This document shows, one piece after another, positions 1 to 64,000 of a DNA stretch of 64,000 nucleotides. This stretch comes from an uncultured virus (IMG/VR IMGVR_UViG_3300003937_000027) (Duplodnaviria; Heunggongvirae; Uroviricota; Caudoviricetes), in the IMG/VR virus record IMGVR_UViG_3300003937_000027. The stretch is one strand, 5' to 3'. The notes beneath the pieces were generated by a model. That model did no database searches. It was not told the DNA's origin and saw only the letters and a program-made list of their open reading frames with translations. The position numbers were made by a program, and so were the translations under genes. Every line of letters starts with the position of its first letter. The stretch's first letter is position 1.

Positions 1-29
1 GTGTTCATAACATCCATGAACCTGCAATT

Positions 30-341
30 TTGAATAAAGTAAATGCTTTTGTTGGCTCTATTGCTAATGGAGAATACATCAAACCTGAGGCTGCTCTTAA
101 TCAATTAAGTGCAAAATTAAGTACAATTGGTGTGACAGTAAAAGATAAAATTGAAATTAAAGATAAAAAGGGTAACTTTGAAAGTGCATTAGTTTATGCT
201 GGAGGCCGTTTCGGAAAAGATACTGACGGTTCTGATTTAAATGATGATGGTATATCTCATAAAGGTAATAGTATAAAACTAAAAGGTAATTACGAAACAT
301 TAAAGAACGGCGCTGTTAAAGTTTATGCAGAGCTTGGCTAA
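30..341 (+). CDS. hypothetical phage protein (probably 5'-truncated by the window)
   Basis: Reading frame appears to run in from the window edge; its stop overlaps the next ATG (TAATG). Confidence 0.6.
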   Translation: MNKVNAFVGSIANGEYIKPEAALNQLSAKLSTIGVTVKDKIEIKDKKGNFESALVYAGGRFGKDTDGSDLNDDGISHKGNSIKLKGNYETLKNGAVKVYAELG

Positions 342-703
342 TGTTTGATAGGATAACAAAGAAAAATTGGTTATTTTACGCTATAAAAAACTACAATGTT
401 CCTAATTTAGATAGTGAACAGGAGTTTTATGAGGATGTAAAAAGATTTAAATATCTTAAACGTCTATTTCGTAAATATAAAACCACAGGCGAACTGAAAA
501 CTAGATTAGTATTAAATCATATTATAGTATTAACAAATGTATTTGGTAATGAGGCAGCGGCTACATTATTATTATTTAAAGTTGAAAGAGAGTATTGGTC
601 GGTATTAAAAACTTTCTTACAATATTTAAATGTAATTACAATAGATGAGTTGCCAAACATAAAAGTACATAAAACTTTGTTGTCAAGTTTGGAGAAATTA
701 TAA
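341..703 (+). CDS. conserved T4-like phage hypothetical protein
   Basis: 120 aa, EFYEDVKRFKYLKRL...RLVLNHIIVL.NVFG motif typical of marine T4-like phages; translationally coupled. Confidence 0.7.
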   Translation: MFDRITKKNWLFYAIKNYNVPNLDSEQEFYEDVKRFKYLKRLFRKYKTTGELKTRLVLNHIIVLTNVFGNEAAATLLLFKVEREYWSVLKTFLQYLNVITIDELPNIKVHKTLLSSLEKL

Positions 704-1293
704 TGGGACGAGCCATAGATTTATTAATAACATATAGAGTAATCAAAATGTTGGTTACACCTTGGACGAGCCATGACGCATATAAGTATGGGATTATTGA
801 TGATAATGGAAAAATATTACGAAGAATGAGAGACCTGAAGATAGCTAAAGAGAAAGATTCTTATACTATACTTCATAGATTTGTTTTTAATTTGAAAAGA
901 TTACTAGGGTTATTACCTGGAGGTAAATCAAAGTTTGCTTCATATGCAGCTGCTTTGGCTTTATTATTAAAAGAAAACAAAGATGTAAATGCTATTGAAA
1001 TAGAAAAAGCATTGTACAAACATCTTGTTGAGAATAATTTAATAGCATATGATGATGATGTAAAAGAGTCTGTTGGATTTGATTTCTTACCAGAAGGTAA
1101 ATATATAATGACAGATAGATTGGAAGATTTAGAAGGTGATACAACTGGTGATGTAGGTGATGTTGTTTATACAACTGAAAACCAAAAACCTTTTGAGAAT
1201 TATTTTGGAGTTAATCTTTACCATGTTATAAACGAAGATACAAGAAAACAGATTATAGTATCCGAGGATAATATAGAGAGGATAAAATTGTAA
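703..1293 (+). CDS. conserved T4-like phage hypothetical protein
   Basis: 196 aa, AYKYGIID..GK...FHRFVFNLKRLL-type motif; coupled to the upstream ORF. Confidence 0.7.
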   Translation: MGRAIDLLITYRVIKMLVTPWTSHDAYKYGIIDDNGKILRRMRDLKIAKEKDSYTILHRFVFNLKRLLGLLPGGKSKFASYAAALALLLKENKDVNAIEIEKALYKHLVENNLIAYDDDVKESVGFDFLPEGKYIMTDRLEDLEGDTTGDVGDVVYTTENQKPFENYFGVNLYHVINEDTRKQIIVSEDNIERIKL

Positions 1294-1701
1294 ATGAAAT
1301 CGTTTAAAGAATTTAGAATTTCAGAAGACGCTCCTACAAATGCAGTAGGCGATGGATCAAATGTTGCAATGCCACCATCACACGAGCCTGGTGTTCACGT
1401 AAAGAAGAAAAAGAAAGAGAATCCTTTAACAAGATTAATCAGTAGATTTAAAGTAAAGGAAGACTATAATAAGATAGAGGTTGAAAACTTAATTAACAAG
1501 ATTGAAAGTAGCCAAGAGGTACAATTAACTCAAATTGAACCTATCAAAAACAATATAAAATCTAAAAAACAACAAGGTACATATACTGAACAATTTGGTA
1601 TGGCTGCATTTAGATATGTGGTAGATAGTCAAATCACATCAACTGTATCTGAAAAATTTAGAAATCAGGTTGCTTCTCAATTACTTTCAAAACACGTATG
1701 A
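1294..1701 (+). CDS. hypothetical protein (possible virion/internal protein)
   Basis: MKSFKEF...EDAPTNAVG N-terminus typical of T4-like head-targeted proteins. Confidence 0.55.
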   Translation: MKSFKEFRISEDAPTNAVGDGSNVAMPPSHEPGVHVKKKKKENPLTRLISRFKVKEDYNKIEVENLINKIESSQEVQLTQIEPIKNNIKSKKQQGTYTEQFGMAAFRYVVDSQITSTVSEKFRNQVASQLLSKHV

Positions 1702-1955
1702 AAACATTTAAAGAAATAAGAGGAGAGAGTTATATGAGAGGGTTTGGAATAGGTCCTTTAGATACATTAAAACCTATGAACTCTATGGGTTCATCTGGTC
1801 AATTTTTTCCAAACAGAAGATACGCAACTACAATGCCTGCTTTAACAGCAACGGCAAAGGGACCTGGGTTGGGAACAATTAAACCGTCAGCAAGTATGTT
1901 GACTGCAAACAAAAAGAAAAACAAAAAGGGAGATAAAGATGTCAGAAGAAATTAG
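1698..1955 (+). CDS. hypothetical protein
   Basis: MKTFKE N-terminus, ATGA overlap. Confidence 0.5.
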   Translation: MKTFKEIRGESYMRGFGIGPLDTLKPMNSMGSSGQFFPNRRYATTMPALTATAKGPGLGTIKPSASMLTANKKKNKKGDKDVRRN

Positions 1956-2106
1956 ATATGGCGCTGGTGGCGTTCCTTACAAAGCAAAAGCCGCAGTAGC
2001 GCCTAAGGAAAAAGTTAAAAAAGCTGAAGTTAAAGACGAAGTAATTTCAGAAATTTTAATTAAAAATCCTAATAAAGAAGACAAAGAAGAAAACAAAAAG
2101 GACTAA
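1939..2106 (+). CDS. small Lys/Glu-rich hypothetical protein (not in ORF track)
   Basis: GGGAG RBS; MSEEIRYGAGGVPYKAK...KKD, 55 aa; fills the gap. Confidence 0.5.
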   Translation: MSEEIRYGAGGVPYKAKAAVAPKEKVKKAEVKDEVISEILIKNPNKEDKEENKKD

Positions 2107-2112
2107 TCATAT

Positions 2113-2694
2113 ATGATAGAAACATTAATCGCATTAGCAATGAAGTTTTGGATGTGGTCATTATTAATATTATTTGTTGTTATAGGTTTTGTTATTAATT
2201 TACTAGATAAAAGAAAAACAACGAGCTTAAATTTTTCTTATGAAAAGTTACCACACTTACAACCACTTGTTATGCCTACAAAAGATAAAGGTTTTTTTAG
2301 AGGTATAGTGATGTGGTTATTAAGCACAAGAAATTGGAAACTTTTAACTGATTTTAGATATACTATGCACGGTATAGATTATGTGATACCTGAAGGTTTT
2401 ACATTTGACGGTGCAAGTATTCCTAAATTTTTAAGATCGTTTTTTTCACCAGTTGGTGTATTACTAATTGGTGGTCTTGTACACGATTTTATGTACAAGT
2501 ATGCTGCTTTAAAACCTGCAGCTAAAAAAGGTTCACTTCTATTAGTTGATCAAAAGAAAGCAGATCAAATCTTTAGAGATATAAACATAGAGGTAAACGG
2601 CTTCTATTTTATGAACTACTTGGCGTACTGGTCATTAAGATTAGGTGGTTGGCTCGCTTGGAATGGTCATAGAAGAAGAAATATTAAACTTTAA
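2113..2694 (+). CDS. DUF1353-family protein with N-terminal TM
   Basis: IPEGFTFDGASIP...GGLVHDFMY...ADQIF motif. Confidence 0.75.
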   Translation: MIETLIALAMKFWMWSLLILFVVIGFVINLLDKRKTTSLNFSYEKLPHLQPLVMPTKDKGFFRGIVMWLLSTRNWKLLTDFRYTMHGIDYVIPEGFTFDGASIPKFLRSFFSPVGVLLIGGLVHDFMYKYAALKPAAKKGSLLLVDQKKADQIFRDINIEVNGFYFMNYLAYWSLRLGGWLAWNGHRRRNIKL

Positions 2695-2710
2695 AAAGGA
2701 GATAAAAAAT

Positions 2711-2872
2711 ATGTTAAGTTGGATTACAAATAGAGTAAAAGAAGTATCATCATGGCATGGCGGTGCTTTAATTGCAATGGGTCTAATAATATTGTTTGCT
2801 GGACCTATAGCTAAAATGGCTGCATGGGCTGCTATCGCTTGGGGCTTGTGGGCAATTTGGAAAAAAGGCTAA
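2711..2872 (+). CDS. small two-TM membrane protein (holin candidate)
   Basis: AAGGAG RBS; R.KE.SSWHG plus two hydrophobic segments; directly upstream of the spanin pair. Confidence 0.5.
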   Translation: MLSWITNRVKEVSSWHGGALIAMGLIILFAGPIAKMAAWAAIAWGLWAIWKKG

Positions 2873-2873
2873 A

Positions 2874-3341
2874 ATGTTTGGCCTTAGATTATTTTTTATA
2901 GGAATAGTTGCTACCGCCATTGCTGGCGGTGGCTTCTATGTGATGAAGTTGAGAAGTGATAATGCTATTTTGAAACTAAATCAAATCAAATTAGAATCAG
3001 CAGTCGCTGAACAACAACAACTCATAGAAAATCAACAGAAGGACTTTGAAGAAATACTAGTCGCAAATCAAAAGATGAACGAGTTAGTAGGTGTTTTGAA
3101 AAAAGACCTTGATGATTTAGATAAAAGATTTAACAAAAAAAATAGAGATGTAGGCAAGCTTGCAATTTCAAAAACAAAAGCAATAGAACGAATTACAAAC
3201 AATGGTTCTAAAAATGCTAATAGATGTATGGAAATAGCAAGTGGTGCTGAATTAACAGAAAAAGAAAAGAATGCTACAAAGAAGTCCGAAATTAATCCTG
3301 AATGTCCTAGTATCGCTAATCCTAATTACGTTCCTTACTAG
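2874..3341 (+). CDS. inner-membrane spanin (Rz-like)
   Basis: N-terminal TM, long coiled coil, C-terminal Cys pair; overlaps a lipoprotein gene. Confidence 0.6.
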   Translation: MFGLRLFFIGIVATAIAGGGFYVMKLRSDNAILKLNQIKLESAVAEQQQLIENQQKDFEEILVANQKMNELVGVLKKDLDDLDKRFNKKNRDVGKLAISKTKAIERITNNGSKNANRCMEIASGAELTEKEKNATKKSEINPECPSIANPNYVPY

Positions 3342-3663
3342 TTGCTCGGGTGTTAAAAAATTAAGTATCTTCAAAGAAGAGGTGCCTAGAGCACAACTTA
3401 ATTTAGATAAACCTACGCCACTACAATTAGAACAATTACAATGGATTATTATTACTAGTGAGAACGCTGAGGAAGTGTTCAAAAAACTAGAGGAAAAGGG
3501 TATAGACCCAGTATTATGGGGATTAACAGACAAAGACTTTGAATTATTAGCAAAAAACTTCGCAAGAATTAGAAATCAAATGAAGATTACAAATGATTTA
3601 CTAGATAAATATAAAGAGTATTACGAAGGAGAAGACGAGAAGAAAGAGGGAGACTCAAAGTAA
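3271..3663 (+). CDS. outer-membrane spanin lipoprotein (Rz1-like)
   Basis: Lipobox LTSC, Pro-containing stretch; start embedded in the 3' end of the i-spanin gene. Confidence 0.6.
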   Translation: MLQRSPKLILNVLVSLILITFLTSCSGVKKLSIFKEEVPRAQLNLDKPTPLQLEQLQWIIITSENAEEVFKKLEEKGIDPVLWGLTDKDFELLAKNFARIRNQMKITNDLLDKYKEYYEGEDEKKEGDSK

Positions 3664-3729
3664 ACCAGGAAAAAAGATGTCGCTCCAAAAGCGGAGTAGC
3701 TTTTTGCTGAAAAAGACGGACAATATAAT

Positions 3730-4179
3730 ATGGGTAGATTAAATATATCAAGTGAATCGGCAGTAAGTATGCCAATGAAAAACTTAATTGCTATTGTTGG
3801 AGCAGTAGCTATGGGAGTGTGGGCTTACTTCGGTGTGATTGAGCGATTGAACAAATTGGAAACTAATACAACACTATTAGAAAAAGATTTAATACAGACA
3901 GAGGAAGCGCTTACAACTGATATTGAACAGAATAACGAATTTAGGATTAAATGGCCAAGGGGAGATTTAGGTTCTCCACCTGCTGATTCAGAGCAATTTA
4001 TGCTGATTGAATTTTTAAGTGGCCAGGTGGAATCTATACAGAAGCAACTTGAAGGAATGATGAACAATAAGGTTAACATTGAAAGGTTACAGACAGATAT
4101 GGATAAAGCTTTAGAAGATATAGAAAAATTAAAGGACAAATTAAGAGAAGCCAAGAACGGCTATAACACAGGAGAATAA
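3730..4179 (+). CDS. membrane-anchored coiled-coil protein
   Basis: One TM followed by heptad repeats. Confidence 0.6.
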   Translation: MGRLNISSESAVSMPMKNLIAIVGAVAMGVWAYFGVIERLNKLETNTTLLEKDLIQTEEALTTDIEQNNEFRIKWPRGDLGSPPADSEQFMLIEFLSGQVESIQKQLEGMMNNKVNIERLQTDMDKALEDIEKLKDKLREAKNGYNTGE

Positions 4180-4182
4180 CAT

Positions 4183-4485
4183 ATGGACGCAACAACTTTA
4201 GTCACTATAATAACAATGTTTGTTGTGACAAATACATCAAGCGAATTTATAAAATATGATGGATTAATGGATTGTCTTAAAGACAAAAGAGCCATAGAAA
4301 AGAAAAAAGATGGTCGTAGAGCAATTTGTGGTCCATCCATGGCAGAAATTGACGCAGACGGTAACATTGTCAGTATTAAAAATAAAATGCCAGACCAATC
4401 AGGTAGTTTAAAACTTGGTGGTACAGCGAAGTCACTTACTGAAAAGAAAAAGAAGAAACAAACAGAAGTGTTAACACAGGATTAA
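4183..4485 (+). CDS. hypothetical exported protein
   Basis: GGAG RBS; DCLK.KR..EK motif shared with 5526..5996. Confidence 0.55.
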   Translation: MDATTLVTIITMFVVTNTSSEFIKYDGLMDCLKDKRAIEKKKDGRRAICGPSMAEIDADGNIVSIKNKMPDQSGSLKLGGTAKSLTEKKKKKQTEVLTQD

Positions 4486-4489
4486 TTAT

Positions 4490-5524
4490 ATGAAAAAATT
4501 ATTAATGATATTATTTACAACTCTATTATTAGTAGGTTGTAATACAAATAAAAGTATTAAAATAGAACAAGAAGTAGGTTTACTTCAAACTGTAAAAGAA
4601 CGAGGTTATGTTGTATGTGGAGTTAATGCAGGCTTGCCTGGTTTCTCTGCTCAGGATGACGCAGGAAACTGGAGTGGTTTAGATGTTGACTTCTGTAAAG
4701 CAGTATCCGCTGGCATATTTGGAGATTCAAGTAAAGTAGAATTTGTAGGATTAAATGCTGCTCAAAGATTTCCAACATTAGCGTCTGGCAATATTGATGT
4801 ACTTGCAAGAAACACAACTTGGACAATCAGTAGAGATGTGAACTTAATGTTTGAATTTGCAGGTGTTAATTATTATGATGGTCAAGGATTTTTAGTACCA
4901 ACACATTTAGAGATTAGAAGTGCAACACAATTAGATGGTGCGTTTGTTTGTATTACAAAAGAAACTACAAGTGAATTAAATCTAAATGATTATTTTGCAG
5001 AAAATAATATGCAATATCAACCAATTTATGTTGAAGGTAATAAAGACGCAAAGGCAAAACTATTTGCTGGCGAGTGTGATGTATTTACTACAGACGCTTC
5101 TGGTTTAGCATCCGCAAGAGCAGGTGCAGAAGACCCTAGTAAATGGGTAGTCTTACCAGAAATTATATCTAAAGAACCATTAGGTCCACTTGTAAGACAA
5201 GGCGACCAAGAGTGGGAAGATGTAATAAGATGGACACATTTCATTATGATAAATGCTGAAGAGGCAGGTATTACTTCTGAAAATGTTGACTCAATGTTAG
5301 ATAGTAAGAACAAAGAAGTTTTAAGAATTTTAGGTGAAGAAGGTTATATCGGTCCTATGTTAGGACTTGGTATGAAATTTGGTTATAATATTATCAAACA
5401 AGTTGGTAATTACGGAGAATCTTTTGAAAGAAACGTAGGACCAAAAACACCTCTTGCATTAGAAAGAGGACTAAATAAACTATGGAAGGATGGTGGCGTG
5501 ATGTACGTACCACCAATCAGATAA
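4490..5524 (+). CDS. aapJ: general L-amino-acid ABC transporter substrate-binding protein (AapJ/BztA family), lipoprotein
   Basis: V..RGYVVCGVN.GLPGFS, RF..L.SG.IDVL.RNTTWT..RD, YYDGQGF, ISKEPLGPLVRQGD, VGNYGE.FERNVG signatures; LLLVGC lipobox. Confidence 0.9.
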   Translation: MKKLLMILFTTLLLVGCNTNKSIKIEQEVGLLQTVKERGYVVCGVNAGLPGFSAQDDAGNWSGLDVDFCKAVSAGIFGDSSKVEFVGLNAAQRFPTLASGNIDVLARNTTWTISRDVNLMFEFAGVNYYDGQGFLVPTHLEIRSATQLDGAFVCITKETTSELNLNDYFAENNMQYQPIYVEGNKDAKAKLFAGECDVFTTDASGLASARAGAEDPSKWVVLPEIISKEPLGPLVRQGDQEWEDVIRWTHFIMINAEEAGITSENVDSMLDSKNKEVLRILGEEGYIGPMLGLGMKFGYNIIKQVGNYGESFERNVGPKTPLALERGLNKLWKDGGVMYVPPIR

Positions 5525-5525
5525 T

Positions 5526-5996
5526 ATGTTTAAAAAAATTAAAGACGCAATTAAATTTCACAATCCATGGGAAAAATGGGCTGTGATAATTTGTCTTGCT
5601 GTATTATTATGTGTTAGTTTTTCAGCTGCTAAAGCAGACTGCACAGGTTGTGGAGATGATGGTCATCAACAATGTCCATTAGACGGCAATGAACATTCAC
5701 ACGCACCAAAACCCGAAGTAGTATTTGCTGTTTGTGTATTTGCAGATGGCTCATTGATAGACCATAAAGGTGCTAACTCAATGTCCGATTGCTTAAAGAC
5801 TAAAAGAGAAGTTGAAAAGGCTTGGAGAAATAAATCAGAAGAAACAGATAGTGTTGAAATAAATGGTATTACTTACAAGATTGATGGAGAAAGTTTAGCA
5901 TTTATGTGTGATTTAGTGGATGCTCAAGTACATCATTATGAAGATGGTACTTGGGAAATTATAGAAATTTTAGGTAAACATAAAAAGGACGAATAA
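5526..5996 (+). CDS. Cys/His-rich exported hypothetical protein
   Basis: Signal peptide, DCTGC...C, DCLKTKREVEK motif. Confidence 0.6.
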   Translation: MFKKIKDAIKFHNPWEKWAVIICLAVLLCVSFSAAKADCTGCGDDGHQQCPLDGNEHSHAPKPEVVFAVCVFADGSLIDHKGANSMSDCLKTKREVEKAWRNKSEETDSVEINGITYKIDGESLAFMCDLVDAQVHHYEDGTWEIIEILGKHKKDE

Positions 5997-6002
5997 TTTA
6001 CA

Positions 6003-6170
6003 ATGATAGATAATGATACAATATTGACAATATCCAGATTATGGCCAATCTTTGTGGCATTTATTATCCTAATTATTAACCTAGCACAATCTCATTACAG
6101 AATTAAGGTATTAGAGGAAAAAGTTAAGACAGCTTTTGATTTAATTAATAAGTTACAAGATAAAAAATAA
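6003..6170 (+). CDS. small TM + coiled-coil protein (not in ORF track)
   Basis: MIDNDT...LWPIFVAFIILIINLAQ...RIKVLEEKVK, 55 aa. Confidence 0.55.
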   Translation: MIDNDTILTISRLWPIFVAFIILIINLAQSHYRIKVLEEKVKTAFDLINKLQDKK

Positions 6171-6184
6171 ATAAATATTATATT

Positions 6185-7003
6185 ATGGGAACGAACTTGA
6201 AAAGAATGATAGTAAGTGGTGATAGTTGCACCGAAGCAGAATTTTGGTCTAATTGTCATCCTACTTGGGATTTTAATTATCCAAAATGGCCTGAATATGT
6301 AGCCGAACATTTTGGTTTGAAGTTAATTAATTTAGCTAGAGGCGGACAAGGCAATCAATACATATATCACACACTATTAGAAGAAGTTACAAATACACCT
6401 AAAGAAGACATAGGTTTAGTTATGGCTGGTTGGTCACAATGTCATAGAAAAGATTATGAAACAGGTTGGATGAATAATTGTTGGCATTCCAAAAGAGTAG
6501 ATCAGGATGGCGACTTATTACATTGGGTAAGTAAAACTTTAAGACACTATTTAAGTTTTCAAATAATGTGTGAAAGATATAGTCTACCATACTATCATTT
6601 CCAAATGGGTGATTTATTTGAATGTTATTTGAACGGATTACAACCTACTGAAAATGACAGATTATTAGGCAAGACAGATGAAAATGATACAATGGAATAT
6701 CCAGGAAAAAGAGATAGAGATGAACAACATATACTTGGTAGAATTACGTCATATGATCCTCACATAAAGAATTTTATTGGTTGGCCAGGCCTACAAGATA
6801 AGTATAGAGGATTTAATTGGCAGTTAGCTGGTAAAAAAGGATTTACTATGCACGATCAAATAATAGGTAAAGATAGGGTAGAAATAAAAAGAAGACAAAG
6901 ATCCGTATCAGAATTAGATGATCATCCGAATAAAGAAGGTCATAAAGCAATGGCAGATTTTATAATAGGACAAATGACTGGCTTTGATCCAAATGCTAGA
7001 TAA
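6185..7003 (+). CDS. SGNH/GDSL hydrolase-like protein
   Basis: GDSCT block I, INLARGGQGN block II, DDHPNKEGH block V. Confidence 0.7.
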   Translation: MGTNLKRMIVSGDSCTEAEFWSNCHPTWDFNYPKWPEYVAEHFGLKLINLARGGQGNQYIYHTLLEEVTNTPKEDIGLVMAGWSQCHRKDYETGWMNNCWHSKRVDQDGDLLHWVSKTLRHYLSFQIMCERYSLPYYHFQMGDLFECYLNGLQPTENDRLLGKTDENDTMEYPGKRDRDEQHILGRITSYDPHIKNFIGWPGLQDKYRGFNWQLAGKKGFTMHDQIIGKDRVEIKRRQRSVSELDDHPNKEGHKAMADFIIGQMTGFDPNAR

Positions 7004-7084
7004 GATTTACTTCTACGCAGGTATTATCGGTATAGTAATTACTTTAAGTATCACTCTTATTTGGCTATTCAGTTTTTTATTCTA

Positions 7085-7699
7085 ATGAAAAAAAATATAA
7101 TTAAAAAAGATAAAACTTTATTATTATTAATTGAGTTTGAAGGCGTTCCAGAAGCACAAGCCGACAATCTACTTGATGAGATTAGGTATAGTTATCTAAA
7201 AAGATTACTATTTGAGCACCCAGCAACTTCTTTACTTATTCTATCAGACCACCGAAGAGCAAATACTAGAATAGCCGCAATATTAGATCATTTACAAGAT
7301 AGTAGAAGAACACATACACATTCCATTGTGAATATTACACCAATCAAAACAACAATGGAAGATATCTACTCTATAGCAGATGTCCAAGGTTATAATATTC
7401 AGAATGTTATTGTAGCAGGTTGTAATACAACAGGTTGTGTCTTTGAATCTATGCCTTATTCAGCAGTAAAATGGGCTCAAGCAGGCCATTTTGTACAGAT
7501 AGTATTACCAATGTGTGGTGACGCTGACATACACGGTATAGGTCCTGAAAAATATATAAGATCATTTGCTCGTTTATATAAAAAAATTAAAAAGGCTAAT
7601 GTTTTTAAAAATGTTGAAATAGTAAGTGAACTTCATACTGTGTTGCATTTTAATAATGGTGTGCAATCTAACAGATTTGATATAGAACCTAAAATTTAA
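7085..7699 (+). CDS. isochorismatase/cysteine-hydrolase-fold protein
   Basis: LLLIEF...VIVAGCNTTGCV motif; ATG at 7085 overlaps the stop of a 30-aa TM ORF (6993..7085). Confidence 0.5.
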   Translation: MKKNIIKKDKTLLLLIEFEGVPEAQADNLLDEIRYSYLKRLLFEHPATSLLILSDHRRANTRIAAILDHLQDSRRTHTHSIVNITPIKTTMEDIYSIADVQGYNIQNVIVAGCNTTGCVFESMPYSAVKWAQAGHFVQIVLPMCGDADIHGIGPEKYIRSFARLYKKIKKANVFKNVEIVSELHTVLHFNNGVQSNRFDIEPKI

Positions 7700-9326
7700 T
7701 AGTATAGACGTTTATAGGTTCTTCTTTACCTTTTACTTTAATCTCATCAATATATTTAAAATTAAATCTTTCAAATAAAGGTTCTCTAGTATTTTCAGAT
7801 ATAACAATATCTTGTCCTAAAGTTTTACTTGAACTTTCCAATCTACTTGCTAAATTAACAGCGTCTCCTATTACTGAATAATCAAACCTTTGTTCAGACC
7901 CCATATTACCTACAAGACATTGACCAGTATTGATACCTATACCTATGTTTAAAGGTGGATCAAACTCTTTAGTTTTATTCATTAATGCTAGTTTTTGTTT
8001 CATCTCTTTAGCAGATTTAACTGCCATCTCTCTATGATTTTTACAATCTAATGGTGCGTTCCAAAATGCCATAATACAATCACCCATATACTTGTCTATT
8101 GTCCCTTCATTTTTTAATATAATATTTGTCATTGCAGTTAGAAACTTATTAACATAACGAGTAAGTTGTTCAGGATTATCTTTAAACCTTTCTGATATAG
8201 GAGTAAAACCTCTAATATCTGAAAATAAAAATGTTAATTCTTTTCTTTCCCCACCTAGTTTTAATAGAGAAGGATCTTTTTGTAATTTTTTAACCATACC
8301 AGGTGCAAGGTAATGCTCAAATTGTTTTTTGATTTGTAGTTTTAATCTATTCTCTCTAGCAAAATTATTATAGATTAAATGAGACCATATAATACTTCCT
8401 ATAATCATAGGAGTTATCCAATCAACCATTATCATATGTTGAGTCCATAGATAACCACTTGCAAGTGCTATATCAAAATAGAAACCTACTAAACATAATG
8501 CAGACCATAGTAATCCTAATCTAGGCATTATAATCAAAAGGAATAATAAAGCAATTATAGTTATTCCTATTTCACTTATATACAACCAATTAGGTCTTGT
8601 AATAAACTTACCAGACAATAAAGTTTCTGTTGACAATGCCATTATTTCGTGTGTGTTTTTTAAACCGTTTGGAGTAAGAACGAAAGTAGAACCTTTAAAG
8701 GTTGTTCCAATAAAAACTATTTTACCCTTCATAGATGACCAATCTTTATCAGTATAATCTATTCTAGGTATCTGGTGTCTGAAATCAATCCAAATATCGT
8801 CTTGGTTAGGTATTGGAAATTTAATGACTTTCAGTATAACACTTGGGACGGATTTGTCAAGCGGTAATTTTCTAATAGTACCATCAATATCAATAGGCAC
8901 TTCTACATTTCCTACAGCAAGTGCTTTTCTCTCTATACTTTTTAGGTTTTTTGCTTGACTTGTTTCAGTTAATATGATAGGGTACTTGGTAATCATCTTC
9001 AAAAACATTTCATCACCACCTAATCTATCTTTATGTACAAAGACTACATTTAAGAAGACTAGAGCTGCACCATTTTTATATGCGTTGATTATAGTACGAC
9101 CTAATAAATCTCTTTTCCAAGGCCATTGACCAGATTTAACTAAAGCTTCATCCGAAATATCCAGGAGTACTAGACTTTTGGATTCGTAGTTATTCCCAAA
9201 ATTTTGATAATTATCTAAAGCAGAAAGTCTTGTTTTTTGTATCAATACAGGATTAGAAATATAGATTATAATCAATATTAAAGCAATCATCCATACAGAC
9301 CATTTATTAGTTAGCAGTTTTATCAT
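7689..9326 (-). CDS. CHASE2-domain membrane adenylate cyclase (class III)
   Basis: N-terminal TM, CHASE2 (LLDISDEAL...GQWPWKR, DIDGTIRK, GKIVFIG), 3 TMs, cyclase FSDIRGFT / DKYMGDCIMAFWNAP / DYSVIGDAVNLASRLES / VKGK. Confidence 0.92.
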   Translation of the reverse strand: MIKLLTNKWSVWMIALILIIIYISNPVLIQKTRLSALDNYQNFGNNYESKSLVLLDISDEALVKSGQWPWKRDLLGRTIINAYKNGAALVFLNVVFVHKDRLGGDEMFLKMITKYPIILTETSQAKNLKSIERKALAVGNVEVPIDIDGTIRKLPLDKSVPSVILKVIKFPIPNQDDIWIDFRHQIPRIDYTDKDWSSMKGKIVFIGTTFKGSTFVLTPNGLKNTHEIMALSTETLLSGKFITRPNWLYISEIGITIIALLFLLIIMPRLGLLWSALCLVGFYFDIALASGYLWTQHMIMVDWITPMIIGSIIWSHLIYNNFARENRLKLQIKKQFEHYLAPGMVKKLQKDPSLLKLGGERKELTFLFSDIRGFTPISERFKDNPEQLTRYVNKFLTAMTNIILKNEGTIDKYMGDCIMAFWNAPLDCKNHREMAVKSAKEMKQKLALMNKTKEFDPPLNIGIGINTGQCLVGNMGSEQRFDYSVIGDAVNLASRLESSSKTLGQDIVISENTREPLFERFNFKYIDEIKVKGKEEPINVYTIKF

Positions 9327-9354
9327 ATTATCTATTTATTTAGCCAACTTATCA

Positions 9355-9362
9355 TATAAATA
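9355..9362 (+). promoter_or_regulatory. T4-type late promoter TATAAATA upstream of csgF
   Basis: Exact TATAAATA 22 nt before the ATG; AATAAATA on the opposite strand faces the cyclase gene. Confidence 0.7.
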
Positions 9363-9384
9363 ATAGTATCATAAGGGGAGAAAT

Positions 9385-9849
9385 ATGAGAATTATACTAA
9401 CAATTTTAGTGTGGTTTTCTATGTTTTCTATGACGAATGCTAGTGAATTAGGATTTAAATTTGATAGTCCATCGTTTTCTGGTCAAGGAAAGTCATCACA
9501 TTATTTAACAATTGAAAATATAGAGAAAACAAGAAAAGACGCAATTAAGGCTGCGAATAAAGCAGCAGCAGATAAAGTAATAGCAGACGCCAAGGCAACA
9601 GCCATAGCAAAATTCAAAGCAAATGTAGAGGCAAGATTCTATACAGCACTTGCTAAACAGCTTACAGATAATGTTTTCGGTACAGATGGTCTACAACAAG
9701 ACTCTGGTACATTTACATCACCAATTGGTGGTGAAGTAGTTACTTGGGCAACAACAACAACAGGTAATAATGATACTGTAACCGTAACTGTTACAGAATC
9801 AGATGGTACCGTAACAACATTTACAATGCCTAAAGAGGACAATTCATAA
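9385..9849 (+). CDS. csgF: curli assembly protein CsgF-like
   Basis: Signal peptide, ASEL.FKF.SPSFSG mature N-terminus, C-terminal V.VT..DGT.T; precedes csgG. Confidence 0.8.
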   Translation: MRIILTILVWFSMFSMTNASELGFKFDSPSFSGQGKSSHYLTIENIEKTRKDAIKAANKAAADKVIADAKATAIAKFKANVEARFYTALAKQLTDNVFGTDGLQQDSGTFTSPIGGEVVTWATTTTGNNDTVTVTVTESDGTVTTFTMPKEDNS

Positions 9850-10886
9850 TGTTAAGAGCAATAGGAATATTTTTATTAACATTGTTGTTAGTTAGTTGTG
9901 CTGGAAGACCTGATTTTGATGTACGAACCCAACCTGTACAATATAAAGATTTAACTGAAATCAAATCACCAAAAGGCGATCCAATAGTGATTGCAGTTTA
10001 TGATTTCCTAGATATGACAGGACAAAAGAAACCAGGTGGTAACTTTGCCTCAATGAGTACAGCGGTTACTCAAGGATCATATCAGTTATTAATTAAAGCA
10101 TTACAGGATGCAGGTGATGGTAATTGGTTTAAAGTAGTAGAAAGAACAAGTCTCCCAAGTCTATTACAAGAAAGAAAACTAATTAGGTCTACAAGACAAC
10201 AAGTTAATGGAGAAGGTGCAGAACCTTTACCACCATTATTATTTGCAGGTGCATATATCACAGGTGGTATAGTAGGTTACGATTCAGATATTAAATCTGG
10301 TGGTGTTGGTGCTAGAATTTTAGGCATACAAGCACATAAACAATGGCGACAAGATGTAGTTACTGTTATATTAAGACTAGTTAATGTACAAACTGGTGAA
10401 GTAGTTGTATCAATTACTGTTGAGAAAACTATAATTTCAGGTGAAACTGGTGGCGATATATTTAAATATTTAGATACTGATACAATGTTATTAGAAGTTG
10501 AAGCTGGTGTTGCTAGAAATGAACCTGTTACTTATGCAGTAAGAAAAGCAATTGAAAAAGGTGTAGTAGAATTAATTAATGAAGGTGCTAAAAAAGATTT
10601 ATGGGAATTTGATATACCAGTTGTAGAAATTACTGAAAAAAAAGTAATAGATTATACAAATAATACTGAAATAGGTGTACACGTTGATATGGGAGTGGTA
10701 AAAGAGGAAAAGACTTACGAAGAATACCTTGAAGAAAAGAAATTAAAAGAAGAAAACGAAGTAGCAGACGAGAAATTAAAAACAGAAGCTGCTGAAGAAG
10801 AATGGAACCAAATAGATACAGACGAGGAGGAGCAAGATGAAAAAACTGATAATGATTCTAGTGACTCTGGTAACCCTAACCAGTAA
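9849..10886 (+). CDS. csgG: curli secretion channel CsgG lipoprotein with acidic C-terminal tail
   Basis: Lipobox LVSC; IAVYDF.D.TGQ.K, STAVTQG, WF.VVER..L..LLQER..IR, GGIVGYD, LRLV.V.TGEV, NEPV..AV. Confidence 0.92.
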   Translation: MLRAIGIFLLTLLLVSCAGRPDFDVRTQPVQYKDLTEIKSPKGDPIVIAVYDFLDMTGQKKPGGNFASMSTAVTQGSYQLLIKALQDAGDGNWFKVVERTSLPSLLQERKLIRSTRQQVNGEGAEPLPPLLFAGAYITGGIVGYDSDIKSGGVGARILGIQAHKQWRQDVVTVILRLVNVQTGEVVVSITVEKTIISGETGGDIFKYLDTDTMLLEVEAGVARNEPVTYAVRKAIEKGVVELINEGAKKDLWEFDIPVVEITEKKVIDYTNNTEIGVHVDMGVVKEEKTYEEYLEEKKLKEENEVADEKLKTEAAEEEWNQIDTDEEEQDEKTDNDSSDSGNPNQ

Positions 10887-11931
10887 TTGCTGGGCAGGTA
10901 ATTCAGTTTGGATTCAGCAAGATAACCAAAACAGCAACAACTCTATCTTTATAAAACAAGATGGTACAGGCAACACGGTTGGTTATAGCACATCATATCC
11001 ATTTAAAATAGATGGAGAGAACATCACCATCATCATTAAACAAATAGGCGACAATAATAAAACTGATTGGTCAAATCATAACTCTTTTAAAGGTGATGAT
11101 ATGACTTTTGATTATACAGCAACTGGTGATTCTAATACATTGAGACCAGATATTGATGATACAGGTGCTGATGGTCATTATTATGACATAGATATTACAG
11201 GTGATTCAAACAATGTAGATTTTGATACTTGGACGGCCGATGATGTACAGAAAACTAATGTTGATTTAGATATTACAGGTGACTCAAATGTTTTTTGGGT
11301 GCGTAGTAGAGGTGATGGTCATTTCTGGTATGTTCTTATGTCTGGCGACTCAAATAATGTACAAATTTATACCACAGCAGATTCAGTAGGATTTAATACA
11401 AACTCCAATAAGGCTATTGGTCCACAAACAACATCACACGGACAATTTGCAGATAGTTCAGGTAGTGAAGGCGCAAGTGCCGACATTTATATTATTGGTA
11501 ATTCCAATACACTACACACTTCATCATACGGTACAGGCAATTATCAACTACACGATATTATAGGTAATGATAATCTTTTAGATATTCATTCTAGTTATAC
11601 TAGTGCCGATAGCGACCCATATGGAGATACAATGACGATATTAGGTGATAGCAATTGGTTAAGAACAATAATAAATGGTGATGATAACACAATAAGATTA
11701 CATATGGCAGGTGGAAATAATACTGCTAGAATTTTCCTTTATACAGATGATTCAGTAATAAACTTTGCTCAAGTGGGTGGTGGTAATACTGGTAAGGTAA
11801 CTATCACAGGTGATTCAATTTACGATTACACATTAAACTTTTCACAAGACGGTTCAGATAATTGTACATACTCATATAATAGAAATAATCAAACAGCAGA
11901 CGTAACTGCTACAGTATCAAACGGTTGTTAA
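10837..11931 (+). CDS. secreted curlin-like beta-solenoid repeat protein
   Basis: Signal peptide; repeated I.Q.G..N and I.GDSN units; N/D/G/T/S-rich. Confidence 0.65.
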   Translation: MKKLIMILVTLVTLTSNCWAGNSVWIQQDNQNSNNSIFIKQDGTGNTVGYSTSYPFKIDGENITIIIKQIGDNNKTDWSNHNSFKGDDMTFDYTATGDSNTLRPDIDDTGADGHYYDIDITGDSNNVDFDTWTADDVQKTNVDLDITGDSNVFWVRSRGDGHFWYVLMSGDSNNVQIYTTADSVGFNTNSNKAIGPQTTSHGQFADSSGSEGASADIYIIGNSNTLHTSSYGTGNYQLHDIIGNDNLLDIHSSYTSADSDPYGDTMTILGDSNWLRTIINGDDNTIRLHMAGGNNTARIFLYTDDSVINFAQVGGGNTGKVTITGDSIYDYTLNFSQDGSDNCTYSYNRNNQTADVTATVSNGC

Positions 11932-11932
11932 A

Positions 11933-13981
11933 ATGAAGAAGTTATTTTTATTAGTATCAATCTTGGTACTTTTATGTACTAGTCTTTCCTCAGCACAAAT
12001 AACAGGACCTAAAGTAGGTACTGTATCAGGCCAAATGGGTACTACTTGGAATGAGCGTGATGGTCAAACTGAAAATACAGCAATGGGTTATGAGTTGCAG
12101 ATGAACGACTTTCTCCAAACTGGAGAAGATGGTGGTATGATTTTATCTTACGTTGATGATACTAAATTTACAATGGGACCAAATACAGAATTAGTTATTG
12201 ATGAATTTGCTTTTGATACTTCTTCTGTACCAATTGAAATTGCAATGAACATATCAGTTAATGTAGGTTCATTTACATATGAATCAGGTCAAGTATCCAA
12301 TTTAGGTGGTGAAGTTAATATCAATGCTGGATTCGCTACAGTTACAGTACAAGGTACTGCCTTTTCAGGAACAGTTGACACTAGTGGTGAGGTTACAATT
12401 ACCTTACTACCAGATAGTGATGGTGATATAGGGTCTGTAACGGTCTCTAATGACGCAGGTTCTCAAACCATAACTAACGCATACAATTCAGTAACAGTTG
12501 TGTCAAACGACCTGACACCAACTCCTCCAAAGATAGAAACTAATAAATCAGACATTATTGAGTTAGAAGAATTTGAAGAAGATATAAAAGATGAATCAAC
12601 AAAAACTTTTGGTGATGTAGATAAAAAATCTGAATTGTCTAAAGACGAACAAGAAGCTCAGGAAATGGAAGAGGCGATAATAAATGAAGAGGCAAGTATT
12701 GTAGAAAATAGTGATACAATTGTTGCTACAGATTTATCTGCTAGTGAAGCAGATACAATGATTGAAACAAAATCAGTAGAAGAAAATACTTTAGTTGAAG
12801 TAGATGAAGTTGATACATCTTACTATGATGAATGGGAAGATGATTTAAAAGATTGGGGTTATATAGATGAAGACAACCAGATTTCAGTTTGGGATGCCGG
12901 CTGTAGATTGGGACGAATATTCGGACAAATATAATGAACTATTAGAAGACTATGGTTTAACTTCTTGGAATGTTGATGTAGATGAACAAGATGTTGTTGA
13001 AGATACAAAAGATGAAACAGAAGCAACTGTTGTTGAAGGATATACTTGGGAAGATTTTGCTTTAGATGATGACTATTATAATAATAATGAATACAAAAAC
13101 GCAGGTGGTCCTCCGACATTAACAGTACAAAACTATTGTGAGTACAATGGCTATGATGATTACTGGTGTAACCAAGATTATGTTGATTATCTAAATGACT
13201 GGTACAAAGATGATTGGACTTTAAAAGTAACCAATGATAGTTGGACTAAAGAATCTAAAAAGATATTTGGTAAACTATATGGTTGGTGTGGAAGTTGGCC
13301 AAACTATAAAATGTGTGATGACCAAACTATAAAATGTGTGATGACCAGCCTAAACCTTGGAAGATGAAAGACTTAAAGAAGACTTATATAACTAATTGGA
13401 GTTGGGACGATTGGGACATATATTGGGACGCATTATACGATTGGTGGTGGACAGGTTACGATTATAATAATGAAGATGATGAGAGTAATTGGGAAGATGA
13501 ATATTCTTATGAAGATGACTATGATATAGACGCAGAATTGGAAATATTATTAGCAAGTTATGATGAGGAAGATTGTTTAAATTATGGATACTATTGGGAC
13601 AATGCAAATCAATCCTGTGGTACAGAATGGGTTGACAATAGTGGTTCAGAAACACAGGTAACTGCTAGTGGTGAAACTTTAAATTATACTACTGGAGATG
13701 TAACTCAAACTTTAACTACAACAAGTGGTGGTGTGTCAACAAGTACCACTTCAACAGGAAGAGTTTCAACGTTAGATAACGACTTTAACGCAACAGCTTC
13801 AACCTCTGGTGATTACACAATCATAAATAGATATAACGACAATCATAGGGCTTATATTAAGGTTGAAACTTCCAAGACAGCTGATATTCAAATTTTACAA
13901 GATTCAGAAGCACAGAATATAGATGTTGGCGATATTATACCTCCTGGATACCCATACATAACAATAATACAGACGGACTAA
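11933..13981 (+). pseudogene. FecR-domain protein with D/W/Y-rich middle and curlin-like C-terminus, split into three ORFs (11933..12934, 12867..13367, 13334..13981) by two frameshifts
   Basis: FecR N-terminus (L.MND.LQTGEDG...DDTKFTMGPNTEL.IDEF...TV.V.GT.F); same composition continues across frames; 23-bp tandem duplication at the second break. Confidence 0.7.
13299..13344 (+). repeat. perfect 23-bp tandem duplication CCAAACTATAAAATGTGTGATGA x2
   Basis: Read directly; removing one copy fuses the 12867 and 13334 ORFs (WPNYKMCDDQPKPW). Confidence 0.95.
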
Positions 13982-13983
13982 CT

Positions 13984-14076
13984 ATGGACTACGGAACTAT
14001 AAATTTATTAATAATATTCGGTTTATTAATTTGGATGAATTGGTCTATTAACAAATGGATAGATAGGAATTTTTAA
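13984..14076 (+). CDS. 30-aa single-TM peptide (not in ORF track)
   Basis: MDYGTINLLIIFGLLIWMNWSINKWIDRNF fills the gap exactly. Confidence 0.45.
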   Translation: MDYGTINLLIIFGLLIWMNWSINKWIDRNF

Positions 14077-14535
14077 ATGGCGGATAGTGATATTCAAAAA
14101 TTAAACACACAATTACAAGTCTTAAAAAATGAAGTAGGACAAGTATCAACTGTTAACTCAAAACTTGATCAGGCAATAGATAAACTAACAGATATTTCTG
14201 CTAGTATTAAATCTATGTTGGCTGTACACGAAGAAAAATTAGCAAAGCAAGAAGAAATAGATAAAGCGATATTCAATTTATTAGAAAATCGTAGAGTTGA
14301 AAGTGACAATAAATTTGAAGATATACACGGCAGATTGAATAAGTCTGTTGATAATTTAAGACAAGAAGTTGAACTATCAGAAAAGCGTTTAATGTGTGAA
14401 ATTAAGACTTTAGCGTCAAATTTAGACGGTAGGATCGGCGTGTTTGAGAAATATAGATATATCATCATAGGTGCCTCAATCATCATAGGACTGTCTATGC
14501 CATCTATATTAAGTGTCTTAAAGATAGTAGGGTAA
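14077..14535 (+). CDS. coiled-coil protein with C-terminal TM
   Basis: LDQAIDKL...MLAVHEEKL motif common upstream of primase in T4-like phages. Confidence 0.65.
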   Translation: MADSDIQKLNTQLQVLKNEVGQVSTVNSKLDQAIDKLTDISASIKSMLAVHEEKLAKQEEIDKAIFNLLENRRVESDNKFEDIHGRLNKSVDNLRQEVELSEKRLMCEIKTLASNLDGRIGVFEKYRYIIIGASIIIGLSMPSILSVLKIVG

Positions 14536-14540
14536 ACTGC

Positions 14541-14569
14541 TTGACTTTTTCACATATATAGTATATACT
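14541..14569 (+). promoter_or_regulatory. sigma70-type promoter (TTGACT-17-TATACT) for primase
   Basis: Consensus-like hexamers with 17-nt spacing. Confidence 0.7.
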
Positions 14570-14576
14570 TTTTGTT

Positions 14577-15599
14577 ATGAGTGGTTACATTGATTTAAAT
14601 TATATATCTAAAATACAGCCGAGATTACAACAGTTTAAAAAGAAAAGAGATTATCTTTTCAATTTTAGATGTCCAGTTTGCGGAGATTCTAAAAAATCTA
14701 AAACAAAAGCAAGAGCATATCTTTATAGAGTTAAAAATGATATGTTTTTTAAATGTCATAATTGTAGTGCTTCACACAATTTGGCTAATCTTATAAAATT
14801 AGTTGACAGACCTCTATATGATGAATATATTTTAGAAAGATATAAGGGTAGTAAACCTACCAATGAACAAAGTCTATTTGATAAATTCAAAACAGACACA
14901 AAAGCAAAATTAAAATCTACACCCCTACAAGGCCTTACAGCCTTTAGTACTTTGGAGGATACACATCCTGCAAAAAAATATTTGCTAAAAAGAAAAATAC
15001 CAAAGGATTACTTTGATAGATTATATTATTGCGACAAGTTTCAAGCCTTTGTAAATAAGGTGCGTCCAGGGACTTTCACCTCCCTAAATACACTTACAAG
15101 ATACGAACATCCGAGATTGATTATACCATTTTATGATGTTGACAATGAAGTCTTTGCTTTGCAAGGACGATCATTTGGGAAAGAACAGCCAAAATATCTA
15201 ACAATTAAACTACAGGAAAACAAACAAAAAATATTTGGACTTGAACGAGTAAATCTTCATAATACTTTATACATAGTTGAAGGTCCGTTAGATAGTTTAT
15301 TTTTAGATAATTGTCTTGCTGCTGGTGGGGCTGACTTACAACTACCTGTTGAAAAAAAGGATGTTGTTTTTATATTTGATAATGAGCCGAGAAATAAAGA
15401 GATAATAGATAGAATGTATAAAATGATTGATAAGACTTATATGATAGTAATATGGCCAGAAGGTACAAAGGAAAAAGATATTAACGAAATGATAGTGAAC
15501 GGCAAGACAAAAGAAGAAATACAAAATATTATATCAGATAATACCTATTCAGGTTTATCAGCAATCACACAACTAAATTCATACAAACGCATAAGTTAA
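14577..15599 (+). CDS. gp61: DNA primase
   Basis: NFRCPVCGDS zinc finger, FKCHNC, RLIIPF, YIVEGPLDSLF, FDNEPRN, KDINEM. Confidence 0.95.
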   Translation: MSGYIDLNYISKIQPRLQQFKKKRDYLFNFRCPVCGDSKKSKTKARAYLYRVKNDMFFKCHNCSASHNLANLIKLVDRPLYDEYILERYKGSKPTNEQSLFDKFKTDTKAKLKSTPLQGLTAFSTLEDTHPAKKYLLKRKIPKDYFDRLYYCDKFQAFVNKVRPGTFTSLNTLTRYEHPRLIIPFYDVDNEVFALQGRSFGKEQPKYLTIKLQENKQKIFGLERVNLHNTLYIVEGPLDSLFLDNCLAAGGADLQLPVEKKDVVFIFDNEPRNKEIIDRMYKMIDKTYMIVIWPEGTKEKDINEMIVNGKTKEEIQNIISDNTYSGLSAITQLNSYKRIS

Positions 15600-15607
15600 G
15601 GAGTAAT

Positions 15608-17935
15608 ATGGTAAGCACAGGATACGAGTCTATTAATGTCAATAAAAGAAATGGAAGAAAAAGCGAACCCCTTAACATTGATAAGATACACGAAATGGTG
15701 GAGTATGCTTGTGAAGATATAACAGGTGTATCAGCTTCACAGGTAGAAATGAATAGTGGCTTACAATTTTATGATGGAATATCTACCAACGAAATACAAC
15801 AAATTTTAATAAAATCAGCTGCAGATTTAATTTCATTAGAAACTCCTAACTACACTTATGTAGCATCCAGATTACTACTTTACAGTTTAAGAAAACAAGT
15901 TATACACAAATTATGGGACCATCCACACTTTTATGACCACGTAAAAAAAGTTGTAGATTCAGGTTTATATGATAAAGAAGTAACTACACATTATCAAAGA
16001 AAAGATTTTGATAGAATGGAGAACTGGATTAATCATAATAGAGATTATGATTTTACCTATGCAGGTTTAAGACAAGTTATAGACAAATATTTAGTACAAG
16101 ATAGGAGCATTAATACAATATATGAAACACCGCAGTTTATGTATATGATGATTGCTGCTACTCTCTTTGCAAAATATCCAACAGAAAGGAGAATGTCATA
16201 TGTTAAAAAATATTATGACGCAATTAGTCAATTCAAAATCAATATACCTACGCCTGTTATGGCTGGTGTTCGTACTCCTCTTCGGCAGTATGCGAGTTGT
16301 GTATTGGTTGATATTGATGATACCTTACCTTCTATTTTCTCTGGCGATATGGCCATTGGAAGGTATATCGCACAAAGAGCTGGAATCGGAATCAATGCTG
16401 GAAGAATACGAGGTATCAATAGCAGGATCCGAGGGGGAGAGGTCCAACATACTGGAGTTATACCTTTTCTTAAAAAGTTTGAAGCTACGGTTAAGTGTTG
16501 CACTCAAAATGGAGTTAGAGGCGGTTCAGCAACTGTACACTTCCCTATCTGGCACCAAGAAATAGCAGACATTATAGTCTTAAAAAATAATAAAGGTAGT
16601 GAAGATAATAGAGTTAGAAAATTAGACTACTCTATACAACTATCTAAATTATTTTATGAAAGATTTATTAATGAAGAAGAAATAACATTATTCTCACCAC
16701 ACGAAGTTCCTGAATTATATGAAGCGTGGGGTACACCAGAGTTTGATGAACTTTATGTAAAGGCAGAAAGAAAAATAAGTGTTAATAAAAAGAAAGTATC
16801 AGCACAAACTTTATTTTTTGATATTTTAAAAGAAAGAGCAGAAACAGGTCGTATATACATAATGAATATTGACCATTGTAATACTCACTCCTCTTTTAAA
16901 GATAAGGTGACTATGAGTAACCTATGCCAAGAAATTACTTTACCAACCACTCCAATACAACACATTGATGGAGAAGGTGAAATTGCTTTATGTATTTTAT
17001 CTGCCATCAATGTGGGTAAAATAAACCAATATGATGACTTACAATCATTGTGTGATTTAGCAGTTAGGGCTTTAGATGAAATTATAGATCACCAAAAATA
17101 TCCAATTAATGCAGCTGAAGTTTCTACAAAAGCGAGAAGAAGTTTAGGTGTTGGTTATATTGGACTTGCTCATTATCTTGCTAAAAAAGGATACAAATAT
17201 GACCAGAAATTAGCTTGGAGAGAAGTTGATAAATTATCAGAAGCATTCCAATATTTCTTATTAAGTGCTAGTGTTAAACTTGCAAAAGAAAAAGGACCTT
17301 GCTCAGCATTTAAACAAACAAAATATGCTGATGGTATATTACCTATTGATACATATAAGAAAGATGTTGATGATATAGTTAAACGAGATTTAACATATGA
17401 TTGGGAATGGTTAAGAAAACAAATTAAAGAACACGGATTAAGACATAGTACATTATCAGCACAAATGCCAAGTGAGTCGTCTAGTGTTGTTTCAAATGCT
17501 ACAAATGGTATTGAACCACCTAGAGATTATTTGTCTGTTAAGAAATCTAAAAAGGGACCATTAAAACAGATTGTACCTGAATATAATAAATTAAAAAACT
17601 TTTATACCCTTCTTTGGGATATGAAAGGGAATGAAGGATACATAAATATCGTTGCAGTAATGCAAAAATATTTTGACCAAGCAATTAGTGGTAATTGGTC
17701 ATACAATCCTGAACATTATACAGAAGGTCAAGTGCCAATATCAAAAATGGCCGAAGATTTATTGACAACCTATAAATTAGGTTGGAAGACTTCTTATTAT
17801 CAAAACACTTATGATAGTAAGAGAGATGAAGATGAACCAGCACATCCTATTGGGTTCCATGACAATGTGTTAGATGATAAACAAGAAGTAAAAGAGGAAG
17901 ACGATCCAGAAAACTGTGATACGTGTACAATTTAA
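15608..17935 (+). CDS. nrdA: ribonucleotide reductase class Ia alpha subunit with ATP cone
   Basis: KRNG ATP cone, PTPVMAG, SNLCQEI, AQMPSESSS, C-terminal CDTC. Confidence 0.97.
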   Translation: MVSTGYESINVNKRNGRKSEPLNIDKIHEMVEYACEDITGVSASQVEMNSGLQFYDGISTNEIQQILIKSAADLISLETPNYTYVASRLLLYSLRKQVIHKLWDHPHFYDHVKKVVDSGLYDKEVTTHYQRKDFDRMENWINHNRDYDFTYAGLRQVIDKYLVQDRSINTIYETPQFMYMMIAATLFAKYPTERRMSYVKKYYDAISQFKINIPTPVMAGVRTPLRQYASCVLVDIDDTLPSIFSGDMAIGRYIAQRAGIGINAGRIRGINSRIRGGEVQHTGVIPFLKKFEATVKCCTQNGVRGGSATVHFPIWHQEIADIIVLKNNKGSEDNRVRKLDYSIQLSKLFYERFINEEEITLFSPHEVPELYEAWGTPEFDELYVKAERKISVNKKKVSAQTLFFDILKERAETGRIYIMNIDHCNTHSSFKDKVTMSNLCQEITLPTTPIQHIDGEGEIALCILSAINVGKINQYDDLQSLCDLAVRALDEIIDHQKYPINAAEVSTKARRSLGVGYIGLAHYLAKKGYKYDQKLAWREVDKLSEAFQYFLLSASVKLAKEKGPCSAFKQTKYADGILPIDTYKKDVDDIVKRDLTYDWEWLRKQIKEHGLRHSTLSAQMPSESSSVVSNATNGIEPPRDYLSVKKSKKGPLKQIVPEYNKLKNFYTLLWDMKGNEGYINIVAVMQKYFDQAISGNWSYNPEHYTEGQVPISKMAEDLLTTYKLGWKTSYYQNTYDSKRDEDEPAHPIGFHDNVLDDKQEVKEEDDPENCDTCTI

Positions 17936-18112
17936 ATGAAAAGAAAAAACAAAAAAATAAATAAGGTTGTATGTGACTCTTGGCCACATCCACATTCATA
18001 TGAAAGTCTATATGATTGTATAGTATCAGACCAAGTACCAGCTGAAGATATAGCATTTTACTTTGAAGATATGGGATTTAAAAAGTATTACGATAATAGA
18101 GAAAGTATTTAA
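17936..18112 (+). CDS. small hypothetical protein (not in ORF track)
   Basis: 58 aa MKRKNKK...YESLYDCIVSDQVPAEDIAFYF. Confidence 0.5.
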   Translation: MKRKNKKINKVVCDSWPHPHSYESLYDCIVSDQVPAEDIAFYFEDMGFKKYYDNRESI

Positions 18113-18250
18113 ATGGAAAAATGTAAGAACTGTAAATGTGAAGCTCATTGTCCCGAAACTTGTATGAATTGCAAGTGTAAGAAATGTGATTGTTCGGTTT
18201 GTGAGAAACCAAGACCAAATGTTAAAACAGGAGATGAAATAGTACAATAA
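18113..18250 (+). CDS. metallothionein-like Cys-rich peptide (not in ORF track)
   Basis: MEKCKNCKCEAHCPETCMNCKCKKCDCSVCEKPRPNVKTGDEIVQ: 10 Cys in the first 30 aa; stop overlaps the nrdB ATG. Confidence 0.65.
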   Translation: MEKCKNCKCEAHCPETCMNCKCKKCDCSVCEKPRPNVKTGDEIVQ

Positions 18251-19356
18251 TGAAAAGTGTATTTAATAAAAGTAAAAAACTAGACGCTACAAAACAACAA
18301 ATGTTTTTTGGTCCTGATTTAGCAGTACAAAGATATGATACGTTTAAATATCCTGTCTTTGATAGATTGGCACAACAACAATTAGGGTTCTTTTGGAGAC
18401 CAGAAGAAGTATCTTTACAAAAAGATAGAAACGATTATAATGAATTATCTGAAGCACAAAAGTTTATATTTACAAGTAATTTAAAATATCAAACAATGTT
18501 AGATAGTGTACAAGGTAGAGGACCTTGTTTAGCATTCTTACCTTTTGTTTCTTTACCAGAACTAGAAGGTTGTATAGTTGCTTGGGATTTCTTTGAAACA
18601 ATCCATAGTAGAAGTTACACATATATTATCAAAAATTTATATTCAAATCCTAGTGAAGTTTTTGATACTATAATAGAAGATGAAAAGATAGAGAAAAGAT
18701 CAAAGTCAGTTACAGAAGCATATGACCATTTGATTCATTTAGGTTATAAGTATCAATTAAATCCTAAATCAGTTAATGAATATGATTTAAAGAAAGCATT
18801 ATATTTAGCAATGATAACTGTAAATGTATTAGAAGGAATAAGATTTTATGTTTCATTTGCTTGCTCATTTGCATTTGGAGAACTTAAATTATTAGAAGGT
18901 TCAGCAAAAATTATTTCAATGATTGCTAGAGATGAGAGTCAACACCTTGCAATGTCACAACAAATTCTTAACTTATATAAAAACAAAGAGAACGATAAAG
19001 TGATGTTAAAAATAATTAAAGATACAGAAAAAGAAGTTTATAAAATTTATGATGAAGCTGTACAAGAAGAAAAACGTTGGGCGACCCATTTGTTTTCACA
19101 AGGCAGTATGATTGGATTATCAGAAAAATTATTACACCAATATGTTGAATATATAGCAAATAGAAGAATGAGAGCAATAGGATTAGAACAAAAGTATGAG
19201 CAATCATCAGCAAATAATCCATTACCTTGGACGACACATTGGTTGAATAGTAGATCACAACAAAACGCACCACAAGAAACTGAAATAGAAAGTTATGTAA
19301 TTGGTGGTGTTAAACAAGATGTTATAAAGGATCAATTTAAAAAGTTTAAACTATAA
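18250..19356 (+). CDS. nrdB: ribonucleotide reductase class Ia beta subunit
   Basis: FFWRPEEV, LDSVQGR, ETIHSRSYT, LEGIRFYVSF, RDESQH, APQETE. Confidence 0.97.
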   Translation: MKSVFNKSKKLDATKQQMFFGPDLAVQRYDTFKYPVFDRLAQQQLGFFWRPEEVSLQKDRNDYNELSEAQKFIFTSNLKYQTMLDSVQGRGPCLAFLPFVSLPELEGCIVAWDFFETIHSRSYTYIIKNLYSNPSEVFDTIIEDEKIEKRSKSVTEAYDHLIHLGYKYQLNPKSVNEYDLKKALYLAMITVNVLEGIRFYVSFACSFAFGELKLLEGSAKIISMIARDESQHLAMSQQILNLYKNKENDKVMLKIIKDTEKEVYKIYDEAVQEEKRWATHLFSQGSMIGLSEKLLHQYVEYIANRRMRAIGLEQKYEQSSANNPLPWTTHWLNSRSQQNAPQETEIESYVIGGVKQDVIKDQFKKFKL

Positions 19357-19676
19357 TGCCATCATACGAACCATTACCAGCAAGTTTAAGAATAGAAAAG
19401 AGTGAAATAGAAGGACAAGGTTTATTTACTTTGATGTTTCTAAAGAAAGATACAAATTTAGGAGTATCTCATATAATTTTTAACCAAGGGCAACACAACC
19501 AATTTCCAGATGAAATCATAAGAACACCATTAGGTGGTTTTATTAATCATAGTGAAGACCCTAACTGTACTAAAGTGAAAGAAGGCCATAAGTATTATTT
19601 AAAAACAATAAAAGATATAACTGGTGGTGAGGAATTAACCGTAAAATATAGTTTTTATAGTATAAATAAAAAATAA
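19356..19676 (+). CDS. SET-domain protein (putative lysine methyltransferase)
   Basis: S.I.GQGLF, GFINHS.DPNC, KDI..GEELTV.Y motifs. Confidence 0.85.
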   Translation: MPSYEPLPASLRIEKSEIEGQGLFTLMFLKKDTNLGVSHIIFNQGQHNQFPDEIIRTPLGGFINHSEDPNCTKVKEGHKYYLKTIKDITGGEELTVKYSFYSINKK

Positions 19677-19867
19677 TGCCAGAAGACGAATCAAAAAAAA
19701 TACAAATCAGCTGTAGCAATTGTGATGTATCTTATTGGGTAAAATGGAAGATTGAAGAAGAAGCTGAACCAGAACATTGTCCTTTTTGTGGTGCTGACGC
19801 CACAATAACAGAAGATGAGGATGCGATATTTGATGATGAAGACGAAGACCAAGATAGTTGGAATTGA
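19676..19867 (+). CDS. zinc-ribbon protein with acidic tail
   Basis: CSNC...CPFCG. Confidence 0.7.
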   Translation: MPEDESKKIQISCSNCDVSYWVKWKIEEEAEPEHCPFCGADATITEDEDAIFDDEDEDQDSWN

Positions 19868-20384
19868 TTATAGTTTAAGTAGTCCTGCAATTTGTATTTG
19901 TAAAGGACAATTTAAGTTTAAAAACTGTAAGATATATTATTTAACAAATGTGAAAAAATATGAAGGTAATTTTTATAATGGACAGATAAATGGCAGACTA
20001 CATTTACCCTATACCTCCCAGACACAACGACACGACCAAATTTCAGATTGGGCGCTTTCTATTATTGATACTGCTATTGGTAATATTTTTATAGAAGGTT
20101 ACTCATTTGGAAGTAAAGGACTTGTATTCAACCTAGCAGAGAATATGGGTGCTCTCAAACATAAACTATACAAACTCAATAAACGATTTGATATGATAGT
20201 GCCAGGTAGAATTAAAAAGAACGCTACAGGCAAAGGTAATGCAGACAAACTTAAAATGTATGAGCAGTTTGTAAAAGATACTAATATTGATTTAATGAAA
20301 GAATTTGATCAGACAAAACTCAACAATCCAGTTACAGACATAGTTGACTCGTATTATATCACAAAATATGGGTCAGAATCATAG
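19815..20384 (+). CDS. RuvC-like Holliday junction resolvase (true start probably about 19833)
   Basis: IVGIDYSLSSPA, IFIEGYSFGS, KKNATGKGNADK, DIVDSY. Confidence 0.75.
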   Translation: MRMRYLMMKTKTKIVGIDYSLSSPAICICKGQFKFKNCKIYYLTNVKKYEGNFYNGQINGRLHLPYTSQTQRHDQISDWALSIIDTAIGNIFIEGYSFGSKGLVFNLAENMGALKHKLYKLNKRFDMIVPGRIKKNATGKGNADKLKMYEQFVKDTNIDLMKEFDQTKLNNPVTDIVDSYYITKYGSES

Positions 20385-20386
20385 AT

Positions 20387-20401
20387 GTTCTCATTTTGTT
20401 C
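20387..20401. promoter_or_regulatory. alphaproteobacterial LexA-type box GTTC-N7-GTTC (copy 1)
   Basis: GTTCtcattttGTTC, intergenic, 45 nt upstream of a TTGACT -35. Confidence 0.6.
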
Positions 20402-20446
20402 TTATAATTATTCCTAAAAACCTAGTAAAATCAACGCTTTTTGTGC

Positions 20447-20475
20447 TTGACTTTCTTATGTTTTTAGTGTATTAT
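20447..20475 (+). promoter_or_regulatory. sigma70-type early promoter TTGACT-17-TATTAT
   Basis: Heads a run of small hypothetical genes; shares TAGTGTATTATATAC with the minus-strand promoter at 57943..57971. Confidence 0.7.
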
Positions 20476-20485
20476 ATACGTATAA

Positions 20486-20905
20486 ATGATAAAAAACACT
20501 ATGAAAAAACAAGTTTCCAAAGAATTATTAGAACATCTTAAACAGATGAACATCAAATCCCAAAAGTGGGTTGATGAAGACCCAAAACATAGATGGTCTT
20601 CAATGATTACAGAAGACCCAAAACATTGGGCAAATTACAAAATTTACACCCTAAAAGAATTTAAACATTATATGGCTGAATCTACACATTGGGATTTATA
20701 CAAATCTATCAATGGAGTAAGACCTAGATTTATGCAATATCATTTAATGACTACAGAAGAAATTGAAGCAGAAAATGACGCTATGTTCAAAGAACAAGAA
20801 GAACAAATTGCTGCTGAAAAAAAAGAGAAAGAAGATACTATAAAAAGAGTATCACAATACGGTAATTTTACCGAAAAACAATTAGAGAAATGGAGAGTAA
20901 TATAA
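20486..20905 (+). CDS. hypothetical early protein
   Basis: ORF behind early promoter; DLYKSINGVRPR motif. Confidence 0.65.
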   Translation: MIKNTMKKQVSKELLEHLKQMNIKSQKWVDEDPKHRWSSMITEDPKHWANYKIYTLKEFKHYMAESTHWDLYKSINGVRPRFMQYHLMTTEEIEAENDAMFKEQEEQIAAEKKEKEDTIKRVSQYGNFTEKQLEKWRVI

Positions 20906-20906
20906 T

Positions 20907-21350
20907 ATGAGTTTAGATACAAACATACATCCTTTTAAAGAGGATTTAGGAAAGAACCTATACAGAAAGAAAACTTACTACACCTTATGTGTAGAACAAG
21001 AAGTATTGGCAAAAAATAAAGATGACGCTGATAATAAATTTATGGACGGTGGTGGAATAAACCATTCAAACATTGGTAGAGATTTAACAGATGAAAATCA
21101 AGGTGTTGAAACCTATATGGTAGACGCCAACTATACAGATTCAGGTGATACTGAATATGTTGCTAAAGTTTGTTATGAAGATGATGAATTTGCTAAAGAA
21201 GATGGTTTTGTAGAATTAGATACCTATGCTTTAGAAGATGACATAATCAACGAAAAGGGAGATTGTGTTGCTAAAGAAAAAGAAATTAAACCTTTAGACG
21301 ATTTAAAAAAAATTGTTGATGAACACAAACCAATTAAGGCAATATTATAA
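20907..21350 (+). CDS. hypothetical acidic protein
   Basis: Coupled ORF. Confidence 0.6.
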   Translation: MSLDTNIHPFKEDLGKNLYRKKTYYTLCVEQEVLAKNKDDADNKFMDGGGINHSNIGRDLTDENQGVETYMVDANYTDSGDTEYVAKVCYEDDEFAKEDGFVELDTYALEDDIINEKGDCVAKEKEIKPLDDLKKIVDEHKPIKAIL

Positions 21351-21547
21351 TGATTGAAATATTAAAATTTATAGAAGAACTAGAACTATTACATAAAATG
21401 CTTACTGTTGACAATTCAATAGATGATGACCCAAGGAAGATTTTTACTAGAGGTAAAATTAGAGAATTGCTTGCGAAGTATAAAAAAATAGAGTCAGATT
21501 TTGACATTCATTTAAATTTAGAAAATGAAAGTAAGTTAGGAAAATAG
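21350..21547 (+). CDS. hypothetical protein, paralog of 30347..30529
   Basis: MIEILKFIEEL N-terminus. Confidence 0.55.
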   Translation: MIEILKFIEELELLHKMLTVDNSIDDDPRKIFTRGKIRELLAKYKKIESDFDIHLNLENESKLGK

Positions 21548-21641
21548 TGAAATTAGGGGGATACAATCATACACAGACAGCTCTTAAACCGTCCCAGGAG
21601 GCGGCTATGAGAGGATTATTCCACGGAAATATGAGGAAACA

Positions 21642-22064
21642 ATGAGAAACGGATATTTTGCAGTTGTATTGAATAAAGAGAGCTGTGATGCTGTGAGGAA
21701 ATATTCCACGATGGAAGATGTAAAAGGAGACCATATTACACTTGCATATAAACCAGATGATAAAACTTATGAACAGTTAAACGGATTGGTTAATGAGGAT
21801 GTTGACGCTTATATTAGTGAGATAAGATCAAATAAAAATATAGAAGCATTGTGGGTTGACGAAATGAACTTAACTAGATTTCCATCAATAAAATTAAAAA
21901 GATTTAATCCAGGCCCAGCACACGTTACAATATCACATAAGAAAGATTTTAAATCTGGTGACGCAAATAGTATGTTTAAAGATCCAGACCACCTTGTTCC
22001 AGTAGACCATACACACGAATTGGGATATTTGAAAGGTACAGTTAAATGGATATCATATGAGTGA
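21642..22064 (+). CDS. 2H phosphoesterase-family protein
   Basis: Two HxT motifs: DHITLAY and AHVTISH. Confidence 0.7.
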   Translation: MRNGYFAVVLNKESCDAVRKYSTMEDVKGDHITLAYKPDDKTYEQLNGLVNEDVDAYISEIRSNKNIEALWVDEMNLTRFPSIKLKRFNPGPAHVTISHKKDFKSGDANSMFKDPDHLVPVDHTHELGYLKGTVKWISYE

Positions 22065-22198
22065 AAAAATAAAAGAATTACAAAAAGAAGTTAAAGAGTT
22101 GGAAGAAGAAAAAAAGATTACCAATTCTCAAGCAAGAATTAATGATATAGATGAGAGTATCTATAATACAAATCAAAGTATTGAAGAATTGAGGAAAT

Positions 22199-22648
22199 AT
22201 GAAAGACATTGATATGAAAACAGAAGCACCAGAATTATACATTAATGGTATGGAGACTTTACCAGATGTAATTAATATGATTAAAGATACAATGGATGAA
22301 GGTAAAACTGAATCTGCTAAAGATTACTTAAATCAATTACAAGAATATTTAGCAAAAAGAGATATCAATATTTTAGAATTACAGGAGACAGGTGAAAAAA
22401 TATTACAAGGACTTGAAAAAAATACAGAAATTTTAGACCCACAACAAACAGTAGTTGATAATTTCCACGAGTGGAATATGAAACAAATGGATAGATATGA
22501 ACCTGTTATGGTACTAATGACAATTTTAGGACAAACGTTGAAGATTATGAAATCGGCAATGCCTAAACACCAATACGATTCAATTATGGACAACGTCTAT
22601 GAGTCGAAGGACAGAATTGAACCGTTTACTAAACCACAAATACATTAA
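22199..22648 (+). CDS. hypothetical protein
   Basis: ORF with GAGG RBS. Confidence 0.6.
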   Translation: MKDIDMKTEAPELYINGMETLPDVINMIKDTMDEGKTESAKDYLNQLQEYLAKRDINILELQETGEKILQGLEKNTEILDPQQTVVDNFHEWNMKQMDRYEPVMVLMTILGQTLKIMKSAMPKHQYDSIMDNVYESKDRIEPFTKPQIH

Positions 22649-22657
22649 TGGAGGAAA

Positions 22658-22864
22658 ATGAAAACTTTAATGTCAATATTAGTATTAATCTGTTTAACAG
22701 TTAGTGCTAACGCAAATCCAGTATTGAACTGGTTTGAAACTGAAAAAAACAAAACAATTGAGTTTCAAAAGAAATCGTGGGCTGATGGCAAAGTGCAATT
22801 AGCAAACACAAAACAATCTATTATAGACCTATTTCACAAGGTAACTAATGTTACACAGGATTAG
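22658..22864 (+). CDS. small exported protein
   Basis: Signal peptide ending ANA; GGAGG RBS. Confidence 0.6.
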   Translation: MKTLMSILVLICLTVSANANPVLNWFETEKNKTIEFQKKSWADGKVQLANTKQSIIDLFHKVTNVTQD

Positions 22865-23039
22865 TGATTTCTGTAAAAAGATTGATAGTATCAAAGCCCA
22901 GGCGGATAAGTTGTATAATTTAAAGTATAACAACACTAAAACGCCTGGTCGGGATGCTGAGATTAACCATTTAATAGAAGATATACAATCAACGTGTAAA
23001 ATCGTTGGTGCAGATAAGACACCCTATCAAAAAGGTTGA
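22848..23039 (+). CDS. hypothetical protein
   Basis: Overlapping ORF in operon. Confidence 0.5.
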   Translation: MLHRISDFCKKIDSIKAQADKLYNLKYNNTKTPGRDAEINHLIEDIQSTCKIVGADKTPYQKG

Positions 23040-23061
23040 AAAATCAACGTTTTTAGAGAGC

Positions 23062-23090
23062 TTGACAAATCTGTTATATTATGATAGAAT
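23062..23090 (+). promoter_or_regulatory. sigma70-type promoter TTGACA-17-TAGAAT (extended -10)
   Basis: Preceded by AAATCAACG.TTTT, as at the 20447 promoter. Confidence 0.75.
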
Positions 23091-23102
23091 ATATTACATA
23101 CA

Positions 23103-23522
23103 ATGAAAATAAGTGAGAAGGACGATACTATGGTAACTAAAGAAGAAATATTTGAAGAATTTAAGATTGCAAAACAAAAAGACATTGCAAAATCAACAAC
23201 AAAACCACCTTATGAGAACTGTTTTAAAAACAGATTAAAGTTATTAAAATCTCATAGGGACGCAAAAATAACAAATCCAAAAGTGTACAGACATTTACAA
23301 GTAAATTTTGATAATCTAATACTTGCTTATTCGTCACCTGTACCTATTGACGCATTCTATAAGACAGTATTCAATAAGACATTTACTCAATATAATGAGT
23401 CTAAAAGAGTTGAAGATATGACAGAATTACAAAAAGAAAAAGATGAAAGACGTAGAAAAAAAGAAAAAGAAGAATTAAAGAAACAAAAAGCTGAAGATGT
23501 TAAAGAAATTACTATTAATTAG
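23103..23522 (+). CDS. hypothetical protein
   Basis: ORF behind promoter. Confidence 0.6.
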   Translation: MKISEKDDTMVTKEEIFEEFKIAKQKDIAKSTTKPPYENCFKNRLKLLKSHRDAKITNPKVYRHLQVNFDNLILAYSSPVPIDAFYKTVFNKTFTQYNESKRVEDMTELQKEKDERRRKKEKEELKKQKAEDVKEITIN

Positions 23523-23988
23523 TTGTTTGTTGTTACTTACAAATTGTGCCAGTAAGCAGTCTTATATAGGTGCTAGCACCACCGCAGCTGTTGCTGGTAC
23601 AGCGTGTTGGCAGTATATAAGTGACAATCCTGCAGTTGTGGCGACTTGTGCTGTTGTAGGTTCATTTAAAGGTGCCGATATGATGAATAGTGAAACGGAT
23701 GATCAATTAATGACAAGAGCATTTGTGGATCATTTAGACAATGCACCTAATAGTCCAGGTTTTACAACGTGGATGAATCCTAAAACAAATAGTAATGGTA
23801 TAATTAAAACTACAGGTTTCTATTTAAAGGGACCTATTAAATGTTCAATGGTTGAAGTTACACATAATCAGAATTTAGATAATACAAGATTTTTTGATTC
23901 AATATTATATGGAAATCCATATAGACAAATACAATTACACGAAGTTTGTAAAATGCCCGATGGAAGGTGGATGATGATAAATGATTAA
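23497..23988 (+). CDS. lipoprotein, 17-kDa surface-antigen/glycine-zipper-like
   Basis: Lipobox LTNC; IGA...AVAG zipper; W.NP.T...G and C...DGRW motifs. Confidence 0.6.
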   Translation: MLKKLLLISCLLLLTNCASKQSYIGASTTAAVAGTACWQYISDNPAVVATCAVVGSFKGADMMNSETDDQLMTRAFVDHLDNAPNSPGFTTWMNPKTNSNGIIKTTGFYLKGPIKCSMVEVTHNQNLDNTRFFDSILYGNPYRQIQLHEVCKMPDGRWMMIND

Positions 23989-24442
23989 AAATATTATAAT
24001 TTTTGTACTGTTATTAATTTGTGTATCACAATGTGGTGGTAACGATACGAAAGCAAAACAAATAGAATTAAAAGCAATGGATAACTTTTTTGATAAACTA
24101 TTGCAAAATGCAACACCAATACCTTTAGTAGATAAACAATGTTTGAAATATGAAGATTGTCCTAAATGGGATGGTAATCCAGATACTAAAATGTATTATG
24201 ACCTAATGAAAGGTCTTAACGGCTCTGGGAAGATTGAAAAATCAGACTTCAATTGGAATGTTCATCTATATCTATGCCACCAAAATAAGTTGTTGGATAG
24301 TATAAACGGTGAAGGTGCATTTGAAAGACTTGCAATCATTTCAGCAAAAGACGGAATGATACCTTGTCCTATAGATAACAATCCACATTGGAATTATGAT
24401 TGGGAAAATCATATATTAAAAGCTAGAGCGGAGGCAGTATGA
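23981..24442 (+). CDS. exported hypothetical protein
   Basis: Hydrophobic N-terminus with Cys. Confidence 0.55.
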   Translation: MIKNIIIFVLLLICVSQCGGNDTKAKQIELKAMDNFFDKLLQNATPIPLVDKQCLKYEDCPKWDGNPDTKMYYDLMKGLNGSGKIEKSDFNWNVHLYLCHQNKLLDSINGEGAFERLAIISAKDGMIPCPIDNNPHWNYDWENHILKARAEAV

Positions 24443-24864
24443 TGAATAATAATTTTAAAAGAATTGTTATGTTTACATTTACAATTATAGCACTATTATT
24501 AATATGTAATATATTATACGCTGAAGATTCATTTGAAAACACAATTAAAAAAATAAACATATTAGAAAATGGAAACAATGAAGTCACTTATGATAAAATA
24601 CAACCTTTAAAAGACCAGTATTGTTTCATAAAAGTAAAAATTACAGAAGTTGATGGTGAAATCATCAAAGAAGAAGTTGTTGAATGTGCCGATGGTAGAA
24701 AGGCGTATGATGGACCAAGTTATTGGGAGTTATTCGCTATGTTTTATTATGGTGATATGAATACACCTGCCTATTGTAGGCATTATGAACGACCTAAACA
24801 CGCATACCATAAACCTGGTAAAGTATGTTTAGACAAAAATGGAAACTGGGAGGTAAAAAAATAA
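24439..24864 (+). CDS. exported hypothetical protein
   Basis: Signal peptide; C-terminal C...NGNW resembling 23497..23988. Confidence 0.6.
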   Translation: MMNNNFKRIVMFTFTIIALLLICNILYAEDSFENTIKKINILENGNNEVTYDKIQPLKDQYCFIKVKITEVDGEIIKEEVVECADGRKAYDGPSYWELFAMFYYGDMNTPAYCRHYERPKHAYHKPGKVCLDKNGNWEVKK

Positions 24865-24957
24865 TGATAAAAGGTATAATAACCCTAGTAGTACTATGGA
24901 TAATCATAGCTTTTACTTGGGATCCATTTGTATCAACAGTTGAGAAAACACAGGCTG

Positions 24958-24986
24958 TTGACAAAACTAAGGAATTAGTGTATAAT
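24958..24986 (+). promoter_or_regulatory. perfect sigma70 promoter TTGACA-17-TATAAT inside small ORF 24864..25025
   Basis: Exact consensus. Confidence 0.7.
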
Positions 24987-25017
24987 GTGTTTAATAAAGC
25001 GAAGGAGAAAGTGAAAA

Positions 25018-25626
25018 ATGAGTAAAGTACTCAAATATATAATAATTGGTTTATTAAGTGTCACGCTTGCAAATTGTTCAAGCAATACTTATAAAATCAA
25101 AAAAGAAAGCAAGAATCAGGTACTAAAAGTTCCTTCTTGGTATATGAAAGACTATTCCGAGAATAAAGAATGTGGTACTAAAATGTTCGGCAAAAAGAAA
25201 GACAAAAAATGTGTCTTCGGTGTCGGAACTTCTACATCACCTGACCTAGAATTGGCAATTGACAAGGCGACAATGATCGCTAAGGCTGAAGTTGCTGATA
25301 AGATAAAAGGGGAGATGAATAAGAAGGCAAAGATTTTTACTACCGAGTTAGGTAAATCTCAAACCAAAACTGTTGTAACAGATGTTGAAACAACTATAGT
25401 AAACATTATTAAGAATACACCAGTACGTGGTTATGAAGTATTTAAGCAAGAGGTAACTTTAACGAAAAATGGTTACTACCGTGCTTGGATAGGATTAAGA
25501 TTGCCTATGGGACCATACAACAAGATGTACAATTATTCTTTAGAAGAAATAGTTGACGCTTACAAGTTAAAAGAACTTGCTGAAAAATCGTATGATGAAG
25601 TAGAGATAATTGCTAATGAGCAGTAA
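25018..25626 (+). CDS. LPP20-family lipoprotein
   Basis: Lipobox LANC; VPSWY, GVG.S.S.DL..A..KA...AKAE.A. Confidence 0.7.
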   Translation: MSKVLKYIIIGLLSVTLANCSSNTYKIKKESKNQVLKVPSWYMKDYSENKECGTKMFGKKKDKKCVFGVGTSTSPDLELAIDKATMIAKAEVADKIKGEMNKKAKIFTTELGKSQTKTVVTDVETTIVNIIKNTPVRGYEVFKQEVTLTKNGYYRAWIGLRLPMGPYNKMYNYSLEEIVDAYKLKELAEKSYDEVEIIANEQ

Positions 25627-25885
25627 AATCCAAATATACTCAAAGCCTAATTGTACTTATTGTACAAAATCAAAACACTTGATGAAAACGTTAGGCTTTG
25701 AATACGAAGAACATATGTTTGGGAAAGATTTTACTACACCTGAACAGTTATTTGAGGCAATAGGTAAACAAGTACGAACTATGCCTCAAATTGTTATAGA
25801 AGATAAACATATCGGCGGCTATAACGAATTAATAGAGTATTTTGCCGATAAGAAGTTAGTAAATTACAAAGGTGAAAAAATATAA
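25616..25885 (+). CDS. nrdC: glutaredoxin
   Basis: IYSKPNCTYC, RTMPQI, HIGGY. Confidence 0.9.
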   Translation: MSSKIQIYSKPNCTYCTKSKHLMKTLGFEYEEHMFGKDFTTPEQLFEAIGKQVRTMPQIVIEDKHIGGYNELIEYFADKKLVNYKGEKI

Positions 25886-26297
25886 TATGAGTGATGATGG
25901 ACAATTAGAATTTGATTTTGGGTTAGAATCTAAAATACCCGATAATGTAATATTATTTCCTAAAATACCTTTACGAAGACCTAATTGGGCCCAACAAAAA
26001 TTAGACGCTAAAAAACAAGATATGTTGAGAAGACAACACAATCAGGTTTACGTACAGGCCATTACAGAACAATTAACTGAACAGATGTTATTAAGATTAA
26101 GAGAAGAAAACATTAACATAACAACAAAAGAATTTTTAAGTGACTATAAGTTGTCACTAGAGGCGCTTAAGTCTATGTTGCTTAGGGCAGTACATATGAA
26201 ACACCCATTACAACAACGTGTAGATAGGGCGGTCAAATGTAAACAAGGAGAAGGTAAGGACGTATATGCCATTACCATTGACTATAACAAATTTTAA
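25872..26297 (+). CDS. hypothetical protein
   Basis: NVILFP and HPLQ motifs typical of T4-like marine phage ORFs. Confidence 0.6.
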   Translation: MKKYNMSDDGQLEFDFGLESKIPDNVILFPKIPLRRPNWAQQKLDAKKQDMLRRQHNQVYVQAITEQLTEQMLLRLREENINITTKEFLSDYKLSLEALKSMLLRAVHMKHPLQQRVDRAVKCKQGEGKDVYAITIDYNKF

Positions 26298-26534
26298 ATT
26301 AGATAACAATATGCGTAACATTTATATAATTGCAAATATATTAATCTGTCTGGCTGAACATAGTTTAAGAGGACTAAACGCATGGACAAGGAGGGTTATG
26401 GGCGAATGCCTGAAGACACCTTGGGCAGTTTTGAGTAGGGACCTATCTTGCAATAGATGGACTCTTCCTGGAAGATTGTGGGTGAGTTCCAACAAATCCC
26501 ACGACAGACACATATTGTTATCTAATTTAAAATT
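26290..26534. ncRNA. candidate structured ncRNA bounded by a perfect 24-bp inverted repeat
   Basis: AATTTTAAATTAGATAACAATATG (26290-26313) is the exact reverse complement of 26511-26534; GC-rich interior with several hairpins. Confidence 0.55.
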
Positions 26535-26628
26535 ACAGAATTCCATAAAGCACTTTGGGATAATTGCTAGTACTGGCAAAGTTAGCAATTCTAATTATAA
26601 TGCCACAATAGAAAAGGAGATTTAAACA

Positions 26629-26961
26629 ATGTTTAAATTTTTATTTAAAAACGACTCATTAAGAGTTGTATCAAAATCTAAAAGAAAATCTACTAGAGGT
26701 AGAAAAACTTTATCAAAAAGAGTTAAAGTTTTAAATCTTTTAAACAAAGGCGAATCTGTTACTTGGAAGACTTTAAGAAGCAGATTTGATCTAGTGTCTC
26801 CAAGAGCACTAGTTGACACATTGAGATCAGAAGGTAATATGATCTATGTTAACAAATCAGCAAAAGGAACATCTTATAGAATAGGTGAACCTACAAAAGC
26901 GATAATCGCTGCTGGGATCAAAAAATTATATGGTACTCCGTACGCATATAAAACTGCCTAA
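26629..26961 (+). CDS. winged helix-turn-helix DNA-binding protein
   Basis: KVLNLL..G..VTW..L..RF.L.SPRA.V..LR.EG.MIY...YRIG.P; AAGGAG RBS. Confidence 0.65.
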   Translation: MFKFLFKNDSLRVVSKSKRKSTRGRKTLSKRVKVLNLLNKGESVTWKTLRSRFDLVSPRALVDTLRSEGNMIYVNKSAKGTSYRIGEPTKAIIAAGIKKLYGTPYAYKTA

Positions 26962-26972
26962 TACTCATTGAG

Positions 26973-27009
26973 TATAAATAGAGGTATAGGGGTAGGGAGA
27001 CTTACCCCT
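26973..27009 (+). promoter_or_regulatory. late promoter TATAAATA followed by a GNRA-capped hairpin (AGGGGTAGG-GAGA-CTTACCCCT)
   Basis: Read directly. Confidence 0.65.
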
Positions 27010-27037
27010 TTACACATAACAAAATGAGGAGGCAAAT

Positions 27038-27526
27038 ATGCCAATGACATCCGCACAATTAAACGCAGGTATGGACACATCAGGATCAGGTGCTCCACTA
27101 CTACACGAAATCTTACTAAAAGTAAACAACGCAAAAGACAAATCCCAAAAAATTGAGGCTCTGAAAAAGAACGATTCAGTACCTTTAAGACAAATTTTAA
27201 AAGGTGCTTTTGATCCTAGTATCAAGTGGGATTTACCAGAAGGTACGCCACCATATAGAGAAAATGACGCACCAGCAGGTACAGAACACACGTCCCTATT
27301 TACAGAAGCCAAAAGATTATGGCACTTTGTAGAGGGAGCAGATAAGAAAACTTCCAGAACGAAGAAAGAAATGATGTTTATTCAATTGCTTGAAGGATTA
27401 CACGCTAATGACGCTAAACTTATGATTTCAGTTAAAGAAAAAGAACTGAATCTCGTATATAAAGGGTTAACAGACGCTGTGGTTAAAGAAGCATTTGGAT
27501 GGAATGCAGATTACAAAACATCCTAA
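27038..27526 (+). CDS. conserved T4-like hypothetical protein (DUF6433-like)
   Basis: FDPSIKW.LPEG.PPY, FIQLLEGLH..DA. Confidence 0.7.
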   Translation: MPMTSAQLNAGMDTSGSGAPLLHEILLKVNNAKDKSQKIEALKKNDSVPLRQILKGAFDPSIKWDLPEGTPPYRENDAPAGTEHTSLFTEAKRLWHFVEGADKKTSRTKKEMMFIQLLEGLHANDAKLMISVKEKELNLVYKGLTDAVVKEAFGWNADYKTS

Positions 27527-27573
27527 TATAAATATTGTAGAGTGATTCTATAATATTTCAACTATAGGGTGTA

Positions 27574-27588
27574 GAACAAAAGTAGAAC
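27574..27588. promoter_or_regulatory. alphaproteobacterial LexA-type box GAAC-N7-GAAC (copy 2)
   Basis: GAACaaaagtaGAAC, intergenic, within a 9-bp inverted repeat. Confidence 0.6.
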
Positions 27589-27657
27589 ATTCTACTTGAC
27601 AGATTGTCGCACCCTATAACCCTTTGATTTTACACAATTATTTACTCCATTTTTTGC

Positions 27658-27686
27658 TTGATTTATAGTGCAATATCTGATATATT
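27658..27686 (+). promoter_or_regulatory. sigma70-type early promoter TTGATT-17-TATATT (extended -10)
   Basis: Preceded by CCATTTTTTGC, identical to the minus-strand promoter near 57971. Confidence 0.6.
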
Positions 27687-27727
27687 AGTACTATGAAATC
27701 AAATAATTATAAGGAGAGATATATATT

Positions 27728-27922
27728 ATGGGTAAAGTAAAACAATGGGCTGAAGATACAGCCGAAAAAGCAGTTGATACTGTCCTTGTTAAATTGACAA
27801 AAGGATTAATCAATAAAGAAGTTGCTAAAACTGAAATTATGAAGTTAGATGTAAATTTAGGTCTAGTAGGTATTGACGAATTTAATATAGATGAAGTTAT
27901 TGATGAGGCCGCTAATGCGTAA
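27728..27922 (+). CDS. hypothetical protein
   Basis: AAGGAG RBS; MGKVKQWA. Confidence 0.6.
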   Translation: MGKVKQWAEDTAEKAVDTVLVKLTKGLINKEVAKTEIMKLDVNLGLVGIDEFNIDEVIDEAANA

Positions 27923-28235
27923 ATCATTTTTAATATTATTTCTAGTATTCATTTATACTTGGTCTTGGGCAATATTTAATGCTGTCAAGGCTGACGACTA
28001 TAACACCGCAGTTATTGGACACGTTATATCTGAAAAAATTAAAGGCACAAATATTGATACGTCATATATAATGGAGCAAGAGATAGAAAAACTTGTACAT
28101 AAGTTTGCTATTGATTCAGTATATATTTTGCAGGCATACCTTCCACAAATATTAGAAGGTGTTGCGAGTGATTTAAGATTAAAACTTGACGAAAAATACA
28201 AAAAGGAAATTTTAAATGGCGAAAACAGTAACTAA
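27891..28235 (+). CDS. exported hypothetical protein (start probably 27915)
   Basis: Signal peptide. Confidence 0.55.
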   Translation: MKLLMRPLMRKSFLILFLVFIYTWSWAIFNAVKADDYNTAVIGHVISEKIKGTNIDTSYIMEQEIEKLVHKFAIDSVYILQAYLPQILEGVASDLRLKLDEKYKKEILNGENSN

Positions 28236-28644
28236 AAAAACTAGAAAAAAGAAGGCAATTAAGTTAAAGAAAAAACTTAAAAGAGAATTTTCTTTAAAAA
28301 GAAAATATAAGACCACCTACAAAGATATTAGGATTTGGTTTAAACAATTTAATGACACCGTATTTGAAGGTAAACTATCTCCATTCGGACAGGTAGAAAT
28401 AAAAGATTTAGCAAGAGAAAAATGTATAGGACAAGTAGTGACCTTGGAATGGAAAAGAAAAGGAACAAGACTTTTTAGATTAGAGATGTTACCTGACTAT
28501 CCTGAAAAGAAGGATTTTTTAGATACTTTAGTACACGAAATGGTACATTTATATCAAATGCAAAATTTAGGAGATACAGGAAACCATAACGATTTGTTTT
28601 GGTCGTTTGAACCAAAAGTAAACTACGTAGGTTTACGACTATAA
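28216..28644 (+). CDS. SprT-like zinc metalloprotease
   Basis: FN..VF.GKL, TLVHEMVHLYQ, H...F. Confidence 0.8.
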   Translation: MAKTVTKKTRKKKAIKLKKKLKREFSLKRKYKTTYKDIRIWFKQFNDTVFEGKLSPFGQVEIKDLAREKCIGQVVTLEWKRKGTRLFRLEMLPDYPEKKDFLDTLVHEMVHLYQMQNLGDTGNHNDLFWSFEPKVNYVGLRL

Positions 28645-28661
28645 CAAAAGAAGTTTATATT

Positions 28662-28943
28662 ATGAAAAATAAAGATGAAAAAAACCACATTGACGAATGG
28701 TTAAAAATACAAATTAAAAAAGGTATTGAAATCATTGATAATGTTTTAAGAAACAATAATAATAAGTGGGAATTATATTATACAGGTCATTTACAAAAAG
28801 ACATTTTCAATAATTTTCCAGGCAGAACTAGTAAAAAGATATTCAAAGGCTATAGAGCACATTTGGATAATAATAAACTTTTGTTTGTTCAAAAGAAGTT
28901 TGAACATAACGGATATGAATATTATGTAAAGAGAGGTATATAA
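28662..28943 (+). CDS. hypothetical protein
   Basis: YYTGHL...FVQKK...YEY motif. Confidence 0.55.
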   Translation: MKNKDEKNHIDEWLKIQIKKGIEIIDNVLRNNNNKWELYYTGHLQKDIFNNFPGRTSKKIFKGYRAHLDNNKLLFVQKKFEHNGYEYYVKRGI

Positions 28944-29227
28944 TGAAAAAACTTGATAAAAAATCTAAAGACATATTGAAACTATTGGTTAAAGGTAAAG
29001 GCTTCTATAAGACGCCGATTGTACCTAAAGACCATACGGATGGAAACATTAACTTGCTTGTACCGTTGTACCTTGCAGGTCTTCTTTCCTTTCAAAGACA
29101 ATACGACATCCCCCTTATAGGTCCTTCTAACGAACACCTAGTAAGGTTTAAATGGTATGATGTTATGATAGACAAAAAGAAAACTGTAAAGGATTTAAAA
29201 AAGGTAATTAAAAATGGCCAAATTTAA
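28943..29227 (+). CDS. hypothetical protein
   Basis: Coupled ORF. Confidence 0.55.
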   Translation: MKKLDKKSKDILKLLVKGKGFYKTPIVPKDHTDGNINLLVPLYLAGLLSFQRQYDIPLIGPSNEHLVRFKWYDVMIDKKKTVKDLKKVIKNGQI

Positions 29228-29906
29228 ACTAACAATGAAGTGGCAAAAAGTATTAGATAGAACCTGGTTTTTGACCAAAGTATTTGCTATTCTATGTATT
29301 ATGTGTGGAGTTGCTTTTACGTGGGGTACTTTTTATCCCAATCAAACTGCTGTGAAGAACGTCAATTTAAAACTGGATCAGTTTTATATGCAGAAGATAA
29401 AAGATATGGACCTACGAGAACCTGAATTTACATACAATAACGATATTCAATTTGTACGTGCTATGCACAAATGTATAAATTATATAAATTTTTCATTACC
29501 TAAAACTAAAAGAGTTCCATATGAAATGATTATAGGTCAGGCTGCATTAGAGTCTGGTTGGGGAACTAGTAGATTTGGAACAGAAGGTAATAATTTATTC
29601 GGGATAAGAACTTGGACCAAAGAAGTGCCACACCTTATGCCTTTAGGTATTAAGAAATGGCCTGGTTGGGGTGTTAAAGTATTTGCTAGTAAGTGTGATA
29701 GTGTAAAAGAATATATTAGATTATTAAATGAACATCCTGCTTATAAAGAATTTAGAGAAATCAGAGCAAATATGCTTAAACAAAATAAACAATTAGATAG
29801 TTTGGTCTTAATAAAGACACTTGATAAATTTTCTACAACTGCTGACTATGATAAAAGAGTTACTAGAATGATTATGAAGATAAGAAAACTTGAGGTGAAC
29901 AAATGA
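29214..29906 (+). CDS. glucosaminidase-domain (Bax/FlgJ-like) peptidoglycan hydrolase with N-terminal TM
   Basis: QAALESGWGTSRF..EGNNLFGI, SVKEY..LLN.HPAY..FR. Confidence 0.85.
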   Translation: MAKFKLTMKWQKVLDRTWFLTKVFAILCIMCGVAFTWGTFYPNQTAVKNVNLKLDQFYMQKIKDMDLREPEFTYNNDIQFVRAMHKCINYINFSLPKTKRVPYEMIIGQAALESGWGTSRFGTEGNNLFGIRTWTKEVPHLMPLGIKKWPGWGVKVFASKCDSVKEYIRLLNEHPAYKEFREIRANMLKQNKQLDSLVLIKTLDKFSTTADYDKRVTRMIMKIRKLEVNK

Positions 29907-30346
29907 TGACAATTGCAGATGGAATATTACTATTTTTTATAGGGTGTACATTAACAGTAATTGGATTTGGTATTGCTTTACACATAGGAAGTAAATCACT
30001 TAAACCAAAAGAGAAATTAACAACTGTACAACAATCATTAAAAGATATAAGGGGTAAATAATATGCTTTGGTTAATATTAATATGTATGTTGCTGGGATA
30101 TATTATAGCAACAAGAAATGAAATTATTAGTTATTTAAAAATGAAATGGGATAAATTTAAACAATGCTAGTGTGGGCAGAAAGACAAGGTATGAGTGATA
30201 CAGAAATATTATTTTGGCATAGAGTTGAAAACCTAGAGAAGGCAATTGAGAATGCCCAAAGTATAGATTTTAAAGCGGTATGGACAGATAAGTTAAGAGA
30301 ACTTATGAAGAAACTACCAAAACGATTAATTAACTAGGAGTATATT

Positions 30347-30529
30347 ATGATTGAACTATTAAAATTTATAGAAGAATTAAAAGAAATTAAAGAACAATTA
30401 CATAAAGGTAAATTGTTAGCACAAAAGGAAACGTATGACGTTTTAAAAAGTGTTCAAAATAAAATAGATAAATATGAAAAACAAGTAAGGGACTTTGAGG
30501 ACGAAATGGCTAGTTCCATTGTAATGTAG
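30347..30529 (+). CDS. hypothetical protein, paralog of 21350..21547
   Basis: MIELLKFIEEL; AGGAG RBS. Confidence 0.55.
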   Translation: MIELLKFIEELKEIKEQLHKGKLLAQKETYDVLKSVQNKIDKYEKQVRDFEDEMASSIVM

Positions 30530-30740
30530 TTATGCCAGGTAAATGGGACGGGAAAAGTAGAATACCAACTAAAAAATATAAAGATAATTATAATAGAATC
30601 TTTAATGTCAAAAATACACAAAAGAATATTAAAGTTAAAAAAAATATTAGACAAGAAGGCTTTAAGAGAACCAAGAAGTAGAAAACAAAAAATAGATAGA
30701 ATTAATTGGGAAAGGGTAAGAACAATTTTACACAAACGTT

Positions 30741-31034
30741 ATGAAAGATAAAGTTATAGAAGAATTAAAAAAGGTTTATGATCCAGAAATGCCATCAATT
30801 GATGTGTTTAATCTAGGATTGATATATGACATTGACATTAAGGATAAAGATGTTACTATTACACATACATTAACATCCATGCTTTGTCCTATGGCAGATC
30901 AAATAAGCAAAGACATTAAAGAAGCTGCAGAGCGAGTAGAAGGTGTCGGTACTGTAAAGGTTATACTTACACATACACCACCATTTACTAGAGAAATGTT
31001 AAGTGAAGAAGCAAAATTAATATTAAATTTATGA
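30741..31034 (+). CDS. Fe-S cluster assembly protein, DUF59/SufT family
   Basis: L..VYDPE....V..LGLIY, TLTS..CP.A. Confidence 0.88.
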   Translation: MKDKVIEELKKVYDPEMPSIDVFNLGLIYDIDIKDKDVTITHTLTSMLCPMADQISKDIKEAAERVEGVGTVKVILTHTPPFTREMLSEEAKLILNL

Positions 31035-31357
31035 CACATAAAAAAAGTGAAGTGTTGAGAATATTAGAAGGAACTACAATTACTAATTTTTTTGCCAAGG
31101 TATCAAATTGTTTTATGAAAACAACAGATAAAGATTTTTTAGAACACGCCAAAAAAGAACAAGAAGAATTAGAGTCATCTATGAAATCTTCCAGACACCA
31201 AGAGTATGTTAGAAAAGAAATGGATAAAATTAGAGCAGAAGGTAAAATGAAGGAAGAAAGTGTGTCTGATACACACGCTATTATTAAAGAGGCAGAAAAA
31301 AGAGTAAAAACACCGTCAGAAAAAATGCAAGAGGAGTTGGAACCAATAAGTGAATAG
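31031..31357 (+). CDS. hypothetical protein
   Basis: Coupled ORF. Confidence 0.5.
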   Translation: MTHKKSEVLRILEGTTITNFFAKVSNCFMKTTDKDFLEHAKKEQEELESSMKSSRHQEYVRKEMDKIRAEGKMKEESVSDTHAIIKEAEKRVKTPSEKMQEELEPISE

Positions 31358-31763
31358 TATAATAAAAGAACGAATAGAACAAAAAGGTGCTGATTTAAAA
31401 ATGTTAGAAGGACACGACAGATTGCATTACCTCATAGACATTGCTAAAGATGTAACACCACTTCCTAATGAAGTTAAAATAGAGGAAAATAGAATACGTG
31501 GTTGTGCTAGTAATTTATGGTTAATAGGTGGGTGTAACGAAGATAATACAATGATATATAAAATAGACGCTGAAGCCTTTATAACAAAAGGTACAGCTAA
31601 ACTTGTAACTGATCTTGTACAAGATTGTCCTAAAGATGAAGTTGCTAGTTTAACAATTGATGATTTTCTACCTTTAGGGATTAGAGAGTTATTAACAATG
31701 CAAAGACAGAATGGTCTAGGCAGTTTAATTGAAAGGATAGTATCAATAGCGAGTACTAAATAA
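31350..31763 (+). CDS. sufE: SufE-family sulfur acceptor
   Basis: R..YLID.A, NRIRGCASNLW, DA.AFITKG, LT.QRQNG. Confidence 0.85.
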   Translation: MNSIIKERIEQKGADLKMLEGHDRLHYLIDIAKDVTPLPNEVKIEENRIRGCASNLWLIGGCNEDNTMIYKIDAEAFITKGTAKLVTDLVQDCPKDEVASLTIDDFLPLGIRELLTMQRQNGLGSLIERIVSIASTK

Positions 31764-31767
31764 ACAT

Positions 31768-32154
31768 ATGGATAAGATAATTGAATTTATACAAGATAAT
31801 ATAAACTTTTTAAATAACATACAAAGTTATCATTGGCAGACTAGGTCATATTCTGAACACGAAACTTTAACTGAATACCACGAAAAGTTTAATAGATTAA
31901 ATGATGAGTTTGTGGAAGCATGGCAAGGCAAAACAGGCCAACGAGTTAATTTTAGTGCCGAGTTAAGACCAGGCATAATGAACTATGCTGATAACAGACA
32001 AGTTTCAGGAGATGTACAAAGACAAGCTTTAAGTATAGAAGAATTTTCTAAATTAAAAGAGGTGCAAGGCCAAATAGATTTAGAAAGTGTATTAGAAGAT
32101 ATGCTTTTATGTACCAATCAGTTACTATATCATTTAACCTTAATCTGTAAATAA
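31768..32154 (+). CDS. ferritin/Dps-like protein (DUF5856-like)
   Basis: HWQT.SYSEH..L..Y, D.FVEA.QG, YHLTL. Confidence 0.7.
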   Translation: MDKIIEFIQDNINFLNNIQSYHWQTRSYSEHETLTEYHEKFNRLNDEFVEAWQGKTGQRVNFSAELRPGIMNYADNRQVSGDVQRQALSIEEFSKLKEVQGQIDLESVLEDMLLCTNQLLYHLTLICK

Positions 32155-32468
32155 TGCCAACATACACATTTAAAAATAAGAAGACAGGTAAAGTATTTAC
32201 TGATATGATGAGCATTGCTGATAAGGAAGAATACTTGTCTAAAAATAAACACATTACACAAGAAATAACAAAGCTTAATATTGTTGCTGGGGTTAGTGGT
32301 CAAAGTTATAGAAGCGATTCAGGTTGGAAAGAAACACTATCAAAGGTTGCAGAAGCACACCCATTGAGCCCATTAGCAGGAGAAATGGGTACACGGTCAA
32401 CAAAACAAATCAAAACACAACAAGTTATGAAAAAGCATAAGGCTAGGCAAAGTGCAAAAACTAAATAA
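32154..32468 (+). CDS. FmdB-like protein lacking the zinc cysteines
   Basis: MPTYTF.N..TG N-terminus; DSGWKE.L.K...AHP. Confidence 0.6.
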   Translation: MPTYTFKNKKTGKVFTDMMSIADKEEYLSKNKHITQEITKLNIVAGVSGQSYRSDSGWKETLSKVAEAHPLSPLAGEMGTRSTKQIKTQQVMKKHKARQSAKTK

Positions 32469-32892
32469 TAGAGATATAATACAAAGCGAGCAACTGAAAC
32501 GCAACGGTCGTATACCAGAGTCTAGTAGGTCAATCCGCTTATTGTATAATCTCATAGGGCAGGAGTTATCCTGCTTAAAACACAAGAGAGTCCTGCCCAT
32601 AGCTATGGTTGGTCTATTATTGTCGGGTTGTGGTAGTTTACCAGCGTTTGTTGGTACTAGTGCCAGTACATATGAAACGTACAAAACAATAACATTTACA
32701 AAAACAGGAGCCGATATTGCTTTAGCCGCAAATGATATGCCTACCACCAACGATTATGCCCTATCCAAGATAACAGGCTATGATTGTAAGGTTAGTAGAG
32801 TATTAGATGAAGGCTTAGAAGCAGTATGTCAAAGCATAAAAGTACACGCACCAGACGGCACCACAATTAACAAAAACAAGGAGAAAAAATAA
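32452..32892 (+). CDS. lipoprotein (true start uncertain, probably near 32575-32605)
   Basis: KHKRVLPIAMVGLLLSGC lipobox; the N-terminal 40 codons overlap the candidate RNA. Confidence 0.5.
   Translation: MQKLNNRDIIQSEQLKRNGRIPESSRSIRLLYNLIGQELSCLKHKRVLPIAMVGLLLSGCGSLPAFVGTSASTYETYKTITFTKTGADIALAANDMPTTNDYALSKITGYDCKVSRVLDEGLEAVCQSIKVHAPDGTTINKNKEKK
32471..32574 (+). ncRNA. candidate small structured RNA plus downstream hairpin
   Basis: Follows late-promoter-like CTAAATA; ends pair (GAGAT/ATCTC, ATACAA/TTGTAT, AAGCG/CGCTT); then GCAGGA-GTTA-TCCTGC. Confidence 0.45.
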
Positions 32893-33290
32893 TGGCAAAA
32901 GATATTCCAGATTTTATGAGGGAATTTGATACGGATGTAGATTATGGTTTTACTCCTGTATCACAGAAACCAGCTGACGAAACAACACAGCCAGCTATTG
33001 ACCCGAAAGCAATTGATAGCCAAAGTTTAGAATTAGCAAAAGTAAAGGGTGATGTTTCTGATATTAAAAGTATGATGAACGAAGTTATGCAGATTGTAGC
33101 TGAGAAAGATACTGTTAATAAAGAAATACAGGACGCTGATATCGTAGGAAGATTTAAAGAGATTGAAAAGATTGTACTACCATTTTTATACAATCTTTCA
33201 AAATCCAGTGAACCATATATACATTGGCCAAATAGAGGTCCAATTATTAAGGCACAAATGGATAAATTATTAAAACTAACAAGGGGGTAA
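32892..33290 (+). CDS. conserved T4-like hypothetical protein
   Basis: DYGFT.VS, LPFLYNL.K...YIHWPNR. Confidence 0.7.
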   Translation: MAKDIPDFMREFDTDVDYGFTPVSQKPADETTQPAIDPKAIDSQSLELAKVKGDVSDIKSMMNEVMQIVAEKDTVNKEIQDADIVGRFKEIEKIVLPFLYNLSKSSEPYIHWPNRGPIIKAQMDKLLKLTRG

Positions 33291-33438
33291 TATATGTTAG
33301 AGCAAAAGGCACATCATAAAGAACTTAAAAGAGCAGTCAACGAAATTGAAACAAAAAGATTAAACGACAGGTCTTTTAAATCGTGGTTTGATTTAAGAAC
33401 CCTAAAGAAGATTAAACTACAAGCAAAGGATAAATTAA

Positions 33439-33939
33439 ATGAGATTAAGCAAAAATTTCACGCTTAAAGAGTTAGTAACCAGTCAAACTGCTGAACGTAA
33501 GGGTATTAATAATAACCCTAACGAGGATCAGATTGAAGGATTACAAAGATTATGTGAAAATATTTTACAACCAGTCCGTGACCAATATGCTACACCTGTC
33601 ACAGTATCAAGTGGATTTAGAAGTCCCGATTTATGTGTGGCAATAGGATCATCTATAAACTCACAACACGCAAAAGGCCAAGCCGCTGATTTTGAAATCT
33701 TTGGAGTGTCTAATCAGGAATTAGCACATTACATAGATAAAAATTTAGACTATGATCAGCTTATCTTGGAGTATTGGAAACCAGAAGAACCTAGTAGTGG
33801 TTGGATTCATTGCTCTTTTAAAAATAAAGAAGATAATAGAAAGCAATTTTTAAGAGCATATAGAGATCATAATGGCAAAACGAAGTATGAGGAATACTCA
33901 TATAGGGTTCACGCAAAACCTAAGCCAGCTAGTGAGTGA
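33439..33939 (+). CDS. peptidase M15 (D-Ala-D-Ala carboxypeptidase-like), probable endolysin
   Basis: LSKNFTL.E, SSGFRS, SQHAKGQAADF, WIHCS. Confidence 0.9.
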   Translation: MRLSKNFTLKELVTSQTAERKGINNNPNEDQIEGLQRLCENILQPVRDQYATPVTVSSGFRSPDLCVAIGSSINSQHAKGQAADFEIFGVSNQELAHYIDKNLDYDQLILEYWKPEEPSSGWIHCSFKNKEDNRKQFLRAYRDHNGKTKYEEYSYRVHAKPKPASE

Positions 33940-33991
33940 ACGGCAGAAGAAATTAATAATTTATACACCGAGAAGGGTGTATAATGACAGC

Positions 33992-34020
33992 TTGACACGC
34001 TTGAAATAGTGTGATATAAT
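33992..34020 (+). promoter_or_regulatory. sigma70 promoter TTGACA-17-TATAAT (extended -10)
   Basis: Exact consensus. Confidence 0.8.
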
Positions 34021-34048
34021 TGTTATATAAAATTAAGGAAGGTATATT

Positions 34049-34759
34049 ATGGCTTTTAATTATATAAAACTGAATGAAGATGTATTGCCTAAATCTTTAG
34101 GTGTGAAAGGTAAGAACCGAGATGGTGTAAGATATTATACTATTGACGGTGTTAATATGCCTTCCGTTACCTCAATATTAGGACAATTACCCGAAAAGAA
34201 AAAAATATTAGACGCATGGAGAACAGCTGTTGGTGAGAAGATGGCTAAATATATTTCTGTGACGGCTACAACAAGGGGTAAAACTACCCACACTCTCATA
34301 GAAAACCATTTAAGAAACGAAGATAAAAAATCTAACGGCATAACTGCTGTGACACCATTAGGTCTTTTTAGAATTATGAGACCTTATCTTGCTAGACTAG
34401 ATAACATACATTGTTTAGAAGAATACCTATATTCAAAAGAAATAGGTGTAGCAGGTCAGGTAGATTGTATTGCAGAATATAAAGGTAAGTTATCTGTAGT
34501 TGATTTTAAAACTTCTACAAAGAGAAGGGACGCAGATTACAATTACGGTAACTTCTTACAGACTTCAGCATATGCTAAAATGTTTGAAGAATTATTTCCC
34601 GATAAGAAAATAGAACAAACTGTTATTTTAGCTGCTTGTGAAGACGGATTTGTACAAGAGTGGATACACGGAGTAGATAAGGTAAAAGAACACCAAGAGT
34701 TGTTTTATAAACACGCAAAAGATTTTTTAGATAGTCATTCCTTCAATTCTACCTATTGA
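34049..34759 (+). CDS. PD-(D/E)XK exonuclease (T4-like phage exonuclease)
   Basis: PSVTSIL, RG...H, AGQVDCIAEY.G.LSVVDFKTS, Q..AYA. Confidence 0.85.
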   Translation: MAFNYIKLNEDVLPKSLGVKGKNRDGVRYYTIDGVNMPSVTSILGQLPEKKKILDAWRTAVGEKMAKYISVTATTRGKTTHTLIENHLRNEDKKSNGITAVTPLGLFRIMRPYLARLDNIHCLEEYLYSKEIGVAGQVDCIAEYKGKLSVVDFKTSTKRRDADYNYGNFLQTSAYAKMFEELFPDKKIEQTVILAACEDGFVQEWIHGVDKVKEHQELFYKHAKDFLDSHSFNSTY

Positions 34760-34839
34760 TTTAGCACACATCTTTAATAAATAGTTTAATAAAGATTAAA
34801 CCAAAAGATATTCAAAAATATCAGCAAAGAGGAAACGAA

Positions 34840-35283
34840 ATGAAGAAATTTCTAGCTTCTATATTAATGTCAGTTTTATTAATATTTGTTGTAATGCAAT
34901 TTGCGAATGCTGAAGAACCAAAACTACTTGATGAAGAACCAAAGATAAAGAGAGAATCACCTGAAGTAACGCCATATGAAGAAGGCAGACTTTATTGGAT
35001 GCAAATGCCAGTTGTTTGTGGTACTACTAAAACAGTAAAAGATTATATTGATGAACATAAATTTATATTAGTTTATGTTGGTGTTGGTAAACAAGGTGGT
35101 AAAGATACTGGCGAACCAGTTTACTTGATAAGTGAATATGTAACGCAAGATATGAAACAATCTTTGTCAGTAACAACAACATTGACATTAACAGAATCGT
35201 GTATAATGTTAAGAGGTTTTGATTTACAGTTTAGAAAATCACCTTTAACAAAGGGGACTTCAATATTGGAGCTCCAAACTTGA
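34840..35283 (+). CDS. exported hypothetical protein
   Basis: Signal peptide ending ANA; PVVCG...SCI. Confidence 0.6.
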   Translation: MKKFLASILMSVLLIFVVMQFANAEEPKLLDEEPKIKRESPEVTPYEEGRLYWMQMPVVCGTTKTVKDYIDEHKFILVYVGVGKQGGKDTGEPVYLISEYVTQDMKQSLSVTTTLTLTESCIMLRGFDLQFRKSPLTKGTSILELQT

Positions 35284-35284
35284 A

Positions 35285-35525
35285 ATTTGACGTTGAAGAA
35301 TAGACAATAACTAGTGAGGACGTGGGTGCGATTCCCACCACCTCCACCAATTCAAAACACATTATAGTGTGCTTTAAGGGGGTGAGTAGATTCGACTGCT
35401 ACTAAAACTATTTGGAGTTAAATCGCTGACAGCGTACTGTTAAAACTATAAACGACAATCACATAGATTATCGTATGGCTGCTTAGGCAGTCGGGGTTTG
35501 CCTGTACCTTGCAACAGAAACAGGC
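35285..35525 (+). ncRNA. ssrA: tmRNA, circularly permuted two-piece type
   Basis: T-arm GTGGG-TGCGATT-CCCAC and acceptor 3' strand CACCTCC-A-CCA (ends 35349) lie upstream of the 5' strand GGGGGTG (starts 35378); G3:U70 Ala identity pair; tag frame 35454-35486 reads DNHIDYRMAA*. Confidence 0.88.
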
Positions 35526-35553
35526 TTGACATTTTACGCTAATATGATATAAT
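35526..35553 (+). promoter_or_regulatory. sigma70 promoter TTGACA-16-TATAAT
   Basis: Consensus hexamers. Confidence 0.7.
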
Positions 35554-35577
35554 ATATTAATAAGAGGTAAAAATTAT

Positions 35578-35805
35578 ATGAGTACATTTATGAATGATGA
35601 TGAACAAGACCGAGCAAATGCAGCTACCTATGAAGACGAGGTGACTTCCAGAAGAACGGTTACTATCCCATTAAGAGAATACGACAAATTAAAAGAAGAA
35701 CAACATTTTATCAAAGACAAATCATTGATTGCTGTTATTGATAAGATTGAAGAATTAGTTAGAGCATTAAGAAAGCACATAGTTAGAACTAATGCTAATG
35801 AATAG
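35578..35805 (+). CDS. hypothetical protein
   Basis: TVTIPL.EY..L motif. Confidence 0.6.
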   Translation: MSTFMNDDEQDRANAATYEDEVTSRRTVTIPLREYDKLKEEQHFIKDKSLIAVIDKIEELVRALRKHIVRTNANE

Positions 35806-36013
35806 TAAAAAGTTTGCTCTGATAATAGAAGGTATTGTCAAAGAAAAAAAAATGTCCTATATGGATGCTGTAGTCAAATATTGTGGAGATAATGATATTG
35901 ATACAGCGTCTGTAGGACCTTTAGTCAACAAAGTATTAAAAGAGAAGATAAAAGAAGAGGCAGAAAACCTAAACTTGGTTGAGAAATCAAGTACAGCAAT
36001 CTTACCCCTATGA
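35798..36013 (+). CDS. gp33: late-promoter transcription coactivator
   Basis: F...IE..V.E..MSYMDAV..YC....ID......L....LKEKI..EA..LNL; upstream of gp59. Confidence 0.85.
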   Translation: MNSKKFALIIEGIVKEKKMSYMDAVVKYCGDNDIDTASVGPLVNKVLKEKIKEEAENLNLVEKSSTAILPL

Positions 36014-36612
36014 ATAGTTATGAAGCATATACATTATATTTAGCCATTAAACTTCACTTTACTTCTGATTCTTATGATTTCTACAAACACAATGCTAAAG
36101 TCAATTCATCATTTAATACATTTTTGAAACGCAATGATAGATTCTTTTTTCACAAACTTACAACTAAATACAATAAGGAAGAGATGTTAGATTATTTTGT
36201 ATGTAATTTCTTTCACAATTCAAAGACTTGGATTGGAGATTTAGTTAGAGCAGATGGAGAAACTATTTACAATAAATGGAAAAAGTATAATCAATCATTT
36301 ACGTACAATTTTAGAGGCGATTGTGTACTTCTTTCTAATACTATCAATGATGGTAGTATTCAGTTTGATGATCTGTTTAGTGTTTCTAAAGGTCAGCATC
36401 CAAAATTGCTACGACTATTTCTATCACAAAAAATATCAATCCAAACGTTAATCATACTAGATAAAGTTTTATCCTTTATTAAAAAATGGGATAAGGAGAT
36501 TGCTGAGAATATTATCTGGCCTGAAAAATCATTTAAAGTCAAAAAACTACAACCATTTATAAACTTCAATTTAACAAAGTGTAAATTTATTATGAAAGAG
36601 ATTTTTGTATGA
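36010..36612 (+). CDS. gp59: helicase loader
   Basis: YLAIKLHFT...YDF.K.N.K, F.KR.DR.FF.KL. Confidence 0.9.
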   Translation: MNSYEAYTLYLAIKLHFTSDSYDFYKHNAKVNSSFNTFLKRNDRFFFHKLTTKYNKEEMLDYFVCNFFHNSKTWIGDLVRADGETIYNKWKKYNQSFTYNFRGDCVLLSNTINDGSIQFDDLFSVSKGQHPKLLRLFLSQKISIQTLIILDKVLSFIKKWDKEIAENIIWPEKSFKVKKLQPFINFNLTKCKFIMKEIFV

Positions 36613-36762
36613 GTGAAAAGAAACTTACAGAAAAAGAAGTTAGAAAAGAATATAAAGACCACAGAAAAGATAAAGCATTTGCACAATGTTGGCCTGATAC
36701 AAATCGTGCCTTCTATGAATGGTGCTCAGGTTATTTAAATTATAAACACATAAAAGAAAAAG

Positions 36763-37128
36763 ATGTCAGATAGATTCCCTACAGCAGAAGAAAGAGCATT
36801 TGGTAAAATCAAAGAGAAGATTGACCCTATTGAAGAAAAACTAGATGAGAAGATTGCTAAACTAAACAGCAGCCGTGTATATAAAAAGGTTACACCAAAA
36901 GGTGACCTGTCTTGGTATGTAAAATGGGTATCAGTTTTTCTTATACTGTTTGCAACTATGGCCAGAAGTGTAGGTACAATACCACAGTATGATATGTGGT
37001 TAGGTTTGTTTGGTACAGCAGGTTGGGCATACGTAGGATTCTTATGGCACGATAGAGCATTATTATTTTTGAATGCAATATTGGTATCTTTATTATTATT
37101 AGGATTGACGAATTATTATTTTTTATGA
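36763..37128 (+). CDS. small membrane protein (DUF6552-like)
   Basis: SWYVKW...GW..VG.LWHDRAL..LN. Confidence 0.65.
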   Translation: MSDRFPTAEERAFGKIKEKIDPIEEKLDEKIAKLNSSRVYKKVTPKGDLSWYVKWVSVFLILFATMARSVGTIPQYDMWLGLFGTAGWAYVGFLWHDRALLFLNAILVSLLLLGLTNYYFL

Positions 37129-37964
37129 TTAGAACATTTTTAATTGGTAATGGTGAGAGTCGTAAAGACTTTGATTTAAATGTATTGAAACCTTATGGCA
37201 AGATATATGGTTGTAATGCCATTTATAGAGACCATCCTGACCTATGTGACGCATTGATAGCTGTTGACGCTGGTATGATACACGAATTATATCATAATGG
37301 TATGTGTGCTGATGTGCCTTGCTATTTTAGAGAATGGACCAAAGTACCTATTCATATGTATGATACAATGTTACAAAGTATGCTACAAACACAAAACAAA
37401 GAACAGGCTGATTTGGTTGTAGAGAACGAAAGAGGTGAGAGCGACCACTTTGTTATGAACGCTCATACTATTAAAGGTCCTGTTGTCATACGAAAAGCAA
37501 ATGATGATAGAGAGAAAAAAAATATAGACAATGCTCACATATATGTGTCTTGGATAAAAGAACCAGACAAGTCACACAATATATCTGAATGTTGTTTTGG
37601 CGCTGAAGATTTAGGTTGGTGTGCAGGTACTACAAGTGGGTATGTTGCTAGTCTAGTTGAAGCACCAGATGAAATGTATCTAATAGGACAAGACCTTATA
37701 TCAGATACAAAGACAGTTAACAATCTATACAAATCTACAAGGTATTATGTATCAGAACATTTTGAGCCCAATCCGTCAGGTATATGGGAAACAGAATGGC
37801 TCACACTTATGCAGAACAACCCTAACGTTAAGTTTTACAAAGTGAATAAGGCATTTGATGATAAACCTACTAATCAAAAAGTAGAGAGATTCGCAGTACA
37901 GGAAGACAAGAATTTAGAGTATATCACCCAAGCACAGCTGCTTGACAAAATGAGTAAATGGTGA
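37125..37964 (+). CDS. conserved T4-like hypothetical protein upstream of gp32
   Basis: IGNGESR..FDL, YGCNAIYRD, YLIG.D...NN.YK.T..Y. Confidence 0.7.
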   Translation: MIRTFLIGNGESRKDFDLNVLKPYGKIYGCNAIYRDHPDLCDALIAVDAGMIHELYHNGMCADVPCYFREWTKVPIHMYDTMLQSMLQTQNKEQADLVVENERGESDHFVMNAHTIKGPVVIRKANDDREKKNIDNAHIYVSWIKEPDKSHNISECCFGAEDLGWCAGTTSGYVASLVEAPDEMYLIGQDLISDTKTVNNLYKSTRYYVSEHFEPNPSGIWETEWLTLMQNNPNVKFYKVNKAFDDKPTNQKVERFAVQEDKNLEYITQAQLLDKMSKW

Positions 37965-38042
37965 TATTATATAATAATAATAGAATTTTATCTTAATTAT
38001 GAGATAAAAAAAAGGGTTAATAGTATAACAAAAGTATAAATA
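37942..38042 (+). promoter_or_regulatory. tandem promoters for gp32: TTGACA-17-TATTAT (37942-37970) and late TATAAATA (38035-38042)
   Basis: Read directly. Confidence 0.7.
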
Positions 38043-38102
38043 ATAACATACTTACATTAATACAATTAATACGTACAACAATATATACAAGGAGAAAATA
38101 CA

Positions 38103-39005
38103 ATGTCAAGTGCATTAGAAGCCCTAAAAAAGTCAAAGTCCAATTTTGACTCTCTAACAAAACAGTTAGAAAAAACAATAGATCAACCCGATAGAAAAAA
38201 CAAATACCAAGACGACAGGTTATGGAAACCTGAACTTGATAAATCAGGTAATGGTTACGCTGTAATCAGATTTTTACCTGCAATAGAAGGTGAAGATATG
38301 CCATGGCAACGAGTCTGGCACCACGCTTTCCAAGGACCAGGTGGTCAATGGTACATTGAAAACTCATTAACAACTTTAAACAAAAAGGATCCTGTTAGTG
38401 AAGAAAATACTAGGTTGTGGAATACAGGCATAGAAGCCGATAAAGAAATTGCTAGAAAAAGAAAAAGAAAGTTACAATACTATTCTAATATTTTTGTAGT
38501 AAGTGATCCTAAACATCCTGAAAATGATGGTAAAATATTCTTATACAAATTTGGTAAAAAGATTTTTGATAAGATTACTGAAGCAATGAACCCAGCATTT
38601 GAAGATGAAAAGGCCACAAACCCATTTGATTTTTGGGAAGGTGCAAACTTTAAACTAAAAATCAGAAAAGTTGATGGCTATTGGAATTATGATAAATCCG
38701 AATTTGAGCCAATTAGTAAATTGAAAAATACTGATGATGAGATTGACAAAGTATGGAAATCTCAACACGCTCTAAAGCCCTTCGTTGATCCTAGTAATTT
38801 TAAATCTTATGAGGAACTCAAAGAGAAACTGAATAAGACGCTTACTGGACAAAGAAGTACCGAGTCTGTGGAAGATATTGACCTCCCACCTGTCACAAAC
38901 GACATACCAACGTCTTCTAACAACTCGGTAGAGAAAGTTGGAACTACGTCCAACGGTAGCGATGACCTATCGTATTTTAGTAAATTAGCTGAGGACGATT
39001 CCTAA
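38103..39005 (+). CDS. gp32: single-stranded DNA-binding protein
   Basis: DDRLWKP..DKSGNGYAVIRFLP, GQWYIENS.TT, FGKKIFDKI, acidic tail. Confidence 0.96.
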   Translation: MSSALEALKKSKSNFDSLTKQLEKTIDQPDRKNKYQDDRLWKPELDKSGNGYAVIRFLPAIEGEDMPWQRVWHHAFQGPGGQWYIENSLTTLNKKDPVSEENTRLWNTGIEADKEIARKRKRKLQYYSNIFVVSDPKHPENDGKIFLYKFGKKIFDKITEAMNPAFEDEKATNPFDFWEGANFKLKIRKVDGYWNYDKSEFEPISKLKNTDDEIDKVWKSQHALKPFVDPSNFKSYEELKEKLNKTLTGQRSTESVEDIDLPPVTNDIPTSSNNSVEKVGTTSNGSDDLSYFSKLAEDDS

Positions 39006-39028
39006 TCTATCTCTCTCACTTTCTCAAT

Positions 39029-39050
39029 TGGGTAGCCTTCGGGCTACCCA
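39029..39050 (+). terminator. cUUCGg-capped hairpin after gp32 (terminator or stabiliser; no clear U-tract)
   Basis: TGGGTAGCC-TTCG-GGCTACCCA. Confidence 0.65.
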
Positions 39051-39065
39051 TAATACTTCTCTAAT

Positions 39066-39701
39066 ATGTTACCAATAAAAATAGACAGACCTAAAGATTA
39101 CTTTAAAAATAATATCCATAAGATAGTTTCGGATTATCATAATAAGATTATGACTAATATTACTGAAACTCAAAATAAAATGGATAGTTTCATCAATGAA
39201 CACCATTTAGTTTATGAACTTTTTTACGATAAAAAGGAATTAAAACTAATGGAGAAATATCACAATAGAGCAAGAATATTAAGTACAAACGCAGGACGAA
39301 TATTTGACACAGCAGTTAAATTTATTATAACAGACGTTGAAGGTGGTAAAAGTGAATACATTAATAACCCTAACCAACACCCTTCCAGATTTGAAATTGA
39401 TGTTATCAACCACGATAAAAAAATAGCATATGAAATCAAATGGCGTGACGCAGGCACAGATGGCGACCATACAAATAAAGAGTTTAGAAAAGTAGATTTA
39501 CTTGTTGAACAAGGTTATACACCTATTAGATTAACATTTTTTATGCCAGAGCTAGAACGTTCATTAAAATCTCAAACACAAATTATAAACTATTATGGAA
39601 AGTATGGTAAAACCTATACACAAGATAAAGCATTTGAATATATAAATCAAATGGCAGATATAGATTTACTACAAATATTAAAAGATTTTAAAACGTTTTA
39701 A
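39066..39701 (+). CDS. ApaLI-family restriction endonuclease-like protein
   Basis: FEID......AYEIKWRDA.TDGDH..KE, GY.PIR..F..P. Confidence 0.7.
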   Translation: MLPIKIDRPKDYFKNNIHKIVSDYHNKIMTNITETQNKMDSFINEHHLVYELFYDKKELKLMEKYHNRARILSTNAGRIFDTAVKFIITDVEGGKSEYINNPNQHPSRFEIDVINHDKKIAYEIKWRDAGTDGDHTNKEFRKVDLLVEQGYTPIRLTFFMPELERSLKSQTQIINYYGKYGKTYTQDKAFEYINQMADIDLLQILKDFKTF

Positions 39702-40149
39702 GATGGTCTTCGGTTAGTATAATAAAATTCATATCACGTTTTGTACACCAAGCAGCCGCCGTTGACCACTTTCTCATATTTCTCTCAAAAGTCAATAACG
39801 CATTTTTATAAACCCTACTTTCACGTAGAGGTTTTTTAGGTTTACGTGTCTGTTTTTTAGGTTTGATTTCAACAACATATTTTTTAAGTGACTTATTTGC
39901 TAGTCTTACTTTCATATAGAAATCAGGATAGTATCTATGAGGCTTATTATCAATTGAGCGATACCAAATAACAATTTCTTCACTACCCCATTCTACCACA
40001 TCTTTGTTCTTATCACAATAGAGCATAAACCTTTTCTCCCAACTAGACCTATAAATAATGTTGTTAACATTGCCTTTGTACTTTTTTATGTTCAATGGTT
40101 TGAATATACCTGTATAGGGACGTTTATCTATATTCTTCAATTTCTTCAT
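39688..40149 (-). CDS. gp4: head completion nuclease
   Basis: KKYKG....IIYRSSWE, W.SEE..I.Y, HRYYPDF, EIKP..QT, F.ILTE. Confidence 0.9.
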   Translation of the reverse strand: MKKLKNIDKRPYTGIFKPLNIKKYKGNVNNIIYRSSWEKRFMLYCDKNKDVVEWGSEEIVIWYRSIDNKPHRYYPDFYMKVRLANKSLKKYVVEIKPKKQTRKPKKPLRESRVYKNALLTFERNMRKWSTAAAWCTKRDMNFIILTEDHLKTF

Positions 40150-40180
40150 AAATCTATTTATTAACAACATAAATAGTAGT

Positions 40181-40735
40181 ATGGCAAGTGTATTTGACAG
40201 AATTAAACTAAAAGCAGGAGATAGTGATAGGTCTGCTACTTGGTATAGACAACAAGTAAATAAGATAGCAAGTGGTACTACTGCTAGACAACTGTTTAGA
40301 GCAGGTAGACTTAACGGAAGACCTAGTATAGGAAGACTAAATTTATTTGGTTATAATCCTAAAGGGAGAGCAACACTACCCTACTATGACATATTTCCTT
40401 TAGTGTTGCCATTAGAGCCAATACCAGCTGGGTTTATGGGTATGAACTTTCATTATTTACCACCGTTGTTAAGATTTAGGTTGTTAGAGAAAATGCAAGC
40501 AACAGCGTCTGACCAACGATTTAATAAAAACACAAGATTTGAAGTGGCTTATGATGATGTAAAAAGTATAAAAATGGTTAAACCAACAATTAAGAAATAT
40601 CTGTGGTCACATTTACAAACAGGATTTTTAAGAATTAATGTTGATGAGGCTGCAATAGCAATAATGTTGCCTGTACAAAGATTTAAAAAGGCAAGTGTGG
40701 GACAAGTTTATTCAGATAGTAGGAGATTTATTTAA
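40181..40735 (+). CDS. gp2: DNA end protector protein
   Basis: Y.PK....LPYYD.FPLV, F.G.NFHYLPP..R, PTIKKYL. Confidence 0.88.
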   Translation: MASVFDRIKLKAGDSDRSATWYRQQVNKIASGTTARQLFRAGRLNGRPSIGRLNLFGYNPKGRATLPYYDIFPLVLPLEPIPAGFMGMNFHYLPPLLRFRLLEKMQATASDQRFNKNTRFEVAYDDVKSIKMVKPTIKKYLWSHLQTGFLRINVDEAAIAIMLPVQRFKKASVGQVYSDSRRFI

Positions 40736-41832
40736 TGTCAATTATTAGCGTAGGTAAAAGAATAGGTGATATGGATATCAGATTAGGTATCCCACCATCA
40801 AAGCCACATTTTGGCGTTTCAGATATCAACAAAAGAATATCATACAATAACGTTACATCTAATTACAATTCACAATATAACATATTCAGGTCAGGTATAA
40901 CATCAGCAGGTGGGTTTGCAAGACCTTCACAATTCCTTTGTACGATTGATGGACCTCCAGTTAGATTACAACGTGGCATTTCTATTTATCCTGACTTTAA
41001 TAGTAAAAAACAAGATATCCGTATGGACAAGAGTGCGGCATTAGCTAATGCAATTAAAAAGAATTTACAATTAAGAATGGACCTATTTTGCTCAAACGTA
41101 AGTTTACCATCCAGAACAATTACAGATGATGTAAACGAAACATACTATGGTCCTAAAAGAGCTCACGCAAAGAATGTTCAATATGAAGAAGTAACATTAG
41201 AGTTTTATACGAGTATAAACTATGACGAAAGATTATATTTTGAGGCATGGCAAAACTGTATAATTGATCCTATTAGCCATAACGTAGGTTACTATGATGA
41301 TTATGCTGAACCTTGTATGATTACTATAACACCATTAACAAAAACATTTACAGCAGCCCTAGCTAATTTTCAACCGACTGGCAACCCTACTGAAGATAGA
41401 CAGCAAATAAGAAAAAGTTTAGGTAATACTTCTGGTTACTCATCTTATCAAGTGCAAATGTATGAGGTATGGCCTAAAACTATTGCTGCTACACCATTAT
41501 CATATGATTCTCAAAATGCAATAATTAAAACAAGTGTTACATTTACATACAGAAACTTTGCTACAACAGCATGGAATTGGATGGCAGATAGAGCCGCACC
41601 AATGAATAGAGAAAAGAAAAAAAATAGGCAAGAATATAGAAATAACACTACAGCCATACAGGCTAGTTTTTTAGATAATTTACCATTTGGTATTGGTAAT
41701 GAAATTGGTAGAGTAGGCAGAGAGGTCTATGAAAAAATAAAAAGAAATTTGCCTATAGGGCGAGTAACAGGAGGACGAGTATTTCCTAAGGGTTTACCAG
41801 ATCCTAAAATTATACGAGATATACTATATTAA
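40735..41832 (+). CDS. tail tube-like protein (gp19/gp54 family)
   Basis: GGFARP..F, C..VSLP, FEAWQ..I, YYDDY, E.WPK.I....LSY. Confidence 0.75.
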   Translation: MSIISVGKRIGDMDIRLGIPPSKPHFGVSDINKRISYNNVTSNYNSQYNIFRSGITSAGGFARPSQFLCTIDGPPVRLQRGISIYPDFNSKKQDIRMDKSAALANAIKKNLQLRMDLFCSNVSLPSRTITDDVNETYYGPKRAHAKNVQYEEVTLEFYTSINYDERLYFEAWQNCIIDPISHNVGYYDDYAEPCMITITPLTKTFTAALANFQPTGNPTEDRQQIRKSLGNTSGYSSYQVQMYEVWPKTIAATPLSYDSQNAIIKTSVTFTYRNFATTAWNWMADRAAPMNREKKKNRQEYRNNTTAIQASFLDNLPFGIGNEIGRVGREVYEKIKRNLPIGRVTGGRVFPKGLPDPKIIRDILY

Positions 41833-41851
41833 TATTTAAAGGAGTGAAACA

Positions 41852-42571
41852 ATGAGTTTACCATTAATGAATACACCAGAATATGAATTGACTTTATCAA
41901 GGAATATAAAGGTGAAATTTAGACCGTTTTTAGTAAAAGAAGAAAAGATTTTACTAATGGCGATAGAGAACAACAACGAAGAGGAGATGATCAATATATT
42001 AATTCAAACTGTACAAACTTGTATGGTGACTAAAGATATTGATGTTACAAAATTACCAGTTTATGATTTTGAATGGTTATGGTTAAACATAAGGTCAAAA
42101 TCAATTGGTGAGGTTATAGATTTAAAACTGAAATGTCCAGATGATGAAACACAAGTGGTTGATTATAATTTTAACATTGACCAAGTTAAACCAGATTTTA
42201 ATAAAGAAGTGGAAACTAATATAAAGTTTTCAGAAAATTATGGTGTAATTATGAAAGTGCCAACTGTTAAAGAAGTAGCAAATAAGAAAACCATAATGGA
42301 TTTAACAGTTAATTTGATGAAGGAGTGTATTGCACAGATTTATAACGGAGAGGAGATATTTGAAGTTAAGGATATTGAACCAAAGGAACTAGACGAATTT
42401 ATAGATAATTTGACAATGCCTCAATTTAAAAAGATAAGAGCATATTTTGAGGAGTTGCCAATCATATCTCATACAATTAAGTATAAGAATCCTAAATCTG
42501 GTGCTGAACACGAAATGTTGTTACAAGGTGCGGCTGATTTTTTTCAGTTACCCTCTTACACGAAAGCCTAG
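41852..42571 (+). CDS. gp26: baseplate hub subunit
   Basis: LP....P.YEL.L, KFRPFLVKEEKILLMA, IRSKSIGE, C-terminal G..DFF. Confidence 0.88.
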   Translation: MSLPLMNTPEYELTLSRNIKVKFRPFLVKEEKILLMAIENNNEEEMINILIQTVQTCMVTKDIDVTKLPVYDFEWLWLNIRSKSIGEVIDLKLKCPDDETQVVDYNFNIDQVKPDFNKEVETNIKFSENYGVIMKVPTVKEVANKKTIMDLTVNLMKECIAQIYNGEEIFEVKDIEPKELDEFIDNLTMPQFKKIRAYFEELPIISHTIKYKNPKSGAEHEMLLQGAADFFQLPSYTKA

Positions 42572-42735
42572 AGAGTTTTTATAGGACGAATTTTGCTTTA
42601 ATGCAATACCATAAATACTCATTGAACGATTTAGAGTCAATGCTACCGTATGAGAGGGAGATATATGTAGATTTACTGATACAGCACATTAGAGAAGAAA
42701 ACGAAAAGTTAAGAGAGAAACAAAGGGGAAATTAA
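42538..42735 (+). CDS. gp51: baseplate hub assembly protein gp51-like; first ATG at 42601, but the frame opens at the T7 slippery site
   Basis: (FF)SVTLLHESLESFYRTNFAL-MQYHKYSLNDLESMLPYEREIYVDLLIQHIREENEK; not in ORF track. Confidence 0.8.
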   Translation, partial: FFSVTLLHESLESFYRTNFALMQYHKYSLNDLESMLPYEREIYVDLLIQHIREENEKLREKQRGN

Positions 42736-42736
42736 A

Positions 42737-43051
42737 ATGTTAGAAGGAACTATAACAAAAGCAAAGAAAACAGGAATAGATACCATTAAGTTGGTGTGGG
42801 AATTCTTTACAGATGAAATACCACACGTGCTATCTAATTGGAGATTTGTTCCAAGAGCAATGATGTTATTATATTGTTATGCTTTCTATAGTACTATGAA
42901 CTGGTTTATGGCATTACCTGAACCTAACAACGCACAGGCTGGTTTTGTATCAGTAGTTGTTGGTGCTGGCGCTGCCTGGTTTGGTTTATATGTTAATAGT
43001 GGTGGAGTTAATAAGAAACCAGAGAAGAAAAAAGATACAACAATAGGTTAA
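42737..43051 (+). CDS. two-TM membrane protein (holin-like)
   Basis: WRFVPR.MM..Y, WFMALPEP...QAGFVS.VVGA..AWFGLY. Confidence 0.6.
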   Translation: MLEGTITKAKKTGIDTIKLVWEFFTDEIPHVLSNWRFVPRAMMLLYCYAFYSTMNWFMALPEPNNAQAGFVSVVVGAGAAWFGLYVNSGGVNKKPEKKKDTTIG

Positions 43052-43056
43052 GTTAA

Positions 43057-44829
43057 ATGGCAGTTAAATCAGCAATCTTTAAAAAAGGAACAGCAGATAA
43101 TTTTAATAAGATTCTTAAAAAGCAAAAACTGGAAGAGTCCGATCCGAAGTTTGCCATATCTGATTCTTTACAAGAATACCAGCAACAATTAGAAAAGTCA
43201 GCTGGTTATCAGAACCAAGTCAAGCTTGATAAGGCGAATATTAGACAAGATGTAATTAATTTTGTTATTGATTATACTGTTGGCGACCTTGACCAATTAA
43301 AAGGTATGGACTTTGATGAAGCCAAAACACAACAAAAGGTTACAGAAAAGACCATTAAAGAGTATGAAGGTTTACATAAAAAAGGTGTATTAAATGATGA
43401 AGAAATTGTTTACATAAAAGAAACTGTTGGTAGAACAAATGCTGAATTAAAAAAGGTGTTAGGTCTTTCAACCAGATTATCATTATCATTTAGAGATTTC
43501 AAAAAAGAATTAAAACCACTTAAATTAGCACAACGATTTGGTATGACAAGAATACCAATACTTGGTAAGAAAATAGAAAGAGCAATTGAAGCAGACGAAA
43601 GAGCTGAATCTAAAGCCTTAGGAATGAAAAGGCAATTGCGTAGAAAAGGACAAAAGGCCGAGTTTAAATCAGGTGGATTTAATCAGGCTGATTTAGCGTC
43701 TCCAAAATCATCAGGTGGTAGAGAAGATTTGGCTGGAAGAGCAGCCACTTCAGGCATATTAGGTATGGGTGCAAAGAGTACTGGAGATCCAGAAAAAGAT
43801 GTTGAAGAAGAACGAGAGTCAGATAAACAATTTGATACATCATCTGGCCTATTAGAAAGAATACTTGAGGAGAGTGAATTAACAAATGAATTACTAGGGG
43901 CAGAGAAAAAACAAGGTAAAAGCTTTTTACAAAAAATGGCAACATTGGCATTGGCTATAGGAGGAATAGGTGCGGCCATAGGTTTAGCAATGACGCCATT
44001 GCTTGCGCCATTGGCGACAATGGGAGCATCCATTGCCAATTCGGTGAGAAGTGCGCTTGGGTTCCCTAAAACAAATGTAAAAGGTGGGAATGTAAAAGGT
44101 GGGGCAACCAATGCTCATATGCGAAGTAAGACCAAGACATTTAAAAAACCTGTCAAACCACCACTTCTTTTAACCGACCAGAGTAAGAAAAACTTAAAGA
44201 TAAAAGATTCAAAAGTAGCTAACGTAAAAAACACCAAGGTAGTAGCTAATGCCGCTAAAAAAGGAAGTGCCCTTGCCAAGTCAGCCAAGTTTGCTGGAAA
44301 TGCAGTTAGAGTAGGTGGTAAATGGTTATGGCCAGTTGCAGCTGTTATGGGAGCATTTGACGCTGCTAGTGGTTATGCAAATGCAGGTGAAATATTAGGT
44401 AAAGAAGAAGGTGACGAGGTAACTACAAGAGATAAAGCATCAGCAAGTTTTGCTTCATTCTTATCTGGTGTAACAATAGGTCTTATAAACCAAGAGAAAA
44501 CTGCTAAATGGTTTGCTGGTAAAGACCACCTGAATCAGGATCAAATAGAATTAACTCAATCACATTCAAGGGCGAACTTGTACAACAAGGCATGGAATCA
44601 TCCAATGGCTAAAAATGACAAATCTAAATTGGCAAAAGTAGAGGAGATGAAATTAGATAACGTTGAGAAATTAGATATTATATACAACGGCAGTAAATTG
44701 CCATTCAATGTAAACAATCAAAACAACATAGACAACACAAGTAAAACAACAATAATTGATAATAAAACTACATCAATCAAATCAGAAAATCCAGATGGGC
44801 TGGTATCTGAATTTAGTCAAATAAAGTAG
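43057..44829 (+). CDS. tape-measure/gp29-like tail protein
   Basis: 590 aa helical, Ala/Gly-rich; lies between gp51 and gp48. Confidence 0.55.
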   Translation: MAVKSAIFKKGTADNFNKILKKQKLEESDPKFAISDSLQEYQQQLEKSAGYQNQVKLDKANIRQDVINFVIDYTVGDLDQLKGMDFDEAKTQQKVTEKTIKEYEGLHKKGVLNDEEIVYIKETVGRTNAELKKVLGLSTRLSLSFRDFKKELKPLKLAQRFGMTRIPILGKKIERAIEADERAESKALGMKRQLRRKGQKAEFKSGGFNQADLASPKSSGGREDLAGRAATSGILGMGAKSTGDPEKDVEEERESDKQFDTSSGLLERILEESELTNELLGAEKKQGKSFLQKMATLALAIGGIGAAIGLAMTPLLAPLATMGASIANSVRSALGFPKTNVKGGNVKGGATNAHMRSKTKTFKKPVKPPLLLTDQSKKNLKIKDSKVANVKNTKVVANAAKKGSALAKSAKFAGNAVRVGGKWLWPVAAVMGAFDAASGYANAGEILGKEEGDEVTTRDKASASFASFLSGVTIGLINQEKTAKWFAGKDHLNQDQIELTQSHSRANLYNKAWNHPMAKNDKSKLAKVEEMKLDNVEKLDIIYNGSKLPFNVNNQNNIDNTSKTTIIDNKTTSIKSENPDGLVSEFSQIK

Positions 44830-44847
44830 GATTAACTAAATAGTATT

Positions 44848-45948
44848 ATGGGATTTCAACCTTTCAAAGCATTAAAAACAATAATAAATGGACTGAAACA
44901 ACCTTCGTCTGTTTTACAAGGACCTACTATAGGTGGATGGAATAAAAAGACAATAGCACCAAATAAAAGAGGTATTATTCATTACAACCCTACTGATATG
45001 GACTATTCAGGCCATGTGCATTCAGGATCTGATAAGTTTTATGTTTATCCATTAGACCACAAAGACCAAGAGCATTACATTTTATTTGATATCATAGAGC
45101 GTATACCAGATAAATCAGGAGTTGAATTTAACGTGGTTCAAGGTGCAGGTCATTCAAAACACCAAGACAATTTAAGCAAGGTTGTATATGGTACAAATAG
45201 ATTTTTTTCTGAAGGTACAGGTAATCTTATATGGGGGATGCCTACAGGTAAAGGCAATCATAGAGTTGTAAAACATACAATTGCAGTCTATATGCCACAA
45301 ACACTTAAATTTAATATGCAGGCAGACTATGGCGCTGAAGAAGTAGGTTTTGCTATAGGTGCGTTTGCAAAACTAAAAGACGCCCTTGCTGGCGATAAAT
45401 TTTGGGGCGAGGATATAAAGTCTATAGCTGTAGCGTCACAAGGGTTAGTAGCAAATATTGCCTCCTTTGCAAGTGGTGGATTACTGGCAGGTGCTGGAGC
45501 GGCCTTGCAACGTAGAACTGGTATTGCACCAGCAGCTATGACAGAAATGGTATTTAATGGTATAGATTACCGAACATTTAGTTTCACATTTAAATTTACA
45601 CCTAGAAGCAAAAAAGAATCCGATGTTGTAAATAGTATGCTACACACTATAAAAGACGCCATGTTACCTATGAAATTTGGCAAAGGTCCATCTGTTGCAG
45701 CCTATCGTGTACCACACGAATTTGTAATTAGATTTATGAAAGGCACTAATATTAACCCATACATAGACCAAATCGGATTGTGTGCTTGTACAGGTGTTGA
45801 TATAGATTATGGTAGTGATAAGTTTTCAACACACGTTGCTGGTGATCCTGTGTCAATAGACGCAACACTAACTTTTAAAGAATTAGAACTAATGGAAAGA
45901 AGTAGATATAACCAATTAAGACAAAGTGCTTCTGAAAGTAGAACATAA
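44848..45948 (+). CDS. gp48: baseplate tail tube cap
   Basis: YPLD, I..YMP, F.G...RTFSF.FKF.PRS..E, L.F.E.E. Confidence 0.85.
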   Translation: MGFQPFKALKTIINGLKQPSSVLQGPTIGGWNKKTIAPNKRGIIHYNPTDMDYSGHVHSGSDKFYVYPLDHKDQEHYILFDIIERIPDKSGVEFNVVQGAGHSKHQDNLSKVVYGTNRFFSEGTGNLIWGMPTGKGNHRVVKHTIAVYMPQTLKFNMQADYGAEEVGFAIGAFAKLKDALAGDKFWGEDIKSIAVASQGLVANIASFASGGLLAGAGAALQRRTGIAPAAMTEMVFNGIDYRTFSFTFKFTPRSKKESDVVNSMLHTIKDAMLPMKFGKGPSVAAYRVPHEFVIRFMKGTNINPYIDQIGLCACTGVDIDYGSDKFSTHVAGDPVSIDATLTFKELELMERSRYNQLRQSASESRT

Positions 45949-46478
45949 TGCCAGAATATTTTACTCATTTTCCTAAGATATATTATGACGCCGCTGGTAA
46001 AGGTAACTTTAAACTTGTTACAAACCTATTAAGACGAGTGCAAATGACAGCTGGATTAAAAGAGATTGCAGCTGTATTTGACGAGTATGATATAGGTGGC
46101 GAAGATACACCTGAATCAGTATCAGAATCGCAGTATGGAGACCAAAGTTACTACTGGATTATATTGTTGTTTAATAATATCAAGGACAGATTTTATGACT
46201 GGCCTTTAACTACAGCTCAACTTGAAACATATATAAACGACAAGTATGCTGATCCTAATGGCGCTCATCATTATGAAATAGTACAAACTAGTGGTGCAAC
46301 AACTTCATATGACGACTCACACACAATAAAAGTTAATAGTACAGAAGCAGGTGCTACCCTTATTACAAATTCCGAATACGAACAACGATTACAACACAAA
46401 AAGGGACGGATTAGACTAGTCAGGCCTGAATTTTTAGATTTAATAACAGACGAGTTTACAACATTGATAGGAGCATAA
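45948..46478 (+). CDS. gp53: baseplate wedge subunit
   Basis: YF..FPKI.Y, TPE.V....YG...YYWIILL.N, DWP, HHYE. Confidence 0.9.
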   Translation: MPEYFTHFPKIYYDAAGKGNFKLVTNLLRRVQMTAGLKEIAAVFDEYDIGGEDTPESVSESQYGDQSYYWIILLFNNIKDRFYDWPLTTAQLETYINDKYADPNGAHHYEIVQTSGATTSYDDSHTIKVNSTEAGATLITNSEYEQRLQHKKGRIRLVRPEFLDLITDEFTTLIGA

Positions 46479-46479
46479 T

Positions 46480-48483
46480 ATGGCCTTTGCCAATACTACT
46501 GGTCACAAATATAATGATTTCTCCTACAGATATCCTGGTGACTTTCGGACATCTGAAATAATCCTATACAGTTATGGTGGTTCTCAAATTGAAATAGCAG
46601 GACTTACTGGTACTGTAAATATATACCAATCTTTAGATTCAGGATTTCTATCAGGTAACATTCTGTTCTTTGATAGTGTAGGCGCTGTAAATAAATTACC
46701 TATTATTGGTAATGAGTTTTTAGAGTTTAAGTTTAGAACACCTATAGACGCAGGTGGTGATGAAGAACTGGATGCTACAAACCATAGATTTCAGGTCTAT
46801 GAAAAGAAGTCAGTAAAAACAACCCAAAATGTACAGGCTGTTGGCTTGTATTTTACATCAATAGAATCAATCAGAAATGAGCGAACAAGAGTATCCAAAT
46901 CCCTTGCAGGTTCATATGCTGAAATGGTTAATAATATTGTCAAAGAGGACAAACAATTATTGGCTAGTAAGAAGGACTTGTTTATTGATCCAACACTAGG
47001 CAATTACAAATACACATTCCCCAATTGTAGACCAATAGAAGCTGTACGTCATATGGCCTATATGGCAGAACCAGTTAATTTCAAAACACCACATTATATG
47101 TTTTATGAAAACAATAGAGGTTTTCACTTCAGGTGTTTGGAGAGTTTATATAGAGAGAGTGCTAACAACCAAGACAATAGAAAGTTTGTTGCTTATTTTG
47201 ATTTACTATCAGCATTTAATCCTAGTTTCGGACCAAGTGATATTCAAACTGAATCACCAATTGTTAAACCATATTCATTTAAATTTAACGACTCATACAA
47301 TACACTAACAAATACAAGACGTGGTATGTTTGGTAGTGTGATGTATAAGCATAATATGATTGACAAGAAATTTGAAAAAACTAAAATGTCATATACAAGC
47401 TATTATGAACAGGCATTACACATAGACGCACCAGATGGTTCGCCTTCACAAATGAACAAGTACCAAGGTGTTATGCCACCTGGTCCTGCTGATTTTGATG
47501 AAGACATTACAGTTGATGATAAATCAGCTGGTTCAGATAGTCACCACCACGTTGAAGCATTAAAGAAATCAATATTGTCAAAAGCAAATGGTGCTGATCA
47601 ACGTAAATACATGGACGATTATTTTGCTCGTGTATTTGTGGTACCTGAAACAAAGAAGAACCATAATATGAATATAGATGGCGACCACCTTGATCCTAGA
47701 TTGGAACAGAAACAAAACCTATCAGAAGCATTACGAGATTATTTCTCAATGACTATAGATGTACCAGGCAATTTCACATACAACGTGGGTGATTTAGTAT
47801 GGTGTGAAGTGCCATCATTTAATGCTGCTGAGGCGACCAATGATGGTACGATTAAAAGATATGATGTAATAGACCAATTGTTAACAGGTCGTTACCTAAT
47901 CAAATCTCTACACCATCAAATGGACTTCATAGAACGAAAGCACACTACTTCGGTAACTGTAGTTAGGAACATATTTGCGACAGATTTACCAAATGCAGAT
48001 ACCTTTAAGGCACAAGCACATTTCAGAACGAAATCAGTAGATGTAATAGGGTCAGGTATTGATATCTCAACCCTAGTACCTTTAAAGATTAAGAATTTGA
48101 AGATACCATCCCCTCAAATTAAGACGGTAGAAGACATAGCCAAACAATTAGGGGTAGATATCAACAGTACAGACTTAAACATCAAGGATGCCGCTAATAA
48201 GGCGGTTAACAACGTGCTAAACAGTACTTCTAATAGAGTAATACAATTAAAACATCTTGCGAAAATCAACAGTACTATATTAACACGTAAAACTGTAATT
48301 GAGAAAATCGCAGAAAAGGCGAAACTAGCATTAGGGGGTATCAATTTATCAAACGTAAACAACATACCACCATCAATGCGTGGGACAATGAAGGGCAATA
48401 TCAGTAGCTTTGTTCAATCAGCAACGGTGGCATTTAAGCAGAACTTCTCTAAAGCCAAGAGTTTCTTTAAAGGATTCTTCTAA
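46480..48483 (+). CDS. baseplate hub protein (gp27-like)
   Basis: LPIIGNE, FYEN..GFHF..LE.L, VPGN.....GD, L.GRYLI..L.H; lies between gp53 and gp5. Confidence 0.65.
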   Translation: MAFANTTGHKYNDFSYRYPGDFRTSEIILYSYGGSQIEIAGLTGTVNIYQSLDSGFLSGNILFFDSVGAVNKLPIIGNEFLEFKFRTPIDAGGDEELDATNHRFQVYEKKSVKTTQNVQAVGLYFTSIESIRNERTRVSKSLAGSYAEMVNNIVKEDKQLLASKKDLFIDPTLGNYKYTFPNCRPIEAVRHMAYMAEPVNFKTPHYMFYENNRGFHFRCLESLYRESANNQDNRKFVAYFDLLSAFNPSFGPSDIQTESPIVKPYSFKFNDSYNTLTNTRRGMFGSVMYKHNMIDKKFEKTKMSYTSYYEQALHIDAPDGSPSQMNKYQGVMPPGPADFDEDITVDDKSAGSDSHHHVEALKKSILSKANGADQRKYMDDYFARVFVVPETKKNHNMNIDGDHLDPRLEQKQNLSEALRDYFSMTIDVPGNFTYNVGDLVWCEVPSFNAAEATNDGTIKRYDVIDQLLTGRYLIKSLHHQMDFIERKHTTSVTVVRNIFATDLPNADTFKAQAHFRTKSVDVIGSGIDISTLVPLKIKNLKIPSPQIKTVEDIAKQLGVDINSTDLNIKDAANKAVNNVLNSTSNRVIQLKHLAKINSTILTRKTVIEKIAEKAKLALGGINLSNVNNIPPSMRGTMKGNISSFVQSATVAFKQNFSKAKSFFKGFF

Positions 48484-48801
48484 ATGAACAAAACATTGAG
48501 CCAGCTCAAAGTTTACTGCGAGTTTGAAAAAATTTTCCATAAGGGTATGGCCACAAGAGAGGCCACATTAGAGATATGTACAAACAATGTAAGAGAGAAC
48601 TATTTTGAACTATACAAAAGGATCAAAGACAATTTGAAACAAATGAAAGATATAATCACAAATAAATCAATGAAACAAAGAGGATATCAAAGATGGCCTC
48701 AGCGTAGTGCTACGCACGGCGGCGCCTACGCAGCTTCATTAAATACGGATAAATATAATAGCGTGAGTGGTTTAAATACGGCTCTTTATGGGAATTTTTA
48801 A

Positions 48802-49908
48802 ATGATTACAACAGATTTTATGGGACGAGATGGCTTCACTTGGTTCACAGGTGTGGTAGAAGATAGAGCAGACCCGCTTAAACTTGGCCGAGTTAGAGTA
48901 CGCCAGTTAGGTTATCACACGGAAGACAAGGAGGCCTTGCCGACCGCTGACCTACCATGGGCGCATCCCCTATTACCGATTACATCCTCTGGCATCAGCG
49001 GCATTGGCCATACGCCACTTGGCTTGCTTGAAGGCAGCTGGGTGATTGGTTTCTTTAGGGACGCAGATACGAAACAAGACGCAGTAATCATCGGAGCATT
49101 GCCAGGCAAGCCCCTTACAGATGGCGCAACGAACCTGGCCGTGGGCCAGGGCTTCTCGGACCCCAATGGGATTTATCCGAGATACGCTGAGGAGTCAGAC
49201 GTAAATAGATTAGCGCGGAATGACGCAGACACAGAGGAGGCCTCATACCAACACATCACATTGGAGGCCAGAAAGACTTTCAGAGCAGCCTCATATACAA
49301 ACATACCAACAGGTAATATTATCCCAATACAAGCTCCGCCAGTGAATACGCCCCTATCAGAAGGAGACGTATGGTCCTTACCTGCTAATACGTATGCGGC
49401 CGAGTACCCATACAACCACGTATTCGAATCAGAAAGCGGCCACCTATTAGAATTTGACGATACGCCCAATAAGGAGAGAATCCTTTTATATCACCATAGT
49501 GGGACAGAAACAGAAATCACGGCCGCAGGTACCAAGGCCGAAGTCAACAAAGATTCAACATACAATATAACTGAAAAGGACAATAAGGTCTACATTAAGG
49601 GCACCTCCGACATTACAATAGGTGGCCGCCATAAGGTCATTATCAATGCTGATGGTGCGGCCGATAACAATTACGATATACAGATAGGGCCTAATGCTAA
49701 TGTAAACATACAGGTAGATAAAGGGAATGTGAACATAGCCGCTTTGGATGGTAATATGAATTTGTTTGCTAATAACAATTTCAACCTATCGGTAGGGGGT
49801 GTACTGGACATACAAGCAGGCCAGATTAAAGAACATTCACACAGCACCTCTACACGTACAGCTGCTGGGGAGTACCACACGTATGGCTCACCAATTGACC
49901 ATAACTAG
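48802..49908 (+). CDS. gp5: baseplate central spike (OB-fold and short beta-helix; no lysozyme domain)
   Basis: WF.GVVEDR.DP..LGRVRVR..GYH, LPWA, EYPYNHV.ESESGH..EFDDTP..ER. Confidence 0.92.
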   Translation: MITTDFMGRDGFTWFTGVVEDRADPLKLGRVRVRQLGYHTEDKEALPTADLPWAHPLLPITSSGISGIGHTPLGLLEGSWVIGFFRDADTKQDAVIIGALPGKPLTDGATNLAVGQGFSDPNGIYPRYAEESDVNRLARNDADTEEASYQHITLEARKTFRAASYTNIPTGNIIPIQAPPVNTPLSEGDVWSLPANTYAAEYPYNHVFESESGHLLEFDDTPNKERILLYHHSGTETEITAAGTKAEVNKDSTYNITEKDNKVYIKGTSDITIGGRHKVIINADGAADNNYDIQIGPNANVNIQVDKGNVNIAALDGNMNLFANNNFNLSVGGVLDIQAGQIKEHSHSTSTRTAAGEYHTYGSPIDHN

Positions 49909-49974
49909 GACGTGTCACAGGAGCACTATTAGGACTGGCTGGCTTTGTTAATCTATAAAAGTAGTAAGTAACAT

Positions 49975-50163
49975 ATGAATATAACGAAGCAGGCTTTTAT
50001 GGTCCTACATATAGGATTTTTTTTCGTATTAATTTTATTACTATTAAGTTGTGCTAATGTAAAGTTTAATTGTGATATAACTAATATAGAAAGTCCCAAC
50101 ATAGAGGGCGCGGTTGAGGAATGCAGGGATAACCCAACTGCAATGATTACAAAGGAATTCTGA
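49975..50163 (+). CDS. small lipoprotein
   Basis: LLLSC lipobox. Confidence 0.5.
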   Translation: MNITKQAFMVLHIGFFFVLILLLLSCANVKFNCDITNIESPNIEGAVEECRDNPTAMITKEF

Positions 50164-50242
50164 GGATGGCTAATATTATACATAGTGATGTTAGTCCCTC
50201 CAGAGAAGTGCTAGAGCTAGCATTATTACATATAAGGAAGGT

Positions 50243-50584
50243 ATGATTACACTTACGCAAAACGCAATCACGCAATTAACTAACATAGCAAGTAAAGCAA
50301 ATACTCGTTATGTGAGATTAGATATTAAGGGTGGTGGTTGTGCAGGCTACGAATACAAATGGTCTACTACAGATATAAGGGAAGATACAGATTGTTTATT
50401 GGAAGATGTACTTATTGTTTCAATGGAATTAGAAATGTATTTACTAGGGACTTCGTTAGATTGGACAACGGATACGTTTAAGTCGGAGTTTACGATAACT
50501 AATCCTCAAAGCAAATCAGGATGTGGCTGTGGTGAATCGTTTAGTTTAAGGGAAGATATAGGAGATGGAGGTAATTACTCCTAA
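50243..50584 (+). CDS. iscA: A-type Fe-S carrier (HesB/IscA/SufA family)
   Basis: GGGCAGYEY, NP.....CGCGESF. Confidence 0.92.
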   Translation: MITLTQNAITQLTNIASKANTRYVRLDIKGGGCAGYEYKWSTTDIREDTDCLLEDVLIVSMELEMYLLGTSLDWTTDTFKSEFTITNPQSKSGCGCGESFSLREDIGDGGNYS

Positions 50585-50734
50585 AAAATTTTCGCATATC
50601 TTCGAGTCTATTTAAAGTGTAACTGTGCGGCCTTTTTCAATAAATAGTAATATGTTAAAACTGTTTATTATCTTTTGGTTATTAATGATATTGATTGCTG
50701 TGGGTATGGGATATTACCATGGACATATAATAAT

Positions 50735-51601
50735 ATGATTCATAAGACAACCACACCTGTATTGATATCTATGCCACGTAGTGGTTCTCATTACGTAGGT
50801 TCCTTTTTAAGAGAAACATACAAAGGACGTGGGGTAACATTCCCTGGTGGTAGTGAATTATTTTCACCTGACTTTGTTACTAGAACCACCGATGTGATAG
50901 AGTTGTTTGAATTTATACGTAATAAAAGCAAGATGGATATCTTCACCGTATTTCATTCTGACCATTTATCTAATAACATAAACATACCAGCAAGGCCAAA
51001 GTATGAAACCTTGTTTGATTGGTTTAAAGAATTTTATGATGGTTATCAAATATGCTTATTACGTAGAAAGAATTTATGGAAGACCTATATCAGTTGGTTG
51101 TTTCATCATTCTATAAAGACTGCTTTTCTAAAAGGTACCGAGAGTTTTTCAGCAAGGGATTATGAAACCTTGGATGATGTCCACCCTTGGCATAACATAC
51201 GAGGTAGTCAAAACAATGAAATCGTAAAATCAACAATACAACAAATATCACCAAAGTTTGTGCATAGAGAAAAGCTGTGGCAAAATTTTTTACGTGAGTT
51301 GCGTTATTTTGAGGAAGAAATTATTACCTATTATGTTAAAGGTAAATACAATCATTTAAATGTACGTAGTTGGTGGTTAGAGGATTTAGATGATGAGAAG
51401 CTTTCAGAATGGTATGTACCAGAAGAAAGACGTTTTACAAAGGCAGGTGGTATAAACACTTTTGTTATGGAAGAACCAATAATTCCTTTTGATATTAAGT
51501 ATGAAACCTACTTTAAGAAAAGTGAGTTAGAAAAAATTAAAGAAAAATTAGATAAAGTAGTAGATACTGAATTTAAGCATTATGGGTACGTGGTAAATTA
51601 A
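50735..51601 (+). CDS. sulfotransferase-like (P-loop fold) protein
   Basis: ISMPRSGSHY 5'-PSB-like motif; LLRR.N....YIS 3'-PB-like motif. Confidence 0.6.
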   Translation: MIHKTTTPVLISMPRSGSHYVGSFLRETYKGRGVTFPGGSELFSPDFVTRTTDVIELFEFIRNKSKMDIFTVFHSDHLSNNINIPARPKYETLFDWFKEFYDGYQICLLRRKNLWKTYISWLFHHSIKTAFLKGTESFSARDYETLDDVHPWHNIRGSQNNEIVKSTIQQISPKFVHREKLWQNFLRELRYFEEEIITYYVKGKYNHLNVRSWWLEDLDDEKLSEWYVPEERRFTKAGGINTFVMEEPIIPFDIKYETYFKKSELEKIKEKLDKVVDTEFKHYGYVVN

Positions 51602-52430
51602 ACGCCCACGCTTTTTCATAACACCAGAAACATTGCCAACACCAAGCATTAAAATCTCTTGTTTGTCTAGCAGAACCTACACAAGACCGAGTTATAGGAA
51701 ATAAGTCTTTCATTAGACCTTCTTCTCTAAAGACACCAGCAACAAATTTCTTATTAACATTTAACCAAGGTTGATATACATTATATCTTAATTCTGGTTT
51801 GTCATTTACATCACGTCTTGCTTCCCCTTGTACTCTATCAATATCTGTTGCTGTATAATTGTTTGATGGAAATCTAGCTTTCACAGCGTCACCAAATGCC
51901 ATACGAACAGCCTTCGGTGGGTTCTTACTCATACCGTCAAGTCTAATAGGTCGGTCAATTGTTTTCATAAAGTTTGGTATTAATTTATCCAGTTGCATTA
52001 CCTTTGCTACCTGTACTACAGACATTGTGCTGTATGCGTCATCTGAAGCTATAAGTTCTTTTGCTTTAGGCCAGTAACCACCAACCTCTCTATCATTAAA
52101 ATCACCTATGGTAATATCATTTAACTTACCATCTGGAAATCTCATTTGGAGATATTCTACTATTGCTGTAGCTGCTACAGCGTCTTTCGGTGCGTTTACA
52201 TCATTACAACAATACGGATATATTTCTATTTGTGGAAAGTGTTTTAATGTTAGATAAGTTGCAGCCGCTGAATCACAACCACCTGATAGTGATACAACAA
52301 CCCTTTTAGGTATAAACTTTTCATCAAAGTCTATATCTTTTAAACAATTTTCTTTGTAAGGTGATTTTTCTACCAATGATTTTATTTTTGTATAAAACTC
52401 TACTGTTTGATTACCATATGTTATGTGCAT
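51573..52430 (-). CDS. QueC-like PP-loop ATPase
   Basis: VSLSGGCDSA; TRSC...CWQCFWCYEK zinc site. Confidence 0.7.
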   Translation of the reverse strand: MHITYGNQTVEFYTKIKSLVEKSPYKENCLKDIDFDEKFIPKRVVVSLSGGCDSAAATYLTLKHFPQIEIYPYCCNDVNAPKDAVAATAIVEYLQMRFPDGKLNDITIGDFNDREVGGYWPKAKELIASDDAYSTMSVVQVAKVMQLDKLIPNFMKTIDRPIRLDGMSKNPPKAVRMAFGDAVKARFPSNNYTATDIDRVQGEARRDVNDKPELRYNVYQPWLNVNKKFVAGVFREEGLMKDLFPITRSCVGSARQTRDFNAWCWQCFWCYEKAWAFNLPRTHNA

Positions 52431-52431
52431 A

Positions 52432-53202
52432 TTATTTAAATACTCCTTGTCTTACTTTTCTCCAACGCTCTAGTTCTGGCGTTACATTAAAGTATTCCTC
52501 ATTTTTTATTTTTTTAACTATATTTTTTTCACTAGGTTTAGGAAAGTTCTCATATTGCTTTTGTACATTTTTTCTTAATGTTCTGGACTTTGGATCAAAA
52601 CCTCTATTTGTTTTAACCAGTAATAAGGTCATACCTTCCTTTTGTGCAATTTCTTTTGCTTGTTCTATTTCGTGTTCGTTGTAACCGAATATAATATATT
52701 GCCATACAATAGCGTGTCCCATTTGTACACCTAGTTGCATTGATTCCCATACTTGTTTAAAGTTTGAACCAATACGATAGATTTCGCTTTTAACATCTAA
52801 GCCATCTACACCAAAGTACCAAGAATTTTCTCCTAATCCATAACTGTATGCTTTTTCCCACCACTTCATATCCATACTACCGTCTTTTGTATTTGTACCA
52901 TTGGTTGCAATTCTCAACCCTTTACCTAAACCGTCCATCATTTCTAAAAATGCTAGAAAATCAGGATGATATATTGGGTCTGATATTTGGCCACAAAAGG
53001 TTATTTGATTTTCGTAATAGTTCAATATTTTTCTAAACTCGTTTTTACCTATATCAAATGATCTTTTTATTCTTGGAAGGCCTTCTACTTTTTGACGGAG
53101 ACATTGTGGACAACGCAATATACATCTATGCGATAAATCCATATTCGGTGATGAAAGTTTTTGATTTCTTATATAGAAGTCTGTTAGTTTTTCTTGTATC
53201 AT
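52432..53202 (-). CDS. radical SAM protein
   Basis: CILRCPQC, FCGQ..DP..HP, TNG, F..DG, W..I.F.YNEH.I. Confidence 0.88.
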   Translation of the reverse strand: MIQEKLTDFYIRNQKLSSPNMDLSHRCILRCPQCLRQKVEGLPRIKRSFDIGKNEFRKILNYYENQITFCGQISDPIYHPDFLAFLEMMDGLGKGLRIATNGTNTKDGSMDMKWWEKAYSYGLGENSWYFGVDGLDVKSEIYRIGSNFKQVWESMQLGVQMGHAIVWQYIIFGYNEHEIEQAKEIAQKEGMTLLLVKTNRGFDPKSRTLRKNVQKQYENFPKPSEKNIVKKIKNEEYFNVTPELERWRKVRQGVFK

Positions 53203-53522
53203 TTTTTATAAGTATCTTTTTCTCTATTGCCACATTTATATTGGCATTGTTTCAAAGCACAACTAGGATTATTTATTAGAGCGTCAAAGAAGTTTTCCCA
53301 TTCTTTAGAACCATATATGTCTTCTAACTTCTCTACATTTTTTAAAGCAAGGTGTTCATCTTTCAAATGGAATACTTCTTCTACACCGTGGTCGTTTTTA
53401 GGGTCATCTAACCAACAACAAGGTAACATAAAACCGTCTGCTGTATATGCAGCTGGTTTATGATAACTTTTAGGTTGATAAGTCAAACATCTAGGTTTGA
53501 TTTTTATATCTTTTGCTTCCAT
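53199..53522 (-). CDS. stand-alone SPASM/twitch-like Fe-S domain protein (copy A)
   Basis: PRC...ADGFMLPCCWL...C...C. Confidence 0.75.
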   Translation of the reverse strand: MEAKDIKIKPRCLTYQPKSYHKPAAYTADGFMLPCCWLDDPKNDHGVEEVFHLKDEHLALKNVEKLEDIYGSKEWENFFDALINNPSCALKQCQYKCGNREKDTYKK

Positions 53523-53827
53523 TTCACATTACCACATTTATATTGACAATAATTCATAGCCTTACTAGGTCTATTTATTATAGTATCAAAAAATGCTTCC
53601 CATTCTTTAGAACCATATATTTCTTCTAACTTGTTAACGTTCTTTACTGCAAGATGATTATCTTTTAAGTGCCATACTTTTTCTACATCATCATCCACTT
53701 CAGGCTGATCTAACCAGCAACAAGGCAACATAAAACCATCTGCTGTATATGCAGCTGGTGTATGATATTCATTCTCCATTGGAAAAGTCAAACATCTAGG
53801 TTTTATCTTTATGTCTTTTTCGTCCAT
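53504..53827 (-). CDS. stand-alone SPASM/twitch-like Fe-S domain protein (copy B)
   Basis: Same length (107 aa) and motifs as copy A. Confidence 0.75.
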   Translation of the reverse strand: MDEKDIKIKPRCLTFPMENEYHTPAAYTADGFMLPCCWLDQPEVDDDVEKVWHLKDNHLAVKNVNKLEEIYGSKEWEAFFDTIINRPSKAMNYCQYKCGNVKWKQKI

Positions 53828-53833
53828 AGTATA

Positions 53834-53862
53834 ATTATATCACTTAATCTTACTATTGTCAA
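53834..53862 (-). promoter_or_regulatory. sigma70 promoter TTGACA-17-TATAAT driving the SPASM-radical SAM-QueC operon
   Basis: Exact consensus on the minus strand; ATG 6 nt after the -10. Confidence 0.8.
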
Positions 53863-54719
53863 GCCTTGCCATTTCCTGAACCATTGGCCATTTTCTTTTT
53901 GAATACTTCCCAATCTTGTTCATATCTTTCGTCATTTACCCATACATCAATTTTTTCAAAGTTATACCAATACTTCTTTATTATATCTTCATCTATCATT
54001 GATGGAAAAACCCAGTTTTCATCTGGTAGTCCTTTTTTAGCTTCCTTGACTTTTATATCTCTATTATATACATACGGATGTACTTTACGTTCCAAATTTT
54101 CATTTGGGTAACCAACACCCACAAGTAATCTAGGCTCTGTTAAACAACTCAATAGATTTTCTATAGAGTCTGGATTATTAGCACCTTTCTCAAAGGCACT
54201 ACAGAAACCTGTTTTGTAACCAAGTAAGGCTGCTGACATAGTTAATTGGCCAGACGATATCCCTATTGACATTGCTTTTTGTTCAAACAAAGTTTCTTTT
54301 GCTATTGGCGAAGCTTTGTCTGATCTAGCAGCTATTATATGTGTACCACCTCTTAAATTTTTCTGGTCATCACAAAACACAAAAACAGCGCTAGCACGTA
54401 TTTGTGAATTTTCAACAGCATATCTTTTATCTGACTTGTGAAGGTTGTCCTTCGCCTTATCAGTAAAAATTTTATCTGTTTCTTTGTTTGTTTGAAAAGT
54501 AAAATTTTTTGATCTATCATAAATTTCTTTTATGACAACAGGATCAGTATATACTCTTAAATTAAAATGTGTTTCATTTTGTTTTGATGGAGAATTTGAA
54601 GCAACATAAATTAGAGTTTCTAAATCCTTTTGTGGTATGGATTTAGTCAAGTCATAGTTTCGCTGTGCTCTTTTCGCCACATCAATTGCATTAATTATTT
54701 CATTATTTGTATTATTCAT
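53859..54719 (-). CDS. nitroreductase-family flavoprotein
   Basis: R.QRNYD....IP...L..L......SPSKQN, GI..G.....A..LGY.TG.C, VGVGYP. Confidence 0.8.
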   Translation of the reverse strand: MNNTNNEIINAIDVAKRAQRNYDLTKSIPQKDLETLIYVASNSPSKQNETHFNLRVYTDPVVIKEIYDRSKNFTFQTNKETDKIFTDKAKDNLHKSDKRYAVENSQIRASAVFVFCDDQKNLRGGTHIIAARSDKASPIAKETLFEQKAMSIGISSGQLTMSAALLGYKTGFCSAFEKGANNPDSIENLLSCLTEPRLLVGVGYPNENLERKVHPYVYNRDIKVKEAKKGLPDENWVFPSMIDEDIIKKYWYNFEKIDVWVNDERYEQDWEVFKKKMANGSGNGKA

Positions 54720-54816
54720 TTTGTCTCCTTTTAATTATTTATTATAAATATAAGTGAGTATATAATCTTATATTTAAATCCCGAACATTGCTAGAAATCA
54801 AACGAAGGACTTATAT

Positions 54817-55074
54817 ATGGCAGTAAAGCCTAAAAAGATTACTATGTCTTCCTTAAAGAGGAAAGCTCCAAAAGTGCCTGGCTTGACGTGTATTAATATT
54901 GATAACGTTATAGGGCAATTGGAGAAGTTAGTTGAACATAAGAAGAAATTAGATAAAAGACAATTAAAGTCTTTAGTGAAAAGATTAGAAAGATTACGAA
55001 GCACCAATGAATCATTAAGAGATAGTGGTATCTATTGGTATGAAAAACTTAAACACTTATTAAAAACGAGGTAG
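54817..55074 (+). CDS. basic hypothetical protein
   Basis: AAGGA RBS, late promoter at 54743; APKVP..TC..ID motif. Confidence 0.6.
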   Translation: MAVKPKKITMSSLKRKAPKVPGLTCINIDNVIGQLEKLVEHKKKLDKRQLKSLVKRLERLRSTNESLRDSGIYWYEKLKHLLKTR

Positions 55075-55270
55075 ATTTATGAATTACTACTTTACAGGTA
55101 TTTTGATATTAATGTTTATAGCACTAACATTGCTAGTGAGCCCTAATTGGCCGATATCTTAATTGATTAACGTTTAGTTAAAAAGAAAAAAGAACAGAAT
55201 ATAGCACCTAATACAATTACTCTCAACTCTATTGGTGAATTCCAGAATATGTCAAATATTTCTATCATTA

Positions 55271-56590
55271 TTAAAATTTGTTGTGGACTAATTTCATCCA
55301 GTTATAGTTTCTATGAATGGCCAGTACCGAAGTGATCTTATTATTTTCAAAATCAATAACAATGTTTTGACCACCGAAGCCGTCCATAATTAATATAGGT
55401 TTATTTCTTTTACCAGACATACCTACATAAAATTGTCCAGCATACGAGTTTGAATTAGACATACCCTTTGTAGTATCGTTTACTCTAAAACCTTTATCTA
55501 TTTTATTTTCATATAAAGATTTTAAATATTGTCCTTCGCAAGTATTATTATTCCAATCATTTAACATTGCAACAGCAATTCTTAAATAATCATATCTTGT
55601 TATGTGCATTCCATAAGTTACTGTGGGTTGTTTTCTTTTTGCACCACGTTGTTTATAAAATACCATATCATATTCAATTCCCACTTTATCAACAAAAATT
55701 TCATTTAACATTTTTTTAAATTCTTTATCACCCATTTTATATAATATATAACTAGCAATTATGTTTGTATTCATATTTGAATACCAATATTTTTTATTTT
55801 CTGACGCCGTTGAGTTTTTTAATTCTTTACTTAATAGACTTTGAACGGAGTGACCGTTAACCCATCTTTTTGAGTTTCTAAAACTTGTATTATCAAAATA
55901 CTTTTGGTCACCAGCAGCCATATTTAAAAGATTGATTAATGGTTGTCCTTCGTATAATGTATTTTCTAAAATATCCCAATTTAATGGTTGATGTATACCA
56001 TCAACGTATCCTCTACAAACAGCGTGGCCTGTTATGTATGAGAATATAGATTTACCAACCGAGTTGGAAACGTATCTAGTTTTATTTTTAAAAATTTTAC
56101 CAAATCTATCTTTAGGAGTAATTTCATCTATCACAACCGCACCATTAACATACATTAAATAACTTAATAGTGCTGTTTCATTTAATTGTTCAATTACAAA
56201 ATCGTCCGTTTTAAGATTAAACTTAAATTCTTTTATTTTATTCTTTTTCTTTTTTATTTTAAAGAAAACACGATTCATCTCATTAGGATTACCATAACTA
56301 ATATATTTTTTTAAATAATGTTTTAAGATTTTATTATCTGGAGTTGCATCCTGTGGAATCTCACCTGAATTATAAGGATAACCTTTCGTAGGAGTATTTC
56401 TATCATCAATTGTTTTAACTTTAGGTTCTTCTTTATCACCACCACACTCATTATAATACCAGAGCATGGAATATTGTTTTTCTGTATTACAATCAAACGC
56501 ATTCGCTCTCGGTACATAACATAGGAATAAACCTATTGTTATAAGTCCCAAAAGTAGATTTATTTTAATTATCGTCCAAATTATTCTCAT
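55271..56590 (-). CDS. exported serine hydrolase, beta-lactamase/PBP-like family
   Basis: SVGK (SxxK), LLNM.AG, YSN, DGFGGQ; N-terminal signal. Confidence 0.85.
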   Translation of the reverse strand: MRIIWTIIKINLLLGLITIGLFLCYVPRANAFDCNTEKQYSMLWYYNECGGDKEEPKVKTIDDRNTPTKGYPYNSGEIPQDATPDNKILKHYLKKYISYGNPNEMNRVFFKIKKKKNKIKEFKFNLKTDDFVIEQLNETALLSYLMYVNGAVVIDEITPKDRFGKIFKNKTRYVSNSVGKSIFSYITGHAVCRGYVDGIHQPLNWDILENTLYEGQPLINLLNMAAGDQKYFDNTSFRNSKRWVNGHSVQSLLSKELKNSTASENKKYWYSNMNTNIIASYILYKMGDKEFKKMLNEIFVDKVGIEYDMVFYKQRGAKRKQPTVTYGMHITRYDYLRIAVAMLNDWNNNTCEGQYLKSLYENKIDKGFRVNDTTKGMSNSNSYAGQFYVGMSGKRNKPILIMDGFGGQNIVIDFENNKITSVLAIHRNYNWMKLVHNKF

Positions 56591-56593
56591 ATA

Positions 56594-56935
56594 TTATCTT
56601 TTATAAATTGCAAATGATGTAGCGTGTTGTTTTATACAATGTGATTGGTCTCTATTGTAGATACCTGGGATACTAGGACCCCTATATTTAATTCTCCAAC
56701 TACCGTTCAATTTACCAAAGGCATAATACAACCCTAATAGATACATAGGTATATTTTTTGCAATTGATTCTTCATTGTCGGGACTTCTATAAGTTCTTAA
56801 AAAAGCGTCAAAGTTATTACTCATATTTTTAAGAGAAATTCCCTTTATAAAATTTGGGAAAGGTTGTTCGTTTGGAATATTGAAAACAACACCATTTTTC
56901 ATAAAAGTGTTATTGTTTAATTTTAAAGTACTCAT
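56594..56935 (-). CDS. hypothetical early protein
   Basis: RIKYRGPS...C....A..FAIY motif. Confidence 0.55.
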   Translation of the reverse strand: MSTLKLNNNTFMKNGVVFNIPNEQPFPNFIKGISLKNMSNNFDAFLRTYRSPDNEESIAKNIPMYLLGLYYAFGKLNGSWRIKYRGPSIPGIYNRDQSHCIKQHATSFAIYKR

Positions 56936-57171
56936 TATGCAGTCTCCTTTACAAAGTGATAAAATGCAAAGTCATTAGTAGGTGACAATACAGTTTTGTT
57001 TTCTAAATTACTTCTTAAATATGATTCTTTAGAGAATACACACTCAATAGAATCGGTTTGTATTAATTTATTAATAACTACATCAATTTGAGAATTGATT
57101 ATATTATTAGTATGTGGATTTTTTTGTATATTCATCAACGATTTGATGATTTGTGATTTTTCTATTTTCAT
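56935..57171 (-). CDS. hypothetical protein
   Basis: TAATG-coupled. Confidence 0.55.
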   Translation of the reverse strand: MKIEKSQIIKSLMNIQKNPHTNNIINSQIDVVINKLIQTDSIECVFSKESYLRSNLENKTVLSPTNDFAFYHFVKETA

Positions 57172-57428
57172 TATGATATCCTCGCTGGGTCTTGGTTAAC
57201 AATTTCGTCATATCCGTGAACACCACGAGCAGAGCGTAAACCGTTGTTTAAAGTATCATATCCGTTTTGGATATGTGAAACTTGGTCGTGTAAATTCATT
57301 GAACCACCGTGTGATTCAGAATGCATACGATCCAAATTTGATAATATGTTTAAATTTAATTCTATTTGGTCGTTCAATCTTTGCATATTTGCAAGTGCTT
57401 GAGCAATCATTTGGTCAGTAGTAATCAT
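57171..57428 (-). CDS. hypothetical protein
   Basis: TAATG-coupled. Confidence 0.55.
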   Translation of the reverse strand: MITTDQMIAQALANMQRLNDQIELNLNILSNLDRMHSESHGGSMNLHDQVSHIQNGYDTLNNGLRSARGVHGYDEIVNQDPARIS

Positions 57429-57727
57429 TATATTCTTTCATTATTAGAATACCAAATAGACTCATATGTTCCGTCTCCTGATACTCTTTCCGTTTCGTGT
57501 ACTGGTCCTCTAATTGTAAAGTTCCAATGTTGAAACATTGTGTTGTTAGTGATTAATCTTTTATACATTTTACGTGCTTTTTCTAAAGTCGTATAAGGAC
57601 CAGCATAATCAGTATGATCCATAAGTTTAAAGTCTAAATCAGCGTCTCCCATATGCAATTCAGAAATATAATAGTTCTTTTCTAAATGTGCAGGATATTC
57701 GGATTTAACTAGTAGGGTTTCCAACAT
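57428..57727 (-). CDS. hypothetical protein (start revised to 57727)
   Basis: TAATG coupling and GGAG RBS; AGPYTTLEKA motif. Confidence 0.55.
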   Translation of the reverse strand: MLETLLVKSEYPAHLEKNYYISELHMGDADLDFKLMDHTDYAGPYTTLEKARKMYKRLITNNTMFQHWNFTIRGPVHETERVSGDGTYESIWYSNNERI

Positions 57728-57903
57728 TACTTGTTTTCTCCCATAGTATAGATTGATAAAAATGCCGAAACTATCATAATTCCGAACATTACAAAAAACA
57801 TTGCCCAATTGTCATTTCCTAGACAATGTCCTCCACAATCCTCAATAAATCCAACTGCCATAATAGCAGCGAATATCGTAGTTAATGAAAATATAAAATT
57901 CAT
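57727..57903 (-). CDS. small two-TM protein
   Basis: AAGGA RBS; two hydrophobic segments around CGGHC. Confidence 0.55.
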   Translation of the reverse strand: MNFIFSLTTIFAAIMAVGFIEDCGGHCLGNDNWAMFFVMFGIMIVSAFLSIYTMGENK

Positions 57904-57942
57904 AGTGTTTTTCCTTCTGTTTTCTCTCATTATTATAAGTAT

Positions 57943-57971
57943 ATAATACACTATTTTTCAACGGAAAACAA
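57943..57971 (-). promoter_or_regulatory. sigma70-type early promoter TTGTTT-17-TATTAT
   Basis: Shares flanks with the promoters at 20447 and 27658. Confidence 0.6.
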
Positions 57972-58042
57972 GCAAAAAATGGTGAAAAAGTCCGTTTTTT
58001 TCCCTTATTTTCTGCGATTTTTTGGTATTTTTGGCAAAAGAT

Positions 58043-58057
58043 GTTCTTATTTTGTTC
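58043..58057. promoter_or_regulatory. alphaproteobacterial LexA-type box GTTC-N7-GTTC (copy 3)
   Basis: GTTCttattttGTTC in the divergent intergenic region. Confidence 0.6.
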
Positions 58058-58142
58058 TTTTCCTTGATTTCCCTTGTTTTTTCAACAAAAAGCCGTCATT
58101 TCTATCATATAAATAGTAGAAACGAACCAAAATGAGGTAATT

Positions 58143-58355
58143 ATGCCAAAAATGAGAAAGTTTAAATTTACGGATGGAAAAGATTTTAACGAAATAATTG
58201 AATCTCTTTCCTTTAAAAAAGCAGTTAAATCTATACAAAGAAAAATTGATTTAAAGAAAAATCAAGGTTTATTTTGTGAATGGATTACTAAAAAAGGGAA
58301 AGAAATAAAAAGTTGGGTTAAAATGCCTATAGGAAGAAAGAAAAAATTAGACTAG
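58143..58355 (+). CDS. basic hypothetical protein
   Basis: Late promoter TATAAATA at 58107; GAGG RBS. Confidence 0.55.
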   Translation: MPKMRKFKFTDGKDFNEIIESLSFKKAVKSIQRKIDLKKNQGLFCEWITKKGKEIKSWVKMPIGRKKKLD

Positions 58356-58359
58356 ATAA

Positions 58360-58503
58360 ATGAGATTAGCTAAATCTTACGTAGCACACGTAGGAACATA
58401 TAAAAGAACATCACAATCACAAAGAAAAAGATCCGTCAAAAAGTCAAGTATGAATAAGAGTAAAAAAAGATCATATAAACCATACAACGCACAAGGGAGG
58501 TAA
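58360..58503 (+). CDS. small highly basic protein (not in ORF track)
   Basis: KRTSQ...SSMNKSKKRSYKPYNAQGR ending, common before PAAR genes in T4-like phages. Confidence 0.55.
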   Translation: MRLAKSYVAHVGTYKRTSQSQRKRSVKKSSMNKSKKRSYKPYNAQGR

Positions 58504-58507
58504 CATA

Positions 58508-58807
58508 ATGGCTGTAAGAGAGGGAGATAGTCTTACAACAGGACACGCTTGTACTGCAATTACTAAATTAGCAATATCTTTAATAAGAACAGTAAAAGCA
58601 AATGGTATTCCTGGTGCTGTTGTAGGCACTCCTACTATATCACATACTGCCCCACCATTACCTGCTTGCCCAGCACACATTATGTTTTTAAATGCAGGAT
58701 CACCAAATGTTAAGATAGGCGGTATAAATTGGGGACGTATAGGTGATAGTGCTGACCTAGGTGCAATGATTTCAGGTTCTTTAAATGTATTAGCAAATGG
58801 TAAGTAA
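58508..58807 (+). CDS. gp5.4: PAAR-domain spike tip protein
   Basis: R.GD...TGH.C, H...GS..V.I.G....RIGD, GS.NV. Confidence 0.85.
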   Translation: MAVREGDSLTTGHACTAITKLAISLIRTVKANGIPGAVVGTPTISHTAPPLPACPAHIMFLNAGSPNVKIGGINWGRIGDSADLGAMISGSLNVLANGK

Positions 58808-58825
58808 TATCTTATAAATATAGGT

Positions 58826-59257
58826 ATGGCTTTCTCAAACTATGACGCAACTACAACAAATAAAAGTAAAAGATCAAATCGTATCTATAGCGATTTGAAT
58901 TTAAGTTTTACTAAAAATCCTGCTACAAAGGATGTTGCAAGATTATTTGATGTACAAGCAATTAAGAGAGCTGTTAAAAATATTATTTTAACAAACAAAT
59001 ATGAAAGACCTTTTAATTCAGATTTCGGTTGTAATTTAAGAGGATTTTTATTTGAAAATATAACTGAACCTTTATTGGTACTAATTAAAGATAGAATATC
59101 TATGGCAATTGAAAAATATGAGCCAAGAGTTTCAGTTGAAGATGTTGTTGTTCAGGATGATGAAGAAAATAATGGTTTAAACATTATGGTTTCTTTTATG
59201 GTTAATGGTGTTGAACAACCAATCACAGTATCAACGTTTTTACAAAGAGTAAGATAA
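58826..59257 (+). CDS. gp25: baseplate wedge subunit
   Basis: YSDL.L.F...P, AIKRAV.N...T...ERPF...FG, YEPRV; late promoter at 58813. Confidence 0.93.
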   Translation: MAFSNYDATTTNKSKRSNRIYSDLNLSFTKNPATKDVARLFDVQAIKRAVKNIILTNKYERPFNSDFGCNLRGFLFENITEPLLVLIKDRISMAIEKYEPRVSVEDVVVQDDEENNGLNIMVSFMVNGVEQPITVSTFLQRVR

Positions 59258-59258
59258 A

Positions 59259-61115
59259 ATGGCACAACACAGACTAGAGATATCGGAATTAGATTTTGAA
59301 AATATAAAAGGTTCACTAAAAAGATTTCTATCAAACCAAAACGAATTTAAAGATTACGATTTTGAAGGAAGTTCAATAGCAGTTCTATTAGACTTACTTT
59401 CTTACAACACTCATTATTTAGCTTACAATGCAAATTTCGTAGCAAACGAAATGTTTATGGACACAGCACAATTAAGAAGTAGTGTTGCGTCATTAGCTAA
59501 ATTAGTTGGTTATACACCAAACTCATCCAGAGCACCAGTCGCTGATTTAAAATTAGTAATCAATGATGGTACAGGTTCTTCAATTACAATTCCTGCAGGT
59601 ACAAAATGGACATCATCAATAGATGGTCTTACATACACGTTTGTTTCCATATCAGACAAAGTTGTACAACCAATTGATGGCGTTTATACTTGCCAAAGTT
59701 TAAATGTTTATGAAGGTACCTATGTAACTTACAATTATACAGTTGAAGTAAACGATATAGACCAAAGATTTTTAATACCAAGTGATAGAGCAGATACAAC
59801 TACAATAAAGGTTGTGATACAAAATAGTATTTCAGACGTTACACAAAGTACATATACACAAGCAAGTTCAATTACAGAATTAGATAGTACAAGTAAAGTT
59901 TATTTTTTACAAGAAGCTGAAGATGGCCAATATGAAATATATTTTGGTGATGGTGTTATAGGTAAAAAATTAAATGATGGTAACATTATTAATATAAGTT
60001 ATATTGTAACAAACAAAACAGAAGCTAATGCTGCTTCAACATTTAATTTATCAGGTTCTATTTCTGGTTTTACAGATGTAACTACAACTATTAATTCAAA
60101 TGCTCAAGGTGGTGCTGATCCAGAAAGTTTACAAAGTATTAAATTTAATGCTCCTAATTTCTATGCGTCACAGGATAGAGCAGTAACAGTAGAAGATTAT
60201 AAATCAAAAGTAAAACAACTTTATGCTAACACACAATCAGTTAGTGCTTGGGGTGGTGAAGACGCTGAAACACCATTTTATGGTAGAGTTTATATTTCTA
60301 TTTTACCAACAAGTGGTTCAAATTTAACAGACGCAACAAAAGAAAGAATTGTAAAAGATTTAAAAAAATATTCAGTTGCTTCAGTTACTCCAGTAATTAT
60401 TGATTCTGAAACTACAAATATATTATTAACATCAACAGTTAAGTTTGATGAAACAAGTACACCAAAAACTGCTGACACTTTAAAATCAAATGTTGTTACA
60501 ACATTAACAGATTATAATACAAATACTTTACAATCTTTTGATACAATTTTTAGATACTCAAAACTTTCCAGTTTAATAGACGATACAGACGAAAGTATTT
60601 TATCAAATATCACAACAGTTCAATTAAGAAAATCTTTTTTACCAACAATTGGAACTTCTACAAAATATACAATTAACTTTGCAAACTCATTATACAATCC
60701 ACATTCAGGACATAATGCAACAGCAGGTGGTATAGTAAGTTCAACAGGATTTAAAATAGAAGGCGATACTACAAACATTTGGTATTTGGATGATGATGGT
60801 GAAGGTAATATAAGAAGATATAGACAAGACGGCTCTGTTAGAGCATATGGTACTAGTACACAAGGTTCAATTAATTATTCAACAGGACTAGTTGAGGTAA
60901 ATTCTTTAAATGTTTCTAATATAGAAAATGTTAGAGGTGTGGCTTCAACAGTTATAGAGATTACAGTAAAACCACAATCAAATGATATAGTACCTATCCG
61001 AAATCAAATATTAGAAATGGATATAGCAAATAGTACAGTCACAGTTGAGGCTGATGCTCTAGTAGGAGGCTCAGCAAACGCTGGTATAGGATATACCACA
61101 ACAAGTAGTTACTAA
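59259..61115 (+). CDS. gp6: baseplate wedge subunit
   Basis: ELDF..IK..L, DYDFEGS, YNTHY, Q.RAVT..DY, WGGE. Confidence 0.94.
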   Translation: MAQHRLEISELDFENIKGSLKRFLSNQNEFKDYDFEGSSIAVLLDLLSYNTHYLAYNANFVANEMFMDTAQLRSSVASLAKLVGYTPNSSRAPVADLKLVINDGTGSSITIPAGTKWTSSIDGLTYTFVSISDKVVQPIDGVYTCQSLNVYEGTYVTYNYTVEVNDIDQRFLIPSDRADTTTIKVVIQNSISDVTQSTYTQASSITELDSTSKVYFLQEAEDGQYEIYFGDGVIGKKLNDGNIINISYIVTNKTEANAASTFNLSGSISGFTDVTTTINSNAQGGADPESLQSIKFNAPNFYASQDRAVTVEDYKSKVKQLYANTQSVSAWGGEDAETPFYGRVYISILPTSGSNLTDATKERIVKDLKKYSVASVTPVIIDSETTNILLTSTVKFDETSTPKTADTLKSNVVTTLTDYNTNTLQSFDTIFRYSKLSSLIDDTDESILSNITTVQLRKSFLPTIGTSTKYTINFANSLYNPHSGHNATAGGIVSSTGFKIEGDTTNIWYLDDDGEGNIRRYRQDGSVRAYGTSTQGSINYSTGLVEVNSLNVSNIENVRGVASTVIEITVKPQSNDIVPIRNQILEMDIANSTVTVEADALVGGSANAGIGYTTTSSY

Positions 61116-61119
61116 TGAG

Positions 61120-63714
61120 ATGGCCAACTTTAAAGAGAAATTATCAAACCTTTTAACTTCACAAGTACCTGATTTTGTACTTGAAGATCACCCATTATTT
61201 TTAGATTTTGTAAAAGCATATTATCAACTATTAGAATCAGCAGAAATTACATTAACTAATATTGGTGATCCTGACCATTTAATATTAGAAGGTTCTACAG
61301 GTAGTACAATATTATTAGATGGTTCAAATGTAAAATATGATGACAATGGTGATAGAATACTTTTAGAAGATACAAGTTATGGTGATTTTATAAATGGTGA
61401 AACAATTACTGGTGCTACATCTGGTGCAACTGCTATAGTTTTAGTAGAAGATGTTGATAGTGGTGCTCGTTTATTCGTTACACATCAAAACAAATTTATA
61501 GAAGGTGAATTAATTACAGGAGCAGCTTCAAGCGCTCAGGCAACTATAGGAAAATATAGAGCCAATCCAGTACAAAACATACAACAACTTTTAGATTATG
61601 CTGATGTAGATAAAACTATTTCAGCTTTCTTAACTAAATTTAGAAATTCTTTTTTAACTTCTATACCAGATACTTTACATTCTAGTATTGAAAAAGAACA
61701 ATTAATTAAAAATGTTAAAACACTATATCAATCAAAAGGTACAAAACGTGCAAGTGAAATATTTTTTAAATTATTATTCAATGAAACAGCAGAAATAAGA
61801 TATCCCAAAGATAGTATTTGGAGAGCTTCTGATGGTAAATGGGATACAAGAAAAATATTACGTTGTTTAGAATTAGGAACTTCAGACGCTTCCAATCTTG
61901 TTGGTCAGACAATTACTCAAGCAAATGATCCGTCCGATACAGGTGTAAATGAAGCTACTGCTATTGTTGAAGATGTATATAAGTTTATTATTGGTGGCAC
62001 TACAGTTACAGAATTAGTATTAGGAGATGAATCTGTTACTGGTACATTTATAGCTGACCAAACTATAACAGGTATAGATAATACAGATTTAGACGTTTTA
62101 GTTTCATTGTCTGTTTCTTCTATCATTAATAATAAAACAATTTCAACTGATGGTACATTATATAGTGAAGATGATAATATAACTTTGAGTGGTGGTGGTA
62201 CAGGTGGAACTTTAAAAGTAGGAACAATAGGTCCAGGTTCAATAGACGAAGTAATTGTAAATAGTGGTGGTAGTGGTTATGCTGTAGGTGATGTTGTAAA
62301 TTTTGGATCAGGTAATGCAGCTGCAAAAGTTTCAGTTGTAAGTGGTGGTGTTACACTTGAAAGTGGTACAGGTACTGGTCAACTAGTTTTAGAAGATGAA
62401 ACAGGTAAAGAAGATCAATATTTTGGCGATAAGGTTGTACAAGAAAGTGGTACAGGTAATGCTGATATAACAGATATTAGAATGATAGATATTGGTAATG
62501 GTTATACCTCTTTACCAGCTTTAACAGTTACCTCATCAGGAGGAACAGGTGCAAAACTTTTAGCATATGGTTCAGAAATTGGTCGTGCATTAACAATAAA
62601 TGTAATTGAGTCTGGATATAATTATCAACAAAGTCCAGCACCAACAATTGTTTTACCAACGTATATTTTATATACAGCCCTTTCAGGAGGATTTACAGCT
62701 TTAGAAACAGTTACAGGTGGAACAAGTAGCAAAACTGCAACAGTAGTATCAATAGACACAGATTTAAATATTTTAAAACTTAAAAACGCAAGTGGCGCCT
62801 TTACACAAGGAGAAACAATAACTGGTAGTGGTGGTGGAACAATTTCTGCAACAAGATTAGAACAAGCAACTGGTACAGTATCCATATCACCAGTTGTAAC
62901 TACAGATGGTAGTTTCATTAATGAAGATGGTTTTTTATCTGATAACGCAATGAAAGTACAGGATAGTTTAAAGTACCAAGATTATTCATATATTATAAAA
63001 GTAGGTAGATCAATTAATGAATGGAGAGATAGTTATATTAAAACTTTACACTCTGCTGGTTTTTATTTTCAAGGTGAGATTACAATTGAAACACAATTGG
63101 ATGCTCAGATTAAAAGAATAACAGGAATGAACTCTGGTATAACAGAAATAATAAAATCTGTTATTACAAGAATGTACTCAAAACTTATTGGTCGTAGATT
63201 AGGAACTGAAACAGACGGTACTAGTTTAAGATCAAATGCTAATGCTGTTGTTTCTGCTGATTTTGATACAGATACAATTACACAATTTGATAGAACAACA
63301 AGAGATTTAACTTTAAAATCGCCAGCAATAGGAATAGATTATGTAAGTAGAGTTAGAAGAAACATACAACCTGCGTCTGGTAATGCAATAAATGTAAGAC
63401 AAGGTTTTGCATATGCTGGGCCAAGATTTGGTGTATTAAATAAATTTATTAATACTGCATTTGGTATTACTGCAAACAATACTTTTAGTAAAAGTGGTAT
63501 AACGTTTGCTGTATTAAGTGGTATCAAAGTACAAGGCACAAGAACATCATTAGATGGTTCAAATGCTATATTTTTGATGACTTCTTCAGAGGATGGAAGA
63601 AAACTTAAAACCAATTTTACAATACCTGCACAAGTAGGTGAAATAAATCAAAATTCTATGGATGAAACTATTACGTCTATGGATAGCACAAATGTTTCAA
63701 TGGATGCAGGATAA
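61120..63714 (+). CDS. baseplate wedge subunit (gp7-like)
   Basis: Q.P.FV..DHP.F..F..AYY, Y.SKGT, SDGKW, QDS..YQDYSY.I; follows gp6. Confidence 0.75.
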   Translation: MANFKEKLSNLLTSQVPDFVLEDHPLFLDFVKAYYQLLESAEITLTNIGDPDHLILEGSTGSTILLDGSNVKYDDNGDRILLEDTSYGDFINGETITGATSGATAIVLVEDVDSGARLFVTHQNKFIEGELITGAASSAQATIGKYRANPVQNIQQLLDYADVDKTISAFLTKFRNSFLTSIPDTLHSSIEKEQLIKNVKTLYQSKGTKRASEIFFKLLFNETAEIRYPKDSIWRASDGKWDTRKILRCLELGTSDASNLVGQTITQANDPSDTGVNEATAIVEDVYKFIIGGTTVTELVLGDESVTGTFIADQTITGIDNTDLDVLVSLSVSSIINNKTISTDGTLYSEDDNITLSGGGTGGTLKVGTIGPGSIDEVIVNSGGSGYAVGDVVNFGSGNAAAKVSVVSGGVTLESGTGTGQLVLEDETGKEDQYFGDKVVQESGTGNADITDIRMIDIGNGYTSLPALTVTSSGGTGAKLLAYGSEIGRALTINVIESGYNYQQSPAPTIVLPTYILYTALSGGFTALETVTGGTSSKTATVVSIDTDLNILKLKNASGAFTQGETITGSGGGTISATRLEQATGTVSISPVVTTDGSFINEDGFLSDNAMKVQDSLKYQDYSYIIKVGRSINEWRDSYIKTLHSAGFYFQGEITIETQLDAQIKRITGMNSGITEIIKSVITRMYSKLIGRRLGTETDGTSLRSNANAVVSADFDTDTITQFDRTTRDLTLKSPAIGIDYVSRVRRNIQPASGNAINVRQGFAYAGPRFGVLNKFINTAFGITANNTFSKSGITFAVLSGIKVQGTRTSLDGSNAIFLMTSSEDGRKLKTNFTIPAQVGEINQNSMDETITSMDSTNVSMDAG

Positions 63715-63737
63715 TATATAAATAGTAAGAGAGAGAT

Positions 63738-64000
63738 ATGACAAAACAAGTAATAGACATAGGATCAGTAGCAAACGACGGAACAGGTAGTACTTTACGT
63801 GCGGCTGGCGATTTAGTTAACGATAATTTTAATGAAATCTACACAGCAATTGGTGATGGCACTACTTTAACGAGTGGTTATATTACTGCAACAAGTACAA
63901 CTACATTAACAAATAAATCACTAGATTTAGGCACTAATACTTTCACAGGTTCATTAGCTGAATTTAATACAGCTTTGCAAAGTGATAGCTTCGTTAGTTT
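63738..64000 (+). CDS. baseplate/fiber protein with gp9/gp10-type N-terminus (partial)
   Basis: MTKQVIDIGSVANDGTGSTLRAAG..VN.NFNEIY; late promoter at 63717. Confidence 0.75.
   Translation, partial: MTKQVIDIGSVANDGTGSTLRAAGDLVNDNFNEIYTAIGDGTTLTSGYITATSTTTLTNKSLDLGTNTFTGSLAEFNTALQSDSFVS

Follow-up and report, generated by a model that had tools for sequence, protein, structure and literature searches.

The window, which here denotes the whole analysed stretch of 64,000 nucleotides from an uncultured tailed virus, contains a pair of long inverted repeats enclosing a highly foldable segment. The question is whether this element is a gene for an RNA, a regulatory leader, a coding sequence or a piece of DNA that moves or inverts. 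The initial annotation, made from the letters alone, had favored an undescribed phage non-coding RNA released from a long closing stem. The arms lie at 26290..26316 (left) and 26508..26534 (right), as located by a repeat search and by pairing of the flanks. They are 27 nt long and 96% complementary, 24 nt being perfect, and the spacer is 191 nt between the 27-nt arms or 197 nt between the perfect 24-mers. By far, this is the longest and best inverted repeat in the region 25500-27500. The left arm runs across the TAA stop codon (26295-26297) of the upstream ORF and across a -10-like TAAATT (26295-26300). Thus, the perfect 24-nt repeat and its overlap with the stop codon are confirmed. The interior is also GC-rich, as had been claimed: in 100-nt windows, the GC content is 0.48-0.49 at 26350-26499, versus 0.24-0.36 just outside the element. 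The region around the element folds better than its shuffled versions on both strands (z of -4.5 on the + strand and -5.5 on the - strand), largely because of the long stem.

The upstream ORF (25872..26297, + strand) has 141 residues, belongs to no family and lies outside the RNA described below. Its stretch 25905-26270 was largely uncovered in the RNA runs: there was no coverage in X18, X19 and X20, and one short piece with differences was found in X17.

Known RNA families were searched with Rfam 15 (cmscan) using permissive filters over 25800-27000, and the whole window was scanned at gathering thresholds. No match better than E=1 was obtained anywhere in 25800-27000. The only match inside the element was at 26308-26353, with E=4.6 and 11.4 bits against a gathering score of 442. 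ARAGORN found neither tRNA nor tmRNA at the element. In terms of Rfam 15 membership, the element is not a tRNA, tmRNA, RNase P, SRP, 6S or Y RNA, nor HEARO, GOLLD, ROOL or IMES, nor a known ribozyme or riboswitch; the initial annotation, too, could match it to no tRNA, RNase P, SRP, 6S or known ribozyme. The whole-window scan at gathering thresholds gave a single match, a tmRNA at 35235-35528. This tmRNA is permuted, and blastn of its region against phages gave no match.

The literature was also surveyed. Nothing was found on a noncoding RNA of the cultured pelagimyophage HTVC008M, and broader searches gave nothing on the present RNA. One article (PMC12753301) does not mention noncoding, intergenic or sRNA, and a 2026 preprint on noncoding sequence space contains none of the marine and phage terms searched for. 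A motif search of the supplementary files of Fremin et al. 2023 other than the alignment archives gave 0 matches. The RNA appears to be a previously undescribed family; some of its fragments may overlap with the candidates in that paper.

In all, 115 distinct 245-nt cores were collected by scanning viral contigs for motifs. Eight unrelated coding matches from a 17-mer scan (L006, L013, L015, L017, L021, L026, L038 and L040) and one false match from the scan with motif 3 (L122) were dropped before alignment. The covariation check on collected homologues that had been proposed with the initial annotation gave a strong signal. RNAalifold on 82 sequences predicted 47 pairs, 28 of which show compensatory changes. 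An assumption-free analysis (MI-APC) agrees: none of the 14 column pairs that it ranks highest falls below 92% Watson-Crick/GU. When the named structure was evaluated on 58 representatives, 94.4% of the cells were paired, versus 76.3% in shuffles, and double compensatory changes were seen in 39 of the 59 pairs. The covariation score was 0.485, versus 0.162 in shuffles; none of 500 shuffles reached any of these measures, and the slid controls were 39-50% paired. Many G-U pairs occur on the + strand. The inverted repeat very likely forms P1, the stem that closes a non-coding RNA encoded on the + strand. In this stem, changes among this phage and two relatives (L108 and L336) are compensated on both arms. 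Cognate flanks pair with a mean of -13.1 kcal/mol and non-cognate flanks with -9.0 kcal/mol, a modest gap as judged from the medians (-9.7 versus -8.3). P1 measures 24-27 bp in this phage, and several further lineages have a P1 of 19-22 bp.

The fold consists of about ten helices and two pseudoknots, all on the + strand. P2 (26320..26345) is a hairpin formed by 26320-26328 and 26337-26345, and double changes are seen in 9/9 of its pairs. The core is closed by P3, in which 26346..26350 pairs with 26503..26507; the 3' strand was assigned by covariation, and 5/5 pairs show double changes. P4 (26353-55 / 26379-81) encloses P5 (26361-64 / 26373-76), both lying in 26353..26381 and assigned by covariation. 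P5 is 99.6% paired with double changes in 4/4 pairs, and it is capped by the loop UUAAGAGG (26365-26372). The next arm, 26382..26429, is composed of P6 (26382-91 / 26419-29) and P7 (26399-403 / 26408-12), the latter having a GAAU loop. The internal loop between P6 and P7, GAGGGUUA / AAGACA, is invariant. Helix 6 shows double changes in 11/18 pairs and is 97.5% paired.

The region 26431..26475 begins with P8' (26431-32 / 26474-75), followed by an invariant AGUA/GAA internal loop (26433-37 / 26470-73), which is putatively loop-E-like by its consensus. P8 is formed by 26438-41 and 26466-69; P8' and P8 both come from the covariation analyses. The variable hairpin P9 (26445-48 / 26455-58) was read by eye from the alignments. 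P10 (26478..26502; 26478-82 / 26498-502) presents in its loop an invariant CCA, which belongs to the first pseudoknot, PK1. In PK1, the 3' flank of P9 (26456..26460) pairs with the P10 loop (26489-26493). The CC/GG pairs of P9 were dropped in favor of PK1, which needs the same GG. PK1 does not fit a part of the family: at two columns, 15/58 cells are unpaired, and two sequences (L242 and L276) do not fit. The second pseudoknot, PK2, was assigned by covariation and links the P5 loop (26368..26371) to 26462..26465. Its pair 26370-26463 is Watson-Crick in 100% of the sequences, being AU in 76, CG in 34 and UA in 5. Among the six helices proposed in the initial annotation, TGTCTG/CAGACA (P3), CAAGG/CCTTG (P6), GGC-GAAT-GCC (P7) and GTGGG/CCCAC (P10) are supported by covariation. 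The other two, TCTTC/GAAGA and GAGT/ACTC, have no such support and were rejected; their bases belong to P8, the loop-E-like internal loop and PK2.

The apex of P2 carries a palindromic hexamer, TTGCAA at 26330-26335 in this phage. A palindromic hexamer occupies this position in 114 of the 115 distinct sequences (TTGCAA in 79, TTCGAA in 33, CTGCAG in 1 and TGTACA in 1), and the one exception (L093) keeps the inner four bases. The outer pair could merely extend the hairpin around a tetraloop; in that case, self-pairing is argued by the inner four bases alone, in their three variants.

Evidence for the RNA itself comes from contigs of ocean metatranscriptomes. In each of two RNA studies (X17 and X18), one contig of 193 nt covers exactly 26319-26511 with 0 differences and without loose ends, and in a third study (X19) the sequencing adapter is joined directly before 26319; these are assembled contigs, which give neither the strand nor the true abundance, do not tell primary from processed ends, and can owe their own ends to assembly. 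The mature RNA is accordingly placed at 26319..26511 on the + strand. Because the contigs end at these two positions, at the top of the stem, P1 seems to be trimmed off. The 5' end is two nt beyond the top of the stem and the 3' end is four nt into the stem. These ends differ from the 2-nt staggered cut within a stem that is typical of RNase III, and later trimming could explain the difference.

The ends lie near the junction between P1 and the core. Such defined ends would also suit a ribozyme that generates one or both of them by its own catalysis or acts on another RNA, and so would the fold, which is compact, has two pseudoknots and leaves many invariant nucleotides unpaired. This explanation is unlikely. 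The element matches none of the known ribozyme families, its sequence reveals no cleavage chemistry, and a pair of cuts, one in each strand of a stem, is more readily attributed to host nucleases.

Nearly all homologues have a promoter of their own. A sigma-70 promoter of the form TTGACA(at least 5/6)-N16-18-TAnnnT is found in 108 of the 125 distinct upstream regions, and most of the others are near-variants. It is read here as an early promoter. The sublineage of this phage (6 of the 125 regions) is without a good promoter. Alignment to the promoter-bearing relatives suggests that the -10-like TAAATT mentioned above may be homologous to their -10 element. TTGACT (26279-26284) was considered as a -35 element with a shortened spacer and was rejected; it belongs to the upstream coding sequence, and a relative that has no RNA at this site carries it too.

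The position of the gene raises the possibility of a cis-acting 5' leader, that is, a riboswitch or a protein-binding leader controlling the downstream gene, such as gene 32 in HTVC008M. In HTVC008M-type genomes, gp32 comes directly after the RNA, with a gap of about 70 nt in HTVC008M itself; in other lineages, no more than 10-20 nt separate P1 from a start codon. Candidate structures upstream of gp32 genes are described in the part of Fremin et al. 2023 (PMC10690425) available to us. There is no intrinsic terminator after the gene, and one RNA contig of a relative extends more than 600 nt past the RNA into the downstream sequence. This means that some transcripts are also leaders of downstream genes. 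As the main role of the RNA, however, regulation in cis is quite improbable. The class of the downstream gene is inconsistent, varying by lineage among gp32, a gene starting with MFDKFIY... and a 110-aa basic protein. In the phage 023Pt_psg01, the RNA has its own TTGACA-N17-TATATA and is on the strand opposite to all neighboring genes. In the phage of the window, the 193-nt species is discrete from the downstream mRNA (26559..26961, + strand; ORF 26629-26961, 110 aa, phrog_4973), whose contigs have 5' ends at 26559-26565 in four RNA runs. Furthermore, a P1 of 24-27 bp would be permanently formed, which is unsuited to a switch.

The carriers are T4-like pelagimyophages, including this 170.8-kb phage and HTVC008M, and HTVC023P-type podophages, in which the RNA is antisense to its neighbors. 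These two phage lineages are unrelated to each other. Mosig, Melnitz and the cyanophages S-P4 and P-SSM3 lack the RNA, and all the homologues found are in phage sequence. In a scan of cellular genomes, the core motif occurred in 1 of 185,579 prokaryote species' genomes; this match, in Haloparvum (L210), is an unrelated GC-rich stretch that arose by chance. At least three clearly different genomic contexts of the module were found. The upstream ORF of the window is unrelated to the upstream gene of HTVC008M, and an obligate partner protein was therefore rejected. The homologue of the latter gene is 10.8 kb away in this phage, which means that the RNA has no fixed neighbor. In a close and otherwise syntenic relative (L337), the module (26298..26537) is exactly missing, and TTAA is found on both sides of the module. 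The RNA gene behaves like an autonomous cassette, which some genomes carry and others lack between genes whose order is otherwise shared.

An exact empty site, terminal inverted repeats, the lack of coding capacity and the occurrence in several unrelated contexts and two phage families are also the features of a MITE-like mobile DNA element, which had been named as an alternative in the initial annotation; the inverted repeats would then serve transposition, and the RNA fold would be secondary. The absence from one close relative and the different contexts do agree with that proposal. The TTAA flanking both module ends is itself palindromic. A mobile DNA element is nevertheless highly unlikely. 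A covariance-model search found a single copy per genome in 5/5 records, there is no transposase nearby, and the interior is under strong selection for RNA structure. The arms differ between lineages and yet stay complementary by compensatory change, and this extends to the flanking TTAA, which is replaced by TTAG/CTAA in one lineage (L101). TTAG and CTAA are complementary and not direct copies, which would suit part of a stem better than a target-site duplication.

ORFs are present over the element on both strands, namely 26266-26625 on the + strand (119 aa) and 26322-26588 on the - strand (88 aa), and the annotation of HTVC008M places a 56-aa CDS across the promoter together with the 5' half of the RNA. 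The idea that one of these encodes a small protein is extremely doubtful. One + frame, the best, is stop-free in 66 of the 115 sequences; the same frame has stops in the other 49, and no frame is open in all 115. The variable columns are distributed evenly over the codon positions (42/64, 42/64 and 44/65). Codon-type conservation, which the initial annotation had regarded as evidence against an RNA, is thus absent from the 115 sequences, as no 3-nt periodicity of variation exists; the changes are compensatory across helices instead. Both ORFs of this phage contain NFKLDNNM because of the repeat, and they are very probably spurious, as had been suspected. The annotated CDS of HTVC008M starts inside the promoter, and this 56-aa "hypothetical protein" is probably not a gene.

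Finally, the long perfect inverted repeats could delimit an invertible DNA segment between recombination sites, as had also been suggested, but the chance of this is negligible: the element points the same way with respect to its flanking genes at every locus examined (4/4 RNA-bearing relatives sharing the upstream ORF and 22/22 RNA-bearing HTVC008M-type loci), and no recombinase family is present in the ten neighboring ORFs scanned.

The inverted repeat is thus very likely the P1 of a stand-alone gene, on the + strand, whose product is a structured non-coding RNA about 193 nt long. The lack of an Rfam match, the covariation, the non-coding character, the promoter of its own in most homologues and the contig ends all support the reading originally favored, an undescribed phage RNA released from a long closing stem. 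In the proposed mechanism, the RNA might be made early in infection. P1 would arise by pairing of its 5' leader with its 3' trailer, both of which would be removed by a nuclease of the host; candidates are RNase III with subsequent trimming, or RNase E. P1 would have grown to 24-27 bp in this sublineage. As for its mode of action, the likeliest reading, held tentatively at somewhat less than an even chance, is a stable trans-acting RNA that serves as a decoy or scaffold for a SAR11 host factor or for a protein of the phage; in that reading, it would probably work as a homodimer joined through the palindromic apex of P2. A broader reading, held with similar reserve and also short of even, is that of an undescribed class of phage-encoded, nuclease-excised, double-pseudoknotted RNA: a trans-acting kissing-loop homodimer that would act early in SAR11 infection, for example by capturing a host protein or RNA or by catalysis, and would spread between unrelated pelagiphage families as an RNA "moron".

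Few large RNAs have an intricate fold with conserved tertiary contacts, and those of known function, such as ribozymes, riboswitches, RNase P and tmRNA, mostly act directly as RNA. No bacterial group is more abundant in the surface ocean than SAR11, and the present RNA is common to two unrelated families of SAR11 phages and is visibly made in the sea. Because HTVC008M and its host are in culture, its function is directly testable. The locus also offers a clear-cut example of cassette-like transfer of an RNA gene between phages. The self-pairing loop of P2, if true, would provide a small and tractable example among the natural RNA-only assemblies that are under study by cryo-EM.

Several known systems resemble this RNA in part. 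Like GOLLD and ROOL, it is phage-borne, highly structured with pseudoknots and of no assigned function. Recent cryo-EM work has revealed that GOLLD and ROOL are homo-oligomers held by loop-loop contacts, which resembles the predicted self-pairing of the P2 loop. In contrast, they are about 580-800 nt long, versus 193 nt here, and have no sequence or covariance-model similarity to the present RNA; the hosts also differ, the carriers here being phages of marine SAR11, and mature ends and a processing stem are seen here. The P2 apex is similar to the dimerisation initiation site of HIV-1, a six-base self-complementary hairpin apex whose complementarity is kept through sequence change. The difference is that the outer pair of P2 may close a tetraloop, the biological context is unrelated, and the dimer here is only predicted. 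The arrangement of P1 recalls the RNase III processing stems of rRNA and of phage early transcripts, in which the flanks form a long duplex and the mature RNA is without the arms. In the present case, the ends are not staggered cuts within the stem, and the released RNA is neither rRNA nor tRNA.

The candidates of Fremin et al. 2023 (PMC10690425) come from the same viral contig collection, and some are marine and upstream of gp32. In the part of that paper available to us, they are 29-151 nt long, 12 of them are upstream of gp32, and they are described as cis-regulatory within 25 nt of gp32. By that description they are set apart from the present RNA, which is 193 nt long, stops some 70 nt short of gp32 in HTVC008M and has no fixed association with that gene. 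A tmRNA and a glutamine riboswitch are reported for Melnitz-like phages and pelagimyophages, the same phage group, by Buchholz 2022 (PMC9004378), the consulted part of which does not mention the present RNA. The latter is a separate locus with an unrelated structure. The mode of inheritance is best compared with that of phage morons, which likewise have their own promoter, sit between genes that a relative has side by side and are patchily distributed across related phages. The differences are that no terminator was found here and that the cargo is an RNA, not a protein.

The element is bounded by a 27-nt inverted repeat (arms 26290-26316 and 26508-26534), which is 96% complementary with 24 nt perfect, and the left arm covers the TAA stop codon (26295-26297) of the upstream ORF 25872-26297. 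The GC content is 48-49% in the interior, against 24-36% just outside the element (100-nt windows). Long ORFs are present on both strands and, owing to the repeat, have NFKLDNNM in common. Recomputation thus reproduced the sequence description of the initial annotation. Folding was better than that of shuffled sequences on the two strands (z values of -4.5 and -5.5), which is due mostly to the long stem. In all lineages the 5' leader is complementary to the 3' trailer, forming this terminal stem (P1): HTVC008M and its group have a P1 of approximately 11 bp, several other lineages have 19-22 bp and the window copy has 24-27 bp, the long forms extending back into the -10 box. Where the window copy and the viral loci L108 and L336 differ in P1, a change in one arm is compensated in the other. 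Cognate pairing of the P1 flanks (mean -13.1 kcal/mol) has a modest advantage over non-cognate pairing (-9.0 kcal/mol).

A blastn search against isolate phages found the interior at 74.7% identity in the Pelagibacter phage HTVC008M, between a hypothetical gene and gene 32, where part of it carries the annotation of a 56-aa CDS. When viral contigs were scanned for exact motifs, the counts were 46, 40, at least 119 and at least 120 loci; removal of nine unrelated matches left 115 distinct 245-nt cores. More divergent members were found beside relatives of the HTVC008M upstream gene. The best-conserved motif is present in one of 185,579 prokaryote species' genomes, and this match was rejected as an unrelated GC-rich stretch. 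Among the unrelated matches removed, six contigs with giant-virus bin labels (L006, L013, L015, L021, L026, and L038) share the 17-mer GGGTTATGGGCGAATGC within an apparent conserved protein-coding gene, which can be aligned between these contigs; they have no relation to the RNA. In the viral contig L358 the RNA sequence breaks off after its initial ~90 nt (locus position ~1820) and gives way to low-complexity GTT/GTTGTT repeats, which looks like an assembly artefact.

RNAalifold predicted 47 pairs from 82 sequences, 28 of them with compensatory double changes. In an assumption-free mutual-information ranking of the 115 cores, the top 14 places were all Watson-Crick-type pairs. The long-range pair 26370-26463 (AU 76, CG 34, UA 5) is the centre of a pseudoknot (PK2) joining the P5 loop and the CUCU stretch 26462-26465. 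A second pseudoknot, PK1, is defined by covariation between the P10 loop and the bases immediately preceding the invariant UGG at 26458-26460 (AUUGG/CCAAU, CUUGG/CCAAG, GUUGG/CCAAC, AUGGA/UCCAU, and CUGG/CCAG); two sequences do not fit it. The resulting structure of 59 pairs was evaluated with 58 representatives of less than 93% mutual identity: 94.4% of cells were paired (76.3% in shuffles), 39 of the 59 pairs showed double changes (31.1 in shuffles) and the covariation score was 0.485 (0.162 in shuffles), and none of 500 shuffles reached any of these values. When the 3' partners were slid by 1-3 columns, 39-50% were paired and the score was 0.06-0.11. G-U pairs are numerous on the + strand. 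Four of the six helices proposed in the initial annotation were confirmed; TCTTC/GAAGA and GAGT/ACTC were unsupported in the homologues and were dropped. It should be mentioned that positions 26399 and 26406, both inside one small hairpin, also covary: the Y of UUAYGG changes with the third base of the P7 loop (U-A in 83 and C-G in 32 sequences). This may be a tertiary or alternative contact.

The region is not a protein gene. No reading frame stays open across the whole set of 115 (66 sequences for the best frame), and the variable columns have no three-base periodicity (42/64, 42/64, and 44/65 by codon position), in agreement with the initial annotation, where the ORFs looked spurious. The HTVC008M CDS AGE60342.1 (hypothetical protein; 2458-2628 of its locus L001, KC465899 4993-5163) starts inside the RNA promoter, extends over the 5' half of the RNA and is probably an erroneous annotation.

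Part of the region is present in six RNA runs, and four metatranscriptome runs from four studies were compared over 25600-27400. Runs X17 and X18 each gave one 193-nt contig, exactly 26319-26511, with zero differences and no loose ends; in run X19, a close relative's contig has the sequencing adapter joined immediately before 26319. These are assembled contigs, which carry neither strand nor abundance and whose ends could in principle be assembly breaks; however, identical ends in independent studies and adapter junctions argue for a discrete RNA without the P1 arms. Together with the covarying fold and the lack of a conserved frame, these contigs bear out the noncoding RNA first supposed here. 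At the 5' end this RNA starts one base upstream of P2, and at the 3' end it includes four bases of the right arm. The RNase III-type release proposed earlier agrees with the missing arms, but the ends differ from the classical RNase III stagger; the candidates are RNase III with later trimming, RNase E and self-cleavage. Downstream mRNA contigs start at 26559-26565 in all four runs, and an X19 adapter junction lies at 26564 (one run). Since a well-placed -10 is absent before it, this start probably marks a site of processing or a protected 5' end. It is at the foot of a + strand hairpin, AATTGCTA...TAGCAATT (~26562-26590, within 26559-26600).

A promoter, TTGACA (at least five of six bases)-N16-18-TAnnnT, is found in 108 of 125 distinct upstream regions, with exact TTGACA in 77, and most non-matching regions carry close variants. 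From the end of the -10 element to P2 the distance is 15-19 nt. Six exceptions are the window's own sublineage, in which the -10 homologue of the window is TAAATT (26295-26300). An apparent -35 in the window was rejected as it is part of the upstream ORF.

With permissive settings, no Rfam 15 match in 25800-27000 was better than E=1 (best within the element, 11.4 bits), in agreement with the earlier failure to assign a known family. The sole whole-window match at gathering thresholds was a permuted two-piece alphaproteobacterial-type tmRNA gene on the + strand at 35235-35528 (RF04321, 87.7 bits; RF01849, 83.4 bits), also called by ARAGORN (tag peptide DNHIDYRMAA); the accessible text of Buchholz 2022 (PMC9004378) already describes a tmRNA for this phage group. 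No description of the present RNA was found in the literature searched. Fremin et al. 2023 (PMC10690425) searched the same contigs and lists 8,495 candidate structures with lengths of 29-151 nt, 12 of them upstream of gp32. The motif was not found in its readable supplementary files, and fragments of the present RNA may already be unnamed within that list. Relative to the literature examined, the full 193-nt RNA, its fold, ends and distribution are new.

The matching 170.8-kb virus record G001, whose major capsid protein is of the T4 type, contains the element once. The 58 representatives were used to build a covariance model, which located a single copy in each of G001, HTVC008M, phage 023Pt_psg01 and two more contigs, and none in Pelagibacter phage Mosig, Methylophilales phage Melnitz, Synechococcus phage S-P4 or Prochlorococcus phage P-SSM3. 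A divergent subfamily is in ~60 kb genomes encoding PolA, which are HTVC023P-type pelagiphages according to the accessible text of Wittmers et al. 2022 (PMC9599517), where the word "noncoding" is absent. In 023Pt_psg01 the RNA lies in a 409-nt gap with its own TTGACA-N17-TATATA promoter, and the genes around it are all on the other strand.

The P2 apex is a palindromic hexamer in 114 of the 115 distinct sequences (TTGCAA 79, TTCGAA 33, CTGCAG 1, and TGTACA 1), and the lone exception retains the inner four bases. The stem beneath varies freely, G-U pairs included, which means that the palindrome is a feature of RNA and not of DNA. A kissing-loop dimer requires self-complementarity maintained through sequence change, and the apex resembles the HIV-1 dimerisation site in this respect. 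The outer pair might do no more than close a tetraloop; the P2 tip therefore has about an even chance of being a dimer contact.

The compact fold with two pseudoknots, the invariant internal loops, excision from a transcript and spread between two phage families with a common SAR11 host favour action in trans on a specific partner over a base-pairing sRNA or a switch. One of these loops, AGUA/GAA, resembles the loop E consensus. The preferred proposal, at slightly less than even odds, is that the RNA serves early in infection as a decoy or scaffold for some factor of the host or the phage. A catalytic RNA seems improbable. Cis-regulation is very unlikely: in 023Pt_psg01, the RNA is antisense to all its neighbours, and a simple 5'-leader role is excluded there.

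In HTVC008M-type genomes the RNA directly follows the same upstream gene in 22 of 23 loci, the remaining one being a broken assembly. This gene (phrog_30607) precedes the RNA in most myophage lineages. In the window's phage it is not adjacent: the homologue (~37128-37883, G001:70492-71247; 36% identity) is 10.8 kb away. The neighbours here, glutaredoxin (PF00462, 25610-25885), DUF6433 (27038-27526; homologues in 488 phage records, mostly cyanophages) and a SprT-like protein (28216-28644), are an ordinary early-region set of a T4-like marine phage. Four of five relatives of the window's upstream ORF carry the RNA in the same orientation. The fifth, L337, is continuous from ...AAAATTTTAA to GAATTCC...: 26298-26537 is wholly missing and the downstream gene is kept. 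A MITE-like insertion, an alternative in the initial annotation, is disfavoured, because there is one copy per genome and the terminal repeats change in the way of a paired stem. Given the empty site in L337 and the four relatives carrying the RNA, the RNA gene behaves as a self-contained cassette, in the manner of a moron.
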